IMG/VR virus record: IMGVR_UViG_2703718820_000015
Coordinates: 1-36,246 of that record
Reading direction: 5' to 3' (one strand)
Length of the DNA: 36,246 nt
DNA from: a virus
Taxonomy: Duplodnaviria; Heunggongvirae; Uroviricota; Caudoviricetes
Part shown: piece after piece, positions 1-36,246 of the stretch
Layout: each line of letters begins with the position of its first letter
Numbering within the stretch: position 1 is the first letter of the stretch
Made by a program: the position numbers and the translations under genes
Notes under the pieces: generated by a model
Told to the model about the DNA's origin: nothing
The model's database searches: none
The model's input: the letters and a program-made list of their open reading frames with translations, nothing else

Positions 1-387
1 TCACTTCAGCGGGTAGTCATCAAACTCACCATAACGAGCATCGTTAATGATGTATGTGATTACGCCAAATATCGCATCAGGGCTCGTTCCGTCATCGTGC
101 AGAGGTATAGCTTCCCTTCTTCCTGTCTGCAAATCTTCCAGGTGAACCTTGGGTGATTTGCGGTATCGCTTAATCCTCAGCTCACCTTCCATTCTGCAAA
201 CAAGTAATGAGCCGTCGCATGGTGATAGCGAAGCATCCACAACCAGCAGCGCGCCATTCAGGATACCTTCCCGGTAGTGCGTCGCACCCGCTCGCATGAA
301 GTACGTTGCCGCTGGCCTGCTTATGATGCACTTGTCGAGCGATATGCGCTCTTCAACGTAGTCTTGTGCTGGACTCGGGAATCCCAT
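1..387 (-). CDS. UmuD'-like S24-family protein lacking the cleavable N-terminal arm (HumD-like)
   Basis: 128 aa; begins MGFPSPAQDYVEERI, which aligns with E. coli UmuD from Gly25 (the start of processed UmuD'). The GDSM catalytic-serine region is replaced by GATH; a Lys aligning with UmuD Lys97 is retained. SD GGAGGTGA precedes the ATG at 385-387; stop is at 1-3. Confidence 0.7.
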   Translation of the reverse strand: MGFPSPAQDYVEERISLDKCIISRPAATYFMRAGATHYREGILNGALLVVDASLSPCDGSLLVCRMEGELRIKRYRKSPKVHLEDLQTGRREAIPLHDDGTSPDAIFGVITYIINDARYGEFDDYPLK

Positions 388-404
388 AACTCACCTCCGA
401 TGGA

Positions 405-424
405 TACTGTATATTAATACAGCA
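405..424. promoter_or_regulatory. LexA (SOS) box TACTGTATATTAATACAGCA
   Basis: Fits the CTGT-N8-ACAG consensus exactly and closely resembles the E. coli umuDC box as recalled; lies about 18 bp upstream of the UmuD'-like start on the opposite strand. Confidence 0.7.
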
Positions 425-522
425 TTACTGATCGGCGGTGTCGATCAATAGCGTTTGTGGTGCTAAACTTCAGACCTTTCAGAAGCTACTGATACTTATC
501 AAAAAACTATTATAGGTGTATT

Positions 523-1620
523 TTGGAAATCGATAACAGTCCACCAAGAAAGAATAACCTTCAGTATATACAGGCGCTTAGGGCTATTGCAGCTATGCTT
601 GTCGTACTTTGCCATGCAAGGGATTTTTTGAAAGGAACAGAATATGAATGGCTGGCTCAGCGATTATTTTGGCCTGGTGCATTCGGAGTTGATTTATTTT
701 TCATCATTAGTGGTTTTATCATAATTTATACGTCTCATAGCTACCAAAGCAATGATTTGATAAAGTTTATTAAAAAACGTTTCTTAAGAGTTTGGCCTCT
801 ATATTTCATCATGACTATTGCATATATAGTCATTGTTAAAAATGTTGATTTATCTTTAATGCATGGGTTTTCATATAACCAATCATCTAGCTCATTTGAA
901 TTAACAAACATAATCAAAGGTTTGCTTTTCATTCCACTAAACACTGAGTCACCTATATACTTTGGGCCTCCATCATTGTTCGTTGGATGGACCCTCAATT
1001 ATGAAATATATTTTTATTTAGTTTGCGCCATTGGAATAGCGCTGGGGAAGTTTAGGTATACATTTTATATATTATGGTTTTTCATTACACTGTTAGCTTT
1101 GCCATCTATTGCGGGTGTATTCGACAGACCAAAAATTGAAGGTTTAGGATATATAAATTTAACCATGCAAAGCCTGATTTGGGAGTTTGTCTTCGGTGCG
1201 ATTATTGCTATCCTATACAAAAGTGGTAACTTTTCAATTAGAGACAAAAGGATTGCAATACCATTAATTTCGATTGGAATCATAATCCCTGTATGGGCTT
1301 ACATAACACAGTTTGATGCTGGGCATGGGATTTTTCATTCAGGGAAATATTTTTGCATAATGTTTGCATGCTTTACTGCATGCTCTGACTACATACAAGA
1401 CAACATCAAAATACCACGTATTTTCATCATGATTGGTGATGCTTCATACTCTTTGTATTTAGTTCATCCAATTACGTTTATATTATGCTTTAAGATGATA
1501 GATTGGCTTGGGATGGCTGATTTATCAAAAAGCTTCTCGTTTATTTTTATTGTATTTATAACATCTGTAGCTTTTGCACTACTAAGCTATAAATATATCG
1601 AGAAAAATATTCCAAGATAA
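523..1620 (+). CDS. Acyltransferase family 3 integral membrane protein (O-antigen O-acetyltransferase-like; lysogenic conversion candidate)
   Basis: 365 aa, strongly hydrophobic with multiple predicted TM segments; N-terminal LRAIAAMLVVLCHA motif typical of AT3/OafA/Oac enzymes; very AT-rich compared with neighbours; only in-frame start is TTG at 523, preceded by AGGTG. Confidence 0.7.
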   Translation: MEIDNSPPRKNNLQYIQALRAIAAMLVVLCHARDFLKGTEYEWLAQRLFWPGAFGVDLFFIISGFIIIYTSHSYQSNDLIKFIKKRFLRVWPLYFIMTIAYIVIVKNVDLSLMHGFSYNQSSSSFELTNIIKGLLFIPLNTESPIYFGPPSLFVGWTLNYEIYFYLVCAIGIALGKFRYTFYILWFFITLLALPSIAGVFDRPKIEGLGYINLTMQSLIWEFVFGAIIAILYKSGNFSIRDKRIAIPLISIGIIIPVWAYITQFDAGHGIFHSGKYFCIMFACFTACSDYIQDNIKIPRIFIMIGDASYSLYLVHPITFILCFKMIDWLGMADLSKSFSFIFIVFITSVAFALLSYKYIEKNIPR

Positions 1621-1626
1621 TTTTGA

Positions 1627-1651
1627 AGCGGCATGTTTGAAGCATGCCGCT
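1627..1651. terminator. 9-bp-stem hairpin between convergent acyltransferase and tailspike genes (possible bidirectional terminator)
   Basis: AGCGGCATG-TTTGAAG-CATGCCGCT perfect inverted repeat; no clean U-tract on either side, so function is uncertain. Confidence 0.35.
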
Positions 1652-1656
1652 ATTGG

Positions 1657-3582
1657 TTAGGCAGAAATATTCACAATCCCCCATGTACTTCCATTCCACA
1701 CCCATTGGACAGTAGGGTCGGAAGGATATGTTGCTGGAGATGTTCTGTAGGACACCAAGCCGATTGGGAAAGAACCTGTGTTCTCTGTCACAGTAGGCTT
1801 TGCGCTAGATCTCATTTTTACTTTCTCCCATCCGCAGAATACTGGAAGAAAGGTTCCGTTATACGGGCTAAAATACGCTCCTCCAACATAAGCGCTCATT
1901 CCGGATTCAACTGTAATCCTTAATCTGTATGCTTTACTTTTGTCGTTGGTTGGCGCTGAAACTTTGTATAACTTCCACCCTCCAACACCCATATCGTAGA
2001 ACTTATTAACTGACATATAGATGGAATTAGTACCATCTTGGGCTTCTATAGCTATCTCAAGTGGTGTGTCGCCTTTAAAGTAAAAAGCTCCACGAATGAA
2101 ACCTGTCTGTGTTTTAGTTAAATTTAGGGTTATTCTGCAACGTTGAGATGCGTTAGTGACTCCAAACCATCTACCGCAGCCAGATGGTTCATTAGGGTCA
2201 GAACCAACCTTTCGTTCGTTCGGTATAATTAAAAGGGAATAGTCAATAGGTGCTCCGTAGACTCCATCAATAACCGACCAATCTCCAGAAGGGCAAAGAT
2301 TAGAACCGGAGACACTGAACGTATCTCCTCCCTGTGCGCCTGCTGTAGGGTCTGTCCCTAATATGGTATTCATGGGGCTCATGGTTGAGGCCCAGTTACC
2401 ATATTGCACACGCGCGCCAAGTATGGTCCACGGCCCACGTATTTTCCCATTGCCCGTAACCTCGCCATACAAACCTATCACAACATTATGCTGATTTGGG
2501 GTGCTATTGTTATAGAGCAAATAATCGCCGCTTCCCGATGTGTCAAGACCTATAAATGTGTTTGCGTTCCCCTCATACGGAGCACCGGTCTGGCGACTAA
2601 AACCCGATCCAGTTATGATCAGACCACCACCGCAAAGCTGCTCAAATGTATTTTGATTTATAGATCCATCAGAGATGTCAATTATGAATCTGCCACCACC
2701 TGACGTAGTACCTGTTTTGATGCGTACAAATTGATTCCAAAAACTCCCGCCACCCCATTCAACCAACCCAGGCAGAGTGTATGCGTCTGATGATAAAAAT
2801 CTTATATCGCCGGTCGTATCAATGTTCGAGATAATAGAAAACTGTAGCCCTCTAATGTATAACGATTTACATGAAAGGCCAGTTACATTTATAGATTTAC
2901 TATGAAGGATTAGGAAATCCCCGTTAGGGATTCGGCCAACACAATCAACGTTACAGCGGATCACAAAGCGACCAGCAGAAGCATGAATGCCAGTCAGCTT
3001 GGTCATATCAACGACATAATCGCCTGGAGGGATATGCAATGATTTTCTGTTTTTCCCATACTCAACTAATTGTGAATAATCACCGTTAGCATAATCCAAT
3101 GCCTCACACAGTTTAGCAGTAACATCTGTACCATCCGGGAATACTCCCCATCCACGCACGTCTAAATCATCACGCCAGCGAGAAATCTGCAATGCGGGAT
3201 ATTTGGTTGCCCCATCAGGGTCTTCAATCTGCTGCCTTAACTGATCTGGGTCGTACTTCAGCACATTAGGAAAATAGAACTGCTGCGCACCATATGCATC
3301 ATAAACAGCCATAGAGTGGCCTTGCACAGTTACGAACTTGGCAATCTGTCCGTTATATACCGGATATCCAGCAGCATTAATGATGATTGGTTGCGAAACA
3401 GGAACGTGAGAGCCGTCTTCGTTCTCTATATAAACCTGAATCTGGTTTTCAGGATTTACCGGGTCAGTGTCAATTTTACCGATATAAATTTTGCCATTGG
3501 CTACGGCTTTAAAAGAACGAGCCATAGTGAAGAGTTGCGAAGGCATACTCACTACAACATTGGCATTTATTGAATCTGTCAT
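1657..3582 (-). CDS. Tailspike protein (P22 gp9-type head-binding domain plus receptor-binding domain)
   Basis: N-terminus [47 protein letters not shown] matches the conserved P22-family tailspike head-binding domain. Start moved to the internal ATG at 3580-3582, which has a GGAG SD; ORF-track start at 3618 is rejected. Confidence 0.9.
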
Positions 3583-3638
3583 TTGATTTGCTCCAGATAC
3601 AAGGAATGGCCGCAGCATGGCTACGGTGAATTTTGGGC

Positions 3639-3663
3639 ATAAAAAACCCAGCCGAAGCTGGGT
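3639..3663 (-). terminator. Intrinsic terminator between ant and tailspike gene
   Basis: On the minus strand CCCAGCTTCGGCTGGG hairpin followed by UUUUUUAUG; P22 has a terminator at this position. Confidence 0.5.
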
Positions 3664-3681
3664 CGTTGCGTTGGTTATCTG

Positions 3682-4617
3682 TCAGTAGTTATGTACTGAA
3701 GGAGGTAATTCTTTATTCTTAAGTCTCATCCATGCGGAAAGATTCGTTGGTCCGTCTGGCTCATTGATATCAACATCTCGTGTGTGATTGATTAAAACGT
3801 CTCTCGCCATTCCGATAACATACGAGAACTCATGACCATAGTCGTAGCATCTGCCGGAATAGTTCGATTGAATTTGTTTTAATGCCGGATACAGTTCGCG
3901 GAATAACGCCTGTGAGCGGTTGGCATAATCCCATAACCATACAAGGCTGTTTGCTTCTTTTGCAGAAAGCTCGTTGGTTTTCTTCTCTTGTTTGCCAATG
4001 AACTCACCTTCAAGCGGAACGCGAGCAGCAAGTGACAGTGCTTCGGTAAACTGCTCATCACTGATTTCTTTGTACGAACATCCAAAATGGGATTTCAGTG
4101 ACGACCACATGGTGATCATCGCCTTCGCCTGTTTTTCTTTTGGCAGAGACTGACCGCGACTCATGACGAGTTGTTTAATGGCTTCCTGCTGTTCAGTGGT
4201 GATTTTACCCGGCAACGCCTTTTTAGCTTTGCGTGGGTTAACTACATGGCCTTTAGTCCAGTAGTCATGCAGCACGCTAAAGCATTCCTCCTGGTACTGA
4301 ATCAGTTTATCACGGATGTCAGCACGAACTTTCTCAGGGTTGATGCTGAACAGCCATCCATTTAGCTTCTTCAAAGGAAGGCAGAGTAGCTTACGAAGCT
4401 TCCCATCAGCGGCAACCATGTTCATATGAACACAGTTGAATTTGCTAATCTGCTTCATGAGTTTTGTTTGCTGCGTTGACCAGCTCATTCCAAGGTTTTC
4501 AACGATTGGCTTCATCGCAACATATGCAACTCCGGCAGCCATGGCGGTGATAATTTGCTGACCGTTGAATGGTACGTAAGAGGTGTTCACTGCTTCTAAA
4601 ATTGCTATACTATTCAT
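3682..4617 (-). CDS. ant: Antirepressor Ant
   Basis: Position immediately downstream of arc. N-terminus [21 protein letters not shown] preceded by GGAG SD, so start is set at 4617 rather than ORF-track 4683. Antirepressor-type domain architecture. Confidence 0.85.
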
Positions 4618-4688
4618 GTTGGTTTTTCTCCACGGATTTACTGACAACCGAAGCCCTGACTGTTCCCGCAGTTGGGGCTTCAACTTTA
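4618..4688 (+). ncRNA. sar: Candidate sar-like antisense RNA complementary to the ant ribosome-binding region
   Basis: By analogy with P22 sar (about 69 nt, antisense to the arc-ant junction). Plus-strand TATACT -10 at 4606-4611; imperfect hairpin AAGCCC...GGGCTT plus U-rich tail near 4651-4688. Boundaries are inferred. Confidence 0.4.
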
Positions 4689-4847
4689 CGCGCCAATGCG
4701 CCCTTCCTTCTTAAAGCTGTCCATTACTCTCTGATAAATCTCAGAGTTAACAGACCGACCATTCTCTTCCGCCACCTTGCGTACCAAATCCAACACTTCT
4801 TTAGGCCACCGCAAATTGAACTGCGGCATTTTGCTCATTCCTTTCAT
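4686..4847 (-). CDS. arc: Arc repressor
   Basis: 53 aa [53 protein letters not shown], near-identical to P22 Arc as recalled; SD GAGGTG. ORF-track start at 4910 lies inside the Arc operator and is rejected. Confidence 0.95.
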
Positions 4848-4862
4848 ATTCACCTCACAATA

Positions 4863-4881
4863 TGGGTCCACCGTGGACCTA
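4863..4881. promoter_or_regulatory. Mnt operator (palindrome GGTCCACGGTGGACC)
   Basis: Perfect palindrome matching the known P22 Mnt operator, placed just downstream of the Pant -10. Confidence 0.8.
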
Positions 4882-4886
4882 TTGAG

Positions 4887-4915
4887 AATATAGTAGAGTG
4901 CTTCTATCATGTCAA
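4887..4915 (-). promoter_or_regulatory. Pant promoter (-35 TTGACA, 17-bp spacer, -10 TATATT)
   Basis: Read on the minus strand upstream of arc; the Arc operator fills the spacer, as in P22. Confidence 0.75.
4890..4910. promoter_or_regulatory. Arc operator (ATGATAGAAGCACTCTACTAT on minus strand)
   Basis: Exact match to the 21-bp P22 Arc operator sequence as recalled. Confidence 0.85.
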
Positions 4916-4937
4916 TACACTAACTTGGAGTGATGGC

Positions 4938-5192
4938 ATGGCTAGAGATGATCCGCACTTTAACTTCCGTATGCCTTTGGAAGTAAGAGAAAAATTGAAA
5001 TTAAGAGCCGAGGCTAACGGAAGGTCAATGAACTCTGAGTTATTACAAATCGTTCAGGATGCACTATCAAAACCATCACCGATTACAGGATATCGCGACG
5101 AAGCTGAACGCTTGGCTGATCAGCAGGCTGAGCAGTTCAAGGCTATAGTGTTTGAGACACTTAAAAAGATTTATGAAAAGGATTTGAAATGA
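4938..5192 (+). CDS. mnt: Mnt repressor
   Basis: 84 aa MARDDPHFNFRMPLEVREKLKLRAEANGRSMNSELLQIVQDAL..., ribbon-helix-helix, very similar to P22 Mnt as recalled; SD GGAG 8 nt upstream. Long ORF-track upstream extension rejected. Confidence 0.95.
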   Translation: MARDDPHFNFRMPLEVREKLKLRAEANGRSMNSELLQIVQDALSKPSPITGYRDEAERLADQQAEQFKAIVFETLKKIYEKDLK

Positions 5193-5524
5193 GATTTCTA
5201 TCACTGTTCTTGTTAGCAGTTGTCTCTTCTTCCAGTGCTGAGCTGCGCGAGCTTCAAACGGGTAATGACCTTCTTTACAACATTCAACAAGGTAAAAAGG
5301 GTGATGATTTTTCATCGCTTTACATTACTGGATATTTGCGCGGAGTAACTGACTCATTGATACTAATTGGTTCTCTATGTCCTCCTGATGGCGTTGACAT
5401 GTATCAATACACCGATATCGTTGAGAAATATCTAAACAAAAACCCAGAATCAAGAAATGAGAGCGCAGTTATACTAACAGCCCTAGCAGTAGGAAAAACA
5501 TTTCCGTGCAAAAAGAATCAATAA
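5189..5524 (+). CDS. Secreted/periplasmic protein of unknown function (signal peptide; mnt-coupled)
   Basis: 111 aa; N-terminal MRFLSLFLLAVVSSSSA signal peptide; start ATG overlaps the mnt stop (ATGA); AT-rich; occupies the slot where P22 has sieA. Confidence 0.6.
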   Translation: MRFLSLFLLAVVSSSSAELRELQTGNDLLYNIQQGKKGDDFSSLYITGYLRGVTDSLILIGSLCPPDGVDMYQYTDIVEKYLNKNPESRNESAVILTALAVGKTFPCKKNQ

Positions 5525-5539
5525 CAATAAGGGCTTAAA

Positions 5540-5929
5540 ATGAAATTGATTATAGCAATGGCTTTCCTTGTCTTCTCGTTTTCTGTCTCAGCAGAGTGCT
5601 GGGTCGTTGGGGATATGCACGGAATAAGCTATTCAGAACGAAATAATTTTCAACCGGAAGAAGATGGTTTTAGTGGAACATTCATCATTAAGACAAACGG
5701 TGAAGATGCCAGTATCACATATTCTGGGACGGATGCGGGCGGCATGGCTTACAAAGCATTGTCTAAAAACTCCATCATTGGAATCGGCGCGAATGGCGAA
5801 ACTCAACGAGTTATCGACTCATGGGTAATACATCCTAATGGAACAGTTTTAATGTCGAAAACCATTTCTGGTTATGGGAATATGGATTCAACCAAAGCTT
5901 TTATTGGAAAAGTAAAAAGAAAATGTTAA
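5540..5929 (+). CDS. Secreted protein of unknown function (signal peptide, Cys near both termini)
   Basis: 129 aa; MKLIIAMAFLVFSFSVSA signal peptide with VSA/E cleavage motif; AAGGG SD; AT-rich; directly follows the previous gene. Confidence 0.6.
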   Translation: MKLIIAMAFLVFSFSVSAECWVVGDMHGISYSERNNFQPEEDGFSGTFIIKTNGEDASITYSGTDAGGMAYKALSKNSIIGIGANGETQRVIDSWVIHPNGTVLMSKTISGYGNMDSTKAFIGKVKRKC

Positions 5930-5953
5930 CGATTGAATCCAATTACCCATACT

Positions 5954-7795
5954 TTACTGCTGTGTTGCCTCAGTAGCAAGCAGCGGCCTGATGGCATTTG
6001 CAGCGTTACTCAACGCTCTTTCATAGGCTGGTGTTCCTGCTTTGGTGTTTGCCAGACGTAAGAGCGCATTCCTTGCTGCTTTGGACTCATACAAGCGCAT
6101 CATTGCACCGAAACCAGCCTCAATCCCCATTGATACGCCAAGAGTCGCAGTTGCGCCAATCGTCCTTATCCTGTTGGCTTGTGATTGCCCAGTCTGAGTT
6201 ACTACATTTGCGGTGTCTGACCTTGCTGTTTGCTGTAGAACTTCATGAAGAGCATCAAGCTCTTTCATGTGCTTTCCAGAAAAAATAGTGTTGTAAATTT
6301 CACCGCCTGACTGAGATTTCAGCTTATTAACTTCAGTGATGAACTTGGCTGGAGAGTCCCCGGCCTTTTCCGCTATTTTGCTGACGTAAGCTGCACGCAT
6401 AGCATCTTTCCCCTTATCATCCAGTGCGCTCCAGATTCGTTTCACGTCAGATGGTTTTCTGCTTAATACAACGGTATTTATAAGTTCAGGACTGGCTTCA
6501 CTGCTTGCCTTGTTGAGCTTGTTGGCAATGTTTTTATTAAGCACCTTATTATAAACGTTTGCATAATCGGAATTTGCTTTAAGGTATTTTGCTGCGTCTG
6601 ATGCACCGAGGTTTTTAGCAACTGCGTTACGAAGGTCTTTTGACATTGCATTCTCTACCATATTGGTAGCTGCTTTTGCCTGGTTGGGGAAGACCATAGC
6701 ATCTCCCTGAACATTAGATCTAAATGCTGTTCTGTGCTGACGCAAGAGATCAAACGTAACATCCAAATCAGTTGCAGGGTTTGCTAATTCTTCACGTAGG
6801 TTACGCAAGGATGTAAGCAGGCTTTGATTGGCAGACGTCCCAAGCCGTTCCTGTCTTGCGATCGCTGTATTCAGAGCATTCATGGTATTTGTGGTATCAA
6901 CTGCGGCATTACCCATTTTATTGGTGACGTCATTGATAACAGCGCCAGCGGCATCCTTCCGCCCCCTTAACGTGGTGGTCAGAGATTTCACCACATCATC
7001 CGGGTTGTACTCACCAAAACGCTCAAAATAATTACTTACCAACTTACTCCGCGTTGCATATTGCTCTGCCCTTTTACTGCCAGTTCCAAGAATGGCCCCC
7101 TCAGCATCCTGAGTAAGACCACGAGTGAAAGCATTTTTCGGCTGGATAACATCAGATGTCATTGGTGTCACGCCCATCGATTCTGATGTGGCAATTTTCT
7201 TCGCCACTTCTGGCGCAATATCACCTTTTATAGCCGTTATTCCACGCCCTATTCCCTTTGCTGCTGCGGAAAGAACACCCTGAGCGGCAAGGTTAACTCC
7301 GGCATTTTTAGCTGCATTTTGTGCGAAATCGCCTTTCTGATTTGCGGCCTCTGCCAGTGATCCAATAGCCATGCTTCCTGCCGTTCCAACTCCTGGAACT
7401 AAATACCCACCAATTGTTTCACCGGCTTGCGCGTAGGGGTCTGTCGGTCTGTCTACTGGACGATAAACATCATCCAAAACCTTGGGTCCACCAAGCCCCT
7501 GACTGATTGCATTAATCAGACTTGCGCCGCCCTGCAATACGTCAAATGGTATGTTTACCAGACCACGACCAGCCTGTTCTGCAATTTGCCCTGCACTTTG
7601 ACCACCAGTGAGCCAATCGCCAGCTTGTTGCATCAATGATGGTTCTTCACGTGCTGGTTCATTGCTATCCTGGCTGACAGTTTGTTGCTGAACAGACTGT
7701 CCAGCAAAATACTCATCAATGGCAGATCCAATATCTTCCGTGCTCGTACCATCAGGGAAGGTAAATGTCTTACCGTTTGCAGTTACTTTCATCAT
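5954..7795 (-). CDS. DNA-ejection (injection) protein, P22 gp16-like
   Basis: 613 aa, Ala/Gly/Gln-rich, last gene of the late operon in P22 order (P22 gp16 is about 609 aa). Confidence 0.8.
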
Positions 7796-9207
7796 TCCAC
7801 CGTAAATTGAATGCCTGATTTTGAGGTATATGATCCAACCTGATTCCGTGGTTCTCCTGAAGGTGTCGAATCTTGCGCTGGTGCTGCGTCAGTATTCATT
7901 GACATATACCGCTTAACGGCACTCCCCAATGATTCACCTTTTTTAACATCCAACCCCAATATCTGACCGCCATTACGCGATTGTCCAGGGTTGCCATTCG
8001 CGCTCATCCACTCGGCTTTAAACTCATTAAACTGCGCGTTTCGTCGCTCAAGGTTTGCCATTGCATCAAGCCATCTTGCGACCGTCTCAGGGTTATCCAT
8101 GTCAGTTGGTGCACCCTGACGAACGATCTCAACGTCTTTATCCGTTGCGGGGCCGGGAGGTAGGAATTTAAGAACCTGACTGTTAACAAGGGCATTTTGG
8201 CGAATGCGCAAATCACGCAATGTCGTATCGCTTCCGGTAAGTTTTGCGAACATGTTCTGTGCGTTACCGAACAAACCTGTCGTTGGTTTTTCTGCTCTGA
8301 ACTGTTGAGCAAGCGCACTCATAGAATTGGCTGAGTTTGATGATGCTGTGGCATTGTTTACAGCCGTCTCGATGCCTTTTTCCATGTTTACTGACAGCTT
8401 AGGTGCTTCGCTAATCAACTGCTGAGCCTTTTCCTGCGCTTGCTGCATCTTAAACCCGAACTCTTGCTGATCCAGAGCCAAGCGTTGTGCTGCGATATTG
8501 TGCCCAGTCATTGCTGACTGATAGGAAAGGTTTTGCCCTCTCGCCTGAAGTGCTTCTCCAGCCTGATTGCTGCGGATTGTCTCTGCCAGTTTGCCTCGGT
8601 CAATTTCACGACCAGCCATCTTGTCCTGAACAGCAAACGCCTTTTCTGGTCCAAGCGCACCGAGAGACATAGTAGTCAGCATGTGTGATAGCTGCTCTGG
8701 ATTCTGGATACCTGTCTGAATCATCCAGTCAGCATTCGCCCCCACGCGATTTAACCTGTCCTTGTTGTCAGTAATGAATTTACTGTAGGCTTCCGGTCCC
8801 TGGGAAAGAGCGACGTTAGCCCTCATGGCTAAATCGCCCATATCGTTGCGTTGCTGCTCATTAAGACCGGAAAACGCCTGTTGTGCCTGTGCAACAAACG
8901 CTGGATTTTCCTGGGCAAACTTAAATAGTCCAGATGGATCACCAGAAGCCCATGCATCAGCGTGAACCTTATTGAACGCACTAATAGCTTTCTGTTGCTG
9001 TTCCTGATTGTAAATATCAGCAACTCCAGCCAGACCACGTAACGCGGTCAGACCAATGTTATTTGCACCTGAGCGAGCCAGTTCATTGTTTTCGCGGATC
9101 AGACCAAGCGTTGCGTTAATGTCGCTTGCCTTTGGCGCATTCTCATTTTGCGTACCGATGCCAGCCAGAAAACCACCAGAATTAATACCCTGTTGCCACG
9201 TAGCCAT
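7792..9207 (-). CDS. DNA-ejection protein, P22 gp20-like
   Basis: 471 aa, same length and position as P22 gp20; start overlaps the downstream gene's start region. Confidence 0.8.
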
Positions 9208-9217
9208 TGATTACCCC

Positions 9218-9910
9218 TTAAAACAACGAGCCAAGCAGACCAAGACCGCCGCCGATCGCAGCCCCCCACGGAGTTGATGAACCAATTAATTTCGCAAGTC
9301 CGGCCCCAGCAATAGCACCAGACGCACCTCCGCCAATAGCAGATTGCATTGCTGATGGTCTGTTGGCATTTGCCGCTGCAAGAGCCGCACTTTGCTGCGA
9401 AATCTGACTCATATTGTTGGCATATGTTTGCCCGGCGTTTGCCTGACCTTGCAGTGCGCCAAGACCAATATTTGCCAGATTCTGGTAGTTGTTCATCTGA
9501 CCAGATAGCCATTGCTGACCAAGCGTTGGTGCGATTGTTGCTAACTGATTACCGGTTGCAGTGGAACCCAATCCACCTGTTGCTTCCGCTGCCGCCAGAC
9601 TCTGATAACGAGCCTGACCAGCAAGATCTTTGTACTGCTGAGAGTTGTAATACTGGTTAAGTGCCTGACCTTGCCCTTCCAGAGACGATAAGTTCTCGAG
9701 GCTGCCGACATACTTATCAGCCAGAGGAGTAAACGGCTTCAGGTTGTTCATGATGGTGTTGAACTGCTGATTTTGCAGGTCTGCTGCATACTTCTGAGCT
9801 TCTGCGGCATACTTTGCGCTTTTATCAGAACTGCCACCTTTCCCACCCTTTTCAGGGCAATAAGGTTCCTCGCCGCGCAGTTTTCTGCCCAGCTTAAATG
9901 CATATAACAT
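9218..9910 (-). CDS. DNA-ejection protein, P22 gp7-like
   Basis: 230 aa (P22 gp7 is 229 aa); Gly/Ala-rich C-terminus; correct synteny. Confidence 0.8.
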   Translation of the reverse strand: MLYAFKLGRKLRGEEPYCPEKGGKGGSSDKSAKYAAEAQKYAADLQNQQFNTIMNNLKPFTPLADKYVGSLENLSSLEGQGQALNQYYNSQQYKDLAGQARYQSLAAAEATGGLGSTATGNQLATIAPTLGQQWLSGQMNNYQNLANIGLGALQGQANAGQTYANNMSQISQQSAALAAANANRPSAMQSAIGGGASGAIAGAGLAKLIGSSTPWGAAIGGGLGLLGSLF

Positions 9911-9912
9911 GG

Positions 9913-10371
9913 CTATCTCCCGTGATTCAGGAAGTCGATTAGTTCTTCGCGTGTGGCGCTGTAAAAAGTCACGTCATCCACGCCTTTGAAGTATTTCTTG
10001 ATGGTTCCTACACGCTTAAGGCCAATCATTGCGCAGTACATCTGCCCGTGGCGGAATTTGCGCGCAGCGAACGATGTGACACACTGAACAGTGGTGTTAG
10101 TCAGAATGTATCGCCAGAACGCCAGCCCGATTTCCTTGCTGAATCCACGAACCTCTGGCAGGTACATGGCGTGGCAATCGAATGTCAGCGGCTGAATCTC
10201 CTGATAGTAAACAATGCCTCCGAACTGCCCGTGCACGTTCACCTCGAAGTAACGGCATTCAGGCTTGTAGTCGTATCCATCACCGTTGTTGCTTCCGGCA
10301 ATAATGTCAGGGTGATTTCCGACTGCTTCGATCAGGTCGATGTTTCGCGTTGGTTTGAACTGAATCATCAC
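9913..10371 (-). CDS. P22 gp14-like virion assembly protein
   Basis: 152 aa, between tail needle and gp7 homologs as in the P22 map. Confidence 0.65.
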
Positions 10372-11216
10372 TGCTCCGCGATTATCTTGATGGTTGTGGC
10401 AGTAAACGCCGCACCATTTGACTGAATGGTTAACGTACTGCCATTTGTGGCAAGAAAGCCGTCTTTATCCACGCTGAAGAACGTAGCTAACAGGATGTTG
10501 TCGGTTGCTGTCGCCGAGTTACGACTGCTTACCAGTGTGTCAGGAACAGAACCGGAAAATGTTAGCTGCATTGACCTGTTGGCGGTTCCGCTGGGCCACT
10601 TCCCGACGATCGACAGCTTGAAGAACAAGGTTTTGTTCTCGTTGAACACAACCATCTTGTTGTTAACGGTGTCGAAGAATGGTGTCAACGTGCCGGATGA
10701 CGGCGTGAGCGTTTTCAGCAGGCTAACAAGGTTGGTCGGCGCTGTCGGGATGGTTACAGATACGCCAGAGTAAACAACCTCTGACTTTTTGCGAGTAGTG
10801 GCATACTCCAGAGCATCGATGCGCGTTTCATGGTCTGAAACCTGCGATTCCAGCGACTGAACTCTGGTATCAAGCGAGGCAATATCGCTTTCATTCTGAG
10901 CTATTCGTGTTTCATGTTCCTGAAGAGTTGATTCTGCCTGGCTGATTCGCTCCTCATGATTAACAAGCGTTGCTTCCGCAGCAGAAATTCGCTGCTCATG
11001 GTCAGCGAGAATCACATCCTGCTCATCGTTCCTGACCTGTGCATCATAAGCGCCCTGTCCGGCCTCGTTGGCCTTGTTAGCCACGTTACCAACATCAGTG
11101 CCCTGTGCGATAACGTAAAGCAGATACGACTGCGAGAAGATATTGCGTGGAAGGACTGATGTGTCGAGCCGTGTAGCCTGAATGATTACCGGCACATTGA
11201 GATTCGAATCAGCCAT
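10368..11216 (-). CDS. Tail needle protein (gp26-like, Sf6-type with C-terminal knob)
   Basis: 282 aa; long heptad-repeat coiled coil ([51 protein letters not shown]) followed by a beta-rich C-terminal domain. Confidence 0.85.
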
Positions 11217-12634
11217 TACTCAATCCTTATCTGAGCACCAGACAGAGTGACAGGTGACTTCGTGATAACGCGCAATTTGAAGCCAACATTTTTCCTGATG
11301 CGCCCGACTCGCTTCCACAAAACACGTTTGTCATAAACGAACGGTTCATTTTGCTCAATCATCTGCTCACGCCCGTAATTGATGCCGTCAGTGGTTGCAG
11401 AGAGAAAAAGGCGGTCAGCATACTGCGCAACGCCAGTTGAAGATTCAACTTCAAGGTCGAAAACTCTGGCGTTATCCGCTTTGAACAACGGAGTAAACAG
11501 CAGGTGTTCCTGTTGCTTGTCGTACTGGCTGCTGATATCGAACTGCAATTTTCCTGTCATCGATTCAAGCTTATCGCCGCACGTTATCTGATTGCCTTCG
11601 TAAATGAAGTCGATAGCGCGGTACACATCGTCATACAGGCCTGTTTTCAGTACGCACCATTGCGGACCATTGGCGCTTGAAGATGCGTCGTACACGAGAA
11701 CATGGCGCGGAAGGTGGATAATCAGCAACTCATGCGCATCAAACCGCAGCGATTCCATCACGCCATCAGCCAGTTCATCAGCAGTGTAGGAGCGGAGGAT
11801 TTTCTCAATGCTCGCGCTGGCGATTGGTGACACCTGACCGGATCCGATGATGTACACAGACGGCGCACCTGTTGCAGGATTGCTGATGAACGCATAAGAA
11901 TCAGCAAACGGCGTTTTGCAGTAGGTTCCGGCGATTCCTTTTTGCACCATCAACGATGGCTGGGCGACATACAAAGCGGCACCAACGGTGGTTGCACCAG
12001 TCAGGGAGAAATATTCAATCGTCGATGAACCAAAGCAGACGATGAAGTCTCGCCATGTTCCGATTCCGATGATGCCGTCCGGCTGAGACTCGGCACGATA
12101 TTGTGCACTGTAGCGGTCAGGATGTGATTCGTCTTCAAGGTCAGTGATGAACCATGAATCAGTGCCATCTTTTGACCACGCATAACGCCCACGTAAGCGA
12201 GTAATGTCGCGAACAGAACCTAACTCATACTGCGTGAATCCGCTGTCCGTAGGCCAGTTTGAGACGGTTTTAACCGTGCCATCATAGCGATACTCGACCA
12301 GTTGACCATTAACGCCTACCGCCTGTGATGTCCGACCATGCGCCATTGATACGCGACCACTTCCGGCAACATCACCGACTTCACTTTCTCCTTTGTACAG
12401 CTTGCCACCACACACGCGATAAACAGCATTCTGCGCCATGTTGTACTCGACGCCTCGCGATACTCCGTTCACATCAGAACGTTTGGCAATGCCCGGGAAT
12501 GAACGAAGATATCCGCTGCTGTTAAGGATTTCTTTGGGTGTAGCCAACATATTCACTGGCAGATAGTCGATATAGTCAGCGTTTCTAAAGTCTTTGCCGA
12601 CACCTTTCATAAGCGGAAGTTGCTGAATCGGCAT
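11216..12634 (-). CDS. Tail hub / head completion protein (P22 gp10-like)
   Basis: 472 aa starting [48 protein letters not shown], matching the P22 gp10 N-terminus as recalled and its length. Confidence 0.85.
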
Positions 12635-12643
12635 TTATTCACC

Positions 12644-13105
12644 TCACGTACTCGGATCATCTTTCTCGATGTAAAACCGATTCCACGTAAACGCGCTTTT
12701 TAACCCCGCACCGCGAGGCATGTCATTTCGTCGCTCAAGTGGTGGTATTTTGGTTAAAGCGATACAGATTGTCTGATATGCACTGTCAGCAGCGGTAAGG
12801 AGAGCGTCTGACGGCTGAATGACGTTATCCATGCACACTTGCACAGCGAGTTTCAAAGCGACGCCATCATTTGCCCATGCAGGGATACCTGAATCATCGT
12901 CAGGTAACGGCATGATGCCGTTTTCTGTATCAGCAAACTGATATCCAAGCTCGATACCTTTCGCCTGCCATGCTGCCATCATGTCTTCGAGGTCATTAAT
13001 GGCATCTTCAATTGCCTGAGGGTCAGCATCTGTCAACGTGGCATTGGAATACAGCCCAGCTTTTCGTAAAGCCTTTAGAACGAGATCACCCTTCGTTTTC
13101 GCCAT
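12644..13105 (-). CDS. Head-tail adaptor (P22 gp4-like)
   Basis: 153 aa; immediately upstream of the gp10 homolog in gene order. Confidence 0.75.
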   Translation of the reverse strand: MAKTKGDLVLKALRKAGLYSNATLTDADPQAIEDAINDLEDMMAAWQAKGIELGYQFADTENGIMPLPDDDSGIPAWANDGVALKLAVQVCMDNVIQPSDALLTAADSAYQTICIALTKIPPLERRNDMPRGAGLKSAFTWNRFYIEKDDPST

Positions 13106-13274
13106 CTTCTTCCGCCTTAGCCACTTTTTGCTTCGTTGCGGTTTCTTCAGGAGTTTTCACCCAGCCTTTTTTCAGGTGAGATTTAACTTCTTCGTCATCA
13201 ACAATGATGTAATCGACAGCAAACTGACCACAGGTGATCATGTTGCCAGGCTTATAGAGCATTGTTCGTACCAT
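13086..13274 (-). CDS. Small protein between coat and adaptor genes (Sf6 gp6 position)
   Basis: 62 aa from the ATG at 13272-13274 with GGGAGAAG SD; ORF-track start at 13313 falls inside the terminator hairpin and is rejected. Confidence 0.5.
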   Translation of the reverse strand: MVRTMLYKPGNMITCGQFAVDYIIVDDEEVKSHLKKGWVKTPEETATKQKVAKAEEDGENEG

Positions 13275-13284
13275 TGTCTTCTCC

Positions 13285-13310
13285 CAATAAAAATGGGGCC
13301 GAAGCCCCAC
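13285..13310 (-). terminator. Intrinsic terminator/attenuator just downstream of the coat gene
   Basis: GGGGC-UUCG-GCCCC hairpin with a UUCG tetraloop followed by AUUUUUAUU on the minus strand. Confidence 0.6.
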
Positions 13311-13315
13311 CAAAA

Positions 13316-14569
13316 TTACTGCCCGGCAATAACGATGCCCGTATATTCAGGAACCAGTACAGAGCAACCGTACAGAGTGGTGAAACGTGCAGTGGTTACG
13401 CCTTTGATGTGGTCGAAGGCGTAAGACATGATCAGCGTAGCGCCCTGCTCGGTGGTTGCTGTCATTACCTGTGGACCCTGACCAGTCGGGAACGCCAGTT
13501 TGCCGTACATCAGTTCAACAGAACCATCAGCCCAGAACAGGTTAGCCGGTGCGGCATTTTTGTTGAGAATGGTGATTGCTGCGCTACTTGCCGCATTAGC
13601 ATCAACGTTTGCATATGGACGGCTGGCGACATCCGCGTTGTCAGGCGGCAGAATTTTCGGGGAGATAGTTACTGTCGTTCCGCTAACTGCCAGAACGCGG
13701 AATACCTGCGGCTGCCCGGTGGTATCTTTGGTGATCTGGTGTACGGAATTCACCCCTGCGATGGTAAACGCATCGCCAACCTGCAAACCTTCAGCAGATA
13801 CCGTAATGGTCCCCTGTCGGTTATCCACTGGCATTTCGTTAGCATCTTTCGCTTCAACCTTGTGCGCAGGTGCTGCTGCCAGCGTAATGGAAGTTGCTGT
13901 ACCCTTCGGAACACGACCAGAAATATCGGTCTTGTAGCTATCGAAGGACGCAACCGGAGGGATCTGCGCTTTTTCGTATGCTGTCAGGGTTGCGCCCTGA
14001 GCATAGGCACGGTGACCAAGCTCGCCAGCAAGGTCTTTGTAGTTGAAGGGGTTCCAGAAAGAGCGGCGGTTGATACCCTGTGGTACACCAATCGCCGTCA
14101 TGGTGGCATCAATACCTGCCGCACAGTTCCACAAATCACGGCCCTGTGAACCAGTGGTTGAGTCAGCCATTGTGATCACGTTAGTAGCACGCTGCGTGAC
14201 CATGGAAATCAGGTCAGAGTCAATCTGTGCAGCAAGGCGCATACCTGCGGCGCGACCAGCTTCAGTTTTATGTTCCGGGTCACGCATTTCACGCGCATCC
14301 AGAGTGTACAGAATGTTTTTCGGCTCCTTGAACACAGAAGGAACAAGGCGCTGAACCAGTGCTGTTGGCGTTTTGCCGCTGAGGTCTAGGCCTTCCTCAA
14401 TGTTCATGTGGTAATGCTGCGGACGATACAGAACATCACCTGCTCGCTGCATTGCTGTATCACCGGGACGGAATTTTTTAGCGTTACGGGAAACTACGCA
14501 GGCGGCCTCAAAGCCTTCAACGTAGTTTTCGAACATGATTTCAAGGTCTTTTGCTAATTGGTTAGCCAT
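13316..14569 (-). CDS. Major coat protein (P22-like family, Sf6/CUS-3 branch)
   Basis: 417 aa following the scaffold gene and preceding a terminator; size and position as for P22-like coat proteins. Confidence 0.85.
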   Translation of the reverse strand: MANQLAKDLEIMFENYVEGFEAACVVSRNAKKFRPGDTAMQRAGDVLYRPQHYHMNIEEGLDLSGKTPTALVQRLVPSVFKEPKNILYTLDAREMRDPEHKTEAGRAAGMRLAAQIDSDLISMVTQRATNVITMADSTTGSQGRDLWNCAAGIDATMTAIGVPQGINRRSFWNPFNYKDLAGELGHRAYAQGATLTAYEKAQIPPVASFDSYKTDISGRVPKGTATSITLAAAPAHKVEAKDANEMPVDNRQGTITVSAEGLQVGDAFTIAGVNSVHQITKDTTGQPQVFRVLAVSGTTVTISPKILPPDNADVASRPYANVDANAASSAAITILNKNAAPANLFWADGSVELMYGKLAFPTGQGPQVMTATTEQGATLIMSYAFDHIKGVTTARFTTLYGCSVLVPEYTGIVIAGQ

Positions 14570-14587
14570 GTTTAATGCTCCGATAGG

Positions 14588-15481
14588 TTATTTTTTTGCC
14601 TTTTTAGCGGCGAAATACGGCGTCCAGTCACCAGTTTCCAGCGCCTTGGCTTTCAATTTGCCGAGGTTGTTGATTACTGCGCCGTTGCTCCCCTTAACTG
14701 TCGGGGTTGTGGCTGCCGTGGTTTTTGCTTTTGGCATGACTCTGGCCTTCGATTCGATACGTTCCAGCAGACGACCAATTGCTACGGGGTTGGTAGCTTC
14801 TGCCAGTTGCTTGCGCAGTTCAGCGTTGCGACCGAGCGCCAGAACAACGATTTCCGGCTTCTCTGACTCAAACAGGATCGCGTTTTGTGTCTCGATGGGG
14901 ATTTCCTCGAGTACGGCCTGTTCTGCTTCCTGATAGCCAGGAACTTTGAGAGCCTTAACACGTTGCTGATATTTGGATAATCGCTCTTGATAGGCAGCCT
15001 GAAGCTCCTGCTCCTTCTGCTTGCGAGCCATCTCCTGTTGCTGGTACTTGCCGTTATCCTCTGCCCACTTAGCCATGCGTTGCTGGTAGATTTCTTCATC
15101 GAAACCGATGTCCTCATCATCCAGTTTTGGCATTCGCGGTGGTTGAGTTATTACCGGCTGCTGCTCGACGGGTTTCTGAGACTGACGCATCAGCTCTTTC
15201 AGCTCGCGGTCTTTCTCTTTAATCGTCTTGCGCAGGTGTTTTACCAGTCCATGCTCTGCGCCATCTTCGCTGGTTGGCGAATCCAGCTTTTCGTCACCAA
15301 AGTAGAATTCCTGTTCTGATTCGTCGTCATCAGTTTCAGTAGCTTCCTCTGCATCATTGCCGGAGGACTCACTGCCATCTTCTGTTTCGACTTCTTCAGC
15401 CAGTTCGACATCATCAGGAATCTGCTCTGACGCGTCGGTTTCGATTTCAACTTCTGGTGTGTTTTCTGCCATCTGGTCCAT
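14588..15481 (-). CDS. Scaffolding protein
   Basis: 297 aa; highly acidic N-terminus, Gln/Lys-rich helical middle, basic C-terminus; between portal and coat genes. Confidence 0.85.
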   Translation of the reverse strand: MDQMAENTPEVEIETDASEQIPDDVELAEEVETEDGSESSGNDAEEATETDDDESEQEFYFGDEKLDSPTSEDGAEHGLVKHLRKTIKEKDRELKELMRQSQKPVEQQPVITQPPRMPKLDDEDIGFDEEIYQQRMAKWAEDNGKYQQQEMARKQKEQELQAAYQERLSKYQQRVKALKVPGYQEAEQAVLEEIPIETQNAILFESEKPEIVVLALGRNAELRKQLAEATNPVAIGRLLERIESKARVMPKAKTTAATTPTVKGSNGAVINNLGKLKAKALETGDWTPYFAAKKAKK

Positions 15482-15571
15482 TTGTTACCCCTGTTTACTC
15501 GATGTTCAGCCCATCGGAAGGCAATAGGGTGCCAGGCCTCATAAAGACAGCCATTGCACGTTATGGGTTAA

Positions 15572-17770
15572 TTACTGCTGTGGTTGTTGCTGAGTTGATT
15601 TTTGCAGGATGCTGCTGATGTCCATGCGCTGCGCATGACCCTGTGCCTGACTTTTCAGGACAAGCTCTGCATCAGCACGGGCATTGTCTCCTTGCTGTTG
15701 CTGGAACTGTCCGAGCAGTTTCAGAGCCTCGCGGATATCAGATTTCTGCTGGCTATCGGCAGATGCGAGGATTTTCACAACGTTTGCCGCTGCAACCTGA
15801 GCATCAGTCTGTGCCTGGAATGCTTTAACCTGAATGGCTGCCTGTTCGTTCTGCGCTTTCTGCAATTCAGCCTGACCAGCAAGAAGCTGACCTTGCGCTG
15901 CAACCATAGCCGGATCTGGCTGACTGGCCTGTTGTTGTTTCGCCTGCTCAACCATTTGCTGTTCTTCAGGCGTTCTCGGCTTGATAACGCCAGACAGAAG
16001 CAACTGATTGCGGTTGTATTCTTTCAGGTCGTCCATCCCTTCGCCGTCCATATTGTCGAGAATCATCGATGATACAAGGTCATGCTTCGGCGTTCCTGGC
16101 GGGATAAGTGCCAGCATGGAAAGTAACGACTTAACCGTTGCATCACGGCGAGTAGCGAACGACTGACCGACATCGACAGTCACTTCATAGTTACCCTGCG
16201 AAAGGTCGTTAAGCGCGATAACCTGCCCTGCCTGACGGTCAACCACTTCACCAGTCATCAGCGCCACGTCATCGCTGCCATCCTCATTAACGATGCGCAT
16301 TGGCGTATCGCTGCCATAGACTTCACGAGCCATAGAAAGCCACACGACGCCAGCACGGCGCATGGATTTAGCCATGTTGTCCATGTAGATATAGGACTGC
16401 GTGTCCATCCGGTTAAAGATGCTATCAACGGTATCGGTGGCGACGTTGCTCGGCATGTTCTCAAGCTGCGACGCACCTGTAATTTGCTGAATAGCCGTTC
16501 CGGTGTACTGCAATAGCCCGGCAAGAGCTGGAGGCATTTGTGTCGAAGGCGTATAACTGCTGACCTGAGCCTGCGCAGTAATATCTCCGTTTTTGTTTTT
16601 CAAACTGACCATCGGCAGGAACGCCGGGCGCTTTTTGTTGCGCTCCGCCCAATGAGTGGCAAGAGGACCAGGAATCATGTCAACATCAACTACAGGAATG
16701 CCATCGCCGCCAGCCTGAGTAGCGTTATCTGCAATCATGGAAACCATCAGGTTCTCAAGACGCTGTGCATCCATCGCTTTTGCTGCGTGGCCTTCGATTC
16801 GCTCCTGATTATCAACAAATGAACGACGCCCATATACCGGGATGAGAGGAATATGTTCGCCCGGAATACGCTTCGGTTCTTCCAGCCATTCAGCGCCAGA
16901 CAGAAGACCGCAATAAACTCGGCGTTTCTTCACCGTTCGCTCGCCAATCAGTTCGAATGCACCATCGGTCAGCTCGTCGACAATATCTTTGATTTGCTCT
17001 TCATCATAGATTGCCGTTTCTCCGCTGACAGGGTTACGCCATGCTGTGAGCTTCACCTTCTCTATGCGGACTTCGTAGTAGCGTCCAACATAGATGGCAT
17101 CTGGCGTTGACCAGTCATATTGAGTGCCAGTGTCATCACGAGAAAGGCTTGCCGCGATGGAATCAGGGTATTCAGCCTCGAACGCTTTAGGCGTCATGGA
17201 GAACATTTCCATAGCCCACATGGCATCAGAGCGGTCATATTGCTTGCTGTCCTGATCGAAGAAGACGCATGTCGCTGGGTCGTAAACAGGAAGAAGGCTG
17301 ATGCGTCGCTGCTCGTTACTCGGATCCATTTCATCTTCGTAATCGGCACACATGCGGAAACAACCGAATCCGCCCGTTACAGCATCATCAAATGCGTTAT
17401 CACACGCTTCGCCACCGGATGTTTCCTGATAGTCAGCGCGGAATTTGCCGTTCATCTTTTCGGCTAACGCTTCCGATGCCTTGTCATCCTTCGGCCTGAA
17501 TTTAACGCTGATGCGATTCTGTCGATACTCGCCAATGATGCGATCACATTCACGGGCAATCTTATTCAGCTCAAAGCGCGGGTAATGCTCAAACCTGCCT
17601 TCATCAAATGAGTAACCAGCGTTTGTGCTGCCTTCCCACTGTGCGCCGGACACCCGGACGAAACGTTGAGCCTCAATAATCTGCTCACGCATATCCTTCG
17701 TTGCTGACCAGGCATTATCAAAGTTGCACAGCACCTTGCGATGCCAGTCAGTCATCTTTTTTTCAGCCAT
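15572..17770 (-). CDS. Portal protein
   Basis: 732 aa; conserved stretches such as GEHIPLIPVYG and TAWRNPVSGETAIYD align with the P22 gp1 portal as recalled. Confidence 0.9.
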   Translation of the reverse strand: MAEKKMTDWHRKVLCNFDNAWSATKDMREQIIEAQRFVRVSGAQWEGSTNAGYSFDEGRFEHYPRFELNKIARECDRIIGEYRQNRISVKFRPKDDKASEALAEKMNGKFRADYQETSGGEACDNAFDDAVTGGFGCFRMCADYEDEMDPSNEQRRISLLPVYDPATCVFFDQDSKQYDRSDAMWAMEMFSMTPKAFEAEYPDSIAASLSRDDTGTQYDWSTPDAIYVGRYYEVRIEKVKLTAWRNPVSGETAIYDEEQIKDIVDELTDGAFELIGERTVKKRRVYCGLLSGAEWLEEPKRIPGEHIPLIPVYGRRSFVDNQERIEGHAAKAMDAQRLENLMVSMIADNATQAGGDGIPVVDVDMIPGPLATHWAERNKKRPAFLPMVSLKNKNGDITAQAQVSSYTPSTQMPPALAGLLQYTGTAIQQITGASQLENMPSNVATDTVDSIFNRMDTQSYIYMDNMAKSMRRAGVVWLSMAREVYGSDTPMRIVNEDGSDDVALMTGEVVDRQAGQVIALNDLSQGNYEVTVDVGQSFATRRDATVKSLLSMLALIPPGTPKHDLVSSMILDNMDGEGMDDLKEYNRNQLLLSGVIKPRTPEEQQMVEQAKQQQASQPDPAMVAAQGQLLAGQAELQKAQNEQAAIQVKAFQAQTDAQVAAANVVKILASADSQQKSDIREALKLLGQFQQQQGDNARADAELVLKSQAQGHAQRMDISSILQKSTQQQPQQ

Positions 17771-17771
17771 A

Positions 17772-19187
17772 TCAACCTACACCACAAGGAATTGAGTAAC
17801 TGGAATAGTCGGGTTGCGCAGCCGACTCCGGGCAATGCATACACATCATCAGCGCATCAGCCAGGTTAGGAGATGGAATACCGAGCTTCTGCTTCATTTC
17901 GACCTTAGTCATAAGCTCCAGCTTCCCGTTATTATTGAATTTGCGCTGAATCTGCGTCAGTTCTGCAAACAGCTTCTCCAGCATCTTCTCGCCTATCACT
18001 TCTTTGTCGAAACTCAGCATGTCGTCTGGGTCTGCATACTCACCGTGAACAACCGCCCGATATGTCAGATACAGCCTGTCAGCCAGCGCGTAATAGAATT
18101 GCGCTCGCTTATTGCGGAATACATCGCCAATAGTGCGAACATTGTCGCCCTGTACGACTTCATCAGCCCATGCTCCGGCCTGATATGGCGCATCTTCATC
18201 GAATGGCGATTCGCTGCCCTTGAACATCGTGGCGGTGATTTTCTTGCCGGAGAACGCTTCCGTTGTCTGTCTGCGTAGCCCGGCACCAACACCATCACCA
18301 TCCCACAGGTAGTGGTCAGAGCCGTCTTCAATCGCCAGCGAAGTAGCCCAGTCAGCACCCTCGTTGATGTCCATCAGCAGACCTTCGGCAATGCGCTTAA
18401 CTACCGAACCGTGACGCGATGCGTAACCTTTAGCATCTGGCCCTGTATCTGATGGGTCATGCGCAGAGACAACCGCACCTTTCGCTTTCCATCCGAGTTT
18501 CTTGTGCGCATCGGTTGCAGCTTCAAGCCATTCACGTTTGATGATTGCCATATCACTTGCGCTCACTGGCTCACCAAGCCAGATGTGACGATACAGTGTC
18601 GGATTTCTGCGTTTACACTCTTCCATCTCCAGACGGAGAACTTCAGGAAAGTGCGGGTTGTCGGTGTAGTTCACCGTCAGCAGACAAATATCATCGGGAG
18701 GATTTACAACGAATCGCTGATAGGTATCGTCGAGGATATTTTTCGGGTTAAAGCTCACCCATATTTCGGAAAACGGCTTGCGGATGGTTGGAATCAGGAT
18801 ATCCCACGATTCCTTCGTTACCGCTTCCGCTTCTTCCACCCAGCAGATATCAATGCCTTCGAGCGATTTAATCTTCGTCGGGTTGTTTTTGATGCCGTAG
18901 AACATGAATTCAGCATTCGTTCCGAGATGACGAATCATGGAACGCTGAATTTCAAACTCAGCCGAATACCCTTCCCGCTCGATGGTGTCTTCAAGCAACC
19001 GGATTACCGAATCGCTGATACTGTTTTGCAGTTCACGAGCGCAGAGTATACGCACCGGCTGCCGACGCGCCGCTTCAACAAGCAGCCTAGCAATTACCCA
19101 TGACTTACCGCTACCTCGACCGCCTTTGGCGACTTTGTAGCGATGCGCCTCAATAAACGGTTCAAAGATAGGATTAATCGAGGTCAT
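17772..19187 (-). CDS. Terminase large subunit
   Basis: 471 aa; Walker A KGGRGSGKS near the N-terminus; overlaps the small-subunit stop. Confidence 0.9.
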   Translation of the reverse strand: MTSINPIFEPFIEAHRYKVAKGGRGSGKSWVIARLLVEAARRQPVRILCARELQNSISDSVIRLLEDTIEREGYSAEFEIQRSMIRHLGTNAEFMFYGIKNNPTKIKSLEGIDICWVEEAEAVTKESWDILIPTIRKPFSEIWVSFNPKNILDDTYQRFVVNPPDDICLLTVNYTDNPHFPEVLRLEMEECKRRNPTLYRHIWLGEPVSASDMAIIKREWLEAATDAHKKLGWKAKGAVVSAHDPSDTGPDAKGYASRHGSVVKRIAEGLLMDINEGADWATSLAIEDGSDHYLWDGDGVGAGLRRQTTEAFSGKKITATMFKGSESPFDEDAPYQAGAWADEVVQGDNVRTIGDVFRNKRAQFYYALADRLYLTYRAVVHGEYADPDDMLSFDKEVIGEKMLEKLFAELTQIQRKFNNNGKLELMTKVEMKQKLGIPSPNLADALMMCMHCPESAAQPDYSSYSIPCGVG

Positions 19188-19606
19188 TTTCCGAATAGAG
19201 TGCTCATCGGTGATGTTTCAATCTGAATTGCGCCGCCGTCCTTACCGACAAGCTCGTTAGTTACCTTGTCGCCATACTTACGGGGATTCATTCGGGCCAG
19301 CGCCCATTTGCGGGTATCAACGCGAAGTCTTGCCTTTGCCACCTCAGCAGCATCTGGAATCGCATTGTCAGCAATTTCGAATATCTCTTCGAAAATAGAA
19401 TCAGCTCGTGCCTCAGTTGCCTTCGCGTACTTGTCGCGAAAATCCTCATGCTTTGCCAACCAGCGGAAAACAGTGGACTTATCCGGCATACCAGGACGCT
19501 TACATACTTTCAGCAAACTTTCGCCAGAAGAAAGCAACGAGCAGATATCGTCAGCCACCTCCGGCATATAATCAGAGGGGCGACCAGCTTTTGGTTCAGT
19601 CGCCAT
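19184..19606 (-). CDS. Terminase small subunit (Sf6 gp1-like)
   Basis: MATEPKAGRPSDYMPEVADDICSLLSSGESLLKVCKRPG... matches the Sf6 TerS N-terminus as recalled; an alternative start two codons upstream at 19612 is possible. Confidence 0.85.
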   Translation of the reverse strand: MATEPKAGRPSDYMPEVADDICSLLSSGESLLKVCKRPGMPDKSTVFRWLAKHEDFRDKYAKATEARADSIFEEIFEIADNAIPDAAEVAKARLRVDTRKWALARMNPRKYGDKVTNELVGKDGGAIQIETSPMSTLFGK

Positions 19607-19818
19607 ATTCATCTCACTTAGTTGTTATTTCAGGCTGAGGACTCTTTCGCGCCTTCAATCAGTGACTGCTTCAGCAATTCAAGTGTGCCAATCGCCTAGC
19701 ATAAACTGATTTCACCATCGTAATCATGGATGACGCTTTCCAGCCGCTTGTATAGCTCTTGAGTAATTGGGAATTTCTTCTCCTTACCAAGATCAACGAC
19801 GCTTGTCATAGAGGATTC

Positions 19819-20106
19819 CTATAATTTTGAATATCCAGACTCAAATACCTCAGCAGGAGAATATGATTCATATCCATCCTCATAGACAACGTAATAGCCT
19901 CCAGACATTGGTCGGTGCTTACAGATATATTCCGCGCTAACATCAAATGCTGCGTATTTCTTATCATCCGGATGAATAATTGCCCCATAACTAGAAGAGC
20001 CAGTCTTACCAGACTGATCTGGGTTTGGCTTATGTTCTATAGAGCCAATCTTCAGGGCGCGAACTTTTTTGTGGCACTGGTATCTCGGCATTTCTTGTTC
20101 AGTCAT
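19819..20106 (-). CDS. Hypothetical protein (95 aa)
   Basis: Intact ORF in the late-operon direction between lysis genes and terS; no family recognised. Confidence 0.45.
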   Translation of the reverse strand: MTEQEMPRYQCHKKVRALKIGSIEHKPNPDQSGKTGSSSYGAIIHPDDKKYAAFDVSAEYICKHRPMSGGYYVVYEDGYESYSPAEVFESGYSKL

Positions 20107-20109
20107 CTC

Positions 20110-20352
20110 TTACACTCCGGTAGTGAACAGGTCTAACGCTTCCTTCGATTTACGCACCGCTTCGATAGTGCGGGTCGTGATATCCGAATTAGCGCCGCCT
20201 GACTGGAAGTGAATTTTGAATAGCTCAAGCTTCAGCTCGTCAGTGCCAATGAACTGAAATGCTTCTTCTGCGGCTGCGTTCTGGTTCATGACCAGTTTGT
20301 AAATCTCTAACTGGAATTTCTGTTCTTCAGTCATGGGAATAATCTCTGCCAT
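20110..20352 (-). CDS. Hypothetical protein (80 aa)
   Basis: ORF with AACGGAG SD; tightly packed with the downstream 95-aa gene. Confidence 0.45.
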   Translation of the reverse strand: MAEIIPMTEEQKFQLEIYKLVMNQNAAAEEAFQFIGTDELKLELFKIHFQSGGANSDITTRTIEAVRKSKEALDLFTTGV

Positions 20353-20905
20353 TGTTGGCTCCGTTTATCCGTTAAAAGGGATATCAGTTAAGTTATCCCG
20401 TGTAGGGTATAAGCCATTATCAAAGCCACTCTGTAGGGAATGGCTTTTGTGATGGCATCACTTACTCTTTACGCTGCTATCCCACTCATCCCGGAATTTT
20501 GATGGGTTATTGAAACCTTCTGCTGACATAACAACTCCTTCAATATTTGGCTGGAATTAGGATGTCTTTCCATCAGTCCGCCACCACAAAGAATCTTTTT
20601 TGCCTTAAGGCTGGAGGTTCATCTTTCAGTGGCTGCCAGTGTTATTTCCCCACTTACTGGCTTGGGTTGTTTCGCGGTACTGCCGTAACTGGTTGCCCAG
20701 AATAAATTCCGGTTTCATTATCAAGCCCACCCGTAGATAGGCTTTGTAATGAACCGGCTCTTATCTCAACGCAGCCCCTTACCGCGCGCCAGATGCTCAA
20801 TATCAAGCATCAGCAATGAGATATTTAATCTGGATTCACTCCAGAAGTGATCACCACCCTGTCTACAGAGCCAGATGTGAAGGATGATGAGTAAAATTAT
20901 CGCTA

Positions 20906-21343
20906 TCATCGAAGGCATTGCGTCCTGATGTACTCCTGCAGGTAGTTAACCTGCGCGGTTATCTTGTCGATTCCACTTCGGAGACGGTAATAATTGAGTT
21001 CAGCATCTGCTGTAAGTCTTGGGCTTTCTCCATCGCCCATGCCGCTGGCTCCGGTCGTTGACTTTGCACAGGTGGCGGCGACTTGCAGGCGCTTACGACC
21101 AGCAGAAACATCAGCACGGAGACTTTCGATAGTCGCGTTAGCATCAGCAAGCTCCTTTGTGTATCTGGCGTCGAGTTCTGCTACATCACGTTGACGCTTC
21201 TGCATATCAGCGATGATGGATGCGGCCTTATCACGCTGCTCTTTGTAGGCGATGGCGTTATCACGGTAATGATTAACAGCCCATGACAGGCAGACGATGA
21301 TGCAGATAACCAGAGCGGAGATAATCGCGGTTACTCTGCTCAT
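20906..21343 (-). CDS. Spanin inner-membrane subunit Rz (i-spanin)
   Basis: 145 aa; N-terminus [31 protein letters not shown] closely resembles lambda Rz; C-terminal half diverges. Confidence 0.9.
20959..21150 (-). CDS. Spanin outer-membrane lipoprotein Rz1 (o-spanin), embedded in Rz in another frame
   Basis: 63 aa; lipobox LVVSAC then a Pro-rich segment; nested in the +1 frame of Rz as in lambda. Confidence 0.8.
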
Positions 21344-21816
21344 ACCTCAATCTCTCTGACCGTTCCGCCTGCTTCTTTGAATTTTGCAATCAGGCTGTCT
21401 GCCTTATGCTCGAACTGACCATAACCAGCACCCGGCAGTGAAGCCCAGATATTGCTGCAACGGTCGATAGCCTGACGAATATCACCGCGATCAATCATCG
21501 GTAAAGCGCCACGCTCTTTAATCTGCTGCAATGCCACAGCGTCCTGGCTTTTGGGAGAGAAGTCTTTCAGGCCAAGCTGCTTACGGTAGGCATCCCACCA
21601 ACGGGAAAGAAGCTGGTAACGTCCGGCGGCTGTTGATTTGAGTTTGGGGTTTAGCGTGACAAGTTTGCGAGGGTGATCGGAGTAATCAGTGAATAGCTCT
21701 CCGCCTACAATGACGTCATAACCATGATTTCTGGTTTTCTGCCGTCCGTTATCAGTTCCCTCTGACCACGCCAGCATATCGAGGAACGCCTTACGTTGAT
21801 TATTGATTTCCACCAT
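21340..21816 (-). CDS. R: Endolysin, lambda R-type lytic transglycosylase
   Basis: 158 aa [39 protein letters not shown]..., near-identical to lambda R as recalled. Confidence 0.95.
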
Positions 21817-22123
21817 CTTCTACTCCGGCTTTTTTAGCAGCGAAGCGTTTGATAAGCGAACCAATCGAGTCAGTACCGATGTAGCCGATGAACACGCTCG
21901 TTATATAAGCGAGATTGCTACTTAGTCCGGCGAAGTCGAGAAGGTCACGAATGAACCAGGCGATAATGGCGCACATCGTTGCGTCGATTACTGTTTTTGT
22001 AAACGCACCGCCATTATATCTTCCGCGAAGGTACGCCATTGCAAACGCAAGGATTGCCCCGATGCCTTGTTCCTTTGCCGCGAGAATGGCAGCTAACAGG
22101 TCATGTTTTTCTGGCATCTTCAT
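21800..22123 (-). CDS. S: Holin, lambda S-type (dual-start MKM motif)
   Basis: 107 aa [39 protein letters not shown]..., near-identical to lambda S as recalled. Confidence 0.95.
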
Positions 22124-22673
22124 GTCTTACCCCCAGAAGGGGATCTGTTCAAATTAGGAATTATGGATATGGTCGCTTGAACAAATCCGGGTTACGGTTG
22201 ATTTGTAGCGGGTTTGTTCGTGACCGCATTCATGAGCAAATCAGGCGTGGATTGCGCCAACAATACATGCCGCTCATATCACGAAGCCCAGCCATTGATG
22301 CTGGGTTTTCTTTTTTAAAGCGCACTAGACAACCGTATCCACAGAGTGTCAGCAATGAGTTGGTTAGGTCTAGTTCTTGGTGGAAGTACGCTTTAAAAAA
22401 TGGGCTGAGGGTTGTAGCCCAAAATACTGAGGGAATGGTAAGGATGAACAACGGTTTTGCTCTGGGTGGATTTGGCTGTGGTGGCCGACGCTGATCTCCG
22501 GCTTGTATACAGGCACCTTGTTCTTCCGAAGCTCTCCTGCGCGCATCAGCCTGCGCATTCACCACACCGGAAAGAGCACTCAGTTGTACCGGCCAGTTGT
22601 GCCACTAAGAAATGCTTTCGCAGACCGTTAAGCTCTTTGCCAGTTCTTTAATGCTCTTACCTGTTGTGCAGAT

Positions 22674-22733
22674 ATAAAAAATCCCGAAACCGTTATGCAG
22701 GCTCTAACTATTACCTGCGAACTGTTTCGGGAT
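22674..22733 (-). terminator. tR' terminator (end of the 6S late leader RNA)
   Basis: Minus-strand CCCGAAACAGTTCGCAGGTAATAGTTAGAGCCTGCATAACGGTTTCGGG hairpin plus AUUUUUUAUAUC, matching lambda tR' as recalled. Confidence 0.85.
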
Positions 22734-22866
22734 TGCATTTTGCAGACCTCTCTGCCTGCGATGGTTGGAGTTCCAGACGATACGTCGAAGTGACCAACTA
22801 GGCGGAATCGGTAGTAAGCGCCGCCTCTTTTCATCTCACTACCACAACGAGCGAATTAACCCATCG

Positions 22867-22903
22867 TTGAGTCAAATTTACCCAATTTTATTCAATAAGT
22901 CAA
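22867..22903 (-). promoter_or_regulatory. Late promoter PR' with qut site (-35 TTGACT, -10 TAAATT)
   Basis: Minus-strand TTGACTTATTGAATAAAATTGGGTAAATTTGACTCAACGATGG matches lambda PR'/qut as recalled; TSS near 22867; PR'-to-tR' distance about 190 nt, as for 6S RNA. Confidence 0.85.
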
Positions 22904-22945
22904 TATTATGCCGTTAATATGTTGCCATCCGTGGCAATCATGCTG

Positions 22946-23569
22946 CTAACGTGTGACTGCGTTCAAAATGTTGTCTGCGATTGACTCTTCCTTGTGGCAT
23001 TGCACCACCAGAGCGTCATACAGCGGCTTAACAGTGCGTGACCAGGTGGGTTGGGTAAGGTTTGGGATTAGCATCGTCACAGCGCGATATGCTGCGCTTG
23101 CAGGCATCCTTGAATAACCGACGCCTTTACATCTTCCGCACTCTTTCTCAACAACTCTCCCCCACTGCTCTGTTTTTGCTATATCAACCGCACGACCTGT
23201 ACCGTGGCAATCTCTGCATCTTGCGCCCGGCGTCGCGGCACTACGGCAATAATCCGCATAAGCGAATGTTGCGAGTACTTGCAGTACCTTTGCCTTAGTA
23301 TTTCCTTCAAGCTTTGCAACGCCACGGTATTTCCCCGATACCTTGTGTGCAAATTGCATCAGATAGTTGATAGCCTTTTGTTTGTCGTTCTGGCTGAGTT
23401 CATGCTTACCGCAGAATGCAGCCATTCCGAATCCGGCTTGTGATTGCGCCATCCCCATAGCAGCCATCACATCAGTACCGGAAAGAGAGTCAGAAGCCGT
23501 AGCCCGTGGTGAGTCGCTCATCATCGGGCTTTTTGGCGAATGAAATTTAGCTACGCTTTCGAGTCTCAT
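22946..23569 (-). CDS. Q: Late antiterminator Q (lambda type)
   Basis: 207 aa MRLESVAKFHSPKSPMMSDSPRATASDSLSG..., near-identical to lambda Q as recalled. Confidence 0.95.
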   Translation of the reverse strand: MRLESVAKFHSPKSPMMSDSPRATASDSLSGTDVMAAMGMAQSQAGFGMAAFCGKHELSQNDKQKAINYLMQFAHKVSGKYRGVAKLEGNTKAKVLQVLATFAYADYCRSAATPGARCRDCHGTGRAVDIAKTEQWGRVVEKECGRCKGVGYSRMPASAAYRAVTMLIPNLTQPTWSRTVKPLYDALVVQCHKEESIADNILNAVTR

Positions 23570-23754
23570 GGCCTTCCCCTTTTGCCCTGTTTGACCATCA
23601 GGACGCCGTTAACTATTACGTGACGCTCGCCTTTGCTGTCTCGGTTGTACTTGAGCACTGTTCCTCTTGCGCAGGAAAGCATCCTTGCCACTTCGGTCTG
23701 ATTGCCTCGTGTCTGGATAAGAAGCTCTGGTATCGTTTGAATTGTGGCGTTCAT
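23566..23754 (-). CDS. ninH: NinH-like protein
   Basis: 62 aa with the GNQTEVARML...RGTV motif shared with lambda NinH; overlaps the Q start. Confidence 0.7.
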   Translation of the reverse strand: MNATIQTIPELLIQTRGNQTEVARMLSCARGTVLKYNRDSKGERHVIVNGVLMVKQGKRGRP

Positions 23755-24113
23755 GCGTTCTCCAGTTCGGTGATTTTTATTCCAAGCCTTCCACCTGGTA
23801 CTTTCACACCACGAATTACGCGAATGTCATCGAATTGCTCGTCGTCTTCCGCAAATCCGGCGTGGATAAGGGAGTCGAGTAAACCTTTCAGGATGTTGTC
23901 GAGGTCGCGGCGGCGGGAGTCCGGAACGTCTGCGATTACTTTGATGCGGAGTCGTGATTTGGTGAAAATGTCTAACTTAAGTTGGCGGATGATTTGCTGA
24001 ACGTCTTTTCGGTATTTCTGGCCTTTATCGCTGATGTAGTATTGGCTTCCCCGTCTTCGCCAGTAGGTTTTCACCGACGGCGGGTAAGGAAGCACAAACT
24101 GATATTCGTTCAT
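23751..24113 (-). CDS. rusA: Holliday junction resolvase RusA
   Basis: 120 aa; RRRDLDN motif and overall similarity to E. coli RusA as recalled. Confidence 0.85.
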   Translation of the reverse strand: MNEYQFVLPYPPSVKTYWRRRGSQYYISDKGQKYRKDVQQIIRQLKLDIFTKSRLRIKVIADVPDSRRRDLDNILKGLLDSLIHAGFAEDDEQFDDIRVIRGVKVPGGRLGIKITELENA

Positions 24114-24400
24114 GGCTTAATCTTCCCCTCCTTCAGTAGTATCGCCTGCGTCCTGATCACGCCTTCGAGGTGGTAAAGTCTGGCGTCTTTGTTGTCGAGA
24201 TTATGGGTGCGTCGGTCGATTTCATCGTGACACGCGCTACAAGCCCATGCGCCGATCAGGTCGTCAGGCTTCATTCCCGTTCCGCAAATTCCAGCCATCC
24301 GGTAATGTGCCAGAACTGTAGTTTCAGGATTACCATTGCATACGCCGTAAATACGTACCTGGCATTCTCTGCCGCGTGCTTCTTTGCGTAGATTAGCCAT
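24110..24400 (-). CDS. Cys-rich nin-region protein (possibly DUF1364-type zinc-binding)
   Basis: 96 aa with spaced Cys/His residues (C..C...C..CSACH); family assignment is from memory only. Confidence 0.45.
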   Translation of the reverse strand: MANLRKEARGRECQVRIYGVCNGNPETTVLAHYRMAGICGTGMKPDDLIGAWACSACHDEIDRRTHNLDNKDARLYHLEGVIRTQAILLKEGKIKP

Positions 24401-25122
24401 TAAGCAGCCTCCCCTGTTACTTTCAGCATTCCGTTATCGAGCAGCTTTCTGGTCAGCCACTGTTGACCACGCCCGGTGATTTTTGTGGTGAACGATATCT
24501 GTATTCCGTGATTTGTGTTGACCGCTGTTTCTTTCACTGTGAAATAGCCGCGATCCATATATTCCTGCATTGGCACATTGCGCCGGGAACCTGAAGCAAT
24601 AAGGATTTTGTGATCGCGCATCCACGCAAACAGTTTGTTTGGACCAATACCGACAACCTTTGCAAAGTTTCCAATCAAAATTCCGCTGGCCTCGCCAACG
24701 CGATCGGCAAACTCAACTTTAGGTGCGGCAATTGCAAGCTGGTTTTCCAGTTGCATTTTCTGCTCAGCAAGATCAGCAGCAAGGCGCAACGCTTCCGGTA
24801 GCGTTTTGGGGATATTAACCGCAGCTTCTTCAAGATCTCGCCAGCGGTCAACAAGGCGAGCGGTGAACTCTGGCGACAACTGGGCAACAACAACAATACT
24901 ATCTCGCTTACCTTGTTCGCCTTCGAAGACGTAATGCTCGTACTGAACATTGAACCCTAAGTTATTGATTCTTTCGGAAACCTCAATTTGAGGAAGCCGG
25001 ATAACACCATTTTTAGCCAGCGTTTCGATGGTACGTTTCACATTGTCATGACGCTTACCCACCAACTCAGCGATTTCAATGCTTGTCATTTTGATGGCAT
25101 TGCCATTTATTAACTCATTCAT
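24400..25122 (-). CDS. Rha-family regulatory protein with KilAC-type C-terminal domain
   Basis: 240 aa; N-terminal segment (IKMTSIEIAELVGKRHDNVKRTIETL) resembles the Rha domain; C-terminal half resembles antirepressor KilAC domains. Confidence 0.65.
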   Translation of the reverse strand: MNELINGNAIKMTSIEIAELVGKRHDNVKRTIETLAKNGVIRLPQIEVSERINNLGFNVQYEHYVFEGEQGKRDSIVVVAQLSPEFTARLVDRWRDLEEAAVNIPKTLPEALRLAADLAEQKMQLENQLAIAAPKVEFADRVGEASGILIGNFAKVVGIGPNKLFAWMRDHKILIASGSRRNVPMQEYMDRGYFTVKETAVNTNHGIQISFTTKITGRGQQWLTRKLLDNGMLKVTGEAA

Positions 25123-25285
25123 CGTCTTCTTCCTCGTACATTGAGCTATTCGGATCGCTCATCAGTTCTGCGCAGCAGTGCTCACACACGTGAACTTCCA
25201 GCACATGCAGCTTCTGACCGCAGTTAGCGCACGTTAAAGCCCGCTCGACGCTTTGTTGTTCGTAACTTCGATTTGGGTCAATCAC
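25112..25285 (-). CDS. ninF: NinF-like protein (GTG start; absent from ORF track)
   Basis: 57-aa frame [44 protein letters not shown]... resembles lambda NinF as recalled; its stop overlaps the Rha start. Confidence 0.6.
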
Positions 25286-25464
25286 CTTGTTTTCCTCGCA
25301 CGTTCTCTAAGCCACCGGATATCCCACAGGTGAGCCGTGTAGTTGAAGGTTTTTACGTCAGATTCTTTCGGGATTGGCTTGCGTTTATTTCTGGAGCGTT
25401 TCGTTGGAAGGTATTTGCAGTTTTCGCAGATTATGTCGGTGATACTTCGTCGCTGTCGTCTCAT
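25282..25464 (-). CDS. ninE: NinE-like protein
   Basis: 60 aa [37 protein letters not shown]...; GGAGGG SD; ATGA overlap with the upstream gene. ORF-track extension to 25554 rejected. Confidence 0.7.
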
Positions 25465-25988
25465 GCCGCCCTCCTGGCGCCCTGTCCGATCGCCATCAAT
25501 GCCGATTTGGATACGGTAGTAAACATCCGTCGAGGACTGATGAACGGTCGCCAAATCAGCAGCATGGAACCTTTGCTGTTTCCCTTCTTCTCCAGCCCTG
25601 TCGATGGTTCGATAAAATTAATCCGTCCATCAGTGATGATGCGAACTTCGTCGACACTCTCCAGAGCCTTGCTGAACCATCCGACTGACATATCCTCTGG
25701 CACAAGCATCACTACCGTCTGTCGCTGTTGTATGCACTGCTCAGCGGCTTTTTCCACCCACGGCCTGATATTGCTGTACGGTGGGTTATTCCAGATTGCA
25801 CCGTGGCTTACCCACTCAGAATTGAGCGCGTCGTCGGCCTCAGTTAGCCAGTGAGCACACAGAGCATTTTTGTCGCTCGCTGCCGAATCCAGCCAGAATC
25901 CAAACTCAATATCCAGTGCATCAAAAAGCCAAAGCGGCGTTTGCCAGCAGTCCTTGTCGTGTGCTGGCGTATTTGATTTGATAGTCAT
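25461..25988 (-). CDS. Phage Dam-type DNA N6-adenine methyltransferase
   Basis: 175 aa from the ATG at 25986-25988 (ATGA overlap with ninB stop); NPPY catalytic motif (WNNPPYSN). Confidence 0.75.
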
Positions 25989-26431
25989 GCAGCCTTCCCT
26001 TTTCGTTGTGACCATTCATACTCTCGCCGGGAGTCATCACTCCACCGCACGTTGCGCTCTGAGCCGAACCAGAACATGATTTCGATAAGCTCAGTCATGC
26101 TGGCCTTTCGCATTTTGCTGGTACGAACGCCAAGCATAACAACGCCACCGTCGATACCAGGCGCACTTCTTTGCTCCATTTTTTTGGTCTTAAGCCACAA
26201 GGCAGTGAACAGGTCTTTCCAGTCTTCCGGCGCCAGCCGTTGACCATGCCATAGCACCTGACGCGAAACATCGTTCAGCATCGGCCACATACGGTCATTC
26301 TGCGCTTTGCTGCGTTTGGGTTCTCTAACGTGGACTTCGTGGGGTGACTTGTCGTCGATGGGTAGTGAGAGAATGGCGTCTATGACGTTATTTCTGATTG
26401 CTTCGTTGCGAAGTATGTATATTTGCTTCAT
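25985..26431 (-). CDS. ninB: NinB recombination protein
   Basis: 148 aa; motifs DVSRQVLWHGQ and WSDDSRREYEW parallel lambda NinB as recalled. Confidence 0.8.
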   Translation of the reverse strand: MKQIYILRNEAIRNNVIDAILSLPIDDKSPHEVHVREPKRSKAQNDRMWPMLNDVSRQVLWHGQRLAPEDWKDLFTALWLKTKKMEQRSAPGIDGGVVMLGVRTSKMRKASMTELIEIMFWFGSERNVRWSDDSRREYEWSQRKGKAA

Positions 26432-26714
26432 CGAAATTCTTCTCTTTAATTCCAGCGGCTCTGATAGCTTTCATCACTGCAATTACCGTTTTGTCCTTCC
26501 CATCCTCATGCCCCATCGCATAAGCACCTTCTTCACCATCTTTCCAAAAGTCGTCATTCGATTCGGGCCAGTCGATATCCAGTTCAATAGCTGCTCGCGA
26601 TGCCTGCCACGCTTGCCAATACATCTCAACCATATTGGCGTATATTTTATTTTTAGGATCACATCCGGTGTAATTTTCAAACCATTCTTCAAACTGCTTT
26701 CTTGATTCGTCCAT
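26388..26714 (-). CDS. Hypothetical nin-region protein (108 aa)
   Basis: Trp-rich acidic protein; first gene after the replication-operon terminator; overlaps ninB by 44 nt. Confidence 0.45.
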   Translation of the reverse strand: MDESRKQFEEWFENYTGCDPKNKIYANMVEMYWQAWQASRAAIELDIDWPESNDDFWKDGEEGAYAMGHEDGKDKTVIAVMKAIRAAGIKEKNFDEANIHTSQRSNQK

Positions 26715-26731
26715 CGATACTTACCCTCAGT

Positions 26732-26938
26732 TCAACTCACAAAACGCCACGCCATTTTTGCAACGACAACAGGCATAACACCGATAATCACCCACAGGAA
26801 AATGCTACCGAAAAGCACACCCACCAGGTCTTTACCTTCGCCTACCAACCGGACAAAACTTCCGACAACCACAATGAACGTCGACACCATCCACATAGCA
26901 CCGAGAATCCTCAATGCAGAGAAAATTAACTCAACCAC
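26732..26938 (-). CDS. Small membrane protein (two predicted TM helices)
   Basis: 68 aa, two hydrophobic stretches separated by a short charged loop. Confidence 0.45.
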   Translation of the reverse strand: MVELIFSALRILGAMWMVSTFIVVVGSFVRLVGEGKDLVGVLFGSIFLWVIIGVMPVVVAKMAWRFVS

Positions 26939-26952
26939 GATTTACTCTCCCC

Positions 26953-26985
26953 CAAATAAAAAGGCCTGCGATTACCAGCAGGCCT
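26953..26985 (-). terminator. Intrinsic terminator downstream of the helicase gene (tR2-like)
   Basis: GGCCTGC-N8-GCAGGCC hairpin followed by UUUUUAUUU on the minus strand. Confidence 0.7.
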
Positions 26986-27010
26986 GTTATTAGCTCAGTG
27001 ATGTAGATGG

Positions 27011-28387
27011 TCATACGTCAGCCCCTTGTGCATATCGTCTGCCACGTGCAGCGGGTGCATTTGATGTTGTGCAAATCTGTCTGGCTTCATCCTGGTCACA
27101 TGCAACAAAGTGTCCGTTGCAGAACCGCTGGTAAACCGTACCAAGTGAGCCAAAACGGTTTTTCGTCACAATGATTTCAGCAAATGGCGCGGCGCTACTG
27201 TTCTCGTCATATACCGCTTCCCGATAGAGCATGATGATTGAGTCTGCGTCCTGTTCAATGCTTCCTGAATCACGCAAATCTGCGTTTGTCGGGCGTTTGT
27301 TTGGTCGCTTCTCAACATCGCGCGAAAGCTGACTTAGGGAGATAACAGGCGTTTTCAGGTCTTTCGCCATCGCCTTCAGGCTTCCGGAGATGTGAGCAAT
27401 TGCGAGGTCGTTGCGATCTGCTTTCGGCTTCTCAATCAGGCCAAGATAATCCACCATGATGAGTGACAGGTTTGGATTTTCCTGTTTGTGCCGTTCTGCG
27501 ATTGAGCGTATTTCTTCGACCGATAACCGCGAGGCATCGACTACCCATACATCCAAATCTGCAAGCTGACTCATGCCGTTAGCAACGCGCGCCCAGCCTT
27601 CGTCATCCATCGAAGCAGGATTTCGCAGCACGCTAACCGGCATCCTCCCGGCGTTGGCAATGCTTCGCTCTGCAATCTGCAATGCGCTCATTTCCATCGA
27701 GAAAATCAACACTCCGCGCCGGACGTCAGAACCAGGAATAACGCGGCTTGCAACGCCTTCGGCAATCTTCAGCGCCAGTTCGGTTTTCCCCATACCAGGA
27801 CGAGCGGCGATAATCACCAGGTCTTCTGCATTCATCCCTCCGGTGATAGCGTCAAGTTCTTCGATTCCGGTCTTCAGGGTATCTGACTCTTCTCCGTTCC
27901 TCAGGCGCCTGTCAAGCGTGTCGGTGTAGTCAGTGATGATTTCCCCTAACCGTACAGGTTTAACCTCGTCACGGGGCTTTCTGATGGCTGAAAGACGCTT
28001 TACAAGTTCATCCATCGCCTGACTCGATGCGTCGATGGTTCCGCTCTGAATTGGTTCACGCATTTCATCCATGATTTCCAGCACCAGACGGCGGTGATAG
28101 TTATCCGCGACCATTCCGGCATATCCCTTCAGGTTTGCGGCGCTCGGGCAGTTTTTGCTGGTCATCAGGATTGAGGTGAAATGCTCCTCTCCGCACGCCT
28201 CGGCAACCATCAGCGCGTCGATTAGGTTTCTGTTTCTCGCCTGCTTGCGGATAACCTCGAAGGCTTTCCGGTAGAGAGGAATTGAAAACGCTTCCGGATC
28301 CAGCGTTGCCAGAACGTCGCTGGCGGTTGGCGTTAATCCACCAATCAGCAGGCCACCGATAACGCTCGCTTCGATATCCTGTCTCAT
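27011..28387 (-). CDS. Replicative DNA helicase, DnaB family (P22 gp12-like)
   Basis: 458 aa; Walker A region [12 protein letters not shown] and DnaB-like C-terminal domain; same length as P22 gp12. Confidence 0.9.
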
Positions 28388-29331
28388 GCAATCCCCCTGT
28401 CTGCAAACTTCCCTTCCCGTACTCCCGTTAACGAATCTTCCCTCAACAGGTAATCAAAATCAGCTGTCCAGCCCGTGTCGTTGTCTCCGAAGTAAAACGG
28501 CTTGGCCTGATGCACAAACGCCCTGACATACGCTCTGAAACCGTCCACGTTTGGCGTTTTCAGTTGCGGGATGATTTTCTTCAGGCGGCGTTTTCGTTTC
28601 TCGTTGACCGCAACAGCGTGTGGAAGTCTGTCACCGACTTCGGTGTTGTAGGCGTTCAGGAAGGATTCGTAGTCGATTCGTTCTGCCTTGCGACGTTCAG
28701 GTTTAACCTGCCCATCGCCTCCCCCATTGGGGGGTAGGGGGGTATTATTTATATTCTTGTTAATACCTTCTTGTTCATGATGTGCGGTTGTTTGTGCGGC
28801 TTCATGTGCGCTTTCATGTGCGGCATGTGCGCTGAAAGCCGCGCCATTACTGTCTTCGTCATGTGCTGCATCATGTGCGGTTGTTTGTGCGGCTTCATGT
28901 GCGGGTAAATTGTCCATTTTTTGAGCATATTCATGGTAATTTGTGATGGTTATCACACGACCTTTTTGCTTCTCTCCATCAATGGAGATCATCCCCTCTT
29001 TCACAAAAACCTGAAGCATCCGCTCAACCTGATCACGGCTTGCTGGCTTGCCATGTCTGTCGCATAACTGAAGACCTAAATCAGCTGCTGTCACAACCAG
29101 TTGACCGGGTTGCAGATGCCATTCATGACCTTTGAAATTCGCTTTGTATGGCTTTCTGGCGGCATTCAGGAGAAGGTTTTCCCACAGGGTGCGAAGATAA
29201 ACATCTTTCGCCCATGACTGTTTCAGAATGCTCCGGTACAACGGAATGTAACCAGTTTTCTGGTTCTCCATCCTGTTGCTCCTGCGCTCGTGTGCGGCGC
29301 TGAAATCGTAGATTTTTGCTGTATTGCTCAT
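28384..29331 (-). CDS. Replication initiator (lambda O / P22 gp18-like) containing the origin
   Basis: 315 aa; contains an Ala/His-rich low-complexity linker encoded by iterons; immediately upstream of the helicase gene. Confidence 0.8.
28738..28905. repeat. Candidate origin of replication: iterons plus AT-rich element inside the initiator gene
   Basis: Two 35-bp direct repeats (28776-28810 and 28870-28904, differing at one base) and about six copies of CATGTGCG; flanked at 28738-28768 by an AT-rich stretch. Confidence 0.65.
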
Positions 29332-29333
29332 AA

Positions 29334-29606
29334 CTACCTGCCTTGACGAAAGACCTTAAGAACATCGTTAAACTGACTTACGGATATGTCTTCTTTGAGA
29401 AGCTTTTCCAGAAATGCGTTTGGAATGAACGTATATCCCTCCTCTTTTGGTAGAGACGGGAGCAACGCCCTCGCCTCAGCCTTCAGAAGCTCAGTTCTGG
29501 CAACTTTCACAAAAGAGATTTGAGTTCTTTCATCAATGGAACGAAGGAAGCGCAAACGCTTAGCTTCTTTGTGTGTATCAGGTGGATTAAAGCCTTTGTT
29601 TCGCAT
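29334..29606 (-). CDS. Hypothetical protein between cII and the replication initiator (90 aa)
   Basis: ATG at 29604-29606 with GAGGT SD. The longer ORF-track form would overlap cII and is rejected. Confidence 0.5.
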   Translation of the reverse strand: MRNKGFNPPDTHKEAKRLRFLRSIDERTQISFVKVARTELLKAEARALLPSLPKEEGYTFIPNAFLEKLLKEDISVSQFNDVLKVFRQGR

Positions 29607-29628
29607 ATAATTACCTCGCTGGATGTTG

Positions 29629-29922
29629 TTAAAATTCCATTTGTATTTGATCAGAACGCTCGGTTGCCGCCGGGCGTTTTTTATTGGTGAGAATCGAAGC
29701 AACTTGTCGTGCCAATCGGGCCATGTCGTCGTCAACGACACCCCATTCAAGAACAGCAAGCAGCATTGAGAACTTTGGAATCCAGTCCCTCTTCCACCTG
29801 CTGATCTGCGACTTATCAACTCCCACAGCTTCCGCTGTCTTCTCAGTTCCAAGCATTGCGATTTTGTTAAGCAACGCACTCTCGATTCTTAGAGCCTCGT
29901 TGCGGTTGTTTGCACGAACCAT
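29629..29922 (-). CDS. cII: Transcriptional activator CII (lambda type)
   Basis: 97 aa MVRANNRNEALRIESALLNKIAMLGTEKTAEAVGVDKSQISRWKRDWIPKF..., near-identical to lambda CII as recalled; AAGGAAAT SD. Confidence 0.95.
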   Translation of the reverse strand: MVRANNRNEALRIESALLNKIAMLGTEKTAEAVGVDKSQISRWKRDWIPKFSMLLAVLEWGVVDDDMARLARQVASILTNKKRPAATERSDQIQMEF

Positions 29923-29954
29923 ATGTAAGTATTTCCTTAGATAACAATTGATTG

Positions 29955-29980
29955 AATGTATGCAAATAAATGCATACACC
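29955..29980 (-). terminator. tR1 terminator region
   Basis: Perfect 8-6-8 palindrome TGTATGCA-AATAAA-TGCATACA followed by a U-rich tract on the minus strand; matches lambda tR1 as recalled. Confidence 0.7.
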
Positions 29981-30001
29981 ATAGGTGTGGTTTAACTTGA
30001 T

Positions 30002-30033
30002 GCCCTTTTTCAGGGCTGGGATGTGTAAGAGCT
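30002..30033 (-). promoter_or_regulatory. nutR (boxA and boxB)
   Basis: Minus-strand CAGCTCTTACACATCCCAGCCCTGAAAAAGGGCA: boxA-like then the boxB hairpin GCCCTGAAAAAGGGC, as in lambda nutR. Confidence 0.85.
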
Positions 30034-30041
30034 GGAATGTC

Positions 30042-30257
30042 TTAAGCGGCTTTGTGTTCCGGCGGGAACACGTCATCAAGACTGACTTTTGCGCCTAACT
30101 TGTTTAGGCACTCAACAAGAGCACGGCATGTTTTAAGGTCTGGGAAGCGACGACCAGATTCCCAATGTCCGATAGCTCCCTGTGTGCATCCAACTGCCTT
30201 AGCAAGTGTTGTTTGAGAGATATTCAGTGACTCTCGATATTTTCGTAGGTTGCTCAT
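30042..30257 (-). CDS. cro: Cro-like repressor (HTH XRE family; not lambda Cro)
   Basis: 71 aa MSNLRKYRESLNISQTTLAKAVGCTQGAIGHWESGRRFP...; GGAGGG SD; divergent from cI. Confidence 0.85.
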   Translation of the reverse strand: MSNLRKYRESLNISQTTLAKAVGCTQGAIGHWESGRRFPDLKTCRALVECLNKLGAKVSLDDVFPPEHKAA

Positions 30258-30368
30258 ATGCCCTCCATAGTAACCATGAAGCAATAATACGATATGTACT
30301 TTTAGAATGCAAACAAAAAATACATCTTGTGCATGGATGATTTTAGTACAGAGCGTAATAATAAGGGT
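30258..30368. promoter_or_regulatory. OR/PR/PRM region
   Basis: Minus-strand PR (-35 TTGCAT, 17-bp spacer, -10 TATTAT) with a 16-bp operator-like site AAGTACATATCGTATT overlapping it (30286-30301); a second related site near 30341-30356; plus-strand TAATAA -10 just before the cI ATG suggests a leaderless PRM transcript. Confidence 0.6.
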
Positions 30369-31028
30369 ATGAAAATGAAATGGTATGAACTGGCTAGATC
30401 CAGAATGAAAGAGCTCGGCATAACTCAAGAGAAGTTAGCTGAAGAGCTTGGTATGACGCAGGGTGGAATTGGTCACTGGTTGCGCGGATCTCGTCATCCA
30501 TCTCTTGACGAGATTGGTGTGGTGTTTAAATACCTTGGTATTGATAACGTCTCATTCAACCACGACGGTACATTTTCACCTGTTGGCGAATACTCATCTG
30601 CCCCCGTTAAAAAACAATATGAGTACCCTGTTTTTTCTCATGTTCAGGCCGGGATGTTCTCGCCTGAGCTTAGAACCTTTACCAAAGGTGATGCGGAGAG
30701 ATGGGTCAGCACAACCAAAAAAGCCAGTGATTGTGCGTTCTGGCTTGAAGTTGAAGGTAATTCCATGACCGCGCCAACAGGATCCAAGCCAAGCTTTCCT
30801 GACGGGATGTTAATTCTCGTTGACCCTGAGCAGGCTGTTGAGCCAGGTGATTTCTGCATAGCCAGACTTGGTGGTGACGAGTTTACCTTCAAGAAACTGA
30901 TCAGGGATAGCGGTCAGGTGTTCCTACAGCCACTAAACCCGCAATATCCAATGATTCCATGCAATGATAGCTGTTCCGTAGTAGGGAAAGTTATCGCCAG
31001 CCAGTGGCCTGAAGAGACATTTAGTTAA
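30369..31028 (+). CDS. cI: CI-type prophage repressor: heterologous HTH N-domain fused to a lambda-like S24 C-domain
   Basis: From [20 protein letters not shown] to the end the protein matches the lambda CI C-terminal domain as recalled; the N-terminal HTH domain is unrelated to lambda CI. Start is either 30369 or 30375. Confidence 0.9.
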
Positions 31029-31060
31029 CAGCCTCACAACTCTAAAACACACAACAATAA

Positions 31061-31089
31061 CCCGACCTTAGCGTCGGGTTTTCTTTTTC
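31061..31089 (+). terminator. Intrinsic terminator downstream of cI
   Basis: CCCGAC-CTTAGC-GTCGGG hairpin followed by TTTTCTTTTT. Confidence 0.7.
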
Positions 31090-31153
31090 CAAAATATAAA
31101 CCCATTAAATACAAAGCGTTATAAAAAACTAATTATATTTAGAACATTTTGTA

Positions 31154-31182
31154 TTGACTCGATAAAGTACAAATCGTACTAT
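31154..31182 (+). promoter_or_regulatory. pL promoter with overlapping operator OL1
   Basis: -35 TTGACT (31154-31159), 17-bp spacer, -10 TACTAT (31177-31182); operator-like AAGTACAAATCGTACT at 31165-31180, 14 of 16 identical to the OR site. Confidence 0.65.
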
Positions 31183-31223
31183 TTAGCCATCAGCAGGACG
31201 CACTAACCACCATTGAAGGTGAG

Positions 31224-31253
31224 GCTCTTAAAAATTTAGCCCTGAAGAAGGGC
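31224..31253 (+). promoter_or_regulatory. nutL (boxA GCTCTTAAA, boxB GCCCTGAAGAAGGGC)
   Basis: Matches lambda nutL as recalled, between pL and N. Confidence 0.85.
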
Positions 31254-31521
31254 AGCATTCAAAGCAGAAGGCTTTGGGGTGTGGTGAAGCCAGCTAGTCA
31301 CTGGCAAGTGCTTACCTACTGTTGAGCGGTGAAGCGCTCCCAACGCTAGCAATAGCGTGGACGAGATGGGGAGCCGCGGGCGATAAGGCCGCCATAACGC
31401 GCACGTTGTCGCATGGAAAAATCGCTGGGGTGCCGGTTATCCCCCTCCGAATGAGACTCAACAAGCTGGAGCTAGACTACCAGCCACCACACCACCAAAG
31501 CTAACTGACAGGAGAATCCAG

Positions 31522-31854
31522 ATGGATGCACAAACACGCCGCCGCGAACGTCGCGCAGAGAAACAGGCTCAATGGAAAGCAGCAAATCCCCTGTTGGTTG
31601 GGGTAAGCGCAAAACCAGTTAACCGCCCTATTCTCTCGCTGAATCGCAAACCGAAATCACGAGTAGAAAGCGCACTGAATCCGATAGACCTTACGGTGCT
31701 GGCTGAATACCACGAACAGATTGAAAGCAACCTGCAGCGTATTGAGCGCAAGAATCAGCGCACATGGTACAGCAAGCCACGCAGTGAAATGGGTGTGACT
31801 TGCTCAGGCCGCCAGAAGCAACGCGGAAAATCAATTCCAGCTTATTACGATTGA
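31522..31854 (+). CDS. N: Antitermination protein N (lambda type)
   Basis: 110 aa; arginine-rich motif MDAQTRRRERRAEKQAQWKAAN and most of the body match lambda N as recalled; C-terminus diverges. Confidence 0.9.
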   Translation: MDAQTRRRERRAEKQAQWKAANPLLVGVSAKPVNRPILSLNRKPKSRVESALNPIDLTVLAEYHEQIESNLQRIERKNQRTWYSKPRSEMGVTCSGRQKQRGKSIPAYYD

Positions 31855-31862
31855 GGTGAGAT

Positions 31863-32114
31863 ATGGAATTTCATGAAAGTGCGATTTGTGATTTTCGCGC
31901 TAACGCAAATTCAGTAAAACCACAGCCAATTGCAGTTCTTTTTAAAACAATGGGTTCGTGGGCTGTTTTATGCTTCGCCGCTGATGACACTGACGCAAGA
32001 ATGGCAATAGGCCAAGAGATGGAGATGGACCCGACAAACGCTGAATTCATAATTTATGGCGCTCCATCTAATTACTTACTTGATACCTGCAACATTTACA
32101 ACAAGGCTGCCTGA
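31863..32114 (+). CDS. Hypothetical protein (83 aa) in the ral/sieB position
   Basis: ORF immediately after N; ends in KAA; no family recognised. Confidence 0.45.
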   Translation: MEFHESAICDFRANANSVKPQPIAVLFKTMGSWAVLCFAADDTDARMAIGQEMEMDPTNAEFIIYGAPSNYLLDTCNIYNKAA

Positions 32115-32250
32115 TGGTGGCCTTCATTTTTGGCATAAACAACAGAATAAACACTGCACTGTGTATTCATTCCAACGAGTGAATACACGGAGCAATGTCG
32201 CTCGTAACTAAACAGGAGCCGACTTGTTCTGATTATTGGAAATCTTCTTT

Positions 32251-32277
32251 GCCCTCCAGTGTGAGGGCGATTTTTTA
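32251..32277 (+). terminator. Intrinsic terminator (tL-like)
   Basis: GCCCTC-CAGTGT-GAGGGC hairpin followed by GATTTTTTA. Confidence 0.7.
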
Positions 32278-32296
32278 TCTGTGAGGATATGAACAG

Positions 32297-32665
32297 ATGT
32301 CAAACATCAAAAAATACATCATTGATTACGACTGGAAAGCATCAATAGAAATTGAAATCGACCATGACGTAATGACAGAGGAAAAACTTCACCAGATTAA
32401 TAATTTCTGGTCAGACTCTGAATACCGACTCAATAAACACGGCTCTGTATTAAATGCTGTATTAATCATGCTGGCGCAACATGCTCTGCTTATAGCAATT
32501 TCAAGCGACTTAAATGCATATGGTGTTGTGTGTGAGTTCGACTGGAATGATGGAAATGGTCAGGAAGGATGGCCTCCAATGGATGGTAGCGAAGGAATAA
32601 GAATTACCGATATCGATACATCAGGAATATTTGATTCAGATGATATGACTATCAAAGCCGCCTGA
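32297..32665 (+). CDS. Hypothetical protein (122 aa), AT-rich
   Basis: ORF with upstream GAGGA; markedly AT-rich; ends in KAA; no family recognised. Confidence 0.5.
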   Translation: MSNIKKYIIDYDWKASIEIEIDHDVMTEEKLHQINNFWSDSEYRLNKHGSVLNAVLIMLAQHALLIAISSDLNAYGVVCEFDWNDGNGQEGWPPMDGSEGIRITDIDTSGIFDSDDMTIKAA

Positions 32666-32740
32666 GTGCGGCTTTACCGCATACCAATAACGCTTCACTC
32701 GAGGCGTTTTCGTTATGCAATCAAATATAAGGAGTTACCC

Positions 32741-32875
32741 ATGATGCACTTTCAGCTCGCGGGTAGCGGCGTCATGTCCGCTTTCTACCCGCACGAATCT
32801 GAATTATCACGCCGAGTTAAACAATTAATCAGAGCAGCAAAGAAACAACTGGAGGCGTTATGCGCAATGAAATAG
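32741..32875 (+). CDS. cIII: CIII-like protein (protease inhibitor protecting CII)
   Basis: 44 aa from the ATG at 32741 with strong AAGGAG SD; core YPHESELSRRVKQLIRAAKKQL parallels lambda CIII as recalled. ORF-track upstream extension rejected. Confidence 0.55.
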   Translation: MMHFQLAGSGVMSAFYPHESELSRRVKQLIRAAKKQLEALCAMK

Positions 32876-33009
32876 CCATCAATCACCAGATGCTTCGTGC
32901 GGCACAAAACAAAGCAGTAATAGCCAGATTTATTGGTGATTCCAAAATGTGGCTTGAAGCAAATAAAGAGATGAAATCAGCTATCAACCTTCCGTGGTAT
33001 CGCAGGAAA
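32860..33009 (+). CDS. kil: Kil-like small protein (candidate host cell-division inhibitor)
   Basis: 49 aa, GGAGG SD; motif AVIARFIGDSKMWLEANKEMK resembles lambda Kil as recalled. Confidence 0.5.
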
Positions 33010-33087
33010 TGAGTTTTACAGATAACTGGTCAGACGAAGAATTCATTCGTCAGATGAAAGAATTAATCGGTAACGAAGGAGATATTC

Positions 33088-33258
33088 ATGTCACTTGCAA
33101 CCACAGTGAAGGAGAGCAAGTTACAGAGACGCATGTACACGCAGAAAGCTCTCTGGTATCGCCATAATGGTGACCGCGAAGGAATGCGGGTATGCCTTAA
33201 TTTGTCCCGAGTCGAAGTATTAAATCAGCGTTATTTCCTTGGGCCGTGTCCATTCTGA
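33088..33258 (+). CDS. Small protein upstream of the annealing-protein gene (56 aa; absent from ORF track)
   Basis: ATG at 33088 preceded by a strong GAAGGAG SD; an overlapping 52-aa frame (33009-33167) is an alternative. Confidence 0.35.
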   Translation: MSLATTVKESKLQRRMYTQKALWYRHNGDREGMRVCLNLSRVEVLNQRYFLGPCPF

Positions 33259-33266
33259 GGTGAATT

Positions 33267-33974
33267 ATGGATTTGAATAAATTCGATGAGCCATTCAGCC
33301 CCGAAGATATCGAATGGCGAATACAGCAAAGCGGTAAAACACGCGATGGCAAGGTGTGGGCTATGGTGCTGGCTTATGTCACGAACCGGGCAATCATGAA
33401 ACGCCTGGACGATGTTTGCGGCAAAGCAGGATGGCGCAATGAATACCGCGATATTCCCAACAACGGCGGAGTTGAATGCGGCATATCAATCAAGATTGAT
33501 TCCGAATGGGTAACCAAATGGGATGCTGCTGAAAACACGCAGGTAGAAGCCGTCAAAGGTGGTCGTTCCGGTGCAATGAAGCGTGCTGCCGTTCAGTGGG
33601 GAATCGGTCGGTATCTGTATAACCTTGAGGAAGGTTTCGCACAAACATCTCTCGACAAAAAGCAGGGATGGCACAGGGCAAAACTCAAGGATGGAACAGG
33701 ATTTTACTGGCTCCCTCCATCGCTGCCGGGCTGGGCAATCCCAGCATCAGATAACAAACCATCACCAGAAAATACCAACCAGAAATCTCCATCGGTTGAC
33801 TGCGAACAAATCCTGAAAGACTTCAGCGATTATGCAGCGACAGAAACTGACAAGAAAAAACTCATCGAGCGTTATCAGCATGACTGGCAATTAATGGCTG
33901 GAAACGAGGAGGCGCAGGCTAAATGCGTTCAGGTAATGAACATCAGAGTTAACGAGCTAAAACAGGCGGCATAA
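33267..33974 (+). CDS. Single-strand annealing protein, probably Rad52/Erf superfamily
   Basis: 235 aa, GAGGTGA SD; motif KRAAVQWGIGRYLY resembles the conserved signature of phage Rad52-type annealing proteins (from memory); sits directly upstream of ssb. Confidence 0.6.
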   Translation: MDLNKFDEPFSPEDIEWRIQQSGKTRDGKVWAMVLAYVTNRAIMKRLDDVCGKAGWRNEYRDIPNNGGVECGISIKIDSEWVTKWDAAENTQVEAVKGGRSGAMKRAAVQWGIGRYLYNLEEGFAQTSLDKKQGWHRAKLKDGTGFYWLPPSLPGWAIPASDNKPSPENTNQKSPSVDCEQILKDFSDYAATETDKKKLIERYQHDWQLMAGNEEAQAKCVQVMNIRVNELKQAA

Positions 33975-34481
33975 ATGGCAAGCAGAGGCGTAAATAAGGT
34001 GATTATCCTTGGTCGGGTAGGACAAGACCCGGAAGTTCGATACTCACCATCAGGAACAGCGTTCGCTAACCTGACAATAGCCACGTCAGAACAATGGCGA
34101 GATAAAAATACTGGCGAGCAAAAGGAATTGACTGAATGGCATCGTGTTGCTGTATCCGGGAAACTGGCTGAGGTCGTGGGGCAGTATGTGAAAAAAGGTG
34201 ATCAGATTTATTTCGAGGGAATGCTGAGAACCAGAAAGTGGAAAGACCAGTCAGGGCAAGACCGTTACACAACCGAGGTTCATGTCGGAATTAATGGTGT
34301 GATGCAAATGCTTGGCGGCATTGGCGACAGCAAACAACAAGCATCCAGCAGGCAATCACAGAAGCCACAGCAGCAATCATCACCAGCACAACACAACGAA
34401 CCTCCGATGGATTTTGACGACGATATACCCTTTGCACCAGTAACTCTCCCCTTCCCTCGTCACGCTATTCACGCAATTTAA
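33975..34481 (+). CDS. ssb: Single-stranded DNA-binding protein with atypical C-terminal extension
   Basis: 168 aa; OB-fold N-terminus, Gln/Ser-rich linker, acidic tip MDFDDDIPF followed by 15 more residues ([15 protein letters not shown]) before the stop. Confidence 0.85.
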
Positions 34482-34494
34482 TCAGGAGAAAATC

Positions 34495-34788
34495 ATGCCA
34501 GCGCCTCTGTATGGTGCGGATGACCCGCGCCGCTGTTCCGGCAATTCCGTATCGGAGGTGCTGGATAAATTCAGAAAAAACTACGATCGAATAATGTCTC
34601 TACCGCAGGAAACGAAAGAGGAAAAGGAATTTCGCCACTGTATATGGCTTGCAGAGAAAGAAGAACGAGAGCGAATTTACCAGACATCAATCCGACCATT
34701 CCGCAAAGCCACATATACCCACTTCCCTGAAATTGACCCGCGCCTGCGTAATTACCGCTCACGCTATGGCGCTATCAGTAATGACTGA
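34495..34788 (+). CDS. Hypothetical protein (97 aa)
   Basis: ORF with GGAG SD 3 nt after ssb; no family recognised. Confidence 0.5.
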
Positions 34789-34798
34789 GGAATTTACC

Positions 34799-34966
34799 AT
34801 GAGAGGACTTGCATACAATCCCGGCATTCTTCCGGCAGAAATGATTATTCGCCAACGCGTAAAGCCAATGCCATCGAGAGAGGAATTGCTTAAAAGAAAG
34901 AGTTTCGGTTCTGTTAATGACAACAAATATCTGAATGCGATGTGGCGCAAAGGAGGCAAACAGTGA
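34799..34966 (+). CDS. Hypothetical small protein (55 aa)
   Basis: ATG at 34799 with GAGG SD; ORF-track upstream extension overlaps the previous gene and is rejected. Confidence 0.4.
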
Positions 34967-35250
34967 GCGAAATTAATTACCAGGCACTGCGTGAAGCGGC
35001 AGAAAAAGCAACGTGTGGTGAGTGGTCGCTCGAATATGGAGAGAGCCGATTTGATTGTGATGATGCGCTAATTCATCGCGAGGCTGCTGGATATATTCCC
35101 ATTTGCAGAATTGAAGGAGCGCATCCTGAAAGCGGTTTCGATGAAGATTTCCAAATGGAACAGCAGGCCAATGCTGAATTCATCGCCGCAGCCAATCCGG
35201 CTACCGTCTTGGCGCTGCTTGGCGAGCTGGAAGCAGCAAAAAGCGCATAG
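34963..35250 (+). CDS. Ea22/Ead-like protein, N-terminal part (possible split gene)
   Basis: 95 aa from GTG at 34963 (GTGA overlap with the previous stop), or from the ATG at 34942; early-left region protein of unknown function. Confidence 0.4.
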
Positions 35251-35288
35251 CAGAACTGGAAGCCGAACCTGTAAGCCAAACTTACAAC

Positions 35289-35669
35289 TTGCCAGAATTA
35301 ATCGAGGGCATGGAAGTTTCCATTGATGTAAGCACTTGTGATGCTGATTTAGGCAATCGCTATTTCGGCACCGTCACCGAGGCGTTAGAACTTGATACAG
35401 CCAAGAATGGTTACATCCTCCTGGTTCAGGACGCAGAGACAAACTTCGATGTAAATGGCAACTCTCCGGGAACTCCGGATAGTTGGATTCCGGTAAGCGA
35501 AAGGATGCCGGAACCTTATGAATACGTTCTTGTAACTGATGGTTTTGATGGCTGTGAGGTTATGCGTGTTAATACAGATGGCTACTGGGGGCCAGCAAAG
35601 AGTTTATATCCAGGTAGTATTACCCACTGGATGCCACTGCCAGCAGCACCGCAGCAGGATGGTGAATGA
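35289..35669 (+). CDS. DUF551-like protein (C-terminal part of an Ea22-like gene?)
   Basis: 126 aa; motif WIPVSERMPEP...THWMPLPAAP typical of DUF551 as recalled. Start is uncertain (TTG at 35289 or ATG at 35310). Confidence 0.45.
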   Translation: MPELIEGMEVSIDVSTCDADLGNRYFGTVTEALELDTAKNGYILLVQDAETNFDVNGNSPGTPDSWIPVSERMPEPYEYVLVTDGFDGCEVMRVNTDGYWGPAKSLYPGSITHWMPLPAAPQQDGE

Positions 35670-35755
35670 TGCCGCCAGTTAAAGTTGTGATTATCACTTT
35701 GGTGATGATAGTGATTGCGAGAATCATGTCTGGTGAAGTTTGGTGGATATGGTAA
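35666..35755 (+). CDS. 29-aa hydrophobic peptide (single predicted TM helix)
   Basis: MMPPVKVVIITLVMIVIARIMSGEVWWIW; start overlaps the upstream stop (ATGATG). Confidence 0.3.
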   Translation: MMPPVKVVIITLVMIVIARIMSGEVWWIW

Positions 35756-35818
35756 TGGCTAAGGCAGCAGCAGAGCGCAACTAACAATCCTCGCATTCGC
35801 GGGGATTTCTTTTATCTG

Positions 35819-35844
35819 AACTCGCTACGGCGAGTTTTGTTTTA
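35819..35844 (+). terminator. Intrinsic terminator
   Basis: AACTCGC-TACG-GCGAGTT hairpin followed by TTTGTTTTA; a weaker hairpin with U-tract lies just upstream (35789-35815). Confidence 0.55.
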
Positions 35845-35856
35845 TGGAGATGATAA

Positions 35857-36024
35857 ATGTACTTCCGAGTCACAGGTGAATGGAATGGAGAACCATTCAA
35901 CAGAGTTATCGAAGCCGAGGACATCAACGACTGCTATAACCACTGGATGATATGGGCGCAGATAGCGCATGCAGACGTAACCAATATTCGAATTGAAGAA
36001 CTGAAAGAACACCAAACCGCCTGA
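35857..36024 (+). CDS. Hypothetical protein (55 aa)
   Basis: MYFRVTGEWNGEPFNRVIEAEDINDCYNHWMIWAQIAHADVTNIRIEELKEHQTA; GGAG SD; bracketed by terminators. Confidence 0.45.
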   Translation: MYFRVTGEWNGEPFNRVIEAEDINDCYNHWMIWAQIAHADVTNIRIEELKEHQTA

Positions 36025-36039
36025 TGGCGGTTTCTTTTT
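36014..36039 (+). terminator. Intrinsic terminator
   Basis: AACCGCC-TGAT-GGCGGTT hairpin followed by TCTTTTT, overlapping the upstream stop codon. Confidence 0.7.
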
Positions 36040-36054
36040 GCCTGGAGAATTAAG

Positions 36055-36246
36055 ATGACCGATACCAGCCTGATTCCTGAGAAAGAAGTGATGAACAAGC
36101 TCGGTGTTTCATCACGTCAGACAATCTGGAACTATACCAAACGGCATGGATTTCCGAAGCCAGTCAGAACCCACCCCAAATCATACCTTCGTGAAGCTGT
36201 TGAAGGGTGGATTCTTAACGGTGGCGTTAATCAGAAATGCTCCTGA
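36055..36246 (+). CDS. xis: Excisionase / AlpA-family DNA-binding protein
   Basis: 63 aa, basic HTH-like protein (LGVSSRQTIWNYTKRHGFPKP), AAGATG start region; position expected just before int, which would lie beyond the window end. Confidence 0.6.
   Translation: MTDTSLIPEKEVMNKLGVSSRQTIWNYTKRHGFPKPVRTHPKSYLREAVEGWILNGGVNQKCS

Follow-up and report, generated by a model that had tools for sequence, protein, structure and literature searches.

What does a UmuD-like gene do at the very edge of a prophage, when its product begins with the residue equivalent to the first residue of UmuD', no umuC gene lies beside it and the neighboring gene modifies the O antigen? The question is raised by the first 387 nucleotides of the window, i.e. 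the whole 36,246 nt stretch of viral DNA that was analyzed. The humD coding region occupies positions 1–387 on the minus strand. It starts with ATG and encodes 128 amino acids; its stop codon takes up positions 1–3 (the frame is read from 387 to 1). The product begins MGFPSPAQDY and reads MGFPSPAQDYVEERISLDKCIISRPAATYFMRAGATHYREGILNGALLVVDASL...INDARYGEFDDYPLK over its length. A Shine-Dalgarno sequence, GGAGGTG, can be read directly at positions 392–398 of the same strand, 4 nt before the ATG, and is kept in the copies of Enterobacter phage Ecl_MII_001 and of the E. coli prophages. On the plus strand, positions 1–424 carry short open reading frames of 30–46 aa, and an Rfam scan of positions 1–1700 yielded a chance match only (E-value = 0.78).

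The family to which the protein belongs is clear. The NCBIfam equivalog model NF051876, "HumD family translesion DNA polymerase", gives 207.3 bits against a cutoff of 120 (E-value = 6e-62), with residues 1–127 of the 128 matching profile positions 1–128 of 129. The protein is not a member of the UmuD subfamily model NF007621 (84.7 bits, under the cutoff of 110), nor of the lexA model TIGR00498 (28.3 bits, cutoff 110.95). Peptidase_S24 is the one Pfam domain found (E-value = 1e-8), and the PHROG match is to "UmuD-like protein" (E-value = 3e-47). LexA and the lambda cI-type S24 repressors share this fold family (E-value of about 1e-5 for LexA chains), but the window HumD, unlike these, lacks a DNA-binding domain, a cleavage site and the catalytic Ser. 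A reading of the gene as a truncated repressor was rejected on the basis of the S24 domain standing alone and of the low lexA model score.

A tblastn search of phage genomes shows identities of 83.5% with N15 gp26, 74% with HK140, 71% with P1 HumD and 68.5% with phiKO2 gp23. The N15, phiKO2, HK140 (gp28) and HK639 (gp28) proteins, with identities of 62–83.5%, all have the same length as the window HumD. The sequence-only reading had noted a resemblance to P1 HumD (AAQ14073), and this proves to be true family membership, given the model score, the 71% identity over 99% of the length and the same arrangement of LexA box and start codon. The two also share the MGFPSP start, the absence of a linked umuC and a C-terminal extension (NDAR.GEFDD.P.. 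in P1), with the LexA box 17–19 nt before the ATG. They differ in that P1 HumD displays ADSH, with a Ser, where the window protein has GATH, with a Thr, and ends in CPVI where the window protein ends in YPLK. GATH is found in N15 and HK140 as well.

The window protein is identical to RefSeq WP_024207724.1, which carries the HumD family name in one of its two annotations. E. coli strains DAM and NCTC9038 have copies that match the window gene exactly, in coding DNA as well as in protein. Comparisons with relatives of at least 62% identity give dN/dS values of 0.07–0.22, with dS running from 0.7 to >2 and synonymous sites almost saturated; for the two most distant phages dN/dS is 0.25–0.46. The humD product is under purifying selection. 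By every sequence-level defining feature the window gene is a HumD family member, and its family can be assigned with near certainty. Gene, protein and family were all previously known, and this is an ordinary HumD member whose identical protein is already named in RefSeq.

The N-terminal end is that of a protein processed in advance. E. coli UmuD (PDB 1umu, 1ay9, 1i4v) has a 24-residue arm with cleavage at Cys24/Gly25, a dyad of Ser60 and Lys97 and an adjacent umuC gene, whereas the window HumD is without the arm, the site, the Ser and the umuC. When aligned with solved UmuD and UmuD' chains (1umu, E-value = 6e-19; 8gmt, residues 25–136), Gly2 of the window protein falls on the Gly25 with which UmuD' begins, and the homology spans window residues 2–117 (E-value = 6e-19). 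The reference UmuD sequence was verified against the K-12 genome. The initiator Met occupies the UmuD Cys24 column in 119 of the 122 aligned sequences, and among the 120 closest representatives of 90% clusters, 109 begin with MGFPSP; the few longer close relatives are cases where an in-frame upstream start has been called. For the window HumD no upstream start with a cleavable arm is possible, as the frame is closed 5′ of the ATG. The structure-chain alignment and the closed frame thus bear out the earlier claim of a start at the Gly25 equivalent and of a missing cleavable arm. Lacking both arm and cleavage site, the window HumD has no need of RecA-stimulated self-cleavage.

The active site has changed also. 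Where UmuD shows A-S-G-D-S-M the window protein shows A-(gap)-G-A-T-H and is one residue shorter, such that Ser60 is replaced by Thr36 (codon ACG) while Lys97 is kept as Lys73. Among the 120 closest relatives (122 aligned sequences) Thr is the majority state of the Ser60 column (98 sequences, against 21 with Ser and 3 with Ala), and the Lys97 column holds Lys in 118 of the 122. An exhaustive search of 50%-identity cluster representatives gave 101 mid-length matches, 46 of them pre-truncated, and these were compared with 51 full-length sequences. The segments equivalent to Ser60 in these representatives were read by eye; the multiple alignment placed the window His, not the Thr, at this position. 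In the pre-truncated representatives the segment is essentially free (GATH, ADSH, GETI, SEPQ, ANTY, TGQA, DAHY and others) and the Lys97 position is filled by K, R, C, V or L. The full-length representatives keep the Ser in 39 of 51 and the Lys in 43 of 51, and display an A/G or C/G cleavage site. Decay of the dyad is also found in individual phages: at the Lys position HK639 has Met and Pantoea phage G19 has Ala, and in Aeromonas phage pAEv1818 both residues differ, with Gln in place of the Ser and Arg in place of the Lys. HK639 has therefore lost a Lys that the window protein retains. These comparisons support the view that the dyad is dispensable in the pre-truncated clade. The suggestion that GDSM had given way to GATH in a protein for which self-cleavage is dispensable is upheld, the dyad being decayed in the pre-truncated representatives and mostly kept in the full-length ones. 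The motif change is real, but it is a conservative one (Ser to Thr, with the Lys kept) and P1 HumD still has its Ser. Taken alone, the state of the close relatives might point to a retained pair of hydroxyl and Lys, but the wider clade speaks against catalysis.

Upstream of humD there is a predicted LexA operator (SOS box) at positions 405–424, TACTGTATATTAATACAGCA on the plus strand and TGCTGTATTAATATACAGTA on the minus strand, separated from the ATG by 17 nt (positions 388–404) that include the Shine-Dalgarno sequence. The CTGT-N8-ACAG core is perfect, and 17 of the 20 positions match the consensus TACTGTATATATATACAGTA. The sequence-only reading had described a perfect box about 18 bp upstream; the box, its perfect core and closely the distance stand, but over the full consensus the match is not perfect. 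The box is the sole match in the 36 kb window, where the core alone is expected 0.38 times, and a 20-mer with three or fewer mismatches was found in none of 100 dinucleotide-preserving shuffles of the window. Its uniqueness and the absence of any match in the shuffles indicate that the box is real and not a chance occurrence.

Conservation of the box extends across the family. A CTG-N10-CAG box is situated 14–44 nt before the start in eight of nine phage homologues, i.e. in P1, N15, phiKO2, HK639, Ecl_MII_001, BTP1, Aeromonas pAEv1818 and Pantoea G19. Its position is kept in spite of diverged flanks in P1, N15, phiKO2, HK639, Pantoea G19 and the Aeromonas phage, and each of the six E. coli prophage copies that were inspected has it exactly 17 nt from the ATG. 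HK140 alone shows no box in the 150 nt before the start codon; its humD directly follows another small gene. The GenBank records of P1 and phiKO2 annotate LexA sites at the homologous spot, and humD has been described as a LexA-regulated SOS gene (PMC9603915).

A putative humD promoter is situated at positions 419–448 on the minus strand, with a −35 element TTGATC (443–448), an 18 nt spacer and a −10 element TGCTGT (419–424) that falls in the first LexA half-site. The assignment draws on conservation and on analogy with the K-12 umuDC upstream region, which reads TTGATC-N17-TACTGT, the TACTGT forming the first half of its SOS box; the window differs in its 18 nt spacer and in TGCTGT. A scan of positions 388–522 for consensus sigma-70 promoters called none. 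LexA bound at 405–424 would cover the −10 element. The copies in NCTC9038, BTP1 and Ecl_MII_001 have TACTGT in place of TGCTGT. The polymorphism is at window position 423, which is position 2 of the LexA box and the conserved A of the putative −10 element; the window and DAM carry TGCTGT, and the otherwise identical NCTC9038 carries TACTGT. The TGCTGT variant could weaken the promoter, and hence expression, without destroying the LexA half-site.

A partner gene was sought next to humD. The sequence-only reading had attributed the missing umuC to the edge of the window and had proposed a look to the left for a umuC- or dinB-like gene, but the explanation fails. In matching E. coli chromosomes the humD stop codon leads into some 87 nt of phage DNA, then the 13 nt sequence CGTAATCGTGAAA and the host gene dacD, with no umuC. 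The 13 nt sequence recurs at the other end of the prophage, within the 5′ end of sbcB (the copies at the strain DAM locus are at 7902–7914 and 17654–17666), and is a candidate att core. In HK140 the annotated attP spans the same stretch, just past the humD stop codon. This placement would put the start of the window about 100 bp inside the dacD-side prophage end. Fourteen distinct homologous loci were inspected, and in none of them does a umuC gene adjoin humD. The gene is thus an orphan, carried next to the attachment site of a P22-like prophage whose place in E. coli is between dacD and sbcB. Of 5426 complete E. coli genomes, 5423 contain a host umuC; with a near-universal host gene a partner is available to HumD, as it is to P1 HumD.

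Other phages retain parts of humD at comparable places. In BTP1 the remnant is a 28 aa open reading frame with the LexA box intact (BTP1 locus 1501–1800). Sf101, mEp234, EC.P3 and several Stx2-converting phages carry C-terminal humD fragments only, beside their att ends. Such frequent decay in related phages shows the gene to be dispensable.

The other side of humD is formed by a serotype-conversion region, as the sequence-only reading had stated. An O-antigen acyltransferase gene (Acyl_transf_3, phage O-acetyltransferase) at positions 523–1620 on the plus strand is divergent from humD and shares with it a 135 bp intergenic control region; a P22-type tailspike gene follows at 1657–3618. This setting differs from those of the relatives. 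P1 humD is found in a plasmid prophage beside phd-doc and is divergent from lxr, and the N15, phiKO2, HK140 and HK639 genes follow tail-fibre genes. HK140 humD, unlike that of the window, is near a dinI homologue. The same arrangement of humD and an O-antigen cassette is found in BTP1 and in an Enterobacter phage. At the dacD-sbcB site itself the cassette divergent from humD varies: strains 1506 and PI6 have gtrA-gtrB-gtrC, FDAARGOS_1277 a polysaccharide deacetylase and the window the acyltransferase. This suggests that O-antigen cassettes are swapped while the adjacent humD/att module stays fixed. In 537 of 5426 complete E. coli genomes, or about a tenth, the first 1.7 kb of window sequence has a match. 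DAM and NCTC9038 possess a humD-acyltransferase segment identical to that of the window, but elsewhere their prophages (DAM, 9741–14918; NCTC9038, 5265–7657) are broken by IS1, IS30 and IS3; the P22-like structural region of the window, by contrast, is intact.

The shared control region shows a further similarity. Positions 423–493 are 79% identical to the regulatory region of phage P22 gtrABC, and GATC sequences at 430–433 and 443–446, 13 nt apart, correspond to the promoter-proximal P22 pair, GATC3 and GATC4. In P22 these lie in the OxyR(C) half site of a Dam/OxyR phase-variation switch (PMC2909390). The distal GATC pair of P22 is absent from the window region, and the LexA box and humD are in its place. 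Given the P22 likeness and the missing distal pair, the acyltransferase promoter is probably of the gtr type with half of the switch lost. The GATC pair forms an imperfect palindrome, TGATCGAC-N3-GCCGATCA. The predicted −35 elements of the divergent humD and acyltransferase promoters overlap back to back (TTGATC, with the GATC at 443–446).

Taken as a whole, the locus very probably encodes an SOS-controlled, pre-activated UmuD' analogue that serves the host UmuC. The functional steps for this particular allele are somewhat less certain than its family identity. In the lysogen, LexA would hold humD off, following the precedent of P1 HumD. DNA damage would activate RecA, LexA would cleave itself, and HumD would be made. 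A HumD dimer would then combine with host UmuC, itself SOS-induced, to give a pol V-like translesion polymerase, skipping the slow processing of UmuD to UmuD'. The same RecA signal is expected to inactivate the S24-type repressor of the prophage. This repressor, of the cI/C2 type with HTH_3 and a full Peptidase_S24 domain (233 aa), is encoded in the immunity region at 30327–31028 on the plus strand, and a divergent, Cro-like HTH protein at 30042–30428 on the minus strand. The window therefore carries two proteins of the S24 fold, the repressor presumably cleavable and HumD pre-truncated. Loss of the repressor together with production of HumD would mean a rise in translesion capacity during induction of the prophage on damaged DNA.

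The functional precedent is that of P1. P1 HumD, the family prototype, can reportedly take the place of UmuD' in SOS mutagenesis that depends on UmuC (McLenigan et al. 1999, J Bacteriol 181:7005). A note in the P1 GenBank record states that HumD "functionally complements E. coli UmuD'". The record of UmuD' substitution exists for P1 HumD alone, the sole tested member of the family, and the window HumD differs from it at 29% of positions, the Thr for Ser and the YPLK ending among them.

Two other readings of the gene bear on the evidence for its active site and its conservation. The Thr36/Lys73 pair might make the window HumD an active S24 peptidase that cleaves UmuD, LexA or the phage repressor in trans. 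Cleavage of the UmuD type can occur between molecules, and close relatives have Ser or Thr in 119 and Lys in 118 of 122 sequences while the neighboring residue is free. Across the wider pre-truncated clade, however, both positions of the dyad are unconstrained (HK639, Pantoea G19, the Aeromonas phage and the cluster representatives), and in the window protein the Gly-Asp-Ser-Met context is gone with one adjacent residue deleted. On these grounds the reading was rejected as highly improbable. It is also conceivable that the open reading frame is a decaying, functionless umuD remnant beside a fortuitous LexA-like palindrome, since clear remnants do occur in related phages (BTP1, Sf101, mEp234, EC.P3 and the Stx2 phages). 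However three independent E. coli genomes carry the same 128 aa frame, unbroken, the dN/dS values of 0.07–0.22 indicate constraint, more than 100 full-length cluster representatives exist, and the box lies at a fixed distance and is never matched in the 100 shuffles. With an intact frame, purifying selection and a conserved box, this reading was also rejected and has next to no chance of being correct.

A third reading concerns the C-terminal end. HumD proteins carry an extension with the consensus NDARSGEFDDCPVM that has no counterpart in UmuD, which lacks an acidic tail. The window form, NDARYGEFDDYPLK, spans residues 115–128 (encoded at 4–45). The extension is among the best conserved parts of HumD; an alignment of 46 sequences with a mean column identity of 77% shows no variation at E121, F122, D124 or P126. 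It is confined to pre-truncated proteins: of the 50%-identity representatives, 18 of the 46 pre-truncated ones carry it and not one of the 51 full-length ones does (Fisher p = 1.7e-7). The tail consensus GEFDDCPVM can be compared with the tip of E. coli SSB, MDFDDDIPF, the SSB-Ct motif having been described (PMC5872125). The length from F-D-D to the C-terminus is the same, charge and hydrophobic end are alike, and distant members end similarly in ...GEFDDTPF and ...FEFHDNLPF. In an AlphaFold model built from the 46-sequence alignment, of low confidence with a pLDDT of 58.6, the tail shows low pLDDT, which fits a flexible tail although the model is weak and gives no structural backing to the readings of the protein.

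These features would suit a protein whose main job is to modulate replication or recombination proteins by way of the acidic tail EFDDxPxx, as opposed to UmuC-dependent mutagenesis, for example by docking on or competing for the proteins that bind the SSB tip, by acting on RecA, or as a UmuD-like checkpoint factor. Against this, the complementation of UmuD' noted in the P1 record suffices as a function. The likeness to SSB-Ct amounts to three identical residues plus charge and hydrophobicity, with the Pro shifted by one position, and a literature search gave no link between the HumD tail and SSB-Ct. The window protein ends in Lys, a misfit if the motif requires a hydrophobic residue at its very end; its ending GEFDDYPLK is a minority form, with YPLK in 7 of 120 sequences and also in HK140, and CPVM or CPVI elsewhere. 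As a main function this is quite unlikely, and it is at the same time compatible with the explanation of HumD as a UmuD' analogue. A related idea, drawn from the sequence comparisons and unlikely though conceivable, is that in losing the arm the HumD clade gained an invariant, probably flexible acidic tip, which may dock a HumD-UmuC complex onto the readers of the SSB tail or compete for them. If true, the YPLK allele of the window would be a natural variant with altered docking.

To return to the SOS-controlled UmuD' analogue that would serve the host UmuC, the consequence for the host is that lysogens of this prophage would carry a second supply of UmuD' that is free of processing. With this extra supply, mutagenesis after DNA damage could become stronger or set in earlier, also under antibiotics that induce the SOS response.

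What the first reader, a model, noticed from the sequence alone, without database searches (positions are those of the whole stretch)
523..1620. AT-rich acyltransferase-3 gene with a TTG start adjacent to the tailspike: candidate O-antigen acetylase
The gene is much more AT-rich than the surrounding phage DNA, encodes a polytopic membrane AT3 enzyme, and sits next to the tailspike, where P22-like phages keep receptor-modifying conversion genes (gtr or oac). The only in-frame start is TTG. Modifying the O-antigen would change host serotype and block superinfection by phages using the same receptor.
Basis: partly seen in the sequence, partly recalled or inferred. Interest (0 to 1): 0.5.

Follow-up and report, generated by a model that had tools for sequence, protein, structure and literature searches.

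The report
Prophage O-antigen acetylase paired with tailspike
This is a real, intact prophage gene for a membrane acyltransferase that travels as one unit with the phage's receptor-binding tailspike domain and was found only in hosts with the E. coli O38-type O antigen, so it is very probably an ordinary serotype-converting O-antigen acetylase of a known kind.

Summary
ORF 523-1620 (+) encodes a 365-aa AT3-only acyltransferase (Pfam PF01757, 100.7 bits). It has the R-X10-H, FFxISG and RxxR motifs and a confident 10-helix model. At 33.6% GC it is the lowest-GC stretch of a 47.8% GC window. TTG-523 is the only canonical start upstream of the essential Arg20. The gene lies convergent to a P22-type tailspike, the same layout as oac in phage Sf6.

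AT3 and the tailspike receptor-binding domain (RBD) form one block, window 549-3138. That block recurs at 94.7% nucleotide identity in a different podovirus-type prophage of Enterobacter hormaechei. It recurs again, more diverged, in Morganella. dS is similar for both genes, and AT3 dN/dS is 0.07.

All three complete E. coli genomes that carry the gene are serogroup O38 (13 of 5,426 are O38). E. marmotae HT073016, which has the O38/S. dysenteriae 8 cluster, carries it at another integration site. The O38 cluster has no acetyltransferase gene. The gene survives intact in decayed prophage remnants.

The substrate, the acyl group and the exclusion effect are inferred. Verdict: a new member of a known kind, of modest interest.

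The parts
523..1620 (+). AT3-only membrane O-acyltransferase gene, 365 aa, TTG start. Key residues: Arg20-X10-His31, V56-DLFFIISGF-65, Arg86-xx-Arg89.
514..518 (+). AGGTG Shine-Dalgarno sequence, 4 nt upstream of TTG-523.
   Evidence: Read directly from the sequence. The Enterobacter copy has the same AGGTG-N4-start arrangement, with GTG as start.
494..548 (+). Junction segment holding the RBS, the TTG and the first ~9 codons. It is shared neither with other P22-like prophages nor with the Enterobacter cassette.
   Evidence: Homology to other E. coli prophage ends stops at ~493 (hits H4-H10). The block shared with Enterobacter starts at 549.
549..3138 (.). Mobile cassette inherited as one block: AT3 from codon 10, the inter-gene hairpin and the tailspike receptor-binding domain.
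   Evidence: A single 2,590-bp blastn block at 94.7% identity to E. hormaechei prophages L021/L022. Homology to the O111 prophage at the same chromosomal site is lost across 239-3232.
1627..1651 (.). GC-rich hairpin between the convergent genes. It is a probable bidirectional terminator but has no clean U-tract.
   Evidence: -18.1 kcal/mol (+ strand) and -15.0 kcal/mol (- strand), z about -3. It was not called by the consensus terminator scan. Sf6 has an annotated terminator at the equivalent spot.
1657..3201 (-). Tailspike receptor-binding domain (about residues 128-641). It has no sequence match to any solved tailspike.
3202..3582 (-). Tailspike N-terminal P22-type head-binding (anchor) domain.
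   Evidence: Pfam PF09008, E = 7e-66. Matches the Sf6 gp14 and P22 tailspike N-termini in the PDB.

Best explanation
The gene encodes an inner-membrane AT3-only O-acyltransferase, most likely an acetyltransferase. It acts as the lysogenic-conversion partner of the adjacent tailspike.

Proposed mechanism, following the AT3 model of PMC7448272 and PMC9833829:
1. Cytoplasmic acetyl-CoA enters a central cavity lined by Arg20, Arg86 and Arg89.
2. The acyl group is presented near His31 at the periplasmic face.
3. It is transferred to a sugar hydroxyl of the undecaprenyl-linked O38-type O-antigen before ligation to the LPS core.
4. The acetylated O antigen is no longer bound or cleaved efficiently by the tailspike receptor-binding domain encoded next door.
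5. The lysogen therefore changes serological subfactor and resists superinfection by phages carrying that RBD, and released virions are not wasted on lysogen debris.

Shown here: family membership and motifs; the 10-helix fold; purifying selection; physical and evolutionary coupling to the RBD; association with O38-type hosts.

Inferred: the acceptor glycan and position; that the acyl group is acetyl; expression from TTG; the effect on adsorption.
For: Family and fold:
- Pfam AT3 at 100.7 bits; PHROG 'O-acetyltransferase' at 1e-59.
- Arg20, His31, F59/F60, S63/G64 and R86 are invariant and R89 is nearly invariant (>=90%) across 61 homologues. These correspond to the residues defined as essential in PMC7448272.
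- The AlphaFold model has pLDDT 91 and pTM 0.90, with 10 long helices and no extra domain.

Layout: convergent tailspike/AT3 with a hairpin between them, as for Sf6 tailspike/oac.

Cassette coupling:
- One continuous block (549-3138) is shared with a non-P22 podovirus-type prophage of E. hormaechei. AT3 is 96% and the RBD 92% identical at protein level.
- A Morganella prophage with a different tailspike anchor has AT3 at 64% and the RBD at 79% identity.
- dS is 0.149 for AT3 and 0.175 for the RBD, so the two diverged together. dN/dS is 0.068 for AT3 and 0.21 for the RBD.
- More distant relatives also abut phage receptor-binding genes: a P2-like tail fibre and a Citrobacter P22-like tailspike.

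Host association:
- The gene occurs in 3 of 5,426 complete E. coli genomes, and all 3 are among the 13 O38 genomes. My arithmetic gives a chance probability of about 1e-8, or about 5e-6 if DAM and ANT count as one clone.
- E. marmotae HT073016 (CP025979) carries the identical protein at a different integration site. It has the O38/S. dysenteriae 8 gene cluster and agglutinates with SD8 antiserum (PMC6650469).
- The O38 cluster holds only wzx, wzy, galE and four GT-like genes, one of which is only a weak, sub-threshold GT2 match (17.6 vs 23.3 bits). It has no acyltransferase.

Retention: the ORF is intact in prophage remnants whose tailspike was destroyed by IS elements, in NCTC9038 and in DAM/ANT. 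The exact protein is indexed in 214 assembly blocks.
Against: - There is no biochemical or expression evidence.
- Identity to the only characterised relative compared directly (Sf6 Oac) is 23%. AT3 sequence does not predict the acceptor.
- Automated names on 30-37% relatives say ExoZ, an exopolysaccharide acetylase.
- No promoter of >=9/12 consensus matches lies in the 135-bp upstream region. The best candidate I could read by eye is about 8/12.
- The TTG start and the AT-rich sequence may mean low or silenced expression.
- Ten of the 13 complete O38 genomes lack the gene.
- The published chemical structure of the O38/SD8 O antigen could not be retrieved, so whether it carries O-acetyl groups is unknown here.
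- The tailspike's receptor is inferred, not shown. Its structure could not be modelled.
- The dacD/sbcB site is only ~20-25 kb from the rfb cluster, so part of the O38 association could be linkage.
Confidence: 0.72

Rival explanations
1. The enzyme acylates a different envelope glycan, such as a capsular K antigen, colanic acid, enterobacterial common antigen or periplasmic glucans. The tailspike targets that glycan rather than the O antigen.
For: - AT3 proteins act on many glycans (PMC9558356).
- Relatives at 30-37% identity carry ExoZ names.
- The same RBD/AT3 cassette works in Escherichia, Enterobacter and Morganella. This could hint at a widely shared glycan.
- A PHROG named for colanic-acid degradation matched the tailspike, but only over its N-terminal 242 residues.
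Against: - Carriers among complete E. coli genomes are exclusively O38, and the E. marmotae carrier is O38-type. This argues for a serogroup-specific receptor.
- From established knowledge, E. coli already has core AT3 enzymes for ECA (WecH) and for glucans (OpgC).
- The closest non-Escherichia relatives of the O38 Wzy (52-55%) are in E. hormaechei, the very species that carries the cassette. Related O antigens across genera are therefore plausible.
Confidence: 0.12
2. The enzyme does acylate the O antigen, but the pay-off is not self-exclusion. The modification might serve host immune evasion or defence against other phages. Alternatively the acyl group might be part of the epitope that the neighbouring tailspike needs.
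For: - The gene is kept intact after the rest of the prophage has decayed, in NCTC9038 and DAM/ANT. This suggests a benefit to the bacterium independent of the phage.
- A solitary 43% relative sits between dacD and sbcB with no prophage at all.
- Some tailspikes act on O-acetyl groups themselves (titles, e.g. PMC6989608).
Against: - The tight, long-lived linkage to one particular RBD across three phage backbones is what is expected if the enzyme masks that RBD's own receptor.
- The characterised precedents (Sf6 Oac, BTP1 OafB) work by blocking the cognate tailspike (PMC9558356).
Confidence: 0.1
3. The gene is a silent or decaying passenger in this host, with no current function. It could be poorly translated from TTG, H-NS-silenced as AT-rich DNA, or both.
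For: - TTG start, no strong promoter match and 33.6% GC.
- In two S. dysenteriae genomes IS1 interrupts the gene at window nt 1504-1512.
- The AT3 in the same slot of O111 prophages is annotated as a short 302-aa ORF lacking the N-terminal motif region.
Against: - dN/dS is 0.068 over dS 0.149 against the Enterobacter copy.
- All catalytic motifs are intact.
- The ORF is intact in at least 214 assembly blocks and in IS-ridden remnants.
- There are zero substitutions in 1,098 nt across four lineages.
Confidence: 0.06

Closest known systems
Oac (OacA) of Shigella phage Sf6, and the related OacB/C/D serotype-converting acetylases
   Same: - AT3-only architecture with no SGNH domain.
- P22-like prophage.
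- The gene lies immediately beside and convergent to the tailspike, with a terminator hairpin between.
- R-X10-H, FFxISG and RxxR motifs are present.
- The expected role is O-antigen acetylation that blocks the cognate tailspike (PMC9558356).
   Different: - Only 23% identity over the full length, so it is not an orthologue.
- It is 365 aa against 333 aa.
- The host antigen is O38-type rather than the S. flexneri backbone.
- The outer neighbour is humD, whereas Sf6 oac is followed by int.
- TTG start.
OafB (GtrC family II) of Salmonella prophage BTP1, and OafA
   Same: A prophage-associated AT3 enzyme that acetylates the O antigen and protects against the prophage's own tailspike (PMC9558356). 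It shares the AT3 core motifs.
   Different: OafA and OafB are AT3-SGNH fusions with an 11th helix and a periplasmic SGNH domain. The window protein ends after helix 10.
ExoZ-like exopolysaccharide acetyltransferases (Sinorhizobium succinoglycan ExoZ type)
   Same: Stand-alone AT3 proteins of similar length. Automated annotations give this name to many 30-37% relatives.
   Different: Those genes sit in EPS biosynthesis clusters of soil bacteria. The closest relatives of the window gene (43-96%) sit next to phage receptor-binding genes. No characterised ExoZ was compared directly.
Modular tailspike RBD exchange among E. coli phages (Pas et al. 2023, PMC10408124)
   Same: The RBD is swapped at the anchor/RBD junction between phage genera while keeping serogroup specificity.
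   Different: Here the exchanged unit also includes the adjacent receptor-modifying gene. The second breakpoint lies inside that gene's first codons. I did not check whether that paper reports such co-transfer.

Membership tests
Acyltransferase-3 (AT3, Pfam PF01757) | Profile HMM match above the curated threshold over the whole domain | tested here: met
   100.7 bits against a cutoff of 31; residues 14-356 match profile positions 2-325 of 326
Acyltransferase-3 (AT3, Pfam PF01757) | R/K-X10-H motif in transmembrane helix 1 (PMC7448272) | tested here: met
   Arg20 and His31 are both invariant in 61 homologues. They lie in model helix 14-36.
Acyltransferase-3 (AT3, Pfam PF01757) | V-x-x-F-F-x-(I/V/L)-S-G-(F/W/Y) motif in helix 2 | tested here: met
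   The sequence is V56-D-L-F-F-I-I-S-G-F65. F59, F60, S63 and G64 are invariant. The motif is as quoted in PMC9558356.
Acyltransferase-3 (AT3, Pfam PF01757) | RxxR motif at the cytoplasmic end of helix 3 | tested here: met
   The sequence is R86-F-L-R89. R86 is invariant and R89 is conserved in >=90%.
Acyltransferase-3 (AT3, Pfam PF01757) | Ten-helix integral membrane fold | tested here: met
   AlphaFold model with pLDDT 91.1 and pTM 0.90, with ten long helices. No solved structure exists for comparison.
Acyltransferase-3 (AT3, Pfam PF01757) | Acyl-CoA-dependent O-acylation of an extracytoplasmic sugar | not testable with these tools
   Needs biochemistry.
Phage serotype-converting O-antigen acetylases (Sf6 Oac type) | AT3-only protein encoded in a temperate phage next to the tailspike | tested here: met
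Phage serotype-converting O-antigen acetylases (Sf6 Oac type) | Orthology (close sequence relationship) to Oac/OacB/C/D | tested here: not met
   23% identity to Sf6 Oac, E = 6e-8. The best hit in the phage collection is only 31% identical. OacB/C/D were not compared directly.
Phage serotype-converting O-antigen acetylases (Sf6 Oac type) | Presence correlates with one O-antigen type, and the acetyltransferase is absent from the rfb cluster | tested here: met
   All 3 complete-genome carriers are O38, of 13 O38 genomes among 5,426. The E. marmotae carrier is O38-type. The O38 cluster lacks an acyltransferase.
Phage serotype-converting O-antigen acetylases (Sf6 Oac type) | The lysogen's O antigen gains O-acetyl groups and the cognate phage no longer adsorbs | not testable with these tools
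   The O38/SD8 structure was not retrievable from the paper library.
AT3-SGNH fused acetyltransferases (OafA/OafB/OatA) | C-terminal 11th helix plus a periplasmic SGNH domain | tested here: not met
   The protein ends at residue 365, right after helix 10. There is no second Pfam domain.

The most novel reading that the evidence does not exclude
The AT3 gene and the tailspike receptor-binding domain form a self-contained 'recognise-and-mask' cassette (window 549-3138). It co-evolves and moves intact between unrelated phage backbones and between genera (Escherichia, Enterobacter, Morganella). Its breakpoints lie at the tailspike anchor/RBD junction and inside the first codons of the acyltransferase, which is why each copy has its own non-ATG start.

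Its state differs between hosts: intact in the O38 type strain NCTC9038, absent from most complete O38 genomes, and IS1-broken in two S. dysenteriae genomes. This would define an unrecognised acetylation subfactor of the O38/S. dysenteriae 8 antigen.
Probability: 0.45. Interest if true: 0.5.

Novelty: new member of a known kind. Interest (0 to 1): 0.33.

Why it matters
If confirmed, this gene would be the phage-borne modifier of the E. coli O38 / S. dysenteriae 8 / E. marmotae O antigen. That antigen's gene cluster has no acetyltransferase.

It would explain hidden serological and phage-susceptibility heterogeneity within one serogroup. That is relevant to serotyping, to O-antigen-based diagnostics or vaccines, and to the choice of tailspikes or phages against such strains.

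The data also give a clean, testable example of a receptor-binding domain and its receptor-masking enzyme being inherited and horizontally exchanged as a single unit across phage types. The principle itself (Sf6 Oac, BTP1 OafB) is well established, so this extends a known theme rather than opening a new one.

Tried and rejected
- Megablast of the region against 50,697 phage records found no match. tblastn found only relatives of <=31% identity over most of the length.
- PDB sequence search and a Foldseek search of the confident AT3 model against the PDB found no related solved structure, so there is no structural template to compare with.
- Single-sequence AlphaFold of the tailspike RBD failed (pLDDT 36). 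It was therefore not used for a fold search, and the enzymatic class of the tailspike stays unknown.
- NCBIfam gave no hit for AT3 or the tailspike. PADLOC gave none for AT3, humD or the two small moron ORFs.
- The consensus promoter scan found nothing in the 388-522 intergenic region and did not call the 1627-1651 hairpin a terminator.
- The literature hunt for the chemical structure or O-acetylation of E. coli O38 or S. dysenteriae type 8 failed.
- I tried to establish the serotype of the two S. dysenteriae carrier genomes. It remains undetermined.
- A scan of GTDB species representatives for the O38 Wzy found no relatives.
- I considered a fused SGNH architecture and rejected it: it is absent.
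- I considered a start at ATG-595 and rejected it: it removes the invariant Arg20.
- I considered AT-richness as a marker of very recent foreign acquisition and rejected it: the whole clade is 33-37% GC.

Full report
**1. The observation**

The mechanical ORF list gives 523..1620 (+), 365 aa, TTG start. GC is 0.336 against 0.482 for the rest of the window. This is the minimum of all 1,098-bp windows (mean 0.478, sd 0.036), and GC is low at all three codon positions.

The reading frame opens after a TGA at 490. TTG-523 is the only ATG/GTG/TTG before the codon of Arg20. The first in-frame ATG (595) falls between Arg20 and His31 and would remove an invariant residue. AGGTG lies at 514-518. Homologues start at the same alignment position, 10-20 residues before the conserved motif.

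**2. What the protein is**

- Pfam Acyl_transf_3 scores 100.7 bits (cutoff 31) over residues 14-356, with no other domain.
- PHROG 3333 'O-acetyltransferase' scores 1e-59, and PHROG 6705 'O-antigen acetylase' scores 6e-16.
- The features that the AT3 literature defines as essential are R/K-X10-H in helix 1, the FFxISG motif and RxxR (PMC7448272; PMC9558356). All are present: Arg20/His31, V56-DLFFIISGF-65 and R86-FL-R89. They are invariant or nearly so in a 61-sequence alignment.
- An AlphaFold model built on that alignment is confident (pLDDT 91.1, pTM 0.90). It shows ten long helices and a disordered N-terminal decapeptide.
- No solved structure resembles it by sequence or fold. This agrees with the 'novel fold' description in PMC9833829.
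- It is an AT3-only enzyme like Oac, not an AT3-SGNH fusion like OafA or OafB.

**3. Surroundings**

The window is a P22-like prophage. It runs from a humD gene (1-387, -) to an excisionase-like gene at the far end.

The gene next to AT3 is a tailspike with the P22 head-binding domain. Its N-terminus matches Sf6 gp14 and P22 gp9 in the PDB. Residues ~128-641 match nothing solved.

The two genes are convergent and separated by 36 nt that contain a -18 kcal/mol hairpin. Sf6 has exactly this arrangement: tailspike, terminator, then oac on the opposite strand.

The first 8 kb of the window is 100% identical to an E. coli draft contig (GCA_001608245.1). There humD lies 343 bp from dacD.

**4. Homologues and their contexts**

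Sf6 Oac is only 23% identical. The phage collection holds nothing above ~31% over most of the length. Family membership alone therefore cannot name the substrate. Many 30-37% relatives carry automated 'ExoZ' names.

The closer relatives are informative through their position:

| Relative | Identity to window AT3 | Context |
|---|---|---|
| Citrobacter braakii protein | 43% | Directly after a P22-type tailspike at a prophage end |
| Gut-metagenome protein | 54% | Convergent to a P2-type tail fibre and its chaperone |
| Morganella morganii protein | 64% | Convergent to a tailspike with a different N-terminal anchor |
| Enterobacter hormaechei protein | 96% | Convergent to a 761-aa tailspike in a prophage with T7-gp14-like internal proteins |
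| Escherichia sp. ESNIH1 protein | 43% | Alone between dacD and sbcB, no prophage |

All of these genes are 33-37% GC in loci of 47-56% GC.

**5. The cassette**

- The Enterobacter tailspike shares 92% identity with window tailspike residues 138-641, but has an unrelated 257-aa N-terminus.
- The Morganella tailspike shares 79% identity over residues 115-640.
- At DNA level the Enterobacter prophage matches the window in one continuous 2,590-bp block, 549-3138, at 94.7% identity. The block covers AT3 from codon 10, the hairpin and the RBD.
- Against an O111 P22-like prophage at the same dacD site, homology is lost across 239-3232 and resumes in the head-binding domain. That prophage carries a different AT3 and a different RBD.
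- The cassette's 5' breakpoint lies inside the first codons of AT3. The window copy starts TTG and the Enterobacter copy GTG, each 4 nt after AGGTG. The unusual start codon is therefore a junction feature.
- Synonymous divergence from the Enterobacter copy is similar for the two genes (dS 0.149 for AT3, 0.175 for the RBD). This shows common descent as a unit. AT3 is under strong purifying selection (dN/dS 0.068) and the RBD less so (0.21).

**6. Host association**

- Only 3 of 5,426 complete E. coli genomes contain the gene: NCTC9038, and the near-identical seawater isolates DAM and ANT.
- All three carry 'O38 family' wzy and wzx genes. Only 13 genomes have the O38 wzy.
- The chance of 3/3 is about 1e-8, or about 5e-6 counting two independent lineages (my arithmetic).
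- These three have decayed prophages at dacD/sbcB, ~20-25 kb from the rfb cluster, so linkage could contribute.
- The identical protein also sits in P22-like prophages next to the yfdC/integrase site. One of these is in CP025979, the chromosome of E. marmotae HT073016. That strain's O-antigen cluster is 99.4% identical to E. coli O38 and it agglutinates with S. dysenteriae 8 antiserum (PMC6650469). This is an independent species and an independent integration site.
- The O38 cluster contains wzy, wzx, galE and four GT-like genes, one of them only a weak, sub-threshold GT2 match. It contains no acyltransferase.
- The nearest non-Escherichia relatives of the O38 Wzy (52-55%) are common in E. hormaechei, the species that carries the cassette. 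I could not test co-occurrence in the same genomes.

**7. Signs of function and history**

- The AT3 gene has 0 differences in 1,098 nt in E. coli L003, E. marmotae L006 and NCTC9038. Yet humD and the RBD differ at 12 and 26 positions in E. marmotae. This points to a single recently spread allele.
- It is intact in remnants where IS elements removed the tailspike at three different points (window 1685, 2003 and 2193).
- In two S. dysenteriae genomes IS1 interrupts the gene at 1504-1512. Their serotype could not be established.
- The exact protein is indexed in 214 assembly blocks.

**8. Mechanism and rivals**

The best-supported reading (0.72) is a serotype-converting O-acyltransferase. It uses cytoplasmic acetyl-CoA through the Arg/His pore described for AT3 (PMC9833829). 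It modifies the O38-type O unit at the periplasmic face and thereby masks the receptor of the co-inherited RBD.

Rivals:
- a non-O-antigen glycan as acceptor (0.12);
- O-antigen acylation whose benefit is not self-exclusion (0.10);
- a silent passenger (0.06).

The weak points are the absence of any chemistry or expression data, no strong promoter match, the unknown receptor and fold of the tailspike, and the unavailable O38/SD8 structure.

**9. Novelty and score**

Phage-borne AT3 acetylases beside tailspikes are textbook (Sf6, BTP1, phiV10). This is a new member of a known kind.

What is mildly new:
- the specific link to the O38/SD8 antigen;
- the clear evidence that RBD and modifying enzyme are exchanged as one cassette across phage backbones and genera.

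Interest: 0.33.

Noticed in passing
window 1-387 (-) and 407-422: The outermost prophage gene is a HumD-family (UmuD-like) translesion subunit: NCBIfam equivalog NF051876, 207 bits. A perfect LexA box, CTGTATATTAATACAG, lies upstream and is the only CTGT-N8-ACAG in the window. No umuC-like partner was seen next to it. The box lies in the divergent region, 100 nt upstream of the AT3 start.
   Followed up: partly
window 430-433 and 443-446: Two GATC sites lie 13 bp apart in the humD/AT3 divergent intergenic region, next to an ATAG. Dam/OxyR phase variation is known for gtr/oafB conversion loci (PMC9558356). I did not test whether these sites regulate AT3. The region 405-493 is shared with prophages lacking this AT3.
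   Followed up: no
window 523-1620 versus L003, L004, L006: The AT3 gene has zero nucleotide differences across E. coli, NCTC9038 and E. marmotae copies. The flanking humD (31 differences per kb) and RBD (17 per kb) differ in E. marmotae. This suggests one recently swept allele embedded in recombining flanks.
   Followed up: partly
L019 / L020 (S. dysenteriae CP026827, CP119450), equivalent to window 1504-1512: IS1 is inserted in the 3' part of AT3 with a 9-bp target duplication. The product is a 356-aa protein lacking the last helix and the invariant Glu360 (position). A tailspike remnant continues to window position 2003. If these strains are serotype 8, this could distinguish the SD8 antigen from the E. 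coli O38 antigen.
   Followed up: partly
window 5189-5524 (+) and 5540-5929 (+): Two small + strand ORFs lie between the mnt/arc immunity region and the gp16-like ejection gene. The first hits Pfam PF18602 Rap1a and is annotated as a Rap1a/Tai-family immunity protein in related prophages. The second has a signal-peptide-like N-terminus. They look like a second moron slot. PADLOC gave no hit.
   Followed up: no
L008 3511-4419 (E. coli O111:H- 11128 prophage at dacD): O111 P22-like prophages carry a different AT3 in the same slot. It is annotated as a 302-aa GTG-start ORF whose alignment begins at the window's residue 61, so it lacks the R-X10-H helix. It is either truncated or mis-started.
   Followed up: no
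window 4016-4601: The antirepressor gene is mosaic. Its C-terminal part is shared with the argW-site prophages, but its N-terminal domain is replaced (P22_AR_N here, Bro-N in L003, KilA-N in L006).
   Followed up: no
L013 / L014 (Escherichia sp. ESNIH1): A 43%-identical AT3 sits alone between dacD and sbcB with no prophage genes. It looks like a domesticated remnant of the same conversion slot.
   Followed up: no
L011 6440-7462 and 8001-9110 (Erwinia sp. Eh17-17): Two divergent AT3 genes lie side by side next to phage remnants and the flagellar fliE-fliF cluster. One of them is 55% identical to the window protein.
   Followed up: no
whole window; L024: The window starts exactly at the humD stop codon and ends at the stop of an excisionase-like gene just before int. 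An IMG/VR prophage contig of 35.7 kb carries the identical AT3 at the same offset, 523. The window therefore looks like a trimmed prophage prediction.
   Followed up: partly

Follow-up and report, generated by a model that had tools for sequence, protein, structure and literature searches.

A candidate periplasmic lysogenic-conversion cassette coupled to mnt in a P22-like prophage: an orphan Rap1a/Tai4-family gene and a distant relative of phage 434 hex

Introduction

In phage P22, sieA encodes a non-essential function expressed in the lysogen and lies in the immI region, before the convergent gene 16. The interval from mnt to gene 16 is annotated there as orf59a, the mnt terminator, the sieA promoter, and sieA itself (BK000583). 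We describe here a P22-like prophage in which the corresponding interval is filled by two other genes, one related to immunity proteins of bacterial competition and the other to a protein of phage 434.

The first of these relationships leads to Rap1a and Tai4, immunity proteins that have been solved in complex with their effectors. Proteins of the Rap family share a structural disulfide, Sec signal peptides, dimer formation, and an acidic pI, and the sole activity demonstrated in the family is the neutralization of Tae4/Ssp amidases; not every member binds Ssp toxins, the S. marcescens proteins Rap1b and Rap2b being exceptions (PMC3533786). Orphan or acquired immunity genes are known on mobile elements from the AID clusters of Bacteroidales (bioRxiv 10.1101/471110), and in Ralstonia, clusters of type VI secretion system (T6SS) auxiliary effectors and immunity proteins are borne by prophages (PMC11481896). 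Our literature searches found no paper on phage-borne Rap1a/Tai4 genes.

The second relationship leads to Hex of phage 434, which is named for "heterologous exclusion." In 434, the start of hex overlaps the cI stop by 4 nt, and the gene is annotated as a "repressor protection protein." According to PMC3564112, which cites Susskind and Botstein, lambda-imm434 lysogens of Salmonella exclude P22 only with intact hex; no exclusion by Hex is known beyond that of P22 in Salmonella. In the sole biochemical study, by Shkilnyj et al., hex deletion led to a 30-fold, recA-dependent rise in spontaneous induction; a fragment, sHex, partly complemented the deletion and in vitro blocked the RecA-stimulated cleavage of the 434 and P22 repressors (PMC3564112). 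sHex was purified through GuHCl, overexpression of full-length Hex was lethal, and the role assigned to the protein was a cytoplasmic one, protecting the repressor from RecA (PMC3564112).

Results and Discussion

Two genes coupled to mnt in a P22-like prophage

The DNA that we analyzed, called the window below, is the whole stretch of 36,246 nucleotides from IMGVR_UViG_2703718820_000015 and is a P22-like (Lederbergvirus-type) E. coli prophage. Twenty complete E. coli chromosomes contain its 4900-5960 region with an identity of at least 99%, and the region is found at a coverage of at least 80% in 24 of 5426 complete E. coli genomes. The features that matter for what follows are these:

1657-3618, reverse strand: tailspike gene
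3682-4617, reverse strand: ant
Between ant and mnt in the local gene order, reverse strand: arc
4864-4915, divergent: immI control region, coordinates transferred from the P22 annotation BK000583
4864-4886: Omnt, transferred from the P22 annotation
4882-4910, forward strand: Pmnt, transferred from P22 and found by consensus scan (TTGAGA-17-TATCAT)
4915-4887, reverse strand: Pant, transferred from P22 and found by consensus scan (TTGACA-17-TATATT)
4890-4910: Oarc, transferred from the P22 annotation
4938-5192, forward strand: mnt (84 aa), repressor that maintains lysogeny, first in the operon
5178-5192, forward strand: translational coupling site, an AAGGA Shine-Dalgarno and then ATGA
5189-5524, forward strand: ORF1 (111 aa), Rap1a/Tai4-family orphan, predicted periplasmic immunity protein
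5525-5539, forward strand: gap of 15 nt between ORF1 and ORF2, with a TAAGGG Shine-Dalgarno for ORF2 at 5528-5533
5540-5929, forward strand: ORF2 (129 aa), Hex family (phrog_2651), small beta-barrel, predicted exported
Beyond ORF2 and convergent to it: the gene-16 and gene-20 ejection genes

The first-pass annotation had reported two low-GC genes beyond mnt, and both are present, between mnt and the gene-16 homologue, with a GC content of 39.0% in ORF1 and 39.7% in ORF2 against 47.8% for the window. The GC content of mnt is also low (40.8%), so the AT-richness covers the whole immI patch and not ORF1 and ORF2 alone. The two genes are under purifying selection, with dN/dS values of 0.11-0.42 for ORF1 and 0.12-0.31 for ORF2 in those comparisons where dS was unsaturated. 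Together with the Pfam match of ORF1, the AF2 models of both products, and conservation across diverged prophages, these values confirm that ORF1 and ORF2 are real genes and not chance open reading frames.

The identity of the upstream gene is clear from the matches of its product to the Pfam models Arc (3.7e-28) and Repressor_Mnt (1.3e-11) and from a nucleotide identity of about 85% to P22 mnt. The arc-mnt control region (4840-4945) is 98% identical to its P22 counterpart, and the consensus promoter scan recovers the Pmnt and Pant sites independently of the transfer from P22. At the other end of mnt, the TGA stop (5190-5192) overlaps the ATG of ORF1 (5189-5191) as ATGA, as had been read earlier, and the AAGGA Shine-Dalgarno of ORF1 (5178-5182) lies inside mnt, six bases upstream. 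This overlap of an ORF1-type ATG with the mnt stop recurs in every related prophage locus with gene coordinates or a junction read. The full AAGGA...ATGA junction is common to loci L005, L012, L028, L029, and L030; locus L032 keeps the ATGA overlap, and AAGGA is absent from the junction stretch examined there. ORF2 is the third gene of the operon that starts with mnt, and a terminator scan found no terminator-like hairpin from mnt to the end of ORF2. A further promoter-like site, TTGACA-16-TATCGT, lies within this stretch at 5394-5421. Because the control region is so nearly that of P22, we can soundly infer that both genes are expressed in the lysogen from Pmnt.

The comparison with sieA made in the first-pass annotation survives in part. 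ORF1 and ORF2 share the slot of P22 sieA, in immI before the convergent gene 16. However, P22 sieA is uncoupled from mnt: it follows the mnt terminator, is served by a separate promoter, and has no translational link to the repressor gene. What the two arrangements have in common is thus the position alone. Moreover, SieA is an inner-membrane protein, whereas the products of ORF1 and ORF2 are predicted to be soluble and periplasmic. A tblastn search with both proteins against 50,697 phage records returned no P22 record; neither ORF1 nor ORF2, therefore, matched sieA.

Predicted export of both products

We judged signal peptides by sequence rules: a basic residue, a hydrophobic core, and small residues at -1 and -3. 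By these rules, the predicted signal peptide of ORF1 comprises residues 1-17 (5189-5239), with cleavage between SSSA and EL, and that of ORF2 comprises residues 1-18 (5540-5593), with cleavage between SVSA and EC. The same rule-based features are kept in 7 of 7 ORF1-type and 43 of 44 ORF2-family homologues, and they persist while the signal-peptide sequences themselves vary. The proposal that both products carry signal peptides is thus borne out as conserved Sec-type features, which point to Sec export and a periplasmic location for both proteins.

ORF1 is an orphan of the Rap1a/Tai4 family

ORF1 scores 55.3 bits (E-value 9.7e-15) with Pfam PF18602, for which the gathering cutoff is 27.7 bits. 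The match spans the entire model (positions 1-90 of 90), and the same domain is present in all six clusters of ORF1 homologues. The AF2 model, of moderate confidence (pLDDT 80.8), shows four helices after the signal peptide. When this model was searched against the PDB with Foldseek, the top seven matches were all Rap1a or Tai4 at a probability of 1.00, among them Rap1a (3zfi), the Ssp1-Rap1a complex (4bi8), Tai4 (6ije), and the Tae4-Tai4 complex (6ijf). Target-normalized TM-scores were 0.73-0.78 for these structures and 0.33 for the next match. Cys64 and Cys107, invariant in 7 of 7 homologues, align with both cysteines of A. tumefaciens Tai4 (6ijf) and are predicted to form a disulfide. The mature protein would have about 94 aa, a mass of about 10 kDa, and a pI of 5.2.

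At the sequence level, ORF1 is only weakly similar to the Rap1a/Tai4 proteins of known structure (24-26% identity, phmmer E about 0.1), and PDB searches with the single sequence and with a profile gave marginal Tai4 matches only. ORF1 has no match to the Salmonella/Enterobacter-type Tai4 family, and PADLOC and NCBIfam returned nothing for it. The earlier guess that the first protein is Rap1a/Tai4-like nevertheless proved correct by the Pfam HMM, the predicted fold, and the conserved cysteine pair. The assignment is not new, since RefSeq already labels ORF1 a "Rap1a/Tai family immunity protein."

ORF1 resembles Rap1a of Serratia marcescens and Tai4 of Agrobacterium tumefaciens in its PF18602 score, predicted Sec signal peptide, all-helical fold, cysteine pair, and acidity. 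In contrast to both, it lies outside a T6SS cluster, on a temperate phage, where it is translationally coupled to the Mnt repressor gene. No Tae4/Ssp effector gene is found near ORF1, which is, therefore, an orphan; its neighbors are mnt, ORF2, and gene 16. An effector is likewise missing beside every close relative that we located, and all of these (6 of 6 homologue clusters and 15 IMG/VR loci) are in P22-like prophages. Their hosts are E. coli and Serratia, and the genes occupy the same slot. In a Serratia fonticola prophage, a pair of Rap1a paralogues stands in tandem in the slot, as is typical of immunity-gene arrays, and the second of them has no detectable similarity to solved Rap proteins; the prophage of Serratia sp. 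JSRIV002 has a single ORF1-type copy. An ORF1 homologue is also found in a diverged E. coli lineage and in a contig of the Logan metagenome assembly. The gene is rare, occurring in 26 of 5426 complete E. coli genomes. Outside this group, the unrelated environmental phage DSL-LC04 carries a gene that resembles ORF1 and is labeled a "type VI amidase"; the gene is Tai4-like and stands alone, without an adjacent effector gene.

The AID and Ralstonia clusters offer the nearest parallels, as in each case, a mobile element carries immunity to interbacterial toxins without, or apart from, the T6SS of its host. ORF1 differs from the former in being a single orphan gene inside a lysogeny-control operon and not an array on an ICE, and from the latter in not being part of a complete vgrG-effector-immunity cargo cluster.

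By analogy with the characterized members of its family, ORF1 most likely blocks a Tae4/Ssp1-type amidase. The failure of Rap1b and Rap2b to bind Ssp toxins means that family membership is no guarantee of immunity, and we regard an immunity function as likely but not assured. ORF1 could instead be a Rap-fold inhibitor repurposed against the peptidoglycan hydrolase of superinfecting phages or against another class of toxin, or a nonbinding paralogue of the Rap1b/Rap2b kind with some other role. Such a role outside T6SS defense would fit the phage-borne setting of all close relatives, none of them beside an effector, and the company that ORF1 keeps, in four diverged lineages, with a gene of an exclusion family. 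It would also fit the occurrence of Rap1a/Tai4-like genes in an unrelated environmental phage, and some P22-like ejection proteins encoded next to this slot do carry an SLT lytic-transglycosylase domain. We consider it unlikely, given that amidase neutralization is the one activity demonstrated in the family (PMC3533786), that the structures matched by the fold belong to the two immunity proteins for which complexes with the effector have been solved, and that orphan immunity genes on mobile elements are established (bioRxiv 10.1101/471110). Blockade of a Tae4/Ssp1-type amidase remains our preferred reading of ORF1.

ORF2 and the Hex family

ORF2 is annotated as "hypothetical" in every source. 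It has no match in Pfam, NCBIfam, or PADLOC, and its family is without a Pfam model. ORF2 does match phrog_2651, a family of "unknown function" (6.3e-60), and so does 434 Hex (1.4e-58). In a direct BLASTP comparison, ORF2 and 434 Hex aligned from end to end with 29% identity (133 columns, 1e-14). In tblastn searches against phages, close copies were found in Salmonella phages Emek and ST-35, and full-length matches at 28.6% identity were found at the cI end in 434, lambda imm434, Sf6 (gene 38), HK633, HK446, and Sf101; the match to Hex had an E-value of 4e-7 against 2.3 Gb. These alignments identify ORF2 as a full-length, distant homologue of 434 Hex and Sf6 gp38. A profile search linked the ORF2 and Hex subfamilies and found 107 clusters from Enterobacterales and Aeromonas, all labeled hypothetical. 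An exhaustive search gave 96 representatives of the ORF2 family, nearly all single-domain proteins of roughly 100-150 aa. The invariant residues of the family are C20, W21, G28, Y71, G81, W95, K107, G123, and C129.

The mature ORF2 protein would have 111 aa and a pI of 6.1. Its AF2 model, a confident one (pLDDT 91), is a small barrel of nine strands. Of the two invariant cysteines, Cys20 is close to the start of the mature chain, on the first predicted strand, and Cys129 is close to its end, on the last. Fold searches with this model returned generic small barrels only, and PDB sequence searches with the single sequence and with a profile gave only noise. An outer-membrane barrel of the NspA, OmpW, OmpA, or PagP type was rejected on account of the small size, short strands, cysteine pair, and missing C-terminal aromatic residue; on the same features, the model is best read as a soluble periplasmic barrel. 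We also rejected a lipoprotein, as the residue at -1 of the cysteine is D, E, N, or Q in most of the family, and a lysozyme inhibitor of the MliC/PliC/PhiA kind, as ORF2 has no Pfam MliC/PliC match and its barrel matches are generic.

ORF2 shares with 434 Hex and Sf6 gp38 the phrog_2651 assignment, a predicted signal peptide, the x-C-W mature N terminus, and the C-terminal cysteine. Like 434 hex, it lies just downstream of a lysogeny repressor gene on the lysogen transcript, and a relative with 53% identity in other P22-like phages overlaps the mnt stop directly. The regions differ: ORF2 follows mnt in immI, by gene 16, whereas hex follows cI in immC. The homology to Hex gives a second, independent line of support to the idea, first suggested by the signal peptides and the coupling to mnt, of a conversion or exclusion module acting in the periplasm.

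The published mechanism of Hex clashes with the exported-protein features of the ORF2 family. If the published mechanism applied to ORF2, the protein would be cytoplasmic and would bind a LexA-like repressor and block its RecA-stimulated autocleavage, stabilizing lysogeny rather than mediating exclusion. The hex deletion, the complementation by sHex, and the in vitro cleavage results speak for this mechanism (PMC3564112), and both the coexpression of ORF2 with a lysogeny repressor and the S24 LexA-like repressor encoded in the window at about 30327-31028 would accord with it. However, a predicted signal peptide with an AXA-type site is found in ORF2, Hex, and nearly the whole family (43 of 44 members), and the invariant cysteine pair is as expected of a periplasmic disulfide. 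Export was never considered in PMC3564112, the text of which contains neither "signal" nor "periplasm." On comparison with that paper, the 158-aa Hex of the authors corresponds to the 134-aa open reading frame plus 24 upstream codons, and sHex starts at E43 in the 158-aa numbering, the first residue past the predicted cleavage site between SANS and ECW. sHex ends about halfway through the predicted barrel, and hence, the GuHCl-purified fragment covers only about the first half of that domain; the toxicity of overexpressed full-length Hex also weighs against a cytoplasmic role. We think it rather improbable that ORF2 works in this manner. The features of the family suggest that Hex proteins are exported, and the cytoplasmic mechanism, therefore, needs re-examination. 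In our preferred reading, ORF2 most likely excludes heterologous superinfecting phages, by analogy with the exclusion of P22 that depends on hex.

Proposed roles of the two proteins

Taken together, the two genes may form a lysogenic-conversion cassette in immI that would be read from the Pmnt transcript together with mnt, so that its expression should accompany the prophage state throughout. Sec would export the two proteins, and their site of action would be the periplasm. ORF1, as a disulfide-stabilized helical protein, would bind and block a Tae4/Ssp1-type peptidoglycan amidase delivered by the T6SS of a rival, protecting the lysogen and therefore the prophage. ORF2 would exclude heterologous superinfecting phages at the envelope or at a DNA-entry step. 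A lysogen would then probably be protected on two fronts, from competing bacteria and from competing phages. For this account as a whole, a lysogen-expressed periplasmic cassette that joins putative anti-T6SS immunity of the orphan Rap1a/Tai4 type to putative phage exclusion by a Hex-family protein, we see the chances as evenly balanced.

Alternatively, both proteins might form a periplasmic shield of the cell wall against incoming phages and not against bacteria, with the Rap fold, co-opted from T6SS immunity, inhibiting a peptidoglycan hydrolase of superinfecting virions and the Hex barrel blocking the ejection-protein conduit or its SLT domain. We hold this to be distinctly improbable. If it were true, the whole Hex family would be periplasmic, and the published cytoplasmic anti-RecA mechanism of 434 Hex would be overturned.

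What is new here is an orphan immunity gene wired into the Mnt operon and the link from ORF2 to an apparently exported Hex family. If ORF1 does protect against Tae4/Ssp-type toxins, lysogeny for these P22-like phages would itself immunize E. coli or Serratia against T6SS attack, and the lysogeny operon of the phage would connect its carriage with warfare between bacteria. The result for ORF2 ties about 100 clusters of "hypothetical" proteins to their sole named member, Hex; 2.7% of complete E. coli genomes contain such proteins. The hallmarks of export make both the decades-old P22-exclusion phenotype of Hex and its disputed mechanism directly testable.

Assortment and distribution of the pair

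The ORF1-ORF2 pair recurs in the four diverged lineages as two genes that assort independently. The ORF1 of L032 is 81% identical to that of the window, but its ORF2 is only 48% identical to the window ORF2 and 79% identical to that of L028. Because of this independent assortment, we rejected a coevolving ORF1-ORF2 complex and read each gene as a module of its own, the two being stacked in a single cargo slot. A joint unit could otherwise have taken the form of a physical complex or of paired immunity proteins against an attacker with two toxins, in which case ORF2 would be a beta-barrel of a new kind that inhibits a second cell-wall enzyme, much as MliC, PliC, and PhiA inhibit lysozyme. Against such a unit stand the mismatched pair of L032, the occurrence of ORF1 alone or duplicated in Serratia, the generic barrel matches of ORF2, and the much wider spread of ORF2-type genes, which also occur alone after mnt or cI; we judge it very improbable and favor the two stacked modules.

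ORF2-type genes are present in 147 of the 5426 complete E. coli genomes, usually without ORF1, and are about six times commoner than ORF1 in this species. Among the best 80 ORF2-type loci in IMG/VR, nearly all have the gene facing gene 16 in convergent orientation, and 13 also contain ORF1. One ORF2-type locus has an intervening transthyretin-like gene on the reverse strand.

Variable Cargo Between mnt and Gene 16

The interval between mnt and the convergent gene 16, where P22 has sieA, is a cargo hotspot, because in many E. coli P22-like prophages without ORF1 (the predicted periplasmic immunity gene of the Rap1a/Tai4 family) its place is taken by a reverse-strand gene lying between mnt and the Hex-like gene. 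In a Serratia fonticola prophage, the interval is filled by a tandem pair of Rap1a-family genes with ∼31% mutual identity, an arrangement resembling a small immunity-gene array. In some P22-like prophages, an SLT lytic-transglycosylase domain is present in the ejection protein next to the slot, which is much longer there (836–933 aa); in L012 this domain is fused to the gp16 domain.

L035 2915-3334, reverse strand: "peptidase associated/transthyretin-like domain" gene, E. coli NZ_CP104500
L005 8001-8715: the tandem pair, encoding Rap1a-family proteins of 112 and 119 aa, S. fonticola prophage
L007 8536-11337 and L012 5719-8229: long ejection-protein genes with the SLT domain, adjoining the slot

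ORF1 also has a weak match in a phage that infects Gram-positive bacteria, which is surprising for a periplasmic immunity fold.

MW749009.1 56689-56883: Bacillus phage vB_BspP_Dartukuta, 34% identity over 65 residues, E 2e-5

Predicted Export and Annotation of Hex-Family Proteins

A Sec signal peptide of typical form is predicted in phage 434 Hex, with cleavage at SANS↓ECW. The published "active fragment," sHex (E43-N103 in 158-aa numbering), starts at the first residue past this cut; the study describing it proposed a cytoplasmic anti-RecA mechanism for Hex and nowhere mentions export (PMC3564112). For the homologue of ORF2, the window's Hex-family gene, in E. coli NZ_CP067399, RefSeq/PGAP places the start at an internal Met, giving a 104-aa product that lacks both the signal peptide and the family's invariant Cys-Trp. 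The 129-aa form is kept throughout the family and is annotated in phage Emek. The Hex-family gene of Escherichia phage Huey, 3′ of the repressor, is labeled "lipid A acylation protein PagP," probably a fold-based transfer from a generic eight-stranded barrel.

L003 1929-2405: Hex locus, phage 434 (OL657227)
L002 3716-4030: RefSeq/PGAP call for the ORF2 homologue, equivalent to window 5615-5929
PQ850609.1 25928-26323: Hex-family gene, phage Huey

Transcriptional Context

In 434 and Sf6, a Hex-type ORF overlaps the repressor stop, whereas none overlaps that of the window's own LexA-like repressor (31028-31522 inspected). Roughly 500 bases separate the end of the repressor gene, at 31028, from the N-like gene, and a single ORF is listed between them.

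Window 31322-31504: 60-aa ORF, TTG start
Window 5394-5421: promoter-like site, TTGACA-16-TATCGT, 10/12 matches

The promoter-like site, of a kind no more numerous across the region than expected by chance, lies inside ORF1, ∼120 nt upstream of ORF2, and as a candidate promoter could allow independent ORF2 transcription.

Follow-up and report, generated by a model that had tools for sequence, protein, structure and literature searches.

A probable, nearly cargo-free accessory-gene hotspot with two copies of a hairpin motif and a P22G-like core between the lysis and packaging genes of a P22/Sf6-like prophage: a comparative sequence analysis

Comparison with related phages indicates that the interval between Rz and the DUF2560 gene of a P22/Sf6-like prophage represents a hotspot for accessory genes, with two slots, in a form that has almost no cargo, with slot B empty and a micro-ORF as the only content of slot A. 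We are highly confident in this structural and evolutionary description of the interval. The whole explanation, in which a cargo-free hotspot carries a conserved RNA scaffold and is not dead coding DNA, we consider reasonably probable, and a role of its hairpins in RNA processing or stability is put forward tentatively. Read along the minus strand, the layout is a gp65-like ORF, the hairpin hpB, a 126-nt core, a micro-gene, the hairpin hpA, a weak terminator-like hairpin and DUF2560. A first-pass annotation of the window (the whole stretch of 36,246 nucleotides analysed) had suggested that this interval could be either decayed cargo or structured RNA. The second option is supported, as its AAAGCCA/TGGCTTT hairpin belongs to a two-copy covarying motif and its core is 95% identical to P22G, a small RNA of P22; the first is not, the genes of relatives being cleanly missing here at conserved junctions, with no frameshifted copy.

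Genomic context and content of the interval

The window corresponds to a prophage of the P22/Sf6-like kind (Lederbergvirus-type), whose late operon is encoded on the minus strand. The interval had been placed between Rz and downstream head genes, and its flanks are as claimed, with Rz upstream and DUF2560, a 95-aa ORF and the terminases downstream:

23569-22946, minus strand, Q antiterminator
22123-21800, minus strand, holin
21816-21340, minus strand, endolysin
21343-20906, minus strand, Rz, with Rz1 nested inside
20353-20905, the interval studied, between Rz and DUF2560
20352-20110, minus strand, DUF2560 (P22 orf80, Sf6 gp67)
Downstream of DUF2560, a 95-aa ORF, then the small terminase (Pfam Sf6_terminase), then the large terminase
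19809-19696, truncated hkbN/orf59c homolog, just outside the interval

Matches to pieces of the interval were found in 216 phage records and in 2720 of the 5426 complete E. coli genomes; a full-length, colinear match was found in a single genome, that of E. coli H1. The epsilon34, BTP1, Sf6-evolution and LF82/Gally papers are silent on the Rz-to-DUF2560 interval. No tRNA was found by ARAGORN in the whole window.

The absence of any ORF of at least 60 aa from 20353-20905, on either strand, was correctly noted in the first pass; the longest in the ORF list has 52 aa. Two short frames within the interval are:

20547-20705, plus strand, ORF of 52 aa, the longest in the interval
20654-20806, minus strand, ORF of 50 aa with a TTG start

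When all stop-to-stop peptides of at least 30 aa from 20340-20930 were searched for remnants of genes, no frame matched Pfam or PHROG apart from the gp65-like ORF described below, which argues that the interval is not eroded coding sequence. RNA folds of the minus strand were compared with dinucleotide shuffles and gave z = -4.0 for 20353-20470 and z = -3.4 for 20530-20770. The folds of both halves thus beat the shuffles, and the sequence features are more than chance.

A two-slot cargo hotspot

Among 88 related loci with both anchors, the distance from Rz to DUF2560 ranged from 304 to 1913 bp. The 304-bp minimal form is that of locus L068, and the 553-bp form was seen only in the window and E. 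coli H1. When aligned by BLAST with 18 annotated relatives, the window showed breaks in homology at fixed points, namely 20431/20453, 20556/20561, 20686-20701 and 20743-20751. The cargo annotated in relatives comprises Rha, KilA-N, GIY-YIG, Gp49-family, DUF551 and 'anti-CRISPR' genes and a 96-aa ORF, and is held in two slots:

20454-20555, minus strand, cargo slot A (breakpoints 20453/20556 or 20431/20561)
20743-20751, minus strand, slot B junction CAUUACAAA (from homology breakpoints and junction sequences)

Slot A of relatives contains Sf6 gp66/Gp49-family or DUF551 genes and has shrunk to about 24 bp in epsilon34, CUS-3 and SEN22. In the window, its 102 bp consist of the micro-gene with its ribosome-binding site and nothing else, a fill that is also present in HK544, Emek, E. 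coli H1, STEC711, QL57EC and 23CRST032. Slot B of relatives contains Rha, KilA-N, GIY-YIG, the 96-aa ORF or genes annotated as 'anti-CRISPR'. In cargo-bearing relatives the order after gp65 is CATTACAAA, the canonical terminator AGCCUCGCAUUYGCGGGGCUUUUUU, the cargo and then CATTACAAAGCC..., and two copies of the slot B 9-mer bracket the terminator and the cargo gene. As the window has only one copy of CATTACAAA, its slot B is empty. Alignment to relatives, which the first-pass annotation had proposed as a check, yielded intact genes at the locus and no frameshifted remnants in the window. HK544 retains a 27-codon stump of DUF2560. That the interval is a cargo hotspot in relatives, and that its middle part is homologous to a P22 small RNA, had been overlooked in the first pass.

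A covarying hairpin motif at the 3' edge of each slot

On the minus strand, AAAGCCA (20446-20440) and TGGCTTT (20427-20421) are separated by 12 nt, as first described, and form the inner stem of a longer hairpin at 20456-20413. This hairpin and another at 20753-20714 are copies of one element, a relation that had escaped the first reading; the repeat finder also missed the pair because the copies differ by indels.

20714-20753, minus strand, hpB, UUCAUUA-CA-AAGCCUAUC-UACG-GGUGGGCUU-GA-UAAUGAA, at the 3' edge of slot B
20413-20456, minus strand, hpA, GCCAUCA-CA-AAAGCCAUU-cccuacag-AGUGGCUUU-GA-UAAUGGC, at the 3' edge of slot A

The alignment shows that both hpA and hpB represent the same structured motif of about 45 nt, with the consensus YCAUUA-CA-[7-9 bp variable stem]-loop-[stem]-GA-UAAUGR. 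A covariance model (R1) scored hpB at 60.6 bits (E = 8.5e-13) and hpA at 54.0 bits (E = 3.7e-11). hpA is 44 nt long and hpB lies 300 nt upstream of it; the lower stem of hpB in the window reaches about 20765-20702. The modelled shape, 16 pairs with a 2x2 loop, or about 26 bp for hpB here, would be compatible with an RNase III site. The motif matched no family in Rfam 15. A reading of GATAATG as an IHF site or Fur box was rejected by eye, the required flanking consensus being absent.

In an alignment of 31 distinct copies, 93.8% of cells were paired, against 27-51% when the partner was slid. Double, compensated changes occurred at 8 of the 16 motif pairs in these copies, which come mostly from close relatives, so that they represent few independent events (about five stem types plus a Proteus copy). 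The covariation score of the motif was 0.41 against 0.24 in shuffles, and none of 500 shuffles reached it. The inner stems seen were AAAGCCA/UGGCUUU, GAGRCCA/UGGYCUC, AAGCCCA/UGGGCUU and GCAGCCC/GGGCUGC; the second of these, present in hpA of epsilon34, CUS-3 and P22, amounts to three compensated pairs. Covariation had been suggested earlier as a check on both hairpins then known, and it was strong for AAAGCCA/TGGCTTT and uninformative for GGGATA/TATCCC.

Counts of wobble cells indicate that the motif is selected on the mRNA-sense strand, with 63 G-U cells there against 11 A-C cells (equivalent to G-U on the opposite strand). G-T wobbles are tolerated in single-stranded DNA, so a DNA-level hairpin on the sense strand may exist. 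The RNA-stabilising loop c(UACG)g is found in most hpB copies. Searching with R1 recovered 165 copies in 100 loci, every one on the sense strand and at hpA/hpB positions only, and only two copies in the 36-kb window. Stx2 phages have hpB alone, 3' of a cargo ORF downstream of Rz. In Proteus phage Brookers a divergent copy lies 3' of the DUF2560 stop, with AUUA, CA/GA, UAAU and UACG kept and the stems compensated.

Different cargo genes precede the same hairpin element across relatives. At least 12 unrelated ORF families, with the micro-ORF of the window among them, have the motif just 3' of their stop codons, and the gap is 1-2 nt in six. At locus L066 the body of hpB is joined to the 3' flank of hpA and all sequence between them is deleted, a fusion that provides direct evidence for recombination between copies.

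A conserved core homologous to P22G

20561-20686, minus strand, 126-nt non-coding core ('F2'), homolog of P22G nt 59-186

Ten small RNAs were reported in P22-infected Salmonella in June 2026 (Naaz et al., Noncoding RNA 2026;12(4):21, PMC13397905). One of these, P22G, was detected by RNA-seq as a 204-nt RNA at 488 RPM in infected cells, covering P22 nt 21,873-22,076; it starts in the last rha codons, runs across the core and has its 3' end in the 5' arm of hpA (PMC13397905). P22G was defined by read coverage in that one study, in which RT-PCR covered two other RNAs (PMC13397905), and it may be a coverage block of the late mRNA instead of a discrete molecule.

On the basis of sequence identity and synteny, the core is a homolog of the P22G small RNA. 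Window positions 20686-20561 are identical to P22G nt 59-186 at 122 of 128 nt (95.3%), and the first 58 and last 18 nt of P22G have no in-register counterpart in the window. Strand and synteny are as in P22 (locus L014), where the core lies 3' of the post-Rz cargo, there rha, and 5' of hpA and orf80. The two loci differ in that the 5' part of P22G is the 3' end of rha, whereas the window lacks rha and has hpB in its place, and in that the core of P22 runs straight into hpA, whereas the 23-codon gene lies between the two in the window.

The core was found in 94 of the 99 loci examined at 88-99% identity, including the siphoviruses HK97, HK022 and HK544. In the same 23 loci, nucleotide diversity was 0.017 in the core and 0.007 in the hp2-to-ATG segment, compared with third-codon-position values of 0.071 for DUF2560 and 0.093 for endolysin, making the core 4-5 times lower. 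Such low diversity fits constraint on the core and could equally result from recent spread by recombination. The gp65 ORF beside the core is equally invariant and carries no coding signature.

RNAalifold on 68 distinct core copies gave 25 pairs with no covariation, as the core is too conserved. An Rfam scan of 19500-21800 (E <= 1) returned only a chance mir-458 match on the plus strand, which scored 22 bits where the gathering score is 59. The core contains a short ORF (MNLLPYGKK..., 'N-terminus of ST64T orf118') that starts at ATG 20622 and meets a TAA at codon 6 in the window. We rejected the core as a protein gene, its frame being broken in about 10 of 68 distinct copies.

The micro-gene and the gp65-like ORF

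20458-20529, minus strand, micro-gene of 23 codons, MSAEGFNNPSKFRDEWDSSVKSK, with AAGGAG at 20540-20535, 5 nt before the ATG
20766-20918, minus strand, Sf6 gene 65 homolog of 50 aa (ORF list; PHROG 11822)

The 23-aa micro-ORF with an AAGGAG site noted earlier on the minus strand was recovered at 20529-20458, stop included, and its stop lies 1 nt before hpA. Comparative evidence suggests that it is probably a real, conserved 23-codon gene. Members of its family have 23 to 27 codons and come from the phages of six genera of enterobacteria. Homologs with the same length of 23 codons, all of them with a GGAG-type site, are the E212-type (MATQGFDNPSKFRDEWDKQAEGK, which lies between DUF2560 and terS at about 35 of 100 loci) and those of Proteus phages Brookers (after a terminator and before a Gp49 gene) and Pm34 (after Rz) and of Providencia phage PSTNGR2lys (between two terminators); the phages of Enterobacter and Cronobacter have 27-codon versions. 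The conserved peptide core is G-F-x-N-P-x-K-F-R-x-E-x-D, and third-position differences dominate (1/0/4 by codon position, window against E212). The micro-gene itself is carried by only about 14 deposited phage records.

No match to the micro-peptide was found in PHROG or NCBIfam. Three of four family members gave 13.2-13.6 bits against Pfam DUF2740, below its gathering threshold of 27 bits, and in each case residues 5-18 were aligned with profile positions 19-32. When a 52-aa stop-to-stop stretch of a Cronobacter phage was searched in its stead, a large protein database gave only one near-identical (94%) protein and no annotated relative, as would be expected if most gene callers pass over so short a gene. 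We also weighed P22 'orf25' as a possible homolog and rejected it, since its start is an AUG in the hpA loop, from which it simply continues across the 3' arm.

The gp65-like ORF, whose membership of a recognised family (PHROG 11822) had been overlooked, matches that family over its full length (residues 1-50 of 50, E = 3.9e-38). Its ATG lies within the last 13 nt of Rz, giving a 13-nt overlap, and its N-terminus is hydrophobic. It is annotated as a CDS in Sf6 and epsilon34, and by PGAP in those examined E. coli relatives that retain it. The frame is unbroken in 52 of 53 copies. Segregating sites fall 8/9/12 by codon position, and 9 synonymous changes stand against 21 non-synonymous ones; these substitutions look neutral, purifying selection on the protein was not detected, and we regard its coding status as uncertain.

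Transcription signals

20374-20399, minus strand, weak terminator-like hairpin GGGAUA-N10-UAUCCC followed by UUUU (from sequence and fold)

This second inverted repeat of the first-pass annotation is likewise present, with GGGATA at 20399-20394, a 10-nt loop, TATCCC at 20383-20378 and then TTTTAACGG. The hairpin lies 25 nt 5' of the DUF2560 start (GGAG at 20362-20359, ATG at 20352), and its 6-bp stem has three G-C pairs. It is nearly invariant in 80 of 88 loci, where informative covariation is absent, and it is missing from P22 and from loci L038, L043 and L095. A scan of the minus strand from 19600 to 21500 with a loop limit of 8 nt found no terminator; it passes over this hairpin, whose loop is longer than that limit. 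A consensus scan of the same strand and range found no promoter-like site, so that a sigma-70 promoter of its own upstream of cargo, as expected of a moron, was not seen there. A U-run follows neither hpA nor hpB, as it would in a Rho-independent terminator.

Discussion

The comparisons above can be joined into a single model. In P22-like and HK97-like lambdoid phages the hotspot lies after the lysis cassette and before the genes for DNA packaging, and the interval would be transcribed within the late operon from the minus strand. The hairpins may act as processing or stability elements in the late transcript, one ending each cassette; they could shield upstream segments from 3'-to-5' decay, keep the fold of the core constant regardless of upstream cargo and bracket a stable P22G-like fragment. 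As the hairpins and the core are the only repeated, conserved sequences flanking the cargo, they would provide homology for cassette exchange, through which cassettes could be gained, swapped or lost, and loss by this route may have left both slots of the window essentially empty. The micro-gene would be translated into a hydrophilic 23-aa peptide. A more specific version appears improbable to us. In it, the AUUA-CA...GA-UAAU hairpin would be a specific recognition site (for a nuclease or RNA-binding protein, or as a single-stranded DNA recombination structure) that defines the 3' end of exchangeable cassettes and forms, with the P22G-like core, a regulatory RNA module between the lysis and packaging genes, and the 23-aa peptide would function as a phage micro-protein and move as a mini-cassette in its own right.

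We consider it very unlikely that the interval is decayed cargo, that is, the eroded remains of accessory genes intact in relatives. Both slots do hold intact genes in relatives, the core ORF is cut by a TAA in only 3 of 68 distinct copies, with the window among them, and truncated genes occur close by (the hkbN/orf59c homolog at 19809-19696 and, in HK544, the DUF2560 stump of 27 codons). However, Pfam and PHROG are silent on the frames of 20340-20930 except for gp65, the cargo is missing at clean, shared junctions without frameshifts, and the non-cargo sequence, found in 94 of 99 loci at 95-99% identity, shows lower diversity than nearby synonymous sites. The core ORF, moreover, is broken in many phages and so appears never to have been a gene. 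The related proposal of a protein-coding core, with a small product (MNLLPYGKKDSLWWRTDGKTS..., matching the N-terminus of ST64T/ST160 'orf118') and a pseudogene as the window copy, is hard to credit. Most copies keep the ATG and the frame, which in ST160 and ST64T continues into orf80 to give an annotated 118-aa protein, and the epsilon34 annotators remarked on the similarity. Yet the roughly ten broken copies comprise three with a TAA, five with a +1 frameshift, one with a -1 frameshift and one with ATG changed to ATA; GAAAG abuts the ATG, leaving no usable ribosome-binding site, and the sequence 5' of the ATG is as conserved as the ORF.

The two remaining alternatives concern the hairpins. 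They might act at the DNA level only, as recombination sites at cassette ends (attC-like) or as short homologies for phage recombinases, a reading we judge unlikely. It would account for the junctions, where unrelated cargo genes meet the element at the identical nucleotide, for the 9-nt half-site CATTACAAA duplicated around slot B cargo, for L066 as a crossover hybrid of both copies and for the sequence conservation of the outer arms and CA/GA loop from E. coli to Proteus phages. On the other hand, the locus is not associated with a dedicated recombinase, the element lies on the transcribed strand in every case, its G-U pairs and cUACGg tetraloop are RNA-type features, RNA over the core and one hairpin arm accumulates in P22 infection (PMC13397905), and selection for intact genes and hairpins alone could set the junctions at gene ends. 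Alternatively, the hairpins might be terminators of moron-type cassettes, stopping transcripts not modified by Q so that lysogen-expressed cargo spares the head genes from read-through. Their position at the 3' ends of cargo genes, the downstream GGGAUA/UAUCCC hairpin with its UUUU, and the canonical terminators found beside cargo in relatives and beside the micro-gene in phages of Proteus and Providencia would agree with this. Nevertheless, hpA and hpB have no U-tract, being followed by GCUUAUACCC and AAACCGGAAU, the minus-strand scan of 19600-21500 was negative for terminators and a promoter-like site is absent there as well, and the annotators of HK544, epsilon34 and Emek marked a different GC-rich hairpin, upstream of the cargo. 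Overall, termination by these hairpins seems quite improbable, and we continue to favour the cargo-free hotspot with a conserved RNA scaffold.

Intercistronic stem-loops are known to stabilise or process polycistronic mRNA, as do the REP hairpins in malEFG and the RNase III sites of T7 and lambda sib. hpA and hpB resemble these in having no U-tract, in lying right after a stop codon inside a long operon, and in their architecture, an upper and a lower stem separated by an internal loop, with about 18 bp in all (hpB of the window has about 26 bp). They differ in their own conserved sequence (AUUA, CA/GA, UAAU), with the processing role putative, and in being confined to one locus at two copies per genome instead of dispersed. 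With morons and mosaic boundary sequences (Hendrix/Juhala; the bsq of HK620/Sf6 annotation) the interval shares variable genes between conserved late genes and short conserved sequences at mosaic joints, and, with morons, a canonical terminator beside the cargo in relatives. In contrast to morons, a promoter-like site is absent from the window by consensus scan; bsq is marked elsewhere in the Sf6 and CUS-3 records and not at hpA/hpB; and, unlike plain boundary linkers, these joints are structured, covarying hairpins. Integron attC sites also offer a parallel, as imperfect hairpins with conserved outer arms and a variable inner stem, 3' of each exchangeable gene and with one strand favoured. 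Here, however, there are only two slots, and the element is transcribed within an essential operon and has RNA-type features. No product named integrase appeared in the annotation tables of the related loci examined, where annotation names were searched. The likeness to attC is one of form only.

Both the hotspot and P22G were already known; the window contributes one more member and a frame for comparing them. Neither the hairpin motif nor the 23-codon family appears to have been described, as they are without an entry in Rfam, Pfam, PHROG and NCBIfam, are unmarked in the Sf6, CUS-3, HK544 and epsilon34 records and were not found in the literature searched; both are of familiar kinds. Current ideas are not overturned, and the value of this work is therefore descriptive and hypothesis-generating. 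The lysis/packaging junction is among the most mosaic places of P22-like, HK97-like and Stx phages, and accessory genes gather there, including ones annotated as anti-CRISPR, nucleases and regulators. If our analysis holds, a covarying cassette-end hairpin together with a small-RNA core would provide a handle on how such cargo is exchanged and expressed. P22G would gain a comparative context, with conservation that extends over two phage morphotypes and a defined motif on either side, and a family of 23-codon genes missed by gene callers and family libraries would be added to those known.

P22 small and antisense RNAs

Two known antisense RNAs of phage P22 have homologs in the window:

23381-23424, (+), 23as homolog (44/44 nt aligned, 97.7% identical)
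4612-4715, (+), sar homolog (104/104 nt aligned, 98.1% identical)

The former lies within the Q gene, and P22F, P22E, oop and sas had no match anywhere in the window. For P22G, the small RNA to which our 126-nt core is homologous, the putative target in the 2026 paper is P22 'orf25' (PMC13397905). This frame is annotated in P22 (L014) as follows:

1302-1379, 'orf25', product MSGLDNGLY...

Its AUG start is situated in the loop of hpA, one of the two copies of the hairpin motif flanking the cargo slots, and the frame continues through the 3′ arm of that hairpin; 'orf25' is probably an artefact.

Neighbouring and overlapping reading frames

Two ORFs occupy the region between DUF2560 and terS:

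19819-20106, (-), 95-aa ORF, 3′ of DUF2560, matching PHROG 11049
19696-19809, (-), 37-aa ORF MTSVVDLGKEKKFPITQELYKRLESVIHDYDGEISLC, equal to the N-terminal part of Sf6 gp68 / P22 Orf59c / HK620 hkbN

The 95-aa ORF covers only positions 1-94 of the 182-position profile and could be a PHROG 11049 member that is truncated or only half as long. The 37-aa ORF sits between it and terS, just beyond the Rz-to-DUF2560 interval. Full-length gp68, Orf59c and hkbN have 59-63 aa, compared with 37 aa here; given its early stop, this is a truly truncated gene.

In the Proteus phages, annotated CDSs in another frame overlap the conserved 23-codon ORF:

Brookers (L101), 1501-1572 and 1538-1972
Pm34 (L102), 1460-1606

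For the Gp49-family gene of Brookers, the ATG at 1590 is the more likely start.

Further upstream in the window, an 820-bp gap (22124-22945) separates Q from the holin gene. tRNA-Asn and tRNA-Thr are located at the equivalent position in Sf6 and E. coli H1; ARAGORN found no tRNAs in the whole window.

Distribution and rearrangement

A perfect 22-nt match to the enterobacterial phage core was found in five metagenome-assembled genomes (L106, L107, L110, L111, L112) whose labels are Cellvibrionaceae, Bacillota, Collinsella and Bacteroidales. All but one of these five have full-scoring hairpin copies as well. These matches probably represent mis-binned phage contigs.

Some related intervals are rearranged or minimal. 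One locus (L066) has lost the whole segment between the two hairpin copies and carries a hybrid:

L066, 3395-3441, hairpin with hpB body and hpA 3′ flank

Another, with a 304-bp interval (L068), retains only the Sf6 gene 65-like ORF (gp65), a terminator and hpA. In the HK97-like phage HK544 (L002, 745-826), the first 27 DUF2560 codons are kept, fused beside an HNH endonuclease gene; this remnant is a scar of exchange between late regions of the podovirus type and those of the siphovirus type.

Follow-up and report, generated by a model that had tools for sequence, protein, structure and literature searches.

The immunity region of this element is very probably a module of the VT2-Sakai type set in lambda-type flanks, working as a lambda-like switch and carrying an old, shared recombination junction in the repressor hinge. 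Its predicted immunity specificity is that catalogued as CI2c/Cro4 (Smith et al. 2012) and as CI clade I (Fagerlund et al. 2022). The module is already known, its hybrid relation to lambda CI has been published, and the arrangement is ordinary phage mosaicism. The C-terminus of lambda CI was described as common to these repressors (Smith et al. 2012), and lambda CI and VT2-Sakai-type CI both belong to clade I, with 61% overall identity (Fagerlund et al. 2022; PMC8951638). The original prediction of a hybrid immunity region thus stands in so far as the region is a mosaic relative to lambda, but the mosaic is not particular to this element: it is widespread and has the same breakpoint in the Stx phage.

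The window, by which we mean the whole analysed stretch of 36,246 nucleotides, is classed as a P22-like (Lederbergvirus-type), lambdoid Escherichia coli phage or prophage, and its best whole-window matches (36 kb) were Kapi1, CUS-3, vB_EcoP-720R6, Sf101 and Sf6. Its plus strand corresponds to the lambda leftward strand. The cI and cro genes are divergently transcribed, with three predicted sites between them and three more at PL, which is the layout of a lambdoid CI/Cro switch (Table 1). An Rfam scan of 29500-32300 gave no match at E<=1.

Table 1. Genes, control sites and cassette edges of the immunity region (positions in the window)
Feature	Position	Strand	Details
P gene, DnaB-like	27011-28387	-	
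O-like gene	28384-29331	-	
cII, lambda-type	29629-29922	-	PF05269; 94/97 aa (97%) identical to lambda CII
PRE CII-binding repeat (assigned)	29900-29913	+	TTGCGGTTGTTTGC; inside lambda-homologous block
nutR boxB	30002-30016	-	GCCCTGAAAAAGGGC; identical to lambda
Right cassette boundary	30036-30041		between cro stop and nutR; lambda homology ends at 30035, Stx1-phage homology runs from the cro stop, 30042
cro	30042-30257	-	71 aa; HTH_3
PR	30284-30313	-	-35 TTTGCA, 18-nt spacer, -10 TATTAT; sigma-70-like
OR1, predicted	30286-30300		AATACGATATGTACT; site of the first 16-mer; overlaps PR -10 and spacer; putative operator in AP005153
OR2, predicted	30319-30333		AATACATCTTGTGCA; 2 mismatches; 5 bp upstream of PR -35
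OR3, predicted	30345-30359		AGTACAGAGCGTAAT; overlaps inferred PRM -10
PRM -10, inferred	30356-30361		TAATAA
cI	30369-31028	+	
cI, 5' part	30369-30617	+	HTH_3 DNA-binding domain and first part of linker, aa 1-83
cI, 3' part	30618-31028	+	remaining linker, Ala-Gly site (HVQAGMF), Peptidase_S24
cI-stop edge			only the tImm-like terminator beyond
tImm-like intrinsic terminator	31059-31080	+	directly 3' of cI
OL3, predicted	31108-31122		AATACAAAGCGTTAT; 2 mismatches
OL2, predicted	31141-31155		AGAACATTTTGTATT; abuts and overlaps PL -35
PL	31154-31182	+	TTGACT-17-TACTAT; sigma-70-like
OL1, predicted	31166-31180		AGTACAAATCGTACT; site of the second 16-mer; in PL spacer/-10
Left cassette boundary	31187/31188		about PL +1; lambda/HK544 homology restarts at 31188
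nutL boxB	31239-31253	+	GCCCTGAAGAAGGGC; identical to lambda
N antiterminator	31522-31854	+	lambda-type arginine-rich motif; PF11438 (N36), E 1.6e-26

In blastn, the segment 30042-31028, with cro, OR and the entire cI, matched the Stx1-converting phage record AP005153 at 92.8% nucleotide identity. The match has no break between the stop codons of cro and cI and so includes the 'lambda' C-domain. Cro is identical to its Stx1-phage counterpart at 70 of 71 residues (99%) and CI at 212 of 218 (97%), with 80 of 83 identical in the N-domain and residues 1-46, including the HTH, unchanged. The AP005153 record marks putative operators, three on each side, together with PR, PRM and PL at corresponding places, and its CI is labelled 'similar to phage lambda CI'. 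The region therefore aligns largely end to end with a single known immunity type, at nucleotide identities of 98% in cro, 95.2% in the part of cI encoding the N-domain, 82% in OR and 78% in OL; the flanks differ.

A 601-bp query spanning cro, OR and the 5' end of cI matched 68 phage records. Identity was 99.2-99.5% in vB_EcoP-720R6, vB_EcoP-683R2, Dewey and Louie, 97.8% in phi458, and about 94% in VT2-Sakai, the Stx1-converting phage, 1717, YYZ-2008, Nil2 and many other Stx phages. Among 5426 complete E. coli genomes, 776 contained the core at >=90% identity, and 122 records did so at >=99%. With its flanks included, the region 29633-31817 is 98.5% identical to vB_EcoP-720R6 in blastn.

The encoded repressor combines an HTH_3 domain (E 8e-11) with a Peptidase_S24 domain (E 9e-29) in Pfam. 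Its linker and C-domain are identical to lambda CI at 133 of 136 residues (98%), the part of the gene encoding the C-domain having about 28 nucleotide differences and three amino acid changes, and the QAG cleavage site, the serine of GNSM and the lysine of FKKL are all intact and aligned identically to lambda. The N-domain shares 22% identity with that of lambda CI and matches lambda repressor structures weakly, though significantly. We assign it to the lambda repressor fold family, with a predicted difference in specificity. The positive-control patch of lambda (QESVAD) aligns with QEKLAEE, acidic in both, which is consistent with PRM activation by this CI. Cro belongs to HTH_3, whereas lambda Cro belongs to another family, PF09048; it is 35% identical to the N-domain of its own CI, and the recognition helices read TQGAIGHW (Cro) and TQGGIGHW (CI). 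The claim that cro and the CI N-domain are unrelated to lambda is therefore right for Cro and too strong for the CI N-domain.

The operators are of a non-lambda kind. Two 16-bp sites had been proposed: AAGTACATATCGTATT (30286-30301, minus strand, in the PR spacer and -10) and AAGTACAAATCGTACT (31165-31180, plus strand, in the PL spacer and -10). They are identical at 14 of 16 positions, and no other match occurs in the 36 kb, where shuffling gives an expectation of 0.01. Both are retained as OR1 and OL1, but the window has six predicted operators, not two. The four further sites are additions to the original prediction. All six 15-bp sites fit ARTACR-N3-YGTAYT with 0-2 mismatches and cluster only at OR and OL. 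When up to one mismatch was allowed, the whole 36 kb had five matches, four of them within the OR/OL set, and such match statistics are partly circular because the consensus was built from the six sites themselves. Independent support therefore matters, and it has three sources. The six positions coincide with operators annotated in AP005153; the window and AP005153 keep the operator half-sites, with one half-site base different in OL3 (GTTAT vs GTTGT), against a background of divergence at the centre of the sites and between them; and the annotated repressor sites of g341c, ATAC-N5-GTAT, have the same core. Operators of the lambda type (TATCACCGNNNGTGRTA family, <=3 mismatches) were absent from 30259-30368 and 31087-31187. 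The spacing, centre to centre, is 33 bp for OR1-OR2, 26 bp for OR2-OR3, 25 bp for OL1-OL2 and 33 bp for OL2-OL3, unlike the 24/23 (OR) and 24/20 (OL) of lambda. PR and PL have the sigma-70-like hexamers listed in Table 1; those of PRM failed to pass the promoter scan.

Pairwise blastn of the window against lambda (J02459) delimited the surroundings of this module. Homology to lambda was found at 29633-30035 (96.5% nucleotide identity; cII and the rutB/nutR/rutA, or tR1, region), ending 6 nt short of the lambda cro end, and at 30618-31022 (93.8%; cI from lambda codon 102 to the stop). Further blocks were 31051-31086, matching lambda immediately downstream of rexB (terminator), 31188-31283 (95.8%; PL +1 through nutL), 31475-31778 (97.4%; N) and 32098-32600. 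In the same comparison, no nucleotide homology to lambda was found in 30036-30617 (cro, OR and the first 83 cI codons) or in 31087-31187 (OL/PL). The edges of the cassette coincide with functional boundaries, namely the cro stop, PL +1 and the cI stop. These blocks, the identical boxB elements and the 97% and 93% identity of CII and N to lambda bear out the predicted lambda-like character of the CI C-domain, cII, N, nutL, nutR and tR1, and a junction between cro and nutR was likewise correctly foreseen.

The lambda N/nut antitermination features are present, with an arginine-rich N and boxB hairpins in both early transcripts. N is identical to lambda N at 99 of 106 residues (93%), its last ~25 residues being different, and nutL boxA is GGCTCTTA, the HK544 allele. 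For PRE, the pattern TTGC-N6-TTGC occurs five times across the window against three expected, which is not significant; the assignment in Table 1 follows from position within the lambda-homologous block and not from the repeat count. Several observations go beyond the original prediction: a second pair of junctions, one at PL +1 and one at the cI stop, the lack of rexA and rexB in the cassette, a 191-bp replacement of the N leader relative to lambda (31284-31474), and the non-lambda C-terminus of N.

In a multiple alignment, nucleotide identity to lambda leaps from background to 100% at TATGAGTACCCTG (~30618-30621), and the window, 720R6 and the Stx1 phage all switch at one and the same nucleotide. 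The switch falls at lambda codon 102 (Met counted), ten residues upstream of the Ala-Gly site and within the interdomain linker; we take the limits of the CI domains and linker to be those of the established lambda repressor structure. The predicted junction in the cI hinge is thereby located. One might suppose that no recombination occurred in cI and that diversifying selection for new immunity made the N-domain evolve much faster than a conserved C-domain, as the gradual gradient against g341c C1 (52% amino acid identity in the N-domain, 79% in the C-domain) and the HTH_3 assignment of both N-domains would allow. Nucleotide identity to lambda, however, rises from ~37-47% to 100% within a few bases, and a C-domain 93% identical including synonymous sites adjoins an N-domain in which nucleotide homology can no longer be detected. 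Such an identity step at the hinge is incompatible with a uniform gene genealogy; we therefore reject rate heterogeneity without recombination and find this supposition scarcely credible. We read the sharp switch in the cI linker as an old domain-level recombination that is common to all of this immunity type and did not arise in this phage.

The age of the event bears on whether the phage could be a fresh hybrid. Sharp nucleotide switches at 30036-30041 and ~30618, between flanks 96-97% identical to lambda, are what a recent cross in this phage's lineage between lambda proper and a heteroimmune phage would leave, with crossovers at the hinge and between cro and nutR. Yet the C-domain alleles are approximately equidistant: the window allele is 93.2% identical to lambda at the nucleotide level, no closer than the Stx1 allele (92.9%), and 91.5% identical to Stx1. 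Stx phages with cassettes that have diverged by 5-8% have this breakpoint too, the flank at nutL carries the HK544 allele and not that of lambda, and the configuration is widespread. The shared breakpoint and the equidistance of the three alleles indicate an old hinge event in which lambda itself was not the partner; on these grounds we reject a recent splice with lambda and regard a recent hybrid origin as highly improbable. An old hinge recombination shared by the immunity type accounts for the data.

Its direction is another matter. A non-lambda domain 'spliced onto' a lambda C-domain, as the original prediction had it, is not established, since the N-domain family occurs in g341c C1 together with a lambda-like C-domain (79%). 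The identities to g341c C1 suggest that this N-domain family has long had a lambda-type C-domain as its companion. It is thus possible, although we lean somewhat against it, that the direction was the reverse, the linker and C-domain being native to the Sakai/epsilon34-type family and lambda cI the recombinant, which would have gained either these parts or its own N-domain; the cI of the window would in that case be the form without recombination. The two domains are paired in g341c C1 with related ATAC-N5-GTAT operators, which makes the family pairing of N- and C-domain older than the split between the lambda and Sakai C-domains (98% at the amino acid level), and the lambda N-domain is the outlier against both (22-23%). 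Against this, informative sites in the C-domain are patchy and cluster by half, and the window allele is slightly nearer to wild phages of lambda immunity and HK97 (93.6-94.6% nucleotide identity) than to Stx phages (91.2-92.1%), so repeated exchange may have erased the direction. A C-domain like that of lambda (98%) acting on operators spaced differently raises the prospect that pairwise cooperativity might be wired differently. That the linker and C-domain are ancestral to the Sakai/epsilon34-type family, with lambda recombinant, and that cooperativity is also rewired, for example through the close pairs OR2-OR3 and OL1-OL2, appears unlikely when taken together.

A working model of the switch starts from the observed positions of genes and sites and takes binding and regulation by analogy from lambda. 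CI dimers would bind the six 15-bp pseudo-palindromes through the HTH_3 N-domain. Bound at OR1 and OL1, within the -10 and spacer of PR and PL, they would block the early rightward and leftward transcripts. The OR2 centre lies ~43 bp upstream of the cI ATG (30369), the geometry of lambda OR2 and PRM, and the site is thus placed to activate PRM. PRM would probably yield a leaderless cI mRNA, as suggested on geometric grounds by this arrangement and the TAATAA hexamer. Occupation of OR3, over the PRM -10, would give negative autoregulation. Cro, which is paralogous to the N-domain of CI and has almost the same recognition helix, would recognise these operators too. Dimerisation and both pairwise and long-range cooperativity are expected from the linker and C-domain, and RecA-stimulated self-cleavage at Ala-Gly from the Ser/Lys dyad of the C-domain. 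Establishment by CII at PRE and antitermination by N at nutL and nutR would be of the lambda type. No study in which the cognate repressor of this immunity type was assayed on its operators came up in the literature search; the only EMSA found with VT2-Sakai operators used lambda CI, with an apparent Kd of 3.7-6.4 micromolar, which is near-nonspecific (PMC10742460).

The prophage falls in a common immunity group, with the module found in 14% of the complete E. coli genomes, in many cases as part of a Shiga-toxin prophage. We predict superinfection immunity and possible repressor cross-talk with Stx phages of the VT2-Sakai type. The region is a clean textbook case of lambdoid mosaicism with module boundaries at functional edges (the cro stop, PL +1 and the repressor linker), and its importance beyond annotation is small. 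From the literature searched, the cognate repressor-operator interaction of so widespread a type is a modest experimental gap. If cooperativity were wired differently, the system would be a natural experiment on how far the cooperativity domain of lambda tolerates changes in operator geometry.

Compared with known systems, the window shares with lambda (J02459) the divergent cI and cro, the tripartite OR and OL, and PR, PRM and PL, as well as the CI linker and C-domain, cII, the PRE repeat, nutR, nutL and N. It differs from lambda in its operators and their spacing, the CI N-domain (22%), the Cro family, rexAB and the N leader; the lambda operators, lambda-type CI N-domain and PF09048 Cro that mark imm-lambda are lacking. 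Lambda hybrids carrying imm434 or imm21 have a cassette bounded on the left near PL and on the right between cro and cII/nutR, and the CI/Cro pair of 434 includes an all-helical Cro that is paralogous to the N-domain of the repressor. The imm434 and imm21 cassettes bring their own C-domains, whereas the C-domain of the window cassette is lambda-type. Of the experimentally characterised repressors we found that are related to lambda CI but have non-lambda operators, the closest, likened here by its description, is that of BAA2326, an O104:H4 Stx2 phage (Chakraborty et al. 2018; PMC5977221). This repressor shares 61% identity with lambda CI, is bound by anti-lambda-repressor antibodies and has three footprinted OR sites with cooperative binding at OR1-OR2; the phage has no recognisable OL or N (PMC5977221). 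Its footprinted operators (ATAACTGTGCGTAATG and others) were rejected as those of the window, from which they differ, although the ATAAC/ATTAC half-sites are reminiscent.

Nearer relatives are found among repressors of the same family. C1 of Salmonella g341c/epsilon34 is a full-length homologue (70% identity) with HTH_3 and S24 domains, a lambda-like C-domain and the ATAC-N5-GTAT operator core; unlike the window it has the recognition helix TKGAVSHW, an N-domain only 52% identical and a different site spacing, and presumably confers a different immunity. Phages of the VT2-Sakai/Stx1-phage/1717/YYZ-2008 type (AP000422, AP005153) have six operators with half-sites like those of the window and an equal hinge breakpoint relative to lambda. 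The Stx phage flanks carry an HK022-like cII and an HK97-like N, whereas those of the window are lambda/HK544-like; in the Stx phages ~1.5 kb of additional genes separate cI from OL, where the window passes directly from cI through tImm to OL; and the window and the Stx1-converting phage show a 1-bp difference in OR1-OR2 spacing. In 720R6, 683R2, Louie, Dewey and phi458 the module shows only point differences from that of the window, and the rest of their genomes are different mosaics.

Between nutL and N, the window carries a replacement segment of 191 bp in the N leader, where lambda has 80 bp. The lambda RNase III hairpin keeps its outer stem here (GGCUUUGGGGUGUGGUG...CACCACACCACCAAAGCU), apart from a G:C insertion that is compensated, while the hairpin interior differs from that of lambda and is larger. 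The predicted fold has a free energy of -103.8 kcal/mol (z = -3.6); a scan of 29500-32300 at E≤1 returned no Rfam match for it. At ≥99% identity, the segment is present, nearly always without annotation, in 19 phage records, among them Sf6, HK544, HK633, HK446, mEp213, mEp043, Sf101, and 720R6, and it is also carried by 60 of 5426 E. coli genomes. Upstream, the nutL boxA differs from that of lambda (CGCTCTTA) and is the allele also found in HK544, a wild lambda-immunity phage. Downstream, in the region 31779-32114, the final ~25 codons of N differ from those of lambda N, and past N, lambda homology restarts only from position 32098, with the 3' end of ral and with ea10.

Coordinates of features in the window and in Salmonella phage g341c (L005)
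Feature	Coordinates	Strand	Description
Direct repeats	28774-28916		Inside O-like gene
Hairpin and T-run	29653-29680	+ (leftward strand)	Strong; cII 3' end, within lambda-homologous block
tImm-like hairpin terminator	31059-31080		Directly after cI
nutL boxA	31215-31224		GGCTCTTA
Replacement segment	31284-31474	+	191 bp, between nutL and N
60-aa ORF	31322-31504		TTG start; overlaps replacement segment
83-aa ORF	31863-32114		After N; without lambda counterpart
Annotated g341c OR sites	L005 1420-1491		13-bp ATAC-N5-GTAT; 59 bp apart
Possible middle g341c OR site	L005 1444-1456		ATACATAGTTTAC

The interval between cI and OL (31029-31107) lacks rexA/rexB, and 36 bp of it match the lambda sequence immediately downstream of rexB. 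In this it is unlike the Stx1-converting phage AP005153, in which ~1.5 kb of other ORFs separates cI from OL. The position of the candidate terminator hairpin at the cII 3' end presumably corresponds to that of the lambda oop RNA terminator.

Within the O-like gene, at least eight direct repeats of the CATGTGCG(G) type are clustered at 12-bp multiples and encode a His/Ala-rich protein repeat. The cluster looks like a set of candidate ori iterons within the replication-initiator gene, a layout resembling that of lambda, whose ori iterons likewise lie inside the initiator gene. Operator arrangement was compared with that of g341c, where a middle OR site possibly lies between the two annotated ones. 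With this site, the g341c OR spacings are 24 and 35 bp compared to 33 and 26 bp in the window, despite the homologous repressors of the two phages.

Follow-up and report, generated by a model that had tools for sequence, protein, structure and literature searches.

Organization of the early-left region

The region considered here belongs to a viral DNA of 36,246 nucleotides (IMG/VR record IMGVR_UViG_2703718820_000015, Caudoviricetes), and this whole stretch is called the window hereafter. The following features were identified around the two ORFs that separate the antiterminator gene N from cIII:

31154..31182, + strand: pL-like promoter (TTGACT, 17-nt spacer, TACTAT), from a promoter scan
31223..31253, + strand: nutL, with a boxA-like GGCTCTTAA and boxB GCCCTGAAGAAGGGC at 31239-31253, from sequence reading (the boxB hairpin was also picked up by the scan)
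31522..31854, + strand: antiterminator N of the lambda type, 110 aa (Pfam N36, E 1.6e-26; PHROG 271)
31863..32114, + strand: ORF83, conserved hypothetical protein, 83 aa, pI 4.3 (PHROG 2471, E 5e-60)
32103..32131, + strand: terminator-like hairpin with T-run, ORF83 stop codon in the loop (-13.9 kcal/mol, z -2.7)
32159..32190, + strand: 14-bp hairpin ending at the first base of PreS (-18.2 kcal/mol, z -6.2)
32190..32277, + strand: PreS (LPR1) sRNA, 88 nt, seed core at 32225-32241 (published primers; 100% identity with lambda)
32249..32277, + strand: intrinsic terminator tL2a, the 3' end of PreS (scan and fold; name from bioRxiv 10.1101/2024.10.31.621285)
32297..32665, + strand: ea10, coding for Ea10 (DUF2528), 122 aa, pI 4.3 (122/122 against lambda Ea10)
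32654..32675, + strand: hairpin without T-run, ea10 stop codon in the loop (-12.1 kcal/mol, z -3.1)
32689..32714, + strand: terminator-like hairpin with T-rich tail after ea10 (scan and fold, z -4.2)
32741..32875, + strand: cIII (Pfam cIII, E 2e-30)

The gene order is pL, nutL, N, ORF83, stop-codon hairpin, 14-bp hairpin, PreS/tL2a, ea10, terminator-like site, cIII and kil. The pL-like promoter lies 3' of a cI-like repressor gene (30327-31028) and 5' of nutL and N, and the boxB is one that we take to be identical to lambda boxB. Beyond cIII, the early-left operon of the + strand also contains kil and the genes of a Rad52-like annealing protein and an SSB-like protein. Elsewhere the window is P22-like and shares about 95% identity with CUS-3, Kapi1 and phiv205-1. 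The two ORFs were found as they had been described in the original prediction, at 31863-32114 (83 aa) and 32297-32665 (122 aa), both products ending in KAA. The AT-richness attributed to the second one holds moderately, since the GC content of ea10 is 38.5% compared to 47.8% for the whole window.

Comparison with known phages

The interval is very probably a mosaic copy of an early-left (pL) segment known from lambda and Stx phages, here present in a P22-like phage of E. coli. Judging from the alignments, this segment is not new: its arrangement is also that of VT2-Sakai, and ea10 and PreS/tL2a are identical to those of lambda. From 32097 to the start of ea10, the spacer is nearly base for base the lambda ral-ea10 spacer, with a few mismatches upstream of 32148. 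The 88 nt of PreS are 100% identical, including seed, GC stem and U-tail, and the 5' hairpin, the dnaN complementarity and the downstream position of ea10 are common to both phages. Ea10 itself is identical at 122 of 122 residues and, as in lambda, its gene lies upstream of cIII; near the end of ea10, the DNA was seen to differ only by a synonymous change (AAA/AAG) of the last Lys codon. The difference from lambda lies upstream of PreS, where lambda has ral and the window has ORF83, with no sieB-ral region between N and PreS.

Other phages share parts of this frame. The VT2-Sakai prophage (Sp5) has the order N, orf20, ea10, cIII, kil, with an orf20 about 98% identical to ORF83; however, its N is of another type, it has gam/bet instead of the Rad52-like recombinase and SSB of the window, and its virion module differs, that of the window being P22-like. 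In phage 21, ral directly follows N, and the same terminator, ea10 and cIII come next. HK106 has the order N, gp42, terminator, cIII, with ORF83 and the PreS core about 98% identical, whereas ea10 is missing: positions 32282-32678 of the window correspond to a clean indel flanked by the tL2a T-run and by the terminator-like hairpin that comes next. The stretch covering the 14-bp hairpin, PreS and tL2a aligns without difference between the window, lambda and HK106.

The space between N and PreS was also found to vary. Two additional cassettes are present in a prophage of E. coli strain 4750: a short ORF separates N from ORF83, and a DUF7446 gene follows the ORF83 terminator, ahead of the PreS hairpin. 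Among the IMG/VR loci, at least 7 different small-gene inserts occupy this last slot; in 35 of the 61 loci that allowed its measurement, and in the window, the slot contains no insert (45 nt). These extra cassettes and alternative inserts indicate that the N-PreS interval is a hotspot of accessory genes.

The original prediction offered another reading of the interval: two novel proteins with anti-restriction or exclusion functions, split by a plain intrinsic terminator. We consider this unlikely, although several of its elements are sound. The slot following N is indeed a slot for accessory genes, ORF83 being at the position of ral and never co-occurring with ral or sieB (0 of 82 loci), and the N-PreS interval being a hotspot with at least 7 alternative inserts. 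Both proteins are small and acidic and have no demonstrated function, and the homology to Ral, SieB or gene 17 that had been named as a refutation was not found (BLASTP against Ral; Pfam, where ORF122 matches only DUF2528; PADLOC). Against this reading, only ORF83 can still be described as an unassigned protein, since ORF122 is Ea10, known since the lambda sequence, and the terminator belongs to a characterized sRNA. Neither protein matches an anti-restriction or exclusion family in PADLOC, NCBIfam or Pfam, and no evidence for the proposed role was obtained for either. Exclusion by ORF83 is moreover unlikely for a gene that relies on pL and lacks its own promoter, and the knock-down of ea10 in lambda has no plating phenotype. 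The value of describing the interval as a mosaic copy is one of annotation correction: the window carries an intact copy of PreS, and the "second unknown protein" is lambda Ea10.

Hairpins and terminators

The energies of hairpins were compared with those of shuffled sequences and expressed as z scores. Three terminator-like sites were detected on the + strand (32103-32124, 32249-32270 and 32689-32708), all of which fold better than shuffles. The second is the strong terminator previously reported at 32251-32277: its stem of 8 pairs spans 32249-32270 and is followed by TTTTTT to 32277 (-12.9 kcal/mol, z -3.7). This site proved to be more than a plain terminator between two genes, as it corresponds to tL2a of lambda, with which the known sRNA PreS/LPR1 ends. 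The hairpin reported at 32159-32186 with a 9-bp stem is real, but it comprises 14 pairs over 32159-32190 and is stronger than had been described (0 of 200 shuffles as good). The earlier reading had missed the hairpins at 32103-32124 and 32654-32675 as well as the site at 32689-32708. The last one, after ea10, is probably the site called tL2b in lambda, an equivalence that we assume.

The hairpin located at the end of ORF83 has its stem at 32103-32124, the stop codon in its loop, and a tail CATTTTT. The same element, hairpin and T-run, follows lambda ral. It is also kept over the stop codon in ORF83 homologues of about 70% identity from Citrobacter, Klebsiella and a Salmonella phage. A covariation analysis of this hairpin on 7 sequences revealed no two-sided compensatory changes, with 71% of paired positions, no better than column shuffles; its conservation is thus supported by the per-sequence folds. 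A 22-codon ORF starting at an ATG that overlaps the ORF83 stop codon was also considered, and rejected because lambda has ATA at this start position.

KAA ends of the early proteins

The common KAA end of the two proteins had been pointed out in the original prediction. The last codons of ORF83, AAG-GCT-GCC, are at the same time the 5' arm of a hairpin (AAGGCTGCC-TGAT-GGTGGCCTT) that precedes the T-run, and the last codons of ea10, AAA-GCC-GCC, likewise constitute the 5' arm of the one at 32654-32675. An NKAA end is also present in lambda Ral, and the DNA homology between the window and lambda starts at ACAACAA(G/A)GCTGCCTGA. The divergent homologues of ORF83 end in KQAA, KQAV, KLVA or QPA and keep the hairpin. 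As the last codons are hairpin arms, and as the C-termini of the homologues vary where the hairpin stays, the shared KAA reflects RNA/DNA signals: it is a by-product of hairpin arms (AAR GCN GCC before the stop codon) and is uninformative on the function of the proteins.

The ssrA tag, which ClpX recognizes, has a terminal Ala-Ala as its core. The KAA end could accordingly be imagined as an ssrA-like degradation tag, limiting the lifetime of early proteins through ClpXP or ClpAP, and the distribution of such ends gives this idea some substance: 7 of the 59 ORFs of the window end in AA (binomial P ~8e-7), and all seven are located in early regions. We nevertheless regard it as quite improbable, since every one of these ends coincides with a signal in the nucleic acid. 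Hairpin arms account for ORF83, ral and ea10; the nin-region ORFs and the recombinase gene end with a Shine-Dalgarno-like purine run followed by GCN-GCA as spacer, then the stop codon and the overlapping ATG of the next gene. Moreover, the divergent ORF83 homologues with ends in QAV, LVA or QPA keep the hairpin all the same, and Ea10 is reported to be abundant. The striking KAA and AA ends of early proteins thus receive an ordinary explanation, namely hairpin arms and ribosome-binding signals that run over stop codons.

The PreS sRNA

An Hfq-dependent sRNA, LPR1, renamed PreS, has been described between lambda ral and ea10 (Silverman et al., bioRxiv 10.1101/2024.10.31.621285). According to this work, its 3' end is the terminator tL2a, it appears as bands of 88 nt and, after processing, 68 nt, and it is expressed during the lytic cycle; it pairs with dnaN, which increases translation initiation and supports phage DNA replication. 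The published cloning primers P1107/P1108 (Table S5) map to positions 32190-32277 of the window, i.e. exactly 88 nt, the size of the upper northern band, and the seed-deletion primers P970/P971 map to 32225-32241. Using a dnaN leader rebuilt from the published primers, we obtained a duplex energy of -41.3 kcal/mol with PreS (RNAduplex), compared to -22.1 +/- 3.8 for 500 PreS shuffles. The 3' end, a GC-rich stem of 8 pairs followed by UUUUUU, has the structure expected of an Hfq-binding module. Given the 100% sequence identity, PreS of the window would bind Hfq and regulate dnaN as in lambda.

PreS is annotated in none of the phage records that we examined, and a scan of positions 30800-33400 with Rfam 15 gave no match at E <= 1, there being no family for PreS. 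A literature search on tL2a by name yielded only unrelated papers among the matches listed. The promoter scan revealed no promoter-like site near 32150-32190, and since none precedes position 32190, the 5' end of PreS is probably made by processing.

The query region covering the hairpin and PreS matches 329 of 50,697 phage records. In 30 sampled records, the left junctions of the match were distributed over seven query positions (1, 109, 130, 148, 157, 167 and 173), none of them more than 3 nt inside the 14-bp hairpin, and the right junctions were situated just after the T-run or within ea10. As the junctions spare the hairpin on the left and fall after the T-run or in ea10 on the right, the 14-bp hairpin and PreS appear to travel together as one conserved core. 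The divergent ORF83 homologues have no PreS downstream, which indicates that ORF83 and PreS are separable modules.

Expression of the segment

The organization of the segment suggests the following course of expression, in which termination efficiency, read-through by N and processing of PreS are transposed from lambda. Polymerases starting at pL would transcribe N and ORF83 before encountering any intrinsic-terminator-like site. Those that have not been modified by N would stop at the ORF83 hairpin or at tL2a, and 5' trimming of the transcripts ended at tL2a, immediately past the 14-bp hairpin, would release the 88-nt PreS. With Hfq, PreS would then pair with the leader of host dnaN, leading to more beta-clamp and favoring phage DNA replication, as found for lambda. 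Polymerases modified by N would read through toward ea10, cIII, kil and the recombination genes, a step that is established in lambda. The dependence of ea10 on N, put forward in the original prediction, is plausible by analogy because nutL and a lambda-type N (N36) are present; the boxB is presumably that of lambda, and two terminator-like sites precede ea10. As there is no sieB-ral region between N and PreS, PreS may here be reached by polymerases unmodified by N.

Ea10

The identity of ORF122 with lambda Ea10 is accompanied by a match to Pfam DUF2528 (PF10800) over profile positions 1-104 of 104, with 160.6 bits for a cut-off of 22 (E 1.8e-47). Ea10 has been described as an abundant early protein of lambda and is non-essential, knock-down of ea10 having no effect on plating. 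The AlphaFold2 model, built with 62 family members, is of high quality (pLDDT 95.2, pTM 0.87) and predicts two strands, four helices and one strand. A Foldseek search of this model against the PDB returned nothing (best E 3.5), and a sequence search of the PDB gave nothing significant for Ea10 or for ORF83. Homologues with 39-53% identity were found in Mu-like prophages, after MuA/MuB-like genes and near Mu Gam, GemA or Mor. This location argues that Ea10 is a general early accessory protein of temperate phages, not tied to cIII.

Two more specific functions were considered. GenBank J02459 and several other records label Ea10 as ssb or ssDNA-binding protein, an assignment that we judge very improbable, as the predicted fold is unlike those of known ssDNA-binding proteins and the protein is acidic, not basic; fold and acidity thus both argue against the old label. 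It is just as improbable that Ea10 is an SPFH (band-7)-like domain acting on the FtsH/HflKC axis together with the neighboring cIII: the SPFH resemblance of the model is a weak lead, and none of the 62 family members gives a signal with the Band_7 profile.

ORF83, a conserved gene in the slot of ral

The exact ORF83 protein is present on 114 contigs and labeled hypothetical on every one. It matches PHROG 2471 over its full length and is about 98% identical to VT2-Sakai orf20 (VT2-Sap20) and HK106 gp42. No Pfam match was obtained at E <= 0.1, and neither ORF83 nor Ea10 has a PADLOC or NCBIfam match. The protein is acidic, with 11 acidic and 5 basic residues. A word-indexed search retrieved 18 close relatives, and those with a named source are all from Enterobacteriaceae; no relative beyond about 60% identity was found by this search or by an exhaustive HMMER profile search of 1.84 billion representatives. 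Two long repeat proteins that came out of the HMMER search (P0019, with 44 stretches, and P0022, with 12) were rejected as summed low-complexity artefacts. The AlphaFold2 model is poor (pLDDT 58), and Foldseek with this poor model found no PDB match at E <= 0.001 (TM <= 0.44). Searches of the literature found no paper on VT2-Sap20, and nothing on ORF83 in the work on lambdoid anti-defence. The family occurs in Stx2 phages of O157:H7.

The possibility that ORF83 is a chance ORF, suggested by the lack of a Pfam family and the poor model, can be practically dismissed in view of a dN/dS of 0.08-0.14 in comparisons with homologues that are about 70% identical and come from Citrobacter, Klebsiella, a Salmonella phage and a metagenome (synonymous sites being saturated), a length constant at 83 codons across the Escherichia, Citrobacter, Klebsiella and Salmonella-phage copies, a GAGGTGA located 4 nt 5' of the ATG, and the full-length match to a PHROG profile. 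By these signatures of selection, ORF83 is a real and strongly constrained gene of a narrow family of enterobacterial prophages.

ORF83 is the first gene after N in most of the loci examined, and it is found directly 3' of N from at least 2 Pfam N families (N36 and N_peptide). One P22-like phage of Salmonella has, between the upstream gene and ORF83, a gene on the opposite strand that is annotated as superinfection exclusion. A scan of species-representative genomes gave 2 ORF83 loci only. Over the 82 ORF83 loci, PreS was found downstream in 80, and ral and sieB in none (SieB was searched by tblastn with the lambda protein). The Ral proteins of lambda and phage 21 share with ORF83 the slot after N, the N-K-A-A-stop codons, and the hairpin and T-run at the DNA level. 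They differ in length (66 aa compared to 83 aa), their Cys-rich sequence has no counterpart in ORF83, and there is no sequence similarity, BLASTP giving no alignment with lambda Ral at E <= 100. Because ORF83 occupies the slot of ral and yet has no similarity to Ral, the comparison identifies it as a positional alternative to ral, not a homologue. ORF83 meets lambda-type DNA inside the last four codons of ral (N-K-A-A-stop), which are the 5' arm of the terminator hairpin. ORF83 replaces sieB-ral as a cassette, with a junction within these codons.

The N stop codon and the ORF83 start codon are 8 nt apart in the window, and the terminator scan found no + strand terminator-like site between pL and 32103. 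These two observations suggest that ORF83 is an immediate-early gene, co-transcribed with N and not dependent on antitermination; as the scan addressed intrinsic-terminator-like sites, Rho-dependent termination may occur upstream of ORF83. No promoter proper to ORF83 was detected by the promoter scan, and pL is repressed in lysogens, so that a role in exclusion by the prophage is unlikely and a role during lytic growth more likely.

The position of the gene, its timing, the charge of its product and its mutual exclusivity with ral lead us to a tentative proposal: ORF83 might inhibit a host or defence factor during lytic growth, standing in for Ral, which we hold to be possible, if on the doubtful side. 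It is likewise somewhat unlikely, though worth stating, that ORF83 represents a new family of immediate-early proteins with a counter-defence or host-takeover role, a functional alternative to Ral exchanged as a cassette through the shared junction. If this were true, expression ahead of the terminators would allow these proteins to act as soon as the phage DNA enters the cell.

Cassette slots and RNA elements around ORF83

The 45-nt gap between the terminator of ORF83, the 83-aa protein gene that follows N, and the hairpin preceding the sRNA PreS (window 32115-32158) is a second slot for cassettes. Across the related loci from IMG/VR (L017-L098), at least seven different small-gene inserts of 250-567 bp occur in it, which include DUF7446 as well as 120-148-aa proteins that are membrane-protein-like in appearance. 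Compared with phage HK106, the window carries ea10 (32282-32678) as a clean insertion/deletion, bordered on the left by the T-run of terminator tL2a and on the right by the next terminator-like hairpin.

The prophage of E. coli strain 4750 (L003, 1856-2035) contains, between its N gene and ORF83, an additional ORF that encodes about 55 aa (MLKKVKRRLYKEGRYSCQLPKCDTTKW...). A TTGAGGT(A/G) junction is found there upstream of both this ORF and ORF83; this common junction suggests that short linker sequences exist at cassette boundaries.

The hairpin preceding PreS has a 14-bp stem (32159-32190), its last base being the first base of the sRNA. Across 30 sampled phage records, every left mosaic junction stays outside it or reaches at most 3 nt into it, and no promoter-like site was found upstream of PreS. 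The hairpin may therefore determine the processed 5' end of PreS or protect the upstream mRNA. A 51-aa ORF (32056-32211), annotated as orf19 in phage VT2-Sakai, overlaps the ORF83 terminator, this hairpin and the start of PreS, and is probably a spurious call across RNA elements.

Ala-Ala protein endings

An Ala-Ala C-terminus occurs in seven of the 59 non-overlapping ORFs of the window (binomial P about 8e-7); these seven lie in the early regions and none is among the structural genes:

Ala-Ala-ending ORFs of the window
24400-25122, minus strand
25461-26015, minus strand
25985-26431, minus strand
30042-30257, minus strand
31863-32114, plus strand, ORF83
32297-32665, plus strand, ea10
33267-33974

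For the recombinase gene and the ORFs from the nin region, the terminal codons form a Shine-Dalgarno-like purine run followed by GCN-GCA, immediately after which come the stop and the next ATG. The last codons of ORF83 and of ea10 are hairpin arms.

Distribution of the Ea10 family

Homologues of Ea10 (DUF2528) with 39-53% identity were identified in Mu-like prophages:

DUF2528 homologue genes
3001-3378 or 3001-3354, in loci L012, L013, L014 and L015

In these prophages, from Salmonella, Oceanobacter and Serratia, the homologue lies downstream of MuA/MuB-like genes, a MuB-like gene directly preceding it in Serratia, and Mu Gam, GemA or Mor is found nearby (L012-L015). The DUF2528 family is therefore not confined to lambdoid phages.

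What the first reader, a model, noticed from the sequence alone, without database searches (positions are those of the whole stretch)
33975..34481. SSB whose conserved acidic tip (DDDIPF) is followed by 15 extra residues
Bacterial and phage SSBs normally end exactly at ...DDDIPF, and the free C-terminal Phe carboxylate is required for binding partner proteins. Here the ORF continues as [21 protein letters not shown]. If real, this SSB would bind ssDNA but could not recruit host SSB-interacting proteins in the normal way, possibly a way to sequester ssDNA for the adjacent annealing protein. It could also be a recent loss of the stop codon.
Basis: seen in the sequence. Interest (0 to 1): 0.55.

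Follow-up and report, generated by a model that had tools for sequence, protein, structure and literature searches.

The report
Phage SSB with a capped tip
This prophage's single-stranded-DNA-binding protein carries a conserved, selected 15-residue "cap" after the normally terminal partner-docking motif, a feature widespread in phage SSBs that should change which proteins they can recruit, and a mobile endonuclease gene often inserts exactly between motif and cap.

Summary
Window 33975..34481 (+) encodes a 168-aa SSB ending [24 protein letters not shown]. It is not a sequencing error or a recent stop-codon loss. The same extended gene occurs in viable phages (HK75, mEp235, mEpX2, epsilon34, g341c, ECP1), in about 300 complete E. 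coli genomes, and in about 110 of the 120 closest protein clusters across Enterobacteriaceae. The 15 codons are under purifying selection in the SSB frame (dN/dS 0.08-0.16, against 1.7-2.1 in the other frames). Post-tip caps of other sequence classes occur in Vibrio, probably Pseudomonas, and alphaproteobacterial phage SSBs, and on non-OB scaffolds. New finding: an HNH endonuclease gene (Sf6 gene 26 type) is present or absent exactly between the Phe153 and Ala154 codons. When present it gives the SSB a canonical DIPF-stop end and itself reads through the cap. It shows homing hallmarks and occupies about a quarter of E. coli loci. The cap's function is inferred, not shown. It removes the free Phe carboxylate that host partner pockets use, so it probably insulates or redirects the SSB interactome. 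No description was found in the searchable literature. Verdict: a real, new variant of a known protein kind, moderately to highly interesting.

The parts
33267..33974 (+). Rad52/Rad22-type single-strand annealing protein gene. Its stop codon abuts the ssb start codon (0-nt gap).
   Evidence: Pfam PF04098, E = 5e-26. The same 235-aa protein lies directly upstream of nearly all APV[TG]LPFPRH-capped ssb genes.
33975..34481 (+). Complete capped ssb gene (168 codons plus stop).
   Evidence: It is at least 99% identical to the annotated ssb of phages HK75, mEp235 and mEpX2 and occurs in 163 E. coli genome records at 99% identity or more.
33975..34310 (+). OB-fold ssDNA-binding and tetramerisation domain (residues 1-112).
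   Evidence: Pfam SSB residues 6-104. The AF2 model has pLDDT of about 85-91 for residues 6-112. About 70% identical to E. coli SSB. dN/dS 0.116.
34311..34406 (+). Intrinsically disordered Q/S/P-rich linker (residues 113-144).
   Evidence: pLDDT below 50. This is the most variable part of the gene, dN/dS 0.358.
34407..34433 (+). Canonical SSB-Ct tip MDFDDDIPF (residues 145-153), here internal. It is probably part of the endonuclease target.
   Evidence: Identical to the E. coli SSB tip. dN/dS 0.009. Alleles that carry the endonuclease have a clustered variant here, M-N-F-D-D-[E/SD]-I-P-F.
34433..34434 (.). Empty insertion site of the HNH endonuclease cassette, between the Phe153 and Ala154 codons. 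The window holds the endonuclease-free allele.
   Evidence: Huey, Sf6, L007 and L136-138 carry a 441-447-nt cassette here. The P0122 and L136 endonucleases end [18 protein letters not shown] and so keep the whole cap including Ala.
34434..34478 (+). 15-codon cap [15 protein letters not shown] (residues 154-168).
   Evidence: Conserved motif A-P-[VI]-[TG]-L-[PQM]-[FY]-P-R-H-x-I-[HYN]-[AV]-[ILV]. dN/dS is 0.079 (18 genes) and 0.157 (22 distinct tails), against 1.7 and 2.1 in the other frames. Predicted disordered. No RNA structure, z = +0.92.
34495..34788 (+). abc2 anti-RecBCD gene, 13 nt downstream of the ssb stop.
   Evidence: Pfam PF11043, E = 6e-64. No promoter or terminator consensus between 33200 and 34900.

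Best explanation
The ORF is a genuine member of a large family of phage and prophage SSBs (the 'SSB-1' type of lambdoid recombination modules). In this family the canonical partner-docking tip (MDFDDDIPF) is followed by a conserved, translated 15-residue cap. Shown: the cap is a family trait under purifying selection at the peptide level. It sits on an otherwise standard OB-fold SSB inside a tightly packed Rad52-type annealase / ssb / anti-RecBCD unit of a P22-like prophage. The tip/cap junction is the insertion point of a mobile HNH endonuclease gene that is absent from this window. Inferred mechanism: the protein binds ssDNA like a normal SSB. Because Phe153 is followed by a peptide bond instead of a free alpha-carboxylate, the tip cannot seat properly in the basic-lipped hydrophobic pockets of host SSB-interacting proteins (ExoI, RecO, chi, PriA, RecQ and others). 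Because the cap sequence is itself conserved rather than arbitrary, and its class follows the host clade, tip plus cap probably forms a composite short linear motif for a different, still unknown partner, or folds back on the acidic tip. The net effect would be to insulate phage recombination and replication intermediates from the host SSB interactome. It might also poison that interactome through mixed tetramers, given the roughly 70%-identical OB domain. Where the endonuclease gene has inserted, the SSB is uncapped to a canonical ...IPF end and the endonuclease ORF inherits the cap.
For: Real and widespread: phages HK75, mEp235, mEpX2, epsilon34, g341c, ECP1, CP-1639; about 300 E. coli genomes; about 110 of the 120 closest clusters, several genera; 76 of 80 near-identical viral loci are capped. 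Selection on the peptide. Not native to the endonuclease: related endonucleases end ...KPIYPE plus unrelated residues, the PHROG 2340 profile ends before the cap, and the full cap including Ala is retained downstream of the cassette. Generality: more than 120 viral contigs carry DD[DE]IPF-AP..., as do named phages Valp1 (Vibrio) and Pkon1 (Paracoccus). Non-OB scaffolds carry the same tip plus cap. Basis for blocked docking: Arg132 of RecO anchors the SSB-Ct carboxyl end (PMC3152348), and SSB-C-term-GFP loses ExoI binding and chi-dependent synthesis while keeping ssDNA binding (PMC7293020). Operon context.
Against: No experiment or complex model here addresses what the cap binds or whether it blocks host partners. 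The GFP fusion is much bulkier than a 15-residue peptide. The tip remains as strongly conserved (dN/dS 0.009) as in cellular SSBs, which suggests it is still used, possibly by host proteins. Phages with the endonuclease insertion (Sf6, Huey, IME10, N7) have an uncapped SSB and were isolated as phages, so the cap is presumably not essential. The neighbour survey found no single co-varying partner gene. The AF2 monomer model shows the cap as disordered with no docking. Within the E. coli/Salmonella subgroup the cap DNA also has unusually low dS (0.18 against about 0.9), so part of its uniformity reflects recombination or gene conversion rather than selection on the peptide.
Confidence: 0.55

Rival explanations
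1. Artefact or strain-specific accident: a sequencing error or a recent mutation destroyed the stop codon after DIPF.
For: Cellular SSBs and some close relatives end at DIPF-stop. An extra 15 open codons is about 50% likely by chance.
Against: An identical or near-identical extension occurs in independent phage isolates and hundreds of genomes. About 110 of 120 related clusters carry it. Synonymous variation preserves the peptide and dN/dS is 0.08-0.16. Relatives that end at DIPF-stop have an endonuclease cassette supplying the stop.
Confidence: 0.01
2. Deletion scar: the 14-15 residues are the C-terminus of the HNH endonuclease, fused to ssb when the endonuclease gene was deleted, with no function of their own.
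For: The same 14 residues end the Sf6, Huey and L007 endonuclease ORFs. Decaying endonuclease remnants and in-frame SSB::endonuclease deletion hybrids exist.
Against: Other members of the endonuclease family, including ones sitting after cap-less ssb genes, lack the tail and end about 3-6 residues after KPIYPE. The PHROG profile stops before it. Some endonuclease ORFs retain the entire 15-residue cap including Ala154. Diverged caps occur in Vibrio phage SSBs and on other SSB scaffolds, with no endonuclease gene evident at the junction. The peptide is under purifying selection in SSBs.
Confidence: 0.04
3. The constraint is on DNA, not on the peptide. The 45 nt are kept because they serve as a homology arm or recognition sequence for endonuclease homing, as a module-boundary recombination sequence, or as a translational-coupling element for the downstream gene.
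For: The cap DNA is nearly identical across ssb genes that are only 73-89% identical, across two endonuclease alleles and across two different downstream genes. dS in the cap is 0.18 against about 0.9 in the rest of the gene for the E. coli/Salmonella subgroup.
Against: Across 22 distinct tails dS reaches 1.7 while dN stays at 0.27, and only the SSB frame shows constraint. No RNA structure is predicted (z = +0.92). The downstream gene varies, so coupling to one gene is unlikely. Homogenisation by homing or recombination can coexist with peptide selection.
Confidence: 0.07
4. Pro-protein or degron: the cap is removed by a protease to unmask DIPF-COOH at the right time, or it targets the SSB for degradation, giving temporal control.
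For: The residues after Phe are strongly biased to Ala-Pro in many cap classes. Caps end in hydrophobic residues and contain basic residues. In my own recollection, not tested here, the RHAIHAI end loosely resembles the ClpX C-motif-2 of MuA. The tip itself stays perfectly conserved, as expected if it is eventually used.
Against: Different cap classes share no common C-terminal degron. The Ala-Pro bias was partly imposed by the search pattern, and Pkon1 has Met-Val. No protease or cleavage evidence exists. A mere removable plug would not need 15 conserved positions.
Confidence: 0.13
5. The cap does not block host partners. It adds affinity or specificity for one particular host SSB-interacting protein or another hub such as the beta clamp, so that the phage SSB out-competes host SSB for it.
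For: The tip is identical to the host's. Cap class follows the host clade: Enterobacteriaceae, Vibrio, probably Pseudomonas, Alphaproteobacteria. The cap has a second [IL]-P/Q-[FY] element (DIPF...LPF) and, by my own comparison, a loose x-[VI]-x-L-x-[FY] resemblance to hexapeptide clamp-binding motifs.
Against: Nothing here tests binding. The motif resemblances are weak and recalled from memory. The known SSB-Ct pockets use the terminal carboxylate.
Confidence: 0.2

Closest known systems
E. coli SSB and its C-terminal SSB-Ct motif ([13 protein letters not shown])
   Same: OB domain about 70% identical, a disordered linker, and nine identical tip residues.
   Different: Here the tip is internal and followed by 15 conserved residues, so the terminal Phe carboxylate that partner pockets anchor does not exist. 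The linker is also much shorter, about 32 residues.
Lambdoid Rec-module 'SSB-1' proteins (Sf6 gp27, ES18 gp48) as classified in Genome Res 2025 (PMC12315714)
   Same: Same family, same position between the annealase gene and abc2 in the early-left operon.
   Different: Sf6 and ES18 SSBs end at ...IPF-stop because an endonuclease gene follows directly. The paper calls these proteins experimentally unstudied, and my term searches of it found no mention of the cap. It treats the HNH gene as a probable Rec nuclease, while warning that some HNH genes are mobile.
Engineered SSB with GFP fused directly to the C-terminus (Dubiel et al. 2020, PMC7293020)
   Same: The C-terminus of the tip is blocked. 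That construct keeps ssDNA binding but loses ExoI binding and chi-dependent synthesis and is dominant negative. It is the best available experimental proxy.
   Different: It is artificial and carries a bulky folded domain. The natural cap is a short, conserved, disordered peptide that has been selected.
HK620 SSB / Sak4 pair (Hutinet et al. 2018, PMC5928155)
   Same: A phage Rec-module SSB whose C-terminal residues mediate functional coupling to the phage's own annealase.
   Different: HK620 SSB is a different protein type, and its motif NDYPPF is at the extreme C-terminus. No cap is present.
Free-standing phage homing endonuclease genes (for example the T4 seg/mob genes and T7 gp7.7-like HNH genes; named from my own knowledge)
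   Same: The Sf6-gp26 / Huey-type HNH ORF is sporadically present in near-identical flanks, is inserted at one precise site in a highly conserved coding motif, has flanking clustered substitutions, and shows decay remnants.
   Different: It inserts inside the 3' end of a coding sequence. It supplies a new stop codon that restores a canonical SSB end, and it borrows the displaced 14-15 codons as its own C-terminus. Cleavage activity and homing have not been demonstrated.

Membership tests
Bacterial-type homotetrameric SSB (Pfam PF00436) | N-terminal OB-fold ssDNA-binding domain | tested here: met
   PF00436 E = 1.5e-36, residues 6-104. PDB SSB hits down to E = 1e-59. AF2 gives a confident beta-barrel for residues 8-112.
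Bacterial-type homotetrameric SSB (Pfam PF00436) | Intrinsically disordered linker followed by an acidic/hydrophobic SSB-Ct motif (D-F-D-D-D-I-P-F) | tested here: met
   Residues 113-144 have low complexity and pLDDT below 50. MDFDDDIPF is identical to E. coli.
Bacterial-type homotetrameric SSB (Pfam PF00436) | The SSB-Ct lies at the extreme C-terminus, with a free alpha-carboxylate on the last Phe | tested here: not met
   15 further codons precede the stop. This is conserved across the family.
Bacterial-type homotetrameric SSB (Pfam PF00436) | ssDNA binding, tetramer formation, and recruitment of SSB-interacting proteins | not testable with these tools
   These need biochemistry. Only sequence similarity of the OB/tetramer domain (about 70%) is available.
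Lambdoid recombination-module SSB-1 | Homology to Sf6 and ES18 SSBs, and a position between the annealase gene and the anti-RecBCD gene in the early-left operon | tested here: met
   Gene order Rad52-type SAP, ssb, abc2. The same order is annotated in HK75, epsilon34, Sf6, ECP1 and ES18.
Free-standing HNH homing endonuclease (the element that uses the tip/cap junction; absent from this window) | HNH / beta-beta-alpha-Me nuclease motif | tested here: inconclusive
   No Pfam hit. PHROG 2340 'endonuclease', E = 4e-39 and 3e-47. Invariant CxxC...CxxC...HH.D...C...H...H columns. Weak PacI (HNH) hit, E = 0.012.
Free-standing HNH homing endonuclease (the element that uses the tip/cap junction; absent from this window) | Sporadic presence or absence at one precise site in otherwise near-identical genomes | tested here: met
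   Window against Huey: 2 differences in about 430 nt of ssb body, with a 441-nt cassette after the Phe codon. 99 plus 10 E. coli genomes carry it, against about 300 empty sites. The same site is used in cap-less ssb.
Free-standing HNH homing endonuclease (the element that uses the tip/cap junction; absent from this window) | Target-site differences or a co-conversion tract next to the insertion | tested here: met
   8 of 28 upstream differences fall in the last 28 nt. All 7 endonuclease-carrying alleles share the AAC TTC GAC GAT... tip variant.
Free-standing HNH homing endonuclease (the element that uses the tip/cap junction; absent from this window) | Site-specific cleavage of the empty allele and copying into it | not testable with these tools
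   Requires enzyme assays or mixed infections.
ClpX C-terminal degron or beta-clamp-binding motif (considered for the cap) | Match to a defined recognition consensus and demonstrated binding | not tested
   Only loose resemblances recalled from memory. No tool here scores these motifs or complexes. Cap classes share no common C-terminal end.

The most novel reading that the evidence does not exclude
Capping of the SSB-Ct is a general, previously unrecognised phage strategy. At least four sequence classes of post-tip caps exist, they follow the host clade (Enterobacteriaceae, Vibrio, probably Pseudomonas, Alphaproteobacteria), and they occur on at least two unrelated ssDNA-binding scaffolds. 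They would convert the universal bacterial hub motif into a phage-specific one. This would block carboxylate-dependent host partners, possibly in a dominant-negative way through mixed tetramers, while recruiting a dedicated partner. Homing endonucleases that target the tip-coding sequence would then toggle phage SSBs between capped and uncapped states in nature.
Probability: 0.35. Interest if true: 0.8.

Novelty: new variant of a known kind. Interest (0 to 1): 0.66.

Why it matters
The SSB C-terminal tip is the central recruitment hub of bacterial genome maintenance, and the field treats its position at the extreme C-terminus, with a free carboxylate, as essential. A large, naturally selected set of phage SSBs that keep a perfect tip but bury it under a conserved cap would mean one of two things. 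Either phages deliberately disconnect their SSB-coated DNA from host nucleases, helicases and restart proteins, or an unrecognised, carboxylate-independent way of reading the tip exists. Both are directly testable with peptides and with existing phages. Nature has supplied near-isogenic capped and uncapped pairs (HK75 or mEp235 against Huey, ECP1 against Sf6). The work also reinterprets the 'HNH nuclease' of some lambdoid Rec modules as a mobile endonuclease that exploits the tip-coding sequence. It flags a gene that RefSeq annotation leaves uncalled in the listed Sf6-type E. coli loci. Finally, it is relevant to recombineering toolkits that pair phage annealases with SSBs.

Tried and rejected
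1. RNA-structure explanation for the conserved cap DNA: folding 34405-34520 gave z = +0.92, so it was rejected.

2. AF2 monomer model built with a 36-sequence alignment, to see whether the cap docks on the OB fold: residues 115-168 have pLDDT below 50, so this was uninformative. The tools do not offer complex prediction.

3. Neighbour co-occurrence, to find a partner gene for the cap. The closest caps follow a Rad52-type annealase, but diverged class-1 caps and the other classes sit with Sak4/AAA_24, ERF, YqaJ or unknown genes, and the downstream genes vary. No single partner emerged.

4. Searching for the cap on other protein types. In about 220 fetched loci it occurs only on SSB tips, on the endonuclease ORF and at one deletion junction.

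5. Literature. Searches for the exact cap string, 'DIPFAP', 'DDDIPF + prophage', 'acidic tip + C-terminal extension' and 'Sf6 gene 26 SSB' found nothing relevant. Only the Sf6 GenBank note mentions the 14 shared residues.

6. A solved structure with a post-tip extension: none found.

7. Pfam and PDB assignment of the endonuclease: no Pfam hit and only a weak PacI match.

8. Promoter and terminator scan between rad52 and abc2: nothing found.

9. The Pseudomonas phage Medea1, taken as a possible class-2 example, turned out to end canonically at DIPF-stop.
Full report
**1. The observation**

Window 33975..34481 (+) is an ATG-initiated ORF of 168 codons that ends ...[28 protein letters not shown].
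- Residues 6-104 match Pfam SSB (E = 1.5e-36).
- The best solved-structure matches are enterobacterial SSBs.
- The OB domain is about 70% identical to E. coli SSB, and the nine tip residues MDFDDDIPF are identical.
- The tip occupies 34407..34433, the 15 extra codons 34434..34478, and the stop 34479..34481.

The gene lies in a tightly packed unit. A Rad52/Rad22-type annealase gene (33267..33974, PF04098) ends where ssb starts. The P22-type anti-RecBCD gene abc2 (34495..34788, PF11043) starts 13 nt after the ssb stop. No promoter or terminator consensus lies between them. The window as a whole is a P22-like phage or prophage. Fifteen additional open codons are unremarkable by chance (about 0.49), so the case rests on comparative data.

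**2. It is not an error or a private mutation**

- The extended gene is at least 99% identical in phages HK75, mEp235 and mEpX2. It is 89% identical in Salmonella phages epsilon34 and g341c.
- In ECP1 and CP-1639 the ssb body is only 72-75% identical, yet the extension is the same.
- In 5,426 complete E. coli genomes, 412 have a match and about 300 carry the uninterrupted extended gene.
- Of the 120 closest protein clusters (E. coli, Salmonella, Klebsiella, Citrobacter, Enterobacter, Kluyvera, Pluralibacter, Phytobacter), about 110 are extended and about 8 end at the tip.
- Of 80 viral-contig loci whose SSB body is at least 98% identical to the window's, 76 are capped, 2 carry an inserted gene (see section 4) and 2 could not be parsed.

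**3. The extension is a translated peptide under selection**

- The peptide [15 protein letters not shown] is encoded by at least eight different nucleotide sequences. One (L107) has eight synonymous and no nonsynonymous differences from the window.
- In 18 distinct genes, dN/dS is 0.116 for the OB domain, 0.358 for the linker, 0.009 for the tip and 0.079 for the extension.
- Across 22 distinct 15-codon extensions, dN/dS is 0.157 in the SSB frame but 1.7 and 2.1 in the other two frames.
- The consensus is A-P-[VI]-[TG]-L-[PQM]-[FY]-P-R-H-x-I-[HYN]-[AV]-[ILV], with P2 and L5 invariant.

I call this the cap. An RNA-structure explanation is not supported (z = +0.92). Within the E. coli/Salmonella subgroup the cap DNA also shows unusually low synonymous divergence (dS 0.18 against about 0.9). 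It is virtually identical across ssb genes that differ by 11-27%. So recombination or gene conversion homogenises this segment on top of the peptide selection.

**4. A mobile endonuclease gene uses the tip/cap junction**

In Sf6, Huey, IME10, N7, CurroJimenez and many prophages the match to the window is split in two. Translation shows an SSB ending ...NFDDSDIPF* or ...NFDDEIPF*. Next comes a 155-159-aa ORF with invariant CxxC/CxxC/HH.D/C...H...H columns (PHROG 2340 'endonuclease'; weak similarity to the HNH enzyme PacI). That ORF ends ...[22 protein letters not shown], the same residues as the window's extension. The Sf6 GenBank record already notes '14 contiguous amino acids identical to E. 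coli SSB'.

Two readings were possible: the cap is a scar of the endonuclease's C-terminus, or the endonuclease cassette inserted into a capped ssb. The evidence favours insertion.
- Other members of the endonuclease family end 3-6 residues after KPIYPE with unrelated sequences (EEIIQL, EDLKAA, ENTNA). This includes copies sitting directly after cap-less ssb genes.
- The PHROG profile ends before the cap.
- Some copies (P0122, P0138, L136-138) read [18 protein letters not shown] and so retain all 15 cap residues including Ala154.
- Diverged caps exist in SSBs of other genera and on other scaffolds, with no endonuclease gene evident at the junction.

The cassette (441 nt in Huey, 447 nt in Sf6) therefore sits exactly between the Phe153 and Ala154 codons. 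It brings its own stop codon for ssb and reads through the displaced cap.

The cassette has the hallmarks of a homing endonuclease gene.
- It is present or absent in near-identical backgrounds. Window against Huey shows 2 differences in about 430 nt of ssb body, then 8 differences in the last 28 nt before the insertion, then identity for 84 nt after it. ECP1 against Sf6 shows the same pattern.
- All seven endonuclease-carrying alleles examined share the tip variant ATG AAC TTC GAC GAT..., encoding M-N-F-D-D-[E/SD]-I-P-F. Empty sites mostly read ATG GA. TT. GAC GAC GAT ATA....
- An internally deleted remnant (phiKp_30) and in-frame SSB::endonuclease deletion hybrids exist.
- The same family inserts directly after the Phe codon of a cap-less ssb (L011 against L139).
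- An unrelated HNH_3 (T7 gp7.7-like) gene occupies the same position in ES18.

About 109 complete E. coli genomes carry the cassette, 99 of the Sf6 type and 10 of the Huey type. For the Sf6 type, RefSeq lists no feature under the match in the listed records. The window holds the empty, capped allele with the presumably sensitive tip sequence. Cleavage and homing have not been demonstrated.

**5. Caps are more general than this family**

A scan of viral contigs for DD[DE]IPF followed by [ASPT]-P hit the 120-locus limit. Almost every hit is a real SSB-type tip followed by Ala-Pro and 3-13 more residues.

| Class | Example caps | Hosts indicated |
|---|---|---|
| 1a | APV[TG][10 protein letters not shown][IV] | Enterobacteriaceae |
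| 1b | APIGLQ[FY]P.L....; cultured Vibrio phage Valp1 has [22 protein letters not shown] | Vibrio phages |
| 2 | APLHHLAGA, APMHYLAGS | Closest annotated relatives are Pseudomonas phages. The one checked, Medea1, ends canonically. |
| 3 | APEWR(G), APEVR; cultured Paracoccus phage Pkon1 has [14 protein letters not shown] | Alphaproteobacterial phages |

Among 150 diverse 50%-identity representatives, 64 end at a canonical tip and 16 have residues after it. Proteins with unrelated, Pfam-negative N-terminal bodies (216-244 aa) also end in tip plus cap, so the module is portable. Cap class follows the host clade rather than the annealase family. The closest caps follow a Rad52-type annealase, but diverged class-1 caps and the other classes accompany Sak4/AAA_24, ERF, YqaJ or unknown genes.

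**6. How it probably works (inference)**

Established knowledge gives two reference points.
- In SSB-Ct complexes, Pro176 and Phe177 sit in a hydrophobic pocket, and an arginine (RecO Arg132) anchors the SSB-Ct carboxyl end (PMC3152348).
- An E. coli SSB with GFP fused directly to the C-terminus keeps nanomolar ssDNA binding. It shows no detectable ExoI binding, does not support chi-dependent strand-displacement synthesis, and is dominant negative when plasmid-borne (PMC7293020).

A capped phage SSB should therefore coat ssDNA but fail to dock in the normal way with host SSB-interacting proteins. A mere plug would not need 15 conserved positions, and cap classes track the host clade. I therefore think that tip plus cap forms a composite linear motif for a distinct partner, or possibly an intramolecular mask of the acidic tip. 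The cap is predicted to be disordered, which is consistent with a linear motif.

The biological rationale would be to keep phage recombination intermediates, made together with the Rad52-type annealase and Abc2-modified RecBCD, away from host nucleases, helicases and mediators. With a roughly 70%-identical tetramerisation domain, it could perhaps also interfere with host SSB.

Points against a strong version of this model:
- The tip is as conserved as in cellular SSBs.
- Uncapped phages that carry the endonuclease were isolated as phages.
- No partner gene co-varies with the cap.

Confidence that the cap is a real, selected feature is above 0.95. Confidence in the blocking or redirecting mechanism is about 0.55.

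**7. Rivals**

- Stop-codon loss or sequencing error is refuted.
- The endonuclease-scar model is very unlikely, for the reasons in section 4.
- A purely DNA-level constraint is contradicted by the frame-specific dN/dS, although DNA homogenisation is real.
- A pro-protein or degron role, and an affinity-enhancing role for a specific host protein, remain open. They are distinguished from the main model by intact-mass analysis and by peptide binding or pull-down experiments.

**8. Comparison with what is known, and novelty**

The protein meets the definition of a bacterial-type SSB in its OB domain, linker and tip sequence. It fails the feature that the tip is C-terminal. It belongs to the 'SSB-1' type of lambdoid Rec modules, which a 2025 survey calls experimentally unstudied. 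My term searches of that paper found no mention of the extension, and it tentatively counts the HNH gene as a Rec-module nuclease while warning of mobility (PMC12315714). Searches of the available literature for the cap sequence or concept found nothing. That library lacks many subscription papers, including the original Sf6 genome paper, so some prior remark cannot be excluded.

I classify the finding as a new variant of a known kind. It is a naturally capped SSB-Ct, coupled to a homing-endonuclease hotspot that toggles capping.

**9. Verdict**

Interest is 0.66. SSB specialists would be surprised by a widespread, selected internalisation of the hub motif, and near-isogenic capped and uncapped phages make the question directly testable.

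Noticed in passing
L003:2484-2963 (Sf6 gene 26); L005:1978-2445 (Huey); L007:2067-2546; L136:~2970-3455: An HNH-type endonuclease ORF (PHROG 2340) is inserted directly after the ssb Phe codon. In RefSeq E. coli genomes the Sf6-type copy (99 genomes) has no annotated feature in the listed records, and in L136-138 no gene is called there.
   Followed up: yes
L009:2510-3031 (ES18 gp47); L012:2077-2544; L086 and L132 (155-aa ORF between rad52 and ssb): Unrelated HNH_3 / T7 gp7.7-like endonuclease genes also flank ssb: directly after it in ES18, and between the Rad52-type gene and ssb in L012 (Pfam HNH_3). L086 and L132 have a 155-aa ORF at that position that was not annotated. Both ends of ssb therefore look like endonuclease hotspots.
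   Followed up: partly
L008:2351-2554 (Klebsiella phage phiKp_30): An internally deleted remnant of the endonuclease cassette. The first ~30 nt and the last ~60 nt, including a mutated cap (…RHAAYAI), are kept, and the SSB stays uncapped.
   Followed up: partly
P0136 (178 aa) and P0137 (139 aa), both annotated as SSB in E. coli: These are in-frame deletion hybrids that join the SSB OB domain to the C-terminal half of the endonuclease (junction at a shared IVG). They are decayed loci that databases name as SSB.
   Followed up: partly
L006:2501-2559 (E. coli EC931 chromosome): A rearranged defective prophage in which a truncated lambda-family holin pseudogene abuts the last 59 nt of the capped ssb plus abc2. 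An IS5 element lies nearby.
   Followed up: no
L070, L083, L099, L124 (243-244 aa); L095, L071, L120, L081 (213-216 aa); L020 (226 aa): Proteins with no Pfam match and no detectable similarity to the OB-fold SSB query still end in a Q/G-rich linker, DD[DE]IPF and a cap. They sit next to AAA_24/Sak4-like genes and may be alternative ssDNA-binding scaffolds that carry the same tip-plus-cap module.
   Followed up: partly
L010:1461-1973 (CP-1639); also P0003, P0005, L037, L080: Capped, endonuclease-free ssb alleles that carry the tip variant N-F-D-D-[DE]-I-P-F. The Asn, with Glu or Ser-Asp at the following acidic position, otherwise marks endonuclease-bearing alleles. These are possibly resistant sites or products of endonuclease loss.
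   Followed up: partly
L151, L182, L208: Three viral contigs encode the tip variant MDFYDDIPF (Asp to Tyr within the acidic run) in an otherwise identical capped SSB.
   Followed up: no
window 34649..34966 (+) and other short ORFs overlapping ssb and abc2: Overlapping alternative-frame ORFs recur in related loci (clusters 6, 19 and 20) simply because the underlying DNA is conserved. I treated them as spurious.
   Followed up: partly
L002:2516-3064 (epsilon34 gp34); L007:2555-3103: In some relatives a DnaQ-like 3'-5' exonuclease gene (Pfam Rv2179c-like) lies between the capped ssb and abc2. The window lacks it.
   Followed up: no
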